A stretch of 16,000 bases of DNA from Ostreibacterium oceani (GTDB taxonomy: Bacteria; Pseudomonadota; Gammaproteobacteria; Cardiobacteriales; Ostreibacteriaceae), in assembly GCF_009362845.1 (NCBI RefSeq), contig NZ_WHNW01000015.1, positions 8,785-24,784 on the forward strand, written 5' to 3'. Numbering within the stretch: the stretch's first letter is position 1; every line of letters begins with the position of its first letter. The notes beneath the pieces are model-generated. The model was not told the origin of the DNA. It did not search any database and saw only the letters and a program-made list of their open reading frames with translations. This document shows, in pieces, positions 1 through 16,000 of this stretch. Made by a program: the position numbers and the translations under genes.

Positions 1-603
1 CCCTGTGCGTATCGCATCTAGTAGCATTTCTGATACGTACTTCACCACGGGGGCTTCTTCTTCCTCACCCCCGCCCATCAATAGTTTAGAGAGCTCTTCT
101 AATTCTTTTTGTTTTTGCGCTTCGTCTTCGACTGCATCGTTAGCAAATAAATCATCAATATCCCCGCGACCCGCAAAGACATCTTCAATCATCTGCTCTA
201 ATTGCTCGACTCCGACAATCAGTGGCTCGGCTGCGCTGTAATTCGCCGAATATTTAAACGCATCTAAACCAATGCTATCAAACGGATCATAGGTCGCGAC
301 GAACAAGCGGCCAGAACGTTCAAAAACAGGCAGCATGGCGTATTTTCGCACCATTTTCTCATCGGCCTTTCTCATCAGCTCTTGTGATAATAGAATTTCG
401 CGCAAATCAACCACAGGATAATTACTATACTGATGATTCCAAGCCAGCAGCTCCGAAGACCCAATGATATTTTCAGCGATCAATTGTCGCGGAAAACTGG
501 TGCGCTTGCGCAAAGAACTCATTTGAATTTCTTGGATTTGCTCGGGGGTGGCTCGCTTTGCCTTGATAATCTGCGAAATAATTGCGTCGTACTGAGATTG
601 CAT
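1..603 (-). CDS. pilB: PilB/GspE-family secretion ATPase, N-terminal part (probably the type IV pilus assembly ATPase). The gene continues past the window start.
   Basis: This ORF is not in the supplied track because it runs off the edge. My reverse translation from the ATG at 603-601 gives MQSQYDAIISQIIKAKRATPEQIQEIQ...LPVFERSGRLFVATYDPFDSIGLDAFKYS...EEEEAPVVKYVSEMLLDAIRTG. This matches the T2SSE N-terminal domain followed by the acidic linker and the (D/E)APVVk(F/Y)Vn.iLldAi motif that precedes the ATPase core of PilB/GspE proteins. The plus-strand ORF 5..241 is its Ser-rich antisense shadow. Confidence 0.7.
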   Translation of the reverse strand, partial: MQSQYDAIISQIIKAKRATPEQIQEIQMSSLRKRTSFPRQLIAENIIGSSELLAWNHQYSNYPVVDLREILLSQELMRKADEKMVRKYAMLPVFERSGRLFVATYDPFDSIGLDAFKYSANYSAAEPLIVGVEQLEQMIEDVFAGRGDIDDLFANDAVEDEAQKQKELEELSKLLMGGGEEEEAPVVKYVSEMLLDAIRTG

Positions 604-667
604 GGTTACGCTACGTTGTCCTTAAAATATAAACATTGAGAGAGATAATAACCTTTATTATACGCAT

Positions 668-1261
668 TTACGTCAAACTTAGGAAATTATTCAGCATTTG
701 ATGGCCTGACTCGGTCATAATTGATTCGGGATGAAATTGTACGCCATAAATCGGCTTGCTTTTGTGACAAAAGCTCATCACCTCTTCTAACTCACCGTGT
801 TCGTCTAGCACATATCCTGTAACATCCAAGCACGCTGGCATCGATTGAGGCGCCACTACCAGCGAATGATAACGTGTCACACAAACAGGGGATTCAATCC
901 CTTGGTAAAGCCCATCGCCGTTATGATAAACCTGCGAGACCTTACCATGCATAATATGCTTTGCATGCACAATATCGCCGCCAAACGCCTGCGCAATCGT
1001 TTGATGCCCTAGACATACACCCAATATTGGATACTCATCCGACAATTGTTGCACAATGGACAAACAAACACCTGCCTCATTTGGCGTGCGAGGCCCCGGG
1101 GAAAGCACTATCCAGCGCGGATCTAATGATCGAATTGCTTCAACCGTAATCTGATCATTTCGTGCAACAACGACTTCGCAGCCCAGTTCAGAAAAATACT
1201 GAACCAAGTTATACACGAATGAGTCGTAGTTATCTATCATTAATAACTTTGGTTGTGCCAT
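668..1261 (-). CDS. Glutamine amidotransferase component II of anthranilate / aminodeoxychorismate synthase (TrpG/PabA family)
   Basis: 197 aa. It has the N-terminal MIDNYDSFVYNLVQY motif, the catalytic-Cys motif PILGVCLGHQ, and the C-terminal GVQFHPES triad motif. It is not adjacent to trpD/trpC, so TrpG and PabA cannot be told apart from sequence alone. Confidence 0.9.
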   Translation of the reverse strand: MAQPKLLMIDNYDSFVYNLVQYFSELGCEVVVARNDQITVEAIRSLDPRWIVLSPGPRTPNEAGVCLSIVQQLSDEYPILGVCLGHQTIAQAFGGDIVHAKHIMHGKVSQVYHNGDGLYQGIESPVCVTRYHSLVVAPQSMPACLDVTGYVLDEHGELEEVMSFCHKSKPIYGVQFHPESIMTESGHQMLNNFLSLT

Positions 1262-1368
1262 TTTATCGATAATCGTTAAATAATAAAAGAAATTATAACA
1301 AAACAGGTGATTTCTGCTGATTTTTTTTGCATCATATACATTAATAATTCGTAATTAACATAAAAAAC

Positions 1369-2661
1369 ATGAAAACATGCCGTCCATTTATCGACTATTT
1401 TAGACAAGCTGCACCCTATATTCACCAGCATCGGAACAAAACCTTTGTGTTTTGCTTGCAAGATGATGGTGCGTTAGATCAGTTTTTGCAGCCTATTTTG
1501 CATGACATCGCTATCTTGCATTCTTTGCGAATTCGTGTCGTCATTGTTTTTGGCGCAAGGCATCGTATTAATACTGAGCTAAACCACGGTGTTTTTCATA
1601 ATAACTGTCGCATTACTTCGCCCGAAGCGATGCGAAAAATCCAAGAAATCATCGGTGCGCGCCAAATTCAGATTAGCGCAACGCTGTCGATGGGACTGGC
1701 AAACTCGCCGATGCAAGGCGCGTCCATCCAGACAAGCACTGGCAACTTTGTCATCGCCAAACCAATCGGCATTGTTGATGGCGTTGATTTTGGCTTAACG
1801 GGGACCATTCGCAAAATACGGGAGACGCCGATCACACAAAAATTAGACCAAGGTGAAATCGTCATTATTCCACCTATCGGCTACTCGACAACCGGTGAAG
1901 TTTTTAACTTGACCACAGAGATGGTTGCCAGCGCGGTCTCTGAAACCCTAAATGCCGACAAACTACTCTTTTTTAATGACAGTTACAAAACGCTACTGCC
2001 GCAAATCAATCACCAACATGCCATTACGCCGCACGTTGCCAAGCAACTTACACCCCCCGATCAAACGCTAGCCGAAATCATTCACGCCGCCGTCAGCGCC
2101 TGCGAAAAAACCGTCAATCGCGCACATATCATCCCAAAAGACATCGATGGCGCTATTTTGGCAGAGCTTTTTACTCGTGACGGCGCAGGACTGATGATTA
2201 CTAACGATGCCTACGACCGCATTGAACAAGCAACCATTCATGATATTTCGAGTTTACTCGCGCTTATCCAACCGCTAGAGGAGCAAGGCATTCTCGTCAG
2301 ACGCTCACGTGAATTATTAGAAACGGAGCTAAGCACCTTTAGCCTACTCAAACGCGATAACTCGGTCATTGGCTGCGCCTCGCTAAAGCCTTTTCCTGAG
2401 GAAAATGTCGCCGAGCTAGGCTGCCTTGCCATTAGCCCCGACTATCAAAAACAAGGACTTGCGGACAAGCTACTAACCCATATTGAAAAAAAAGCCAAAG
2501 ACCAGCGTTTTTCTCACCTGTTTTGCCTAACGACCCATACCTCGCATTGGTTTTTGGAGCGCGGCTTTGAGCCTACTGAGTTATCAGCACTGCCTGCACA
2601 AAAAAAGGCTTTTTACAATTATAGTCGGCAATCAAAGCCTTATATTAAAGCCCTGAATTAA
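1369..2661 (+). CDS. argA: Amino-acid N-acetyltransferase (N-acetylglutamate synthase)
   Basis: 430 aa. The N-terminus FIDYFRQAAPYIHQHRNKTFVF resembles the ArgA/ArgB kinase-fold start. A C-terminal GNAT domain (..LGCLAISPDYQKQGLADKLL..) gives the two-domain ArgA architecture. It is transcribed divergently from the amidotransferase gene across an AT-rich 107-bp spacer. Confidence 0.88.
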   Translation: MKTCRPFIDYFRQAAPYIHQHRNKTFVFCLQDDGALDQFLQPILHDIAILHSLRIRVVIVFGARHRINTELNHGVFHNNCRITSPEAMRKIQEIIGARQIQISATLSMGLANSPMQGASIQTSTGNFVIAKPIGIVDGVDFGLTGTIRKIRETPITQKLDQGEIVIIPPIGYSTTGEVFNLTTEMVASAVSETLNADKLLFFNDSYKTLLPQINHQHAITPHVAKQLTPPDQTLAEIIHAAVSACEKTVNRAHIIPKDIDGAILAELFTRDGAGLMITNDAYDRIEQATIHDISSLLALIQPLEEQGILVRRSRELLETELSTFSLLKRDNSVIGCASLKPFPEENVAELGCLAISPDYQKQGLADKLLTHIEKKAKDQRFSHLFCLTTHTSHWFLERGFEPTELSALPAQKKAFYNYSRQSKPYIKALN

Positions 2662-2748
2662 CGCGCAGCATTAAGGCGCTAACTTAGCCTTAGCTTAACC
2701 TTAACTTAGGGCTAAGCTAGATTACTATAATCAATTCAATAAATTGAG

Positions 2749-4266
2749 TTAATTAAATTTTTCAGGTCGCATGTAGGGGAATAATAACACATCACGAATT
2801 GACGCGGCATCGGTTAATAGCATCACGAGACGGTCAATACCAATACCCTCGCCCGCGGTTGGCGGCATCCCGTATTCCAACGCCCTGATATAATCGTGAT
2901 CAAACTGCATGGCTTCATCATCACCTGCGGCTTTGGCTTGGACTTGTTCGGCAAACCGTGCAGCCTGATCCTCGGCATCGTTTAACTCAGAAAACCCATT
3001 GGCAATTTCTCGGCCCGCGATAAATAACTCAAACCGATCGGTCACCGAAGGATTGTCATCATTCCGCCGTGAAAGCGGTGATACTTCATCGGGGTAGTCT
3101 AAAATATACGTGGGCTGAATGAGCAAATGCTCGACCGTTTCTTCGAATAAAAACGTTTGCAGTTTAGCTAGGCTTTGATTGGCAGGCATAGAAACGCCCA
3201 ACTTTTTACCCAACGACTCAATGGCGTCAACACTAGATACATCTGCCGCGACGACCCCATCATGATATTGACAAATGGCATCACACATTGTCAGACGAGC
3301 AAATGGCTGACCAAAGTCAATGATTTGCCCTTGGTAAGTTACCTGCAACTGGCCATTTACCGCCAATACGACTTCTCGCAACAGCGTCTCAGTCAACGCC
3401 ATCAAATCCTGGTAATCGGCATAGGCTTGATAAAACTCTAACATGGTAAATTCGGGGTTGTGTCGCGTTGACACCCCTTCATTTCTAAAGTTACGATTGA
3501 TTTCAAAGACCCGCTCAAACCCACCAACCACTAAGCGTTTTAAATAAAGCTCAGGGGCTACACGCAAAAATAAATCAATATCTAGCGCATTATGGTGCGT
3601 CGTAAAGGGTTTTGCCGTCGCGCCACCCATAATCGTATGCATCATCGGCGTTTCGACCTCTAGATAGCCCTGCGATTCAAAAAACTGGCGAATTAGACTG
3701 ACGACTTTGGAGCGCGTACGAAAAATATCCCGCGACTGCCCGTTCATAATCAAATCCACATAGCGCATACGGTAACGCTGCTCTTGATCGGATAGTCCAT
3801 GGAATTTTTCAGGCAATGGCCGCAGTGATTTGGTCAGTAACTGAATATCACTTACCTGAATCGTAAGCTCACCTGTTCGCGTTGTAAATAGGGTGCCTTT
3901 GGCACCAACAATATCGCCAACATCCCAGGTTTTAAAGTCTGTATATTCGCCTTCTGGCAACGCATCTCGCTGGACATAGCATTGTATGCGCCCTGTTGCG
4001 TCTTGAATTTGGATAAAACTGGCTTTGCCCATGATGCGTTTTGCCATGACGCGACCTGCCACGGCAACATTTGCCGCTGCTTGCGTTGATTCATCAGCGC
4101 CCGCAAAAGTTTCATGCAAATTCGCCGCATGGTGTGTGGGTTTAAACTGATTCGGAAACGCAATCCCTTTCTCACGAAGGGCCGCGAGTTTTTTGCGGCG
4201 CTCAGCGATTAATTGATTTTCTGTTTTTTCTTGGGGTTCTGTTTGTCCGGGGTTATTATCAGTCAT
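2749..4266 (-). CDS. lysS: Lysine--tRNA ligase (class II)
   Basis: 505 aa, a full-length LysRS-like sequence (..[17 protein letters not shown].., [27 protein letters not shown]). Its ATG overlaps the prfB stop as TAATG at 4264-4268, giving the classical prfB-lysS gene order. Confidence 0.95.
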
Positions 4267-5360
4267 TACACACCTTGTTTTAAACTTGCTTCGATAAATG
4301 GATCCAAATCGCCGTCTAATACGGCCTGTGTATTGCCCGTCTCTACCTGTGTCCGTAAATCCTTAATACGACCAGAGTCCAAGACATAAGAACGAATTTG
4401 GCTGCCCCAACCAATATCCGACTTGGTTGCCTCGAGGGCCTGTGATTCTGCTTGGCGCTTGAGCATTTCCAGCTCATACAATTTTGCCTTTAGTTGCTTC
4501 ATCGCCGTGTCTTTATTTTGATGCTGCGAACGGCCGTTTTGACACTGTACGACGGTATTGGTCGGCAAGTGCGTGATACGAACGGCTGATTCGGTTTTAT
4601 TCACGTGTTGTCCGCCAGCACCTGAGGCACGATACACATCAACGCGCAAATCGGATGGGTCAATTTCAATTTCAAAACTGTCATCGATTTCTGGCGATAC
4701 AAATACCGATGCAAACGATGTATGTCGGCGCGCACCCGAATCAAACGGCGATTTTCGCACCAACCGATGCACGCCTGTCTCGGTTCGTAGCCAGCCATAG
4801 GCATATTCACCTTGGACATGAATGGTCGCCGATTTGATACCAGCGACTTCACCGACGGACTCTTCGATAACCTCTACTTGAAATCCTTTTTGCTCTGCCC
4901 AACGCAAGTACATTCGCAGTATCATACTAGCCCAATCTTGGGCCTCTGTGCCACCCGAACCCGACTGGATGTCAAGGTAAGCATTATTGGCATCGGCTTT
5001 GCCTGAGAACATACGGCGAAATTCTAGCTGTGCCAATTGCTTTAGCGCGGTGTCAATATCAGCGGTAATGTCATCAACCGTGTCTGTGTCTGCTTCTTCC
5101 TGTGCAATTTCTAACATGCCTTCTGAATCAAGCAGCGTGGTACGAATCGTATCTAGCGTGTTGATGTTTTTTTCTAGTGCGGTTTTTTCTTGGTTTAACT
5201 GCGCTGCGGTGTCGGGATTGTCCCAGACCGCAGGCTCAGATAGCTCACGCAGGACTTCTTCGAGGCGTTCAACCATCGCTTCATACGCCATGTAGTCACG
5301 CATGGCCAATTCGCGGGCACAGCCGTCTTTAATTTGCTCGAATAAGTGCGCTAACTCCAT
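4266..5360 (-). CDS. prfB: Peptide chain release factor 2
   Basis: It carries the SPF tripeptide (VRKSPFDS) and the GGQ motif ([13 protein letters not shown]). I place the start at the ATG at 5360 ([13 protein letters not shown]..), which gives 364 aa, the usual RF2 length. The 53-aa extension in the ORF track (to 5519, GTG start) has no RF2 similarity and overlaps the predicted promoter. Confidence 0.93.
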
Positions 5361-5402
5361 AACTGACTGATGATTGCATCGTGAAAATTCAAAAGGACGT
5401 GC

Positions 5403-5431
5403 ATTGTAGCAAACTTTCGCAAAAGGTTGAA
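5403..5431 (-). promoter_or_regulatory. Putative sigma70 promoter of prfB-lysS
   Basis: On the minus strand it reads TTCAAC (5431-5426), a 17-nt spacer, then TACAAT (5408-5403). It lies ~43 nt upstream of the ATG at 5360. This is a consensus match by eye only. Confidence 0.35.
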
Positions 5432-5524
5432 CGTTTATTGTGCATCTGTCAGCCCAAAGGGTTAATGTCCGCTTTATTCCCAAGCAGAAATGTCCGCTTT
5501 TGGGTATTGAAAATGACACAGAGG

Positions 5525-5550
5525 AACCTTATGAGTGTTCCTTATGAGTG
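5525..5550. repeat. Tandem 13-bp duplication (aaCCTTATGAGTG / ttCCTTATGAGTG)
   Basis: Two adjacent copies share 11/13 bases. They lie 9 nt from the stop of the Rhs fragment, at the prfB-proximal edge of the island. Confidence 0.8.
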
Positions 5551-5558
5551 ACAAAGAA

Positions 5559-6206
5559 TTAAGTCGTATATCCGTAATTGCGTGGTGTCCCTAAGTGGTC
5601 GTTTTGGTAATAGCTGTAGCTTAAGCTATCCCCCGCTTTGTCGATTTTGACCAATGGATTGGTGGTGTAGGGGCTGTTTGGCTCGTACAAATAGCCCTGA
5701 ATAAACTCACCCCGCTCGTCAAACTCAGCCGTCAGTCCGTTGTGCGTGTAGAAGTAATACGTGGTCTGGCTATCGTTGCTTTTTTGCACGGTTTTCTTAA
5801 CACGGCGGTTTTCTAAGTCATAAGTATTTTGCTGGACGAATTGTTGCCCTTCTTGCCCACCGCGAGTAACGCTCACCAGGCGCTGACGCACGTCATACGC
5901 ATAATCGGTGGTGAGATTGCTGGCGGTCTCGACCAACTGGCTGGTATTGCCGTTGGTGTCGTATTGGAAATTGTTAAGCGGTGTGTTAATCAGCTGATCA
6001 CGCGCGTTGTATTGCCACTGCCCCGTCCCCGCTAACAAATCACTCAAGCGATTACCCACCTTGTCATACGAATACGTCTCGTTATCCAAAGTCGGATGAT
6101 TGGCTTGAATCAAGCGATACGCCGCATCATAGCTATAATCATACACGCCATGCTCGGTGGTTTTTTTGAGGATATTCCCCACCTTGTCATGATAGGCTCT
6201 ACTCGG
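5559..6206 (-). pseudogene. Orphan Rhs/YD-repeat fragment, truncated at both the 5' and 3' ends
   Basis: The translation carries successive YD repeats (YHDKVGN, YDYSYDAAYRL, YSYDKVGNRL, FQYDTNGN, YAYDVRQRL, YDLENRRV). It ends with ..YSYYQNDHLGTPR, the opening motif of the Rhs-associated core, then NYGYTT-stop. It has no N-terminal domain, the first ~25 codons of track ORF 5559..6287 are non-homologous read-in, and it lacks the rest of the core and any C-terminal domain. Confidence 0.85.
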
Positions 6207-6576
6207 AATCTGACCCACTATTCGTACTATCTGTGCCACCGTAGTCATTATTTCCATATGAAAGCGCCGAACTTGGCTCAGCACCATTTAAATAATTCAA
6301 CTTTACATCAAGATAAATTTCATCATAGTTGGCTTGTTGCACCTCCTCTTCGAAGTATTTCTTTATCTCCACTTCATCGCCAAAGCAAACCAATGCATGA
6401 TATTTAGCCAAATAAGATAATTTGCATGCATCAATTGTTTTAGTGATTTGGGCATAAGTGTAGGATGATTGACGACCATAACGACGCACCAGATGATAAG
6501 AAAGTTTGCGAATACAGGTCTTAATAAGTTTTTTATTATAACACCTACGTAACCAGCTAAACATATCAAACCTCAT
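6199..6576 (-). CDS. Small hypothetical protein with a basic N-terminal half and an acidic Gly/Ser/Asp-rich tail. Candidate immunity or accessory gene of the Rhs module.
   Basis: The ATG at 6576 is 4 nt after the stop of the preceding ORF (the track uses TTG at 6579). The sequence is MRFDMFSWLRRCYNKKLIKTCIRKLSYHLVRRYGRQSSYTYAQI...NNDYGGTDSTNSGSDSE. The DNA is AT-rich. I recognise no enzymatic motif, signal peptide or TM segment. Confidence 0.55.
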   Translation of the reverse strand: MRFDMFSWLRRCYNKKLIKTCIRKLSYHLVRRYGRQSSYTYAQITKTIDACKLSYLAKYHALVCFGDEVEIKKYFEEEVQQANYDEIYLDVKLNYLNGAEPSSALSYGNNDYGGTDSTNSGSDSE

Positions 6577-6579
6577 CAA

Positions 6580-6939
6580 CTAATTAGCGAAATGATTAAC
6601 GAAATGTAACTCGGCATAATCGTTATCGACATCCAACTCATAAGTCACCTCATAATTAATCTCTTTTTCTGATAAATTTTGAGAATGGACGAAAAGCAGC
6701 ATTGAGGCAGTATAACCAACTACAGCATTACCAGGAATAACAGTAAACATACTTTTAAACATCATTTTTTTATAATCAGTATGAGACCTCATTAATGGAA
6801 AGATATGTTTGCATAATTTTAGGATATACTGCCGTTGATTGAAAACCACAGTGACCGAATCTCCCGCTAAAAGGCATCGAAATATATGACGAATCGGTTC
6901 TATTGATTTCCAAGTCATTTGATATGTGATTTTTTCCAT
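6580..6939 (-). CDS. Hypothetical 119-aa protein in the canonical immunity-gene position, immediately downstream of the Rhs C-terminal domain
   Basis: The ATG lies 12 nt after the stop of the chimeric Rhs-CT ORF. The DNA is very AT-rich (spot counts 25-35% G+C). There is one moderately hydrophobic stretch (MFTVIPGNAVVGYTASMLLFV). I recognise no family. Confidence 0.55.
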   Translation of the reverse strand: MEKITYQMTWKSIEPIRHIFRCLLAGDSVTVVFNQRQYILKLCKHIFPLMRSHTDYKKMMFKSMFTVIPGNAVVGYTASMLLFVHSQNLSEKEINYEVTYELDVDNDYAELHFVNHFAN

Positions 6940-6951
6940 AACGATAATAAA

Positions 6952-7539
6952 CTATTCAATCGCGTTACATACTGTAATTACGCAACCAGCTAAAATCGCA
7001 CCACAGCCACCAAAACATATCGCAGCTGTCCATGGCGTCTTTGTCCATGGTGATGTGATGCAAAATACAGTACACAGTTTGAATGATGACCAACAAAACT
7101 TCCCTCTATTTTTTCCTTTTGGTGATCCGCCAGGTGGAGTGGGTTGTGTGCCAGGAGGTTCAATGGTTTCTATCCCACCTGGAATGCTAGGCTTTTTCTT
7201 TTTTAGCCCATCTTCGTCCACAAACACCAACGGGTTTTGGCGCGCATACCCATACGTATTAATGCCACCTGCTAATCCAATCGGGTCGGTTTGCAAGTAG
7301 CGACCTAGGTTAGGATTATAATCCCTGTGGTAGTTTTGGTAAAGGTTAATTTCTTCGTCATGTATCTGCCCTGCATCACGTTCGAATAACTTGACCGCTA
7401 ATTGTGTTTCTAGTGCGGCAATCCGCGAGGAAATCGCGGGCTGGGTGGTATAGAGCTTTTCTGCCGTTTTATGAAAGTTTTTCAAGGCGGCTAGCCAAAC
7501 AAACGCTTCTAATTGTTTTATAGTAAAATTCAATGACAT
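6952..7539 (-). CDS. Chimeric ORF: LysR-type HTH remnant (aa 1-56), then the Rhs core C-terminal end (aa 57-112), then an 83-aa Cys-rich hydrophobic C-terminal toxin-like domain
   Basis: aa 1-56 are IKQLEAFVWLAALKNFHKTAEKLYTTQPAISSRIAALETQLAVKLFERD, an LTTR winged HTH. aa 57-112 are GQIHDEEINLYQNYHRDYNPNLGRYLQTDPIGLAGGINTYGYARQNPLVFVDEDGL, the Rhs core tail. aa 113-195 are KKKKPSIPGG..FCWSSFKLCTVFCITSPW..AAICFGGCGAILAGCVITVCNAIE. The reading frame is intact, but it may be a non-functional fusion. Confidence 0.8.
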   Translation of the reverse strand: MSLNFTIKQLEAFVWLAALKNFHKTAEKLYTTQPAISSRIAALETQLAVKLFERDAGQIHDEEINLYQNYHRDYNPNLGRYLQTDPIGLAGGINTYGYARQNPLVFVDEDGLKKKKPSIPGGIETIEPPGTQPTPPGGSPKGKNRGKFCWSSFKLCTVFCITSPWTKTPWTAAICFGGCGAILAGCVITVCNAIE

Positions 7540-7609
7540 CGCAATACTATAGCATTTTTCATGAGCCAGACTGCGAAATTAACGTCCATATCGGTCCAAA
7601 AGCGCATCT

Positions 7610-7646
7610 GCGTTCGTCTTTTCTGACCGCGTTCGTCTTGTCTGAC
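7610..7646. repeat. Tandem 19-bp-period duplication (GCGTTCGTCTTtTCTGAC c GCGTTCGTCTTgTCTGAC)
   Basis: Two 18-nt copies with one mismatch sit at 7610-7627 and 7629-7646. They lie in the 159-bp spacer between the cytochrome b561 stop and the start of the LysR remnant. Confidence 0.8.
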
Positions 7647-7698
7647 TGCCTGTACCTGCCAGGTTATCCCATCGATTAGATAAAAAATACCAAACGAG

Positions 7699-8235
7699 TT
7701 AGCGATGAATCATGCGTTTGACCAGATGTGTCTTTGACCAAAACGATAAAAAAACAACCGCGACTACATGCGTGGCAATCAAATAAGGTAGTATCTCCGC
7801 CAAGGTCTTGTGCCAACCCATCAACGCATAGGCCCAATCATAATCATAGCCGTACTCATAACCCAGATAGCCTGTCGCAACCGTCAACAACAACACGACC
7901 CACAATAACCAAATCATCCAACCACCAAGCGGTGTATAACGTGAATGGATTTTTTCTCGGTTTTTAATGGCGCGAAAATCTTGCCAAATAATACGCGGAT
8001 TGATGGTCAATTTTGGCCCACCCAAAATACCAATCAGCACAATCCGTAGTAGCACGGCAAACCCGATAATAAAACCGACATTTTCGTGCAGCTTGCTCTC
8101 TGGCTGGCTGATCCACAAATTAACAACGACCCCGATAGCAACCAGCCAATGAATTAACTTCGCCAACAAAGGAAAATTGATATCATGAGCCGCTATATTT
8201 TGCTGGCGTGACGCCATTTTTTTAAATAAATTCAT
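7699..8235 (-). CDS. Membrane di-haem cytochrome b561 family protein (CybB/YceJ-like)
   Basis: It has four predicted TM helices, and the His pattern matches E. coli CybB: LIHWLV, LHENVGFIIGFAVLLRIV, and GWHKTLAEILPYLIATHVVAVV (compare WHETLANLGYFVIGLHAAAAL). The start is uncertain. I prefer the ATG at 8235 (MNLFKK..). The track start at 8274 is a TTG. Confidence 0.75.
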   Translation of the reverse strand: MNLFKKMASRQQNIAAHDINFPLLAKLIHWLVAIGVVVNLWISQPESKLHENVGFIIGFAVLLRIVLIGILGGPKLTINPRIIWQDFRAIKNREKIHSRYTPLGGWMIWLLWVVLLLTVATGYLGYEYGYDYDWAYALMGWHKTLAEILPYLIATHVVAVVFLSFWSKTHLVKRMIHR

Positions 8236-8303
8236 CGCACTCAGGTGCAGGCACAAAAGGACATAAAAGGGCAAAAACGAGGCATAACCGCCGTCTCAAA
8301 GGT

Positions 8304-8336
8304 GATGCTTAATCGATGCTTAATCGATACTTAATC
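8304..8336. repeat. Tandem repeat, 3 x 11 bp (GATGCTTAATC, GATGCTTAATC, GATaCTTAATC)
   Basis: Read directly from the sequence. The third copy contains the last codon and the TAA stop of the cytochrome b562 gene (8331-8336). Confidence 0.9.
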
Positions 8337-8759
8337 TACCGAAAAGTACTCATGCGAGTTGTCCTTCATATCACGGACTTTTTTAAAGATATCACCGCCG
8401 TCCACACGGTCACTCATACCGACTTCGACTTTGATTGCTTCAATATTATCAATGAATTTTTGCAACCCGTTTTCGTAGTCTGCTTGGCTTTTATCGCTTA
8501 GACCGTCACGTATGACATACGCCTCAAATCCTTTAGCATCTTCTGCGGCTGTTTGCATTTGCGTTAGCGCCGAAAGAATCTCATCCTTATCATCTGTTTT
8601 GCGGATGACACGTAGCGCTTTGCCCATTTGTTTCATTTGTTTTGCAATGTCTTCATTGACCTCATGATTTTCATGTGCCATCGCCACAGAACTTAGCATA
8701 AACAACAACATAAATAAGGTGGCGACAATTTGCTTCAAATAAGTCGTCATTAGTTGCAT
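8331..8759 (-). CDS. cybC: Periplasmic cytochrome b562 family protein
   Basis: The start is the ATG at 8759, preceded by GAGAGGAGAAAAAAA (a strong SD). The signal peptide is MQLMTTYLKQIVATLFMLLFMLSSVAMA. The mature part aligns by eye to E. coli cytochrome b562, including the N-terminal Met ligand region (AKQMKQMGKALRVIRK vs EDNMETLNDNLKVIEK) and the C-terminal His ligand (DMKDNSHEYF vs TTRNAYHKKY). The track extension to 8828 is rejected. Confidence 0.7.
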   Translation of the reverse strand: MQLMTTYLKQIVATLFMLLFMLSSVAMAHENHEVNEDIAKQMKQMGKALRVIRKTDDKDEILSALTQMQTAAEDAKGFEAYVIRDGLSDKSQADYENGLQKFIDNIEAIKVEVGMSDRVDGGDIFKKVRDMKDNSHEYFSVD

Positions 8760-8796
8760 TTTTTTCTCCTCTCTTTCATTTAAATGGACGCCACCC

Positions 8797-8802
8797 ATTA
8801 TA
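8797..8802 (-). promoter_or_regulatory. Putative -10 element (perfect TATAAT) for the cytochrome b562/b561 genes
   Basis: On the minus strand TATAAT lies ~38 nt upstream of the ATG at 8759. There is no good -35 hexamer, and the 11-bp repeat array lies just upstream of it. Confidence 0.3.
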
Positions 8803-8852
8803 AAAACTATCCACACTAAAGCCATCACAATTTAATTAATTATCGGCTCCGT

Positions 8853-8914
8853 CTATTGGGCAGCTATTGGGCAGCTATTGGGCAGCTATTGGGCAGCTAT
8901 TGGGCAGCTATTGG
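8853..8914. repeat. Perfect tandem repeat, 5 full copies plus 7 nt of an 11-bp unit (CTATTGGGCAG)
   Basis: Copies start at 8853, 8864, 8875, 8886 and 8897, with a partial copy at 8908-8914. The array is intergenic, 20 nt downstream of the sdaA stop and ~50-115 nt upstream of the putative b562 -10 element. Confidence 0.97.
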
Positions 8915-8934
8915 TCAATCAACTAACAGGCGAT

Positions 8935-10350
8935 TCAACAATCAATAAAATTAACAGGCACCTCAATCACATTAACGGCCAACCCGCCGCGCGCGGTTTC
9001 TTTGTACTTATCCATCATGTCTTTGCCCGTGTCTTTCATGGTTTTAATGACCTTATCCAGTGACACAAAATGCGTCCCGTCACCACGACGGGCAATGCGC
9101 GATGCGTTAATGGCCTTGACTGCACCCATGGCGTTGCGTTCAATGCAAGGCACTTGCACTAATCCACCGACGGGATCACAGGTCAATCCCAGATTATGCT
9201 CGATACCGATTTCTGCGGCATTGGTGCACTGTGATGGTGTGCCATGAAACGCCTCGGTTAGGCCAGCCGCCGCCATTGCACAGGCCGAACCAACCTCACC
9301 CTGACAACCGACTTCAGCCCCTGAAATTGAGGCGTTTTGTTTGATGATAATGCCAATAGCGGCTGCCGTTAACAAAAAATTATAAATCTCTTTTTGATTA
9401 AAGGTAACCGCAAAATCACGATAATAATGCAACGTTGCAGGAATAATTCCCGCCGCACCATTCGTCGGCGCCGTCACCACACGGCCACCTGCTGCGTTTT
9501 CTTCGTTAACCGCCAAGGCATATAAATTTACCCAATCCATTTCGTACAAAGCGATACGCTCACTGACATCGACCAATTCGTCTTTTTCTTTTTGCAATTG
9601 ACGATACAGTGCGGCAGCGCGACGTTTGACCTTCATGCCACCGGGTAAAATGCCGTCTTTTTGGCAACCACGTTTAACGCAGTCTTGCATCGCTTGCCAT
9701 ATGGCATCTAATTTTTCGTAAATAATGACCTCATCATGGTACGTTTTTTCATTCTCAAGCACGACTTCACAGATACGCTTGCCTGTTTTTTCGCACTGCG
9801 CCAGCAGCTCTTCGCCCGTATTAAAGGGGTAAGGCACATCGACATGCTGCGCCACAAACAAATCACTTTGTCGGCTGGCGTCATCGTCATTGATTACAAA
9901 TCCGCCACCTACCGAATAATAAATCCCATCGCACAAAACTTGCCCATCGCTGTCATAGGCGTGCAAACTCATGGCGTTGGGGTGATACGGCAGGAATTTC
10001 TTTTTATGCAAAATTAAGTCGTGCTCAATATCAAAATCAATGGCGTGCTGGGCGTTTAACAATAACTGTTTTTGGGTTCTAATCGCGTCAATTCTTGCCT
10101 CGACTAATTCTGTGTCGGTCGTTTCGGGCAGCTCACCCAAAAGCCCCAGCATGACAGCTTTGTCACTACCGTGCCCCTTTCCCGTTGCACCTAATGAGCC
10201 AAATAACTCGCATTTGATGCGAGCGGTTTTTTCAAGCGCTTGAGTTTGTTTTAGTTTGTCTAAAAATAGGTTAGTCGCTTTCATAGGACCGACCGTGTGA
10301 GAGCTAGATGGGCCTATCCCTATTTTGTACATTTCAAAAATACTAATCAT
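8935..10350 (-). CDS. sdaA: L-serine ammonia-lyase (L-serine dehydratase, single-chain Fe-S type)
   Basis: 471 aa. The N-terminus [25 protein letters not shown] is nearly identical to that of E. coli SdaA/SdaB. The sequence looks SdaA-like along its full length. Confidence 0.93.
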
Positions 10351-10480
10351 TATTTATGCCTTTTCATTGCCTGTTAACTGTTATAATCATGATAAAATCT
10401 CGCTAATCATAAAAAAACTATACCCTGAAAACAATACAAATCACACCACCTTAAATGAAATCGCAAAAAAGTGTCGAATT

Positions 10481-11002
10481 ATGATTGAAAAATACGTCAA
10501 TAAACAACCAACGCTAGCGCCACAGAGCTGGGTTCATCAAAGCGCCGTCGTCATCGGTGACGTCACCTTGGGCGAGTCAGTTTCTGTCTGGCCCAACGCT
10601 GTTATTCGCGGCGATGTGAATGCAATCACCATTGGCAAACACTCCAATGTGCAAGACGGTGCTGTCATTCATGCCACGCACGTCAGTGACTTTAACTCCG
10701 AGGGCTACCCAACTCGCGTTGGCGATGCGGTGACCATTGGCCATAATGCGATTTTGCATGGCTGCACGATTGGCAATCACGTCCTTATCGGTATGGGCGC
10801 GACCATATTGGACGGCAGCGTTATTCCTGATCAAGTTATCATCGGCGCCATGGCACTGGTGCCGATGCACAAAACCCTAGAAAGCGGTTACCTTTATCTC
10901 GGCTCACCCGCCAAAGCCGTTAGAAAATTGACTGAAAAAGAAAAAACCTTTCTCCGCTACTCGGCAAAACACTACATTAAGCTAAAAAATAATTATCAGT
11001 AA
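10481..11002 (+). CDS. yrdA: Gamma-carbonic-anhydrase-fold, left-handed beta-helix (hexapeptide repeat) protein, YrdA-like
   Basis: From the ATG at 10481 (MIEKYVNKQPTLAPQSWVHQSAVVIGDVTLGESVSVWPNAVIRGDV..GYLYLGSPAKAVRKLTEKEK..LRYSA) it is collinear with E. coli YrdA, at 173 aa. The 52-aa N-terminal extension in the track overlaps the sdaA start and has no homology. Confidence 0.85.
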   Translation: MIEKYVNKQPTLAPQSWVHQSAVVIGDVTLGESVSVWPNAVIRGDVNAITIGKHSNVQDGAVIHATHVSDFNSEGYPTRVGDAVTIGHNAILHGCTIGNHVLIGMGATILDGSVIPDQVIIGAMALVPMHKTLESGYLYLGSPAKAVRKLTEKEKTFLRYSAKHYIKLKNNYQ

Positions 11003-11096
11003 CGTATCTGCAGTACGTCCACCACGCACCCTCAATGACTCAGTAGCAGAGCAAGGGCACATATGCCTTTTGGGTATACTTTATGGCGTTTTGCTT

Positions 11097-11124
11097 TTGC
11101 AATGCCAGCGCGTTGCTTTATACT
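11097..11124 (+). promoter_or_regulatory. Putative sigma70 promoter of the cysB-like gene
   Basis: TTGCAA (11097-11102), a 16-nt spacer, then TATACT (11119-11124), 36 nt upstream of the ATG. This is a consensus match by eye only. Confidence 0.3.
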
Positions 11125-11159
11125 AAAACTAACGTGGGCTATCAAACACACAGAATACG

Positions 11160-12131
11160 ATGACAATCAAACAACTGCGCTATATTGTCGCAGTCACTGA
11201 AAACCAATTCAACATCTCTTATACCGCTGAGAAACTCTTTACTTCTCAGCCCGGTATTAGCAAACAAATCAAGCTGTTTGAAGAGAGCTTAGGGTGTAAA
11301 ATATTCACCCGAAATGGTAAAGCCTTAGTCGGTCTAACGCCACTAGGCAATGATATTGTTGAACAAGCAAGAATCATCCTAGCCGAAATCGACAACCTCG
11401 TTGTCATCACAAAAGCCAACCACAGCGAAAAAAACACCACGCTCACCATCGCCACCACGCAAACCCAATCGGGTTATGTCCTGCCAGGGGTGCTCAAGCA
11501 ATTTCATCAGCAATACCCCAACATCAAGTTAATTATCGAAAATGGCACAATGGACCAGTTAATTGAGATCGCCAAGCACCGTCGTGCTGATTGTATTATC
11601 CTATCAGGAACCAACGATACCTTAAAGCGAGAATGGCTGCCCAACATGTTGGTCATTCCTTGTTTTCAGTGGAGCTTTAGCGCAATTTGCCCGCCAAACC
11701 ACCCGCTCGCCAAAATGACCACGCCTACCATTGACTATATTGCCGCCAATCCTATCATCACCTATGTGGCGTCGGCTTTACGCACGAGTACGCTAGATAC
11801 CTTCCCTAACATTATCGCCACATCAAACGACCCACAAGTCATCAAGCAATACGTCAGAAATGGCATGGGTGTCGGTATTATTGCCAGCATGGCTTACGAC
11901 AAACGTATCGACAGTGAGTTAGTTGAAATTCCATTGCAAGGCATCTTGCCCAAATGCACGACGATGATTGCCGTTGAACGCGCCAATATACTTCGACCGC
12001 ATGTACACCGATTTATTAAGCTATTTGCACCGCACATCACCAGCGAAGACTTCGAAAGCGCCAATCACCAACAAGACATTGATCCAGTCGAGTCCCCCTT
12101 ACCCGATCAAAGTAGTCATTGGTTTATTTGA
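11160..12131 (+). CDS. cysB: LysR-family transcriptional regulator, CysB/Cbl-like
   Basis: 323 aa. The N-terminus [54 protein letters not shown] parallels E. coli CysB ([54 protein letters not shown]), and the length matches. Calling it an orthologue rather than a paralogue is an inference. Confidence 0.75.
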   Translation: [323 protein letters not shown]

Positions 12132-12253
12132 CACATCAACTACTCGCGTCACTTGTGGCACACTGGCGTTAAATTTGGCGTTACTAATTCGCACCAAACC
12201 ACGCGTTAAATGACGCCTCAAACTAGGCTTCAACGAGGCTTACCCCCTGTGAC

Positions 12254-13036
12254 TTAGCCGCGCACTCCACTGGAGTGCTTCATCAAGTGTACCGCAACGA
12301 TAAACATCACAACCGACAAGACCAAAAGCACCCCAATCGTTGTATAAAATGAAACGTCCGAAAAGCCCAGCATCGCATAGCGAAAGCCATTAATCACATA
12401 CAGCAACGGGTTAAACTTGGCGACGGTTTGCCATGACTCGCTTAGCATAGACACCGAATAAAAAATACCACCCAAGTAAGTCAGCGGCCCCAATACAAAC
12501 GTTGGAATAATCGACACATCATCAAACGATTTCGCATAAAGTCCATTCAGAAACCCAGCAAATGAAAATACAATCGCCGTCAATACCGCCACCAAAATCG
12601 TCAGCACCCCATGTACCACCGAGATATGCGTAAAGAACAACGCAACGACTGCGACAATCAACCCCACAACCAAACCACGCAACACACCGCCTGTCACATA
12701 ACCGAGCACAATCAGGCTGTCAGGCATAGGTGAGACCAATTGTTCCTCAATATTATTGTGAAACTTTGTGCCAAAAAATGACGACGACACATTGGCATAC
12801 GCATTCATAATGACCGCCATCATGATTAACCCAGGCGCAATGTACTCAATATAACTCACGCCATCCACTTGCCCAACGCGATCACCAATCAATTTTCCAA
12901 AAATCAAAAAATAAAGACTGGTCGTAATCACCGGTGGAATCAACGTCTGCCCCCAAATTCGAATAAATCGTCGAATTTCTCGGCGTGTCAAGGTCGCATA
13001 GGCAACCCAGTTGGTTTGCATTCGACGTTTATTCAT
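12254..13036 (-). CDS. yadH: ABC-2 type transporter permease (YadH-like)
   Basis: 260 aa with 6 TM segments, and collinear with E. coli YadH (..IRIWGQTLIPPVITTSLYFLIFG.., ..PTFVLGPLTYLGGIFYS..). Its ATG overlaps the upstream ATPase stop (ATGA at 13033-13036). Confidence 0.85.
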   Translation of the reverse strand: MNKRRMQTNWVAYATLTRREIRRFIRIWGQTLIPPVITTSLYFLIFGKLIGDRVGQVDGVSYIEYIAPGLIMMAVIMNAYANVSSSFFGTKFHNNIEEQLVSPMPDSLIVLGYVTGGVLRGLVVGLIVAVVALFFTHISVVHGVLTILVAVLTAIVFSFAGFLNGLYAKSFDDVSIIPTFVLGPLTYLGGIFYSVSMLSESWQTVAKFNPLLYVINGFRYAMLGFSDVSFYTTIGVLLVLSVVMFIVAVHLMKHSSGVRG

Positions 13037-13956
13037 GGCTTGCCTCCGCCAACTAAGCGCAAAAACAACTCCTCTAAACGGTTTGTTTTATTACGCATAT
13101 TCTTAACATTGATATTTGCGTGGTGCAGTTGGCTAAATAAATCGGTAAGCCCTTGTTGCCGCGTCAGCTCGACTTCCAGTGTCGTTTCATCGCGCACCAG
13201 ATAACGATAATTAGCAAGCTCAAGCGTTGTTGGCAATGGGTTTTCCACCGTTAGCACTACACTTTCACTGTCCAACTGGCTAAGTAAAGACTTCATATTC
13301 GTTTGTGTAATAACTTGACCCGCATCAATAATCGCGACGTTTTTACACAGCTGCTCGGCTTCTTCTAAATAATGCGTGGTTAGAATAATCGTCACTCCTT
13401 TTTTTTCATTAATTTCGCTAATAAAATCCCACATAGCGCGGCGAATTTTCAAGTCAACACCCGCGGTTGGTTCGTCCAAAATCAGCAGCTTGGGCTCATG
13501 CACCATTGCTCGTGCAATCATTAATCGTCGTTTCATGCCGCCTGACAACTGTTTCGCAGGACTGTGACGCCTGTCCCATAAACTCAAGCGATTGAGGTAA
13601 TATTCAATTTTATCGCGGGCTTGGCGTCTCGTTAAACCATAAAACCCTGCTTGATTATAGAGAATGTCTTCGACTTTCTCAAAAATATTAAAATTAAACT
13701 CCTGTGGTACGACACCAATACACTGCTGCGCATCGGGCAGCGCTGTATCAATATCATGCCCAAAAACGCTGACTTGCCCTGCTGTTTTATTAATCAGTGA
13801 GGTAATAATGCCAATCGTGGTTGATTTGCCCGCGCCATTTGGCCCCAACAAAGCAAAAAAATCGCCCTGCTCAACGCGCAAATCAATACCTTTTAACGCC
13901 ACAAAGCCATTGGCATAGGTTTTGTGTAGCCCCTTAACGTGTAACGCGTCTGTCAT
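13033..13956 (-). CDS. yadG: ABC transporter ATP-binding protein (YadG-like)
   Basis: 307 aa. It has Walker A (GPNGAGKSTT), the signature motif (LSGGMKRRL) and Walker B (LLILDEPTAGVD). It is collinear with E. coli YadG through the C-terminal MRNKTNRLEELF motif. Confidence 0.88.
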   Translation of the reverse strand: MTDALHVKGLHKTYANGFVALKGIDLRVEQGDFFALLGPNGAGKSTTIGIITSLINKTAGQVSVFGHDIDTALPDAQQCIGVVPQEFNFNIFEKVEDILYNQAGFYGLTRRQARDKIEYYLNRLSLWDRRHSPAKQLSGGMKRRLMIARAMVHEPKLLILDEPTAGVDLKIRRAMWDFISEINEKKGVTIILTTHYLEEAEQLCKNVAIIDAGQVITQTNMKSLLSQLDSESVVLTVENPLPTTLELANYRYLVRDETTLEVELTRQQGLTDLFSQLHHANINVKNMRNKTNRLEELFLRLVGGGKP

Positions 13957-13996
13957 ATATCACTCGATGTTTGATAACCTTGAAATAAATTAACGT

Positions 13997-16000: not shown

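Follow-up and report, generated by a model that had tools for sequence, protein, structure and literature searches.

A 195-aa ORF at positions 7539..6952 on the minus strand of a 16,000-nt stretch of DNA (the window) joins the start of a LysR-type transcriptional regulator (LTTR) to the end of an Rhs core in one uninterrupted reading frame. The window belongs to a 29.9-kb contig of the draft genome of Ostreibacterium oceani strain ML27, a marine bacterium of the Cardiobacteriales. Domain searches with the predicted product matched HTH_1 (Pfam PF00126) on aa 7-58 (E 1.1e-15; 57.8 bits, cutoff 26.6) and the Rhs-associated core Rhs_assc_core (NCBIfam TIGR03696) on aa 56-112 (E 2.5e-19; 69.6 bits, cutoff 32.5), both far beyond chance. 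The second match covers profile positions 20-76 of 76, which is the last three quarters of the core, and the same segment aligns with the extreme C-terminus of solved Rhs cores in the PDB (E 9e-12 to 1e-5), namely 8h8a, 8qjc/8qjd, Tse5 (8cp6), RhsA (7q97), and TccC3. An earlier note on this DNA had assigned codons 1-56 to a LysR HTH with a switch at codon 57, and had expected the Rhs core on aa ~57-112. The HTH and the core were recovered, but the LysR-derived DNA extends to codon 58. The annotation of the protein is inconsistent, with NCBI naming it "RHS repeat-associated core domain-containing protein" and UniProt/UniRef "LysR family transcriptional regulator".

Four segments can be delimited along the ORF, all on the minus strand. 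The LysR stub (codons 1-58; 7366..7539) consists of the winged HTH alone, as delimited by the HTH_1 match and by comparison with an intact allele at the DNA level (contig L001) and the protein level (P0003). It ends in the junction codons GGG CAG (Gly57-Gln58; 7366..7371), placed by the DNA alignment to L001 and by the Rhs paralogue P0002, and the peptide spanning the junction reads ERDAGQIHDEEINLYQNYHR. The Rhs core tail (codons 59-112; 7204..7365), defined by TIGR03696, the PDB alignments, and the aspartates D85 and D108, ends in DPIGL-(18)-DEDGL, with cleavage expected after L112. The variable tip, distinguished by its hydropathy and composition, comprises the remaining 83 residues (113-195; 6955..7203) before the stop codon at 6952-6954, in accordance with the unrelated 83-aa tail described earlier.

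Neither parent protein is complete in this product. PF03466 (LysR_substrate) has no Pfam match in the 195-aa fusion, and a tblastn search of the window with residues 59-309 of the intact regulator recovered no remnant of the effector domain; its sole match was a weak one to an unrelated intact LysR gene at 11160-12131, which bears out the claim that no LTTR effector domain lies downstream. Because both the linker helix and the effector-binding domain are missing, the predicted stub cannot be a working LTTR. On the Rhs side, Pfam and NCBIfam detected no YD repeats (PF05593 / TIGR01643) in the ORF, and an N-terminal delivery domain (PAAR, prePAAR/TMD, VgrG-binding, or TcB-binding) is missing, the N-terminus being the LysR HTH. 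Since the fusion has neither a YD shell nor a PAAR/VgrG-docking N-terminus, we infer that it can neither act as an Rhs effector nor be delivered, and it is probably non-functional.

The autoprotease dyad of Rhs proteins consists of the two aspartates of a DPxGL-(18)-DPxGL motif (PMC9637101, PMC8765631), identified by mutagenesis as D1324 and D1346 in RhsA (PMC8765631) and as D1141 and D1164 in Tse5 (PMC9637101). Both residues are kept in the fusion, where D85 belongs to DPIGL and D108, 23 residues further on, to DEDGL. The replacement of YDP by YNP and of DPxGL by DEDGL had been taken as a mark of damage to the autoprotease. That interpretation is not supported, with both aspartates kept and the same changes found in 5/5 other Rhs tails of O. 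oceani, all of which carry YNP and a second motif without proline, D-x-x-GL (variants DELGL, DVYGL, DALGL, and DYDGL). Their occurrence in every tail of the species indicates that these are traits of the lineage and not decay of this copy, and damage specific to the chimera was ruled out since all paralogues share both features. Structural work on Rhs proteins describes a protease plug formed by a C-terminal region far larger than the part of the core retained here (PMC8765631), and self-cleavage of the fusion is therefore considered unlikely.

The tip begins with a 35-aa linker rich in Pro, Gly, and Lys, followed by approximately 48 hydrophobic residues with seven Cys; its last 27 residues (aa 169-195) are rich in small residues and have a mean Kyte-Doolittle hydropathy of ~1.9. 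A word search with the tip and the following ORF concatenated returned only the fusion protein itself, and an exhaustive HMMER search of 1.84 billion representatives added two low-complexity matches (E ~1e-4). BLASTP against the hydrophobic tip of another O. oceani Rhs protein, P0009, was not significant. AF2, run on the single sequence of the chimera, gave a poor model (pLDDT 43.8), with a helical hairpin at aa 145-194 reaching pLDDT 65-73. That the tip is membrane-active is a guess based on its composition and on the example of pore-forming Rhs tips.

Twelve nucleotides past the tip stop codon begins an ORF of 119 aa (ORF119; 6580..6939, minus strand), with a G+C content of 0.333 compared to 0.453 for the whole window. 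ORF119 matched no Pfam or NCBIfam family, had no homologue in the word search, and was not recognized by PADLOC. Its structural model is of an alpha/beta protein and is moderately confident (pLDDT 64.7, pTM 0.61), with no Foldseek match to the PDB below E 0.01. ORF119 appears to be unannotated in GenBank, because accessions MPV86973 and MPV86974 run consecutively across it and its exact sequence is absent from the protein collection searched. By position, it is a candidate cognate immunity gene; because neither the tip nor ORF119 has homologues, the putative toxin/immunity assignment is one of position and composition. The two frames are open by chance in 0.5% (tip) and 0.01% (ORF119) of shuffles; both being open beyond chance suggests that they were coding recently, a pattern compatible alike with selection and with extreme recency.

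Further along the minus strand lies an intact DUF6559 gene (6199..6564; Pfam E 2e-12; 121 aa in RefSeq, annotated form P0132). Only one other homologue was detectable, the family being very sparse in the word-indexed search: a paralogue in a same-species relative (contig L005, 155-523), 60% identical, which occupies a different locus and adjoins a PLP enzyme of Cys/Met metabolism. DUF6559 was considered as an rhs immunity family and dropped, its sole other homologue standing beside the PLP enzyme and not beside rhs; a link to rhs is uncertain. An Rhs YD-repeat fragment cut at both ends follows (5559..6198, minus strand; 213 aa by translation; RHS_repeat E 5e-8, TIGR01643), 0.75 kb downstream of the fusion ORF and ~200 nt upstream of prfB. 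Its YD homology sets in near the DUF6559 stop codon and extends to ...NDHLGTPR, after which come six unrelated codons and then a stop; of the 38 profile positions of the PF03527 'RHS' motif only 3-13 are matched, so that the fragment stops inside the DHLGTP motif. The prfB gene itself (RF2, 364 aa, MPV86972; 4266-5360, minus strand) starts at 5360 with MELAHLFEQ and is followed by lysS. It is a single uninterrupted ORF without a programmed +1 frameshift site, unlike E. coli prfB, which has one.

G+C content drops from ~45-50% to 32-37% over the ORF119/DUF6559 segment, at which no IS element, tRNA, Rfam match, or notable flanking direct or inverted repeats were detected. The 16-kb window holds no full-length rhs gene, and the stretch from the LysR stub to prfB is a patch of rhs debris rather than an organized rhs locus. 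The Rhs tail (7327-7342, encoding LYQNYH) and the end of the YD fragment (5595-5610, encoding YYQNDH) agree at 15/16 positions in a minus-strand 16-nt word of repeat family D7, TTACCAAAAC[T/G]ACCAC, which is a possible substrate for further recombination in the locus.

The ancestral state of the LysR gene was recovered from a relative represented by contigs of sequencing run SRR29340340. Two of them flank the locus on opposite sides and align with the window at 99.1% identity over 1919 nt (L003) and 97.1% over 6.7 kb (L004), which indicates a relative of the same species with the same gene order, 97-99% identical. In this relative P0003 is an intact 309-aa LTTR with both HTH_1 and LysR_substrate domains, to which residues 1-58 of the fusion are identical (100%). 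Its gene lies on the 3.4-kb Logan contig L001 in the position matching that of the fusion, after the cytochrome b562/b561 genes, and is followed by a gene of the D-Glu-cyclase family and the TRAP gene dctP. Bases 1-515 of L001 align with window positions 7880..7366 at 99.2% identity (four mismatches), and the match then stops. Thus the intact LysR gene that the earlier note had proposed to seek in relatives does exist, and its homology to the window ends sharply at the junction.

At the DNA level, the window reads GCAGGGCAG|ATACATGAC and L001 reads GCAGGGCAG|GTCAGGTTA; in codons, GCA GGG CAG|GTC AGG of the intact allele corresponds to GCA GGG CAG|ATA CAT GAC in the window. The Rhs paralogue P0002 reads RFPGQVHDEEINLYQ at the equivalent site, and Gly-Gln occurs within DAGQV in the LysR allele and within FPGQV/I in the Rhs tails. 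The presence of this dipeptide in both parents suggests that the crossover used at most six shared bases (GGGCAG), with the Rhs side deduced from protein paralogues only. The breakpoint was previously put near 7371/7372; the alignment to L001 keeps it in that vicinity and refines it to within 7371..7366 or at 7366/7365.

The genes beyond the breakpoint were searched for in ML27. The window contained no sequence resembling dctP, the D-Glu-cyclase gene, or the LysR effector domain, and at 90% identity the D-Glu-cyclase and DctP proteins of the relative each cluster alone, without an O. oceani member. Housekeeping proteins of ML27 (LysS, ArgA, PabA, SdaA, and RF2) are all in that same protein collection, where the LysS and RF2 clusters are singletons. 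Because the clusters lack O. oceani members while these proteins are represented, the loss in ML27 is inferred to comprise, at a minimum, the last 250 codons of the regulator plus the pair of genes behind it, the D-Glu-cyclase-like gene and dctP, which probably constituted the LysR regulon.

These comparisons also bear on whether the junction exists in the cell or was created during assembly by mis-joining an rhs orphan locus with an ordinary LysR locus. The junction comes from a draft assembly with a contig of 29.9 kb, and the Rhs tail is a multi-copy repeat, present in at least six near-identical copies in the genome, of the kind that breaks or mis-joins assemblies. However, a graph-based mis-join would need more than the 6 nt, at most, that the two sides have in common, and the repeat is confined to one side of the junction. 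Moreover, an intact LysR locus elsewhere in ML27 would be expected to contribute D-Glu-cyclase and DctP proteins at >= 90% identity to its proteome, from which they are absent. With only six bases in common a graph mis-join cannot arise, and the genes supposedly displaced do not occur in the proteome, which makes an assembly artefact highly improbable.

The fusion protein (P0001) is a singleton among 5.8 billion clustered proteins, and none of its 181 significant matches covers both halves or joins HTH_1 with an Rhs domain. A selected domain combination, in which a small DNA-binding protein with an Rhs-derived C-terminus would have its own function, is consistent with a frame that is open throughout and with the annotation of the fusion as an ordinary protein by both NCBI and UniProt. 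It is contradicted by the singleton status, by the nearest relatives of the two halves (a full-length LTTR, 100% identical over residues 1-58, for the N-terminal half and Rhs orphan tails for the C-terminal half), and by the lack of the LTTR linker helix and dimerization surface in the 58-residue HTH. These comparisons leave this explanation a negligible probability, so that it is effectively refuted. As between a conserved 195-aa family and a recombination scar, the alternatives posed by the earlier note, the singleton speaks for the scar. An intact allele in a same-species relative together with a fusion protein found nowhere else points to a scar that is recent and strain-specific.

The C-terminal half of the fusion has close relatives within the genome, namely five further O. 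oceani proteins (MPV85798, MPV85799, MPV86190, MPV86527, and MPV86530), 133-209 aa long, whose tails match residues 59-112 at 80-97% identity but lead into different short tips. Two pairs of these proteins share contigs and have accession numbers that are adjacent or nearly so, an arrangement typical of orphan arrays. The 181 significant search matches included no long Rhs protein of O. oceani that carries this tail; because full-length Rhs proteins of the species are missing from them, its rhs genes may all be orphans or pseudogenes. The tips of these proteins (P0002, P0004, P0005, P0006, and P0009) are unusually short (~70-100 aa) and Cys-rich, with a C-x-C-x-W-x-C-I-x-C pattern common to P0002 and P0006, and hydrophobic Cys/Gly tails occur in P0009 and the window tip.

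The annotated starts of four other tails (P0135/P0005, P0004, P0006, and P0009) read MHDEEINLYQ or MNLYQ, equivalent to chimera codons 59-64. Judged from protein starts, five of the six O. oceani tails seem to begin within codons 57-64 of the chimera numbering (window 7351-7371), a few codons from the LysR/Rhs junction. This clustering of five of six starts hints that the breakpoint may not be random, and the O. oceani Rhs orphan cassettes may share a fixed 5' end at Gly-Gln/His-Asp-Glu-Glu. If true, this would imply a defined mechanism of cassette insertion instead of random breakage.

Upstream of the fusion, the 159-nt spacer that separates the LysR start from the cytochrome b561 gene (7540..7698, minus strand; L001 alignment) differs from the intact allele by one mismatch, at 7663. 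Hence the start codon and upstream region do come from the LysR gene, as the earlier note had held, with the ATG kept and a single base of the spacer changed. The spacer contains a 19-nt tandem direct repeat at 7610-7647 (GCGTTCGTCTTTTCTGACC / GCGTTCGTCTTGTCTGACT; repeat family D3) that is conserved in L001 and may be a candidate operator of the now truncated regulator. A consensus scan found no sigma-70 match upstream of the fusion ATG, sigma-70 matches overall being no commoner than in shuffles, and no Shine-Dalgarno sequence was recognized there. Because the promoter region and ATG were inherited nearly unchanged, the fusion may be transcribed and translated. A sigma-70-like sequence, TTTACC-17-TATAAT (10/12), occurs at 7315-7343 on the minus strand, where the conserved Rhs tail encodes NLYQNYHRDYNP, and a copy would accordingly be present in each orphan tail of the genome. 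Transcription of the tip and immunity ORFs could start from this site, but shuffled sequence yields matches of this kind at least as often.

Expression from the inherited start raises another explanation, corresponding to the self-intoxication idea of the earlier note, that capture of a promoter and start codon turned the silent orphan tip into an intracellular membrane peptide, produced independently of secretion and neutralized by ORF119, the two forming an addiction-type toxin/antitoxin pair. Losing the oligomerization domain of an LTTR would be expected to abolish autorepression, and the ATG and spacer are nearly unaltered. The tip ends hydrophobic (aa 169-195, ~1.9) with a helical hairpin predicted at low confidence, and ORF119 follows after only 12 nt and is far longer than chance at 33% G+C. 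In style the tip resembles pore-forming Rhs tips such as Tse5-CT (PMC9637101). However, neither the tip nor ORF119 has a homologue or family and ORF119 has no fold match, no promoter or Shine-Dalgarno sequence is recognized upstream of the ATG, the tip stays joined to 112 foreign residues unless the truncated autoprotease works, and a singleton gives no comparative test of selection. We therefore consider such a pair unlikely, and it is very improbable that the tip is now made in the cell as a tail-anchored, membrane-active peptide that ORF119 must neutralize. If it were so, the locus would show a contact-dependent weapon giving rise to a toxin-antitoxin-like addiction pair.

The fusion is, in our view, very probably a strain-specific scar of illegitimate recombination in ML27 that has placed an orphan rhs-CT module in frame from a LysR start codon. 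Broken after codon 58, the LysR-family gene would have been joined to an rhs core that was itself broken close to its 3' end, by way of at most 6 nt of shared sequence (GGGCAG, Gly-Gln). The event would have removed the effector-binding domain of the regulator and at least the next two genes, leaving behind 54 core codons, an 83-codon unique tip, and the 119-codon ORF, in frame from the LysR ATG. This agrees with the original proposal that an rhs 3' module recombined into a LysR gene and the rest of the gene was lost, as the relative has an intact allele whose homology ends at the junction. Either a simple deletion reaching a resident rhs locus or a replacement by an incoming cassette would account for the outcome, and the in-frame join is most simply a one-in-three accident. 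As in any orphan module, ORF119 would be a possible stand-alone immunity gene, and the tip could be a silent reserve cassette, movable onto a full-length rhs gene via the 162-nt conserved tail.

Orphan rhs-CT/immunity modules are displaced rhs 3' cassettes described in Enterobacteriaceae, Dickeya, Serratia, and Xanthomonas (10.1101/2025.05.08.652813, PMC10539506), and are defined by a missing N-terminal region with retained 3' core homology that includes a conserved motif (10.1101/2025.05.08.652813). The ML27 fusion resembles them in lacking the Rhs N-terminus and shell, in keeping a short 3' core with a DPxGL-type motif, in having a different variable tip directly followed by a small low-G+C ORF, and in being accompanied in the genome by five more tails with other tips, some of them adjoining. 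In contrast to these modules, it is preceded not by a full-length rhs/immunity pair but by the cytochrome b561/b562 genes and a LysR stub; it possesses a genuine ATG together with the upstream region of the regulator; and no known family includes its tip or candidate immunity ORF. Compared to LTTRs (HTH_1 plus LysR_substrate, ~300 aa in total), the fusion agrees with an intact 309-aa LTTR in residues 1-58 and gene position, whereas it has no linker helix or effector-binding domain. Similar to the T6SS Rhs effector Tse5 of P. aeruginosa (PMC9637101, PMC10684867), its core ends in DPxGL-(18)-DxxGL with both Asp and its tip is short and hydrophobic, but it lacks the YD cocoon and the PAAR/VgrG-binding region, and the tips share no sequence similarity. 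Pore formation by the fusion tip is a conjecture from this analogy.

The 6-nt shared word, the loss of DNA, and the scattered rhs fragments are features common to Rhs 'rearrangement hot spots' and microhomology-mediated fusions. Classic rhs rearrangements use long homology between rhs cores, whereas at this junction one partner, LysR, is unrelated. What is unusual relative to known orphan rhs modules and rhs rearrangements is the in-frame 5' partner; the fusion is not a new kind of protein. As an event in a single genome its general importance is small. It carries a warning for annotators, in that a single protein goes by an Rhs-core name in one database and a LysR name in another. The locus also offers a clear case of rhs debris reshaping neighbouring genes, in which the ancestral allele is available, the breakpoint is placed to six bases, and the lost genes are identifiable. 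Finally, it illustrates that an orphan toxin tip can gain translation signals by accident, which is one conceivable route from a secreted weapon to an intracellular toxin.

Follow-up and report, generated by a model that had tools for sequence, protein, structure and literature searches.

A predicted helical hairpin at the tip of a relic Rhs cassette in Ostreibacterium oceani as a candidate membrane-active toxin

Described membrane-active tips and orphan cassettes

The closest described counterpart is Tse5 (RhsP1, PA2684) of Pseudomonas aeruginosa, an Rhs effector whose C-terminal domain (Tse5-CT) makes cation-selective pores (PMC9637101, PMC10684867). The sequence pattern DPxGL-18-DPxGL is the aspartyl autoproteolysis motif of such proteins (PMC9637101). 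EsxX is a depolarising glycine-zipper toxin that is neutralised by two small soluble proteins encoded downstream, ExiAB, which sequester the zipper; the canonical glycine zipper is defined as (G/A/S)xxxGxxxG or GxxxGxxx(G/S/T), with a central GxxxG required (PMC12744356). A dependence on the redox machinery of the target cell is known for the pore-forming effector Ssp4, which needs target-cell DsbA (PMC5792426, PMC12669606). Orphan rhs-CT/immunity cassettes occur downstream of the main rhs genes in Salmonella, E. coli and Serratia (orphan immunity: PMC10539506).

The locus described here lies in Ostreibacterium oceani and was analysed within a 16-kb window, meaning the whole stretch of DNA under study. 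Its tip resembles that of Tse5 in following an Rhs core end motif, in having no enzymatic signature, in its hydrophobic and amphipathic helices and in the depolarisation proposed for it; a membrane-active Rhs tip, taken as unusual in the original prediction, has a precedent in Tse5-CT (PMC9637101). However, Tse5-CT comprises 149 aa with several TM and amphipathic helices whereas the O. oceani core comprises 48 aa with one TM-grade helix, Tse5 is a full-length PAAR-like Rhs protein encoded beside VgrG4 whereas the O. oceani tip has no cage, PAAR or VgrG, and the Tse5 immunity protein Tsi5 has two TM segments whereas the candidate immunity proteins here are predicted to be soluble. With EsxX, TelE and TspA (T7SS LXG) and the CDI ionophore CdiA-CTs, the tip shares a short C-terminal hydrophobic helix, a small-xxx-small ladder and a modular scaffold (PMC12744356, PMC11630599). 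Those toxins have an extended canonical GxxxGxxxG, no Cys ladder and many-member families, whereas the ladder of the tip reads AxxxGxxxAxxxG. Exhaustive phmmer searching detected no homology between the tip and glycine-zipper toxins, and no sequence similarity to Tse5-CT was seen with exhaustive phmmer or among PDB sequences. Like the orphan rhs-CT cassettes, the locus combines a short stretch of core homology, a tip, a putative immunity gene and low GC with no N-terminal Rhs body, and a further core fragment comes after; unlike them, it has no adjacent main rhs gene, it is fused in frame to a LysR HTH, and its next core fragment is cut before reaching a tip of its own.

Anatomy of the carrier ORF and its locus

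The tip forms residues 113-195 of a 195-aa ORF (Table 1) whose product has the accessions WP_152810964.1 and MPV86974.1; NCBI labels it an Rhs protein, UniProt a LysR regulator. Profile matches divide this ORF into a LysR HTH segment of 56 codons, the final 56 residues of an Rhs core, and the tip. The original description of the segment as an Rhs C-terminal domain is correct for what directly precedes the tip, a genuine Rhs core end with its motif, but not for the carrier, which on these matches is a LysR-HTH::Rhs-end chimera rather than an Rhs protein. The LysR part provides the start codon and upstream region of the chimeric ORF and is 44% identical to the HTH of an intact LysR gene at 11160..12131; no LysR effector-binding domain is left in the locus. 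From G57-Q58 onward, the Rhs part aligns with solved Rhs, Tse5 and TccC cores at their C-terminal ends. It closes with DPIGL (residues 85-89), 18 residues and DEDGL (residues 108-112), in which the second Pro is replaced by Glu and the Asp-to-Asp spacing is 23, the same as in Tse5, and by its pattern DPIGL-18-DEDGL reads as an intact aspartyl autoproteolysis motif, after which the tip begins.

Table 1 Features of the carrier ORF and the genes downstream of it
Feature	Coordinates	Strand	Basis or remark
Carrier ORF, 195 aa	6952..7539	-	WP_152810964.1
First 56 codons of LysR-family regulator gene (HTH_1)	7372..7539	-	Pfam HTH_1 aa 7-58, E=1.1e-15
Rhs core end G57-L112, 56 residues	7204..7371	-	TIGR03696 Rhs_assc_core aa 56-112, E=2.5e-19
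Tip, 83 aa	6955..7203	-	translation
Tip linker K113-K147, Lys/Pro/Gly-rich, 35 aa	7099..7203	-	translation; AF2 pLDDT ~50, without predicted secondary structure
Predicted helix 1, aa 145-162, RGKFCWSSFKLCTVFCIT	7054..7107	-	AF2 helix, tip residues 33-50
Predicted helix 2, aa 169-193, PWTAAICFGGCGAILAGCVITVCNA	6961..7035	-	AF2 helix, tip residues 57-81
TAG stop of chimeric ORF	6952..6954	-	next ORF begins 12 nt downstream, same reading frame
ORF119, unannotated ORFan, 119 aa, 33% GC	6580..6939	-	frame open in 0.06% of dinucleotide shuffles
DUF6559 family gene, 121 aa	6199..6564	-	Pfam DUF6559, E=2.2e-12; NCBI-annotated
Second Rhs core fragment, YD repeats to ...YYQNDHLGTPR	5559..6200	-	Pfam RHS_repeat 5e-8, first residues of PF03527, TIGR01643; MPV86973.1

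Two small ORFs follow the tip. ORF119, which starts 12 nt past the tip stop, has no Shine-Dalgarno sequence and is missing from the annotated protein collection, and a word-indexed search found no homolog of it. Both it and the tip look like real coding sequence, because the 83-codon tip frame stays open in only 1.1% and the ORF119 frame in only 0.06% of dinucleotide shuffles. AF2 modelled ORF119 as a self-contained alpha/beta domain from residue 3 (pTM 0.61), and no significant fold match was found for it in the PDB (best E=0.014, TM<0.45). The DUF6559 gene has a GAGG Shine-Dalgarno sequence 7 nt upstream; the sole non-self homolog of its product, 60% identical, is encoded on a 1.2-kb contig (L001) without Rhs sequence, a second genome scan gave no match, and no mention of the family was found in the literature. 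Maximum Kyte-Doolittle values of 1.46 for ORF119 and 0.79 for the DUF6559 protein indicate that neither has a TM-grade segment, in agreement with the original observation that neither ORF is polytopic. This had been raised as a caveat against a membrane toxin, and it is softened by the EsxX system, in which soluble ExiAB sequesters the toxin (PMC12744356) and which offers a possible analogy for ORF119 plus DUF6559. ORF119 is the candidate cognate immunity protein of the tip and is predicted to be a soluble alpha/beta protein; the DUF6559 gene could encode another immunity or accessory protein, or simply be carried along as an unrelated gene.

Directly after the DUF6559 stop begins a second Rhs core fragment of ~213 aa, which is truncated at both ends and stops ~200 nt upstream of prfB. 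Nowhere in the 16-kb window was an Rhs cage or a PAAR, VgrG or T6SS gene found, and the other window ORFs of at least 100 aa with a Pfam match are housekeeping, transport or regulator genes. GC content is 0.33-0.36 across the tip end and downstream ORFs against ~0.46 in the flanks, a pattern typical of exchanged Rhs tip/immunity modules. No Rfam family and no tRNA was detected in the window, its promoter-like and terminator-like sites are as frequent as shuffling predicts, and the Ostreibacterium literature was uninformative. The locus is visibly decayed, and the tip itself may be damaged. From its anatomy alone, the locus is very probably an orphan or relic Rhs cassette. Since cage, PAAR and VgrG partner are all lacking, the tip is undeliverable in its present form; a tail attached to just 56 residues of Rhs core behind a LysR HTH does not make a deployable toxin.

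Sequence, predicted fold and relatives of the tip

Translation of the tip interval gives KKKKPSIPGGIETIEPPGTQPTPPGGSPKGKNRGKFCWSSFKLCTVFCITSPWTKTPWTAAICFGGCGAILAGCVITVCNAIE, 83 aa immediately after ...VFVDEDGL, with 7 Cys (ORF positions 149, 156, 160, 175, 179, 186 and 191), confirming the length and Cys count reported originally. The tip is laid out as a 35-aa Lys/Pro/Gly linker followed by a 48-aa core from which D, H, R, Q, Y and M are absent; without D, H, R, Q and Y, an enzyme is implausible. Pfam, NCBIfam, PDB sequence and Foldseek searches were likewise empty of any enzymatic signature or fold, as had been predicted. The tip is best explained as the variable C-terminal cargo of an orphan or relic Rhs toxin cassette, with a non-enzymatic 48-aa helix-loop-helix.

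Shuffling was used to ask how far these features stand out from chance. The division of the tip into polar linker and hydrophobic tail is non-random: its 19-residue Kyte-Doolittle maximum of 2.19 was reached in 0.09% of amino-acid shuffles of the 83 aa. The small-xxx-small ladder described originally is present, with four rungs (A173-G177-A181-G185, A-x3-G-x3-A-x3-G); by itself it is not significant, as four or more rungs occur in 7.3% of shuffles of the 48-aa core. Cys richness (n=7) is not significant either under a dinucleotide-preserving null (6.4%).

No relative of the tip was detectable among about 15 billion proteins. A word-indexed search of 5.8 billion clusters gave no match, an exhaustive phmmer search of 1.84 billion representatives gave no acceptable match except the tip itself, a scan of GTDB genomes gave none, and tblastn against plasmids returned noise only, at E of at least 2. 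Two eukaryotic repeat proteins retrieved by phmmer were rejected as spurious, since the short stretches that aligned (tip residues 10-50 and 27-44) are repeated 5-6 times in each protein. The sole metagenome match (L002), retrieved among 241 million records by the exact 8-mer CGAILAGC, was rejected as a homolog, being the lipoprotein signal peptide of an unrelated gene. The tip alone had no Pfam match (E up to 10) and no PHROGs match, and when the whole ORF was compared with NCBIfam and PADLOC the tip was unmatched, NCBIfam covering the LysR and Rhs parts only. Searches of PDB sequences and Foldseek searches of the PDB with the AF2 model, a check proposed with the original prediction, returned generic helical hairpins only (E of at least 2.8) and no soluble enzymatic fold. 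Across these collections the tip is a singleton, and the absence of homologs means that it comes with no conservation, covariation or full-length-scaffold example. In none of the databases searched was the tail found on a full-length polymorphic-toxin scaffold, an outcome that counts against the original prediction as far as those databases allow.

The AF2 model of the tip, computed from the single sequence with no alignment, is a helix-loop-helix with pLDDT 70-84, in line with the helical hairpin proposed originally. Of the two hydrophobic segments named then, the second was upheld: over 19 residues helix 2 reaches 2.19 on the Kyte-Doolittle scale and sums to ~0 kcal/mol on the Hessa scale, and by these measures could span a membrane. 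The first was not, since helix 1, which carries K154, S151 and S152, scores 0.87 with a Hessa 19-residue sum of +6.8 kcal/mol; it is amphipathic to weakly hydrophobic, and by itself is far from being TM-competent.

Six of the Cys are arranged in mirror symmetry, Cx6Cx3C...Cx3Cx6C, with equal pair sums (149+186 = 156+179 = 160+175 = 335); mirror symmetry of three Cys pairs arises in 1.7% of shuffles, and in 0.15% if helical spacing is also demanded, values to be read knowing that the symmetry was spotted post hoc. C149, C156 and C160 lie on a single face of helix 1, and C175, C179 and C186 form a stripe on helix 2 (circular R=0.96 per stripe). Each helix thus carries one CX3C (C156-x3-C160 and C175-x3-C179), with C149/C186 as an outer pair, and AF2 places both triplets within helices. 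Two antiparallel Cys-bearing helices are also the design of the twin CX3C/CX9C CHCH proteins and the plant alpha-hairpinins, which are soluble and eukaryotic. The tip resembles these in having one CX3C per helix, mirrored, plus the outer pair, and differs from them in its TM-grade helix 2; its disulfides are putative.

The A173-G177-A181-G185 ladder lies on a different face of helix 2, ~140 degrees from the Cys stripe. A central GxxxG is absent from it in every register, so that by the motif definition it fails as a canonical glycine zipper, and the likeness to glycine-zipper peptides drawn in the original prediction was not sustained.

Possible action of the tip and competing readings

Taken together, the membrane-toxin interpretation put forward originally is partly supported, and on the modelled features such a role is plausible. 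The full account, in which the tip of a relic Rhs cassette is a small membrane-inserting hairpin toxin, membrane activity included, is offered as a tentative best guess. Deletions have joined the cassette in frame to codon 56 of the LysR gene and, on the opposite side, have cut it just upstream of prfB. The anatomy, the uniqueness of the tip, its predicted hairpin, its hydrophobicity and its Cys geometry come directly from the analysis. Toxicity, membrane action, disulfide formation and the immunity assignment are the parts that we infer, and they would fit together as follows. On an intact Rhs carrier, the tip would have been freed after DEDGL and then delivered by a T6SS. The hairpin would enter the target inner membrane with helix 2 spanning it, and with the KNRGK cluster and the W-rich SPWTKTPW loop at the interfaces. 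The mirror-image Cys stripes would pack the two helices together, possibly as periplasmic disulfides, and the A/G ladder on the opposite face of helix 2 would drive oligomerisation into an ion-conducting assembly, with loss of membrane potential. At present the tip would be at most a silent cassette, able to recombine into a full-length rhs gene via the 168-nt core homology; alternatively, the cassette may be kept solely for its linked immunity gene.

A bolder version of this account would make the tip the founding case of an undescribed class of Rhs/T6SS cargo, a minimal hairpin toxin zipped by three Cys pairs that is held reduced and unfolded in the cage and stapled in the periplasm by target DsbA, whose A/G-ladder oligomer is an ion channel and which ORF119 and DUF6559 neutralise in the producer by sequestration, in the manner of ExiAB and EsxX; this we regard as a long shot. 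Should the 48-residue hairpin prove toxic, it would rank with the smallest Rhs cargo domains and would be a compact, synthesisable model of a T6SS-delivered peptide that enters and depolarises a membrane. Redox-dependent activation in the target periplasm could then be probed through its own Cys ladder, and its neighbours would add, for a Gram-negative system, a further case of soluble immunity against a membrane toxin. An inert hairpin would make the locus a worked example of Rhs array decay and a caution that 'RHS repeat-associated core domain-containing protein' labels can mask chimeric relics.

Of the competing readings, the one that survives best holds that the tip is truncated or decayed and the hairpin a leftover, either a translocation/entry module or the N-terminal remainder of a longer tip that lost its catalytic domain when deletions cut the Rhs genes. 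The locus has at least two other truncations (the LysR gene at codon 56, and the second Rhs fragment at both ends), and the 48-aa core is far below the size of characterised Rhs tips, Tse5-CT having 149 aa. Taken without the linker, the 48 hydrophobic codons remain open in 8.9% of shuffles, which is little evidence of constraint, and the codon adaptation of the hydrophobic part is no better in the annotated frame (0.669) than in the other two (0.692 and 0.789). Hydrophobic GxxxG segments that serve translocation and not killing also have a precedent in the DNase Tde1, whose N-terminal GxxxG region carries the enzyme across the target membrane (PMC10240207). Against this, the tip stop is followed 12 nt on by the ATG of the well-supported ORF119, a normal, tidy toxin-immunity junction that random deletion would rarely recreate. 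Neither of the other two frames over the tip, including the one with GHH/HHH strings, has a family match, and both close sooner, at 6990 and 6965, so that a single frameshift cannot restore a longer tip. A truncated tip is accordingly rated as possible but rather unlikely.

The membrane-hairpin reading also has to be weighed against a toxin interrupted by a nonsense mutation, in which a single ~206-aa domain, a typical tip size, was broken into tip and ORF119 by the TAG at 6952-6954 and immunity came from DUF6559. The 195-aa ORF, ORF119 and the DUF6559 gene share one frame with single stops between them, only four codons lead from the TAG to the ORF119 ATG, and ORF119 is unannotated and without a Shine-Dalgarno sequence, whereas DUF6559 has a good GAGG site. 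A shared frame for three ORFs is, however, expected by chance in ~1 in 9 cases, the AF2 model of ORF119 is a self-contained domain that begins at its residue 3, the read-through product of tip and ORF119 has no family match, and the DUF6559 homolog has no adjacent toxin gene. We consider such a split improbable.

The Cys geometry, which we take to match that of twin-CX3C and CHCH-type hairpins, raises the further reading of a disulfide-stapled soluble mini-protein, a Cys-stabilised alpha-hairpin that would bind a target or a metal in the periplasm with no membrane insertion. It would account for the mirrored Cys triplets, each on one helical face, and the DsbA-dependent activation of incoming T6SS effectors is documented (PMC5792426), but a helix 2 of TM-grade hydrophobicity, almost without polar surface, is hard to square with a soluble 48-aa protein, and Foldseek found no structural match in the PDB, so this reading too is given little credence. 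Finally, an overprinted lipoprotein gene, possibly for immunity, with the second hydrophobic segment as its signal peptide and not part of a toxin, is essentially refuted because it would have no start codon and no mature domain: KTPWTAAICFGGCGAILAGC does carry a basic residue, a hydrophobic run and a canonical lipobox (L183-A184-G185-C186) and is 63% identical over 24 residues to the bona fide N-terminal signal peptide in the metagenome locus L002, but no in-frame ATG, GTG or TTG lies upstream of the segment, the L002 match comes from an unrelated gene context, and just 9 residues separate the lipobox Cys from the stop.

Anatomy of the Rhs cassette and its LysR fusion

Judged by its domains, the 195-aa ORF is not an Rhs protein: a LysR-type HTH is joined in frame to the end of an Rhs-associated core, which is followed by the 83-aa tip. 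Since alignments to solved Rhs cores, Tse5 among them, start at G57-Q58, the LysR/Rhs breakpoint was placed between ...KLFERDA and GQIHDEE.... The Rhs stub keeps DPIGL, 18 residues and DEDGL, the aspartyl autoproteolysis motif by which the boundary between core and tip is defined in Tse5 (PMC9637101); the original prediction therefore had the tip starting at the right point, directly after this motif (...VFVDEDGL), and the 83 residues it quoted are an exact translation. No LysR effector-binding domain is left anywhere in the locus, and one fragment is the only Rhs sequence in the locus besides the stub. A translated chimera would carry both a DNA-binding HTH and, at its C-terminus, a hydrophobic hairpin.

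ORF119, an unannotated 119-aa ORF, starts 12 nt past the tip stop on the same strand and is followed by a DUF6559 gene. The second Rhs core fragment comes immediately after the DUF6559 stop and is broken off ~200 nt upstream of prfB. GC content falls to 0.33-0.36 over the end of the tip and both small ORFs, compared with ~0.46 elsewhere, and the other genes of the 16-kb window have housekeeping, transport or regulator functions. The anatomy of an orphan or relic cassette is directly visible and is held with high confidence; accidental LysR fusion aside, it is the architecture of an ordinary orphan rhs-CT cassette. On the simplest reading, the locus would be a piece from the interior of an Rhs array, made up of the last part of one rhs gene, its tip and immunity region, and the first part of the next orphan core fragment. 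Deletions would have removed both flanks, and one of them would by chance have joined the piece in frame to a LysR gene. The tip cannot be delivered in the present chimera, and the proposal of a deployable Rhs toxin was not borne out, as the tip sits on a LysR-fused stub and there is no T6SS, VgrG or PAAR gene in the window.

Features of the Rhs locus, with positions counted along the window
Feature	Position	Strand	Details
Chimeric ORF	6952..7539	-	195 aa
LysR-type HTH	ORF residues 7-58	-	Pfam HTH_1, 1.1e-15
LysR HTH/Rhs core-end junction	7366-7380	-	in frame, codons 54-59 of the ORF
End of Rhs-associated core	ORF residues 56-112	-	TIGR03696, 2.5e-19
Tip	6955..7203	-	ORF residues 113-195
ORF119	6580..6939	-	119 codons
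DUF6559 gene	6199..6564	-	Pfam, 2.2e-12; next after ORF119
Second Rhs core fragment	5559..6200	-	YD repeats; last residues ...YYQNDHLGTPR
Sigma-70-like site	7315-7343	-	TTTACC-17-TATAAT, 10/12 matches
Tandem 19-nt direct repeat	7610-7647		GCGTTCGTCTTTTCTGACC / GCGTTCGTCTTGTCTGACT, 89% identical
16-nt direct repeat, copy 1	5595-5610		GTGGTCGTTTTGGTAA, coding YQNDH
16-nt direct repeat, copy 2	7327-7342		GTGGTAGTTTTGGTAA, coding YQNYH
Exact 12-nt direct repeat	5464-5500		AATGTCCGCTTT, two copies 25 nt apart, upstream of prfB
prfB	4266-5360	-	364 codons, ATG at 5360
Other window genes			GATase, amino-acid kinase/GNAT protein (ArgA-like), lysS, prfB, cytochromes b561 and b562, serine dehydratase, intact LysR, ABC-2 transporter, aminotransferase

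The near-identical 16-nt repeat present in both Rhs fragments may be microhomology relevant to rearrangements, or merely YD-repeat similarity. The tandem 19-nt repeat, ~70-110 nt upstream of the chimeric start codon and with the cytochrome b561 gene on its other side, may belong to the former LysR gene as a regulator-binding site. The tip and immunity region could be transcribed from the sigma-70-like site, which lies within the Rhs stub ~110 nt upstream of the tip; however, promoter-like sites are just as numerous here as shuffles lead one to expect. A programmed +1 frameshift is present in the RF2 gene of many bacteria; prfB here is one continuous frame and so appears to lack it.

Predicted structure of the tip

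AlphaFold2 modelling of the tip (no alignment) gave a disordered linker and a helix-loop-helix, with helices at tip residues 33-50 and 57-81 (pLDDT 70-84) and the loop SPWTKT; a Foldseek search of the PDB with this model returned generic hairpins only (E of at least 2.8). The 48-aa core, which is the hydrophobic, Cys-rich part after the 35-aa linker, lacks Asp, His, Arg, Gln, Tyr and Met, and this composition together with its size makes an enzyme very unlikely, in agreement with the non-enzymatic hairpin first proposed. Two transmembrane segments had also been proposed. Helix 2 (aa 169-193) reaches transmembrane grade, with a Kyte-Doolittle value of 2.19 across 19 residues and a Hessa biological-scale sum of ~0 kcal/mol, whereas helix 1 (aa 145-162; K154, S151, S152), at 0.87 and +6.8 kcal/mol, does not. 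All seven predicted cysteines are present (ORF positions 149, 156, 160, 175, 179, 186 and 191), as is the small-residue ladder, which has one rung more than described (A173-G177-A181-G185); its AxxxGxxxAxxxG pattern is not a glycine zipper, the canonical definition of which requires a central GxxxG (PMC12744356). Chance tests on the tip had a mixed outcome: the 83-codon frame was open in just 1.1% of dinucleotide-preserving shuffles and the split into polar linker and hydrophobic tail was matched in 0.09% of amino-acid shuffles, while neither the ladder (7.3% of shuffles) nor the Cys count (6.4% under the dinucleotide null) was significant on its own.

What stands of the membrane-toxin interpretation is a non-enzymatic hairpin with one transmembrane-grade helix. 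Our tentatively favoured explanation is an orphan or relic Rhs cassette with a tip that is, or once was, a small hairpin toxin, non-enzymatic and possibly membrane-inserting. Following delivery by an intact Rhs/T6SS, the hairpin would partition into the inner membrane and oligomerise, dissipating the membrane potential. It is rather unlikely that the hairpin is instead the leftover of a longer tip, for example a translocation module, whose catalytic part disappeared with the deletions behind the present locus. The GxxxG region of Tde1 is an analogue of such a module (PMC10240207), but the tidy 12-nt gap between the toxin stop and the next ORF start speaks against this reading.

Downstream ORFs and possible immunity

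ORF119 (33% GC) is open over its length in just 0.06% of shuffles, and its AF2 model is a self-contained alpha/beta fold (pTM 0.61) with no significant fold match in the PDB. No homologs of ORF119 were found, neither plausible start form is in the 15-billion-protein collection, and no Shine-Dalgarno sequence lies upstream; it is probably a missed gene, apparently never annotated. DUF6559, preceded by a GAGG ribosome-binding site, is a real gene. The 195-aa ORF, ORF119 and DUF6559 share one frame across 6199-7539 (-), with single stops between them (NAIE-stop-FIIVMEKI... and HFAN-stop-LMRFDMFSW...); this has a chance of ~1 in 9, and a nonsense-split longer protein was raised as a possibility. 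That the tip and ORF119 were once a single ~206-aa domain, since split by a TAG, is improbable: they are in the same frame and just four codons apart, but ORF119 folds alone in its model and the tip-ORF119 fusion matches nothing.

The original prediction was correct that neither downstream ORF is polytopic; the most hydrophobic stretch of ORF119 (Kyte-Doolittle 1.46) is modelled as a beta-strand. This is no longer decisive against a membrane toxin, given that the soluble heterodimer ExiAB neutralises EsxX, a glycine-zipper toxin, in the cell that makes it (PMC12744356). DUF6559 has one detectable non-self relative, with 60% protein identity and 83% DNA identity over 211 nt. It is from an uncultured relative (Logan SRR29340340; L001 239-449, aligned to the central 211 nt at 6273-6483, both flanks unrelated). 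Its contig is short, with non-coding, AT-rich DNA on the upstream side of the relative and a predicted gene on the downstream side. No Rhs sequence is near it on this contig, which makes the link between DUF6559 and the tip uncertain; apparently, the movement or retention of DUF6559 does not depend on the toxin cassette.

Cysteine symmetry, relatives and known systems

Six of the seven cysteines, in a feature missed by the original prediction, are arranged as mirror images on either side of the loop (149+186 = 156+179 = 160+175 = 335; Cx6Cx3C...Cx3Cx6C). Three nested same-sum pairs, a pattern spotted post hoc, occurred in 1.7% of core shuffles, and in 0.15% when helical spacings (3, 4 or 7) were also demanded. 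On a helical wheel the cysteines of each triplet line up in a tight stripe (R=0.96), and in helix 2 the A/G ladder is ~140 degrees away from it. As a lead rather than a result, this geometry is as expected if the stripes form an intramolecular helix-helix interface, by tight packing or three disulfides, which would leave the ladder face free for oligomerisation. We give little credence to a soluble, disulfide-stapled binder.

The 195-aa protein (WP_152810964.1 / MPV86974.1; Ostreibacterium oceani, Cardiobacteriales) is the one member of its cluster, from one 29.9-kb contig. NCBI annotates it as an Rhs core protein, UniProt as a LysR regulator. An exhaustive phmmer search with the 83 aa against 1.84 billion representatives (~15 billion proteins) returned the tip itself and two eukaryotic repeat proteins, rejected as relatives as they match via short repeated stretches only. 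No tip relatives were found by word-indexed search, across 185,579 species genomes or on plasmids, and the tip had no match in Pfam (E up to 10), PHROGs, PADLOC or PDB sequences; NCBIfam matches were confined to the LysR and Rhs portions of the ORF. To the extent that present databases can tell, the tip is never attached to a full-length polymorphic-toxin scaffold, an outcome that the original prediction had itself listed as refuting.

Functionally, the nearest systems are pore formers and depolarising toxins. Tse5-CT is a 149-aa pore former carried on an Rhs protein, and its immunity protein has two TM segments (PMC9637101); EsxX, TelE and TspA depolarise membranes by means of glycine zippers and stand alongside the CDI ionophores (PMC12744356, PMC11630599); Ssp4 forms pores and depends for its activity on target-cell DsbA (PMC5792426, PMC12669606). 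By sequence the tip falls outside all of these families, and it differs in failing the canonical zipper motif and in having no membrane immunity protein. The tip is a singleton among polymorphic Rhs tips, a known kind with membrane-active precedents; its sequence is unique and its Cys symmetry intriguing, yet it is a decayed singleton without comparative support and does not overturn current understanding.

An overprinted lipoprotein signal peptide is highly implausible, as the tip has neither a start codon nor a mature domain for one. The sole metagenome match, L002 2938-3017, was found through the 8-mer CGAILAGC shared with the tip and was rejected as a homolog: it is the signal peptide at the N-terminus of a lipoprotein from an unrelated gene (MGLWSKTTFTAYVCLFLCGAILAGC, followed by VVHS), and its 63% identity to tip residues 53-76 is resemblance, not homology. 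Helix 2 of the tip contains a canonical lipobox, LAGC, placed where an N-terminal signal role is impossible.
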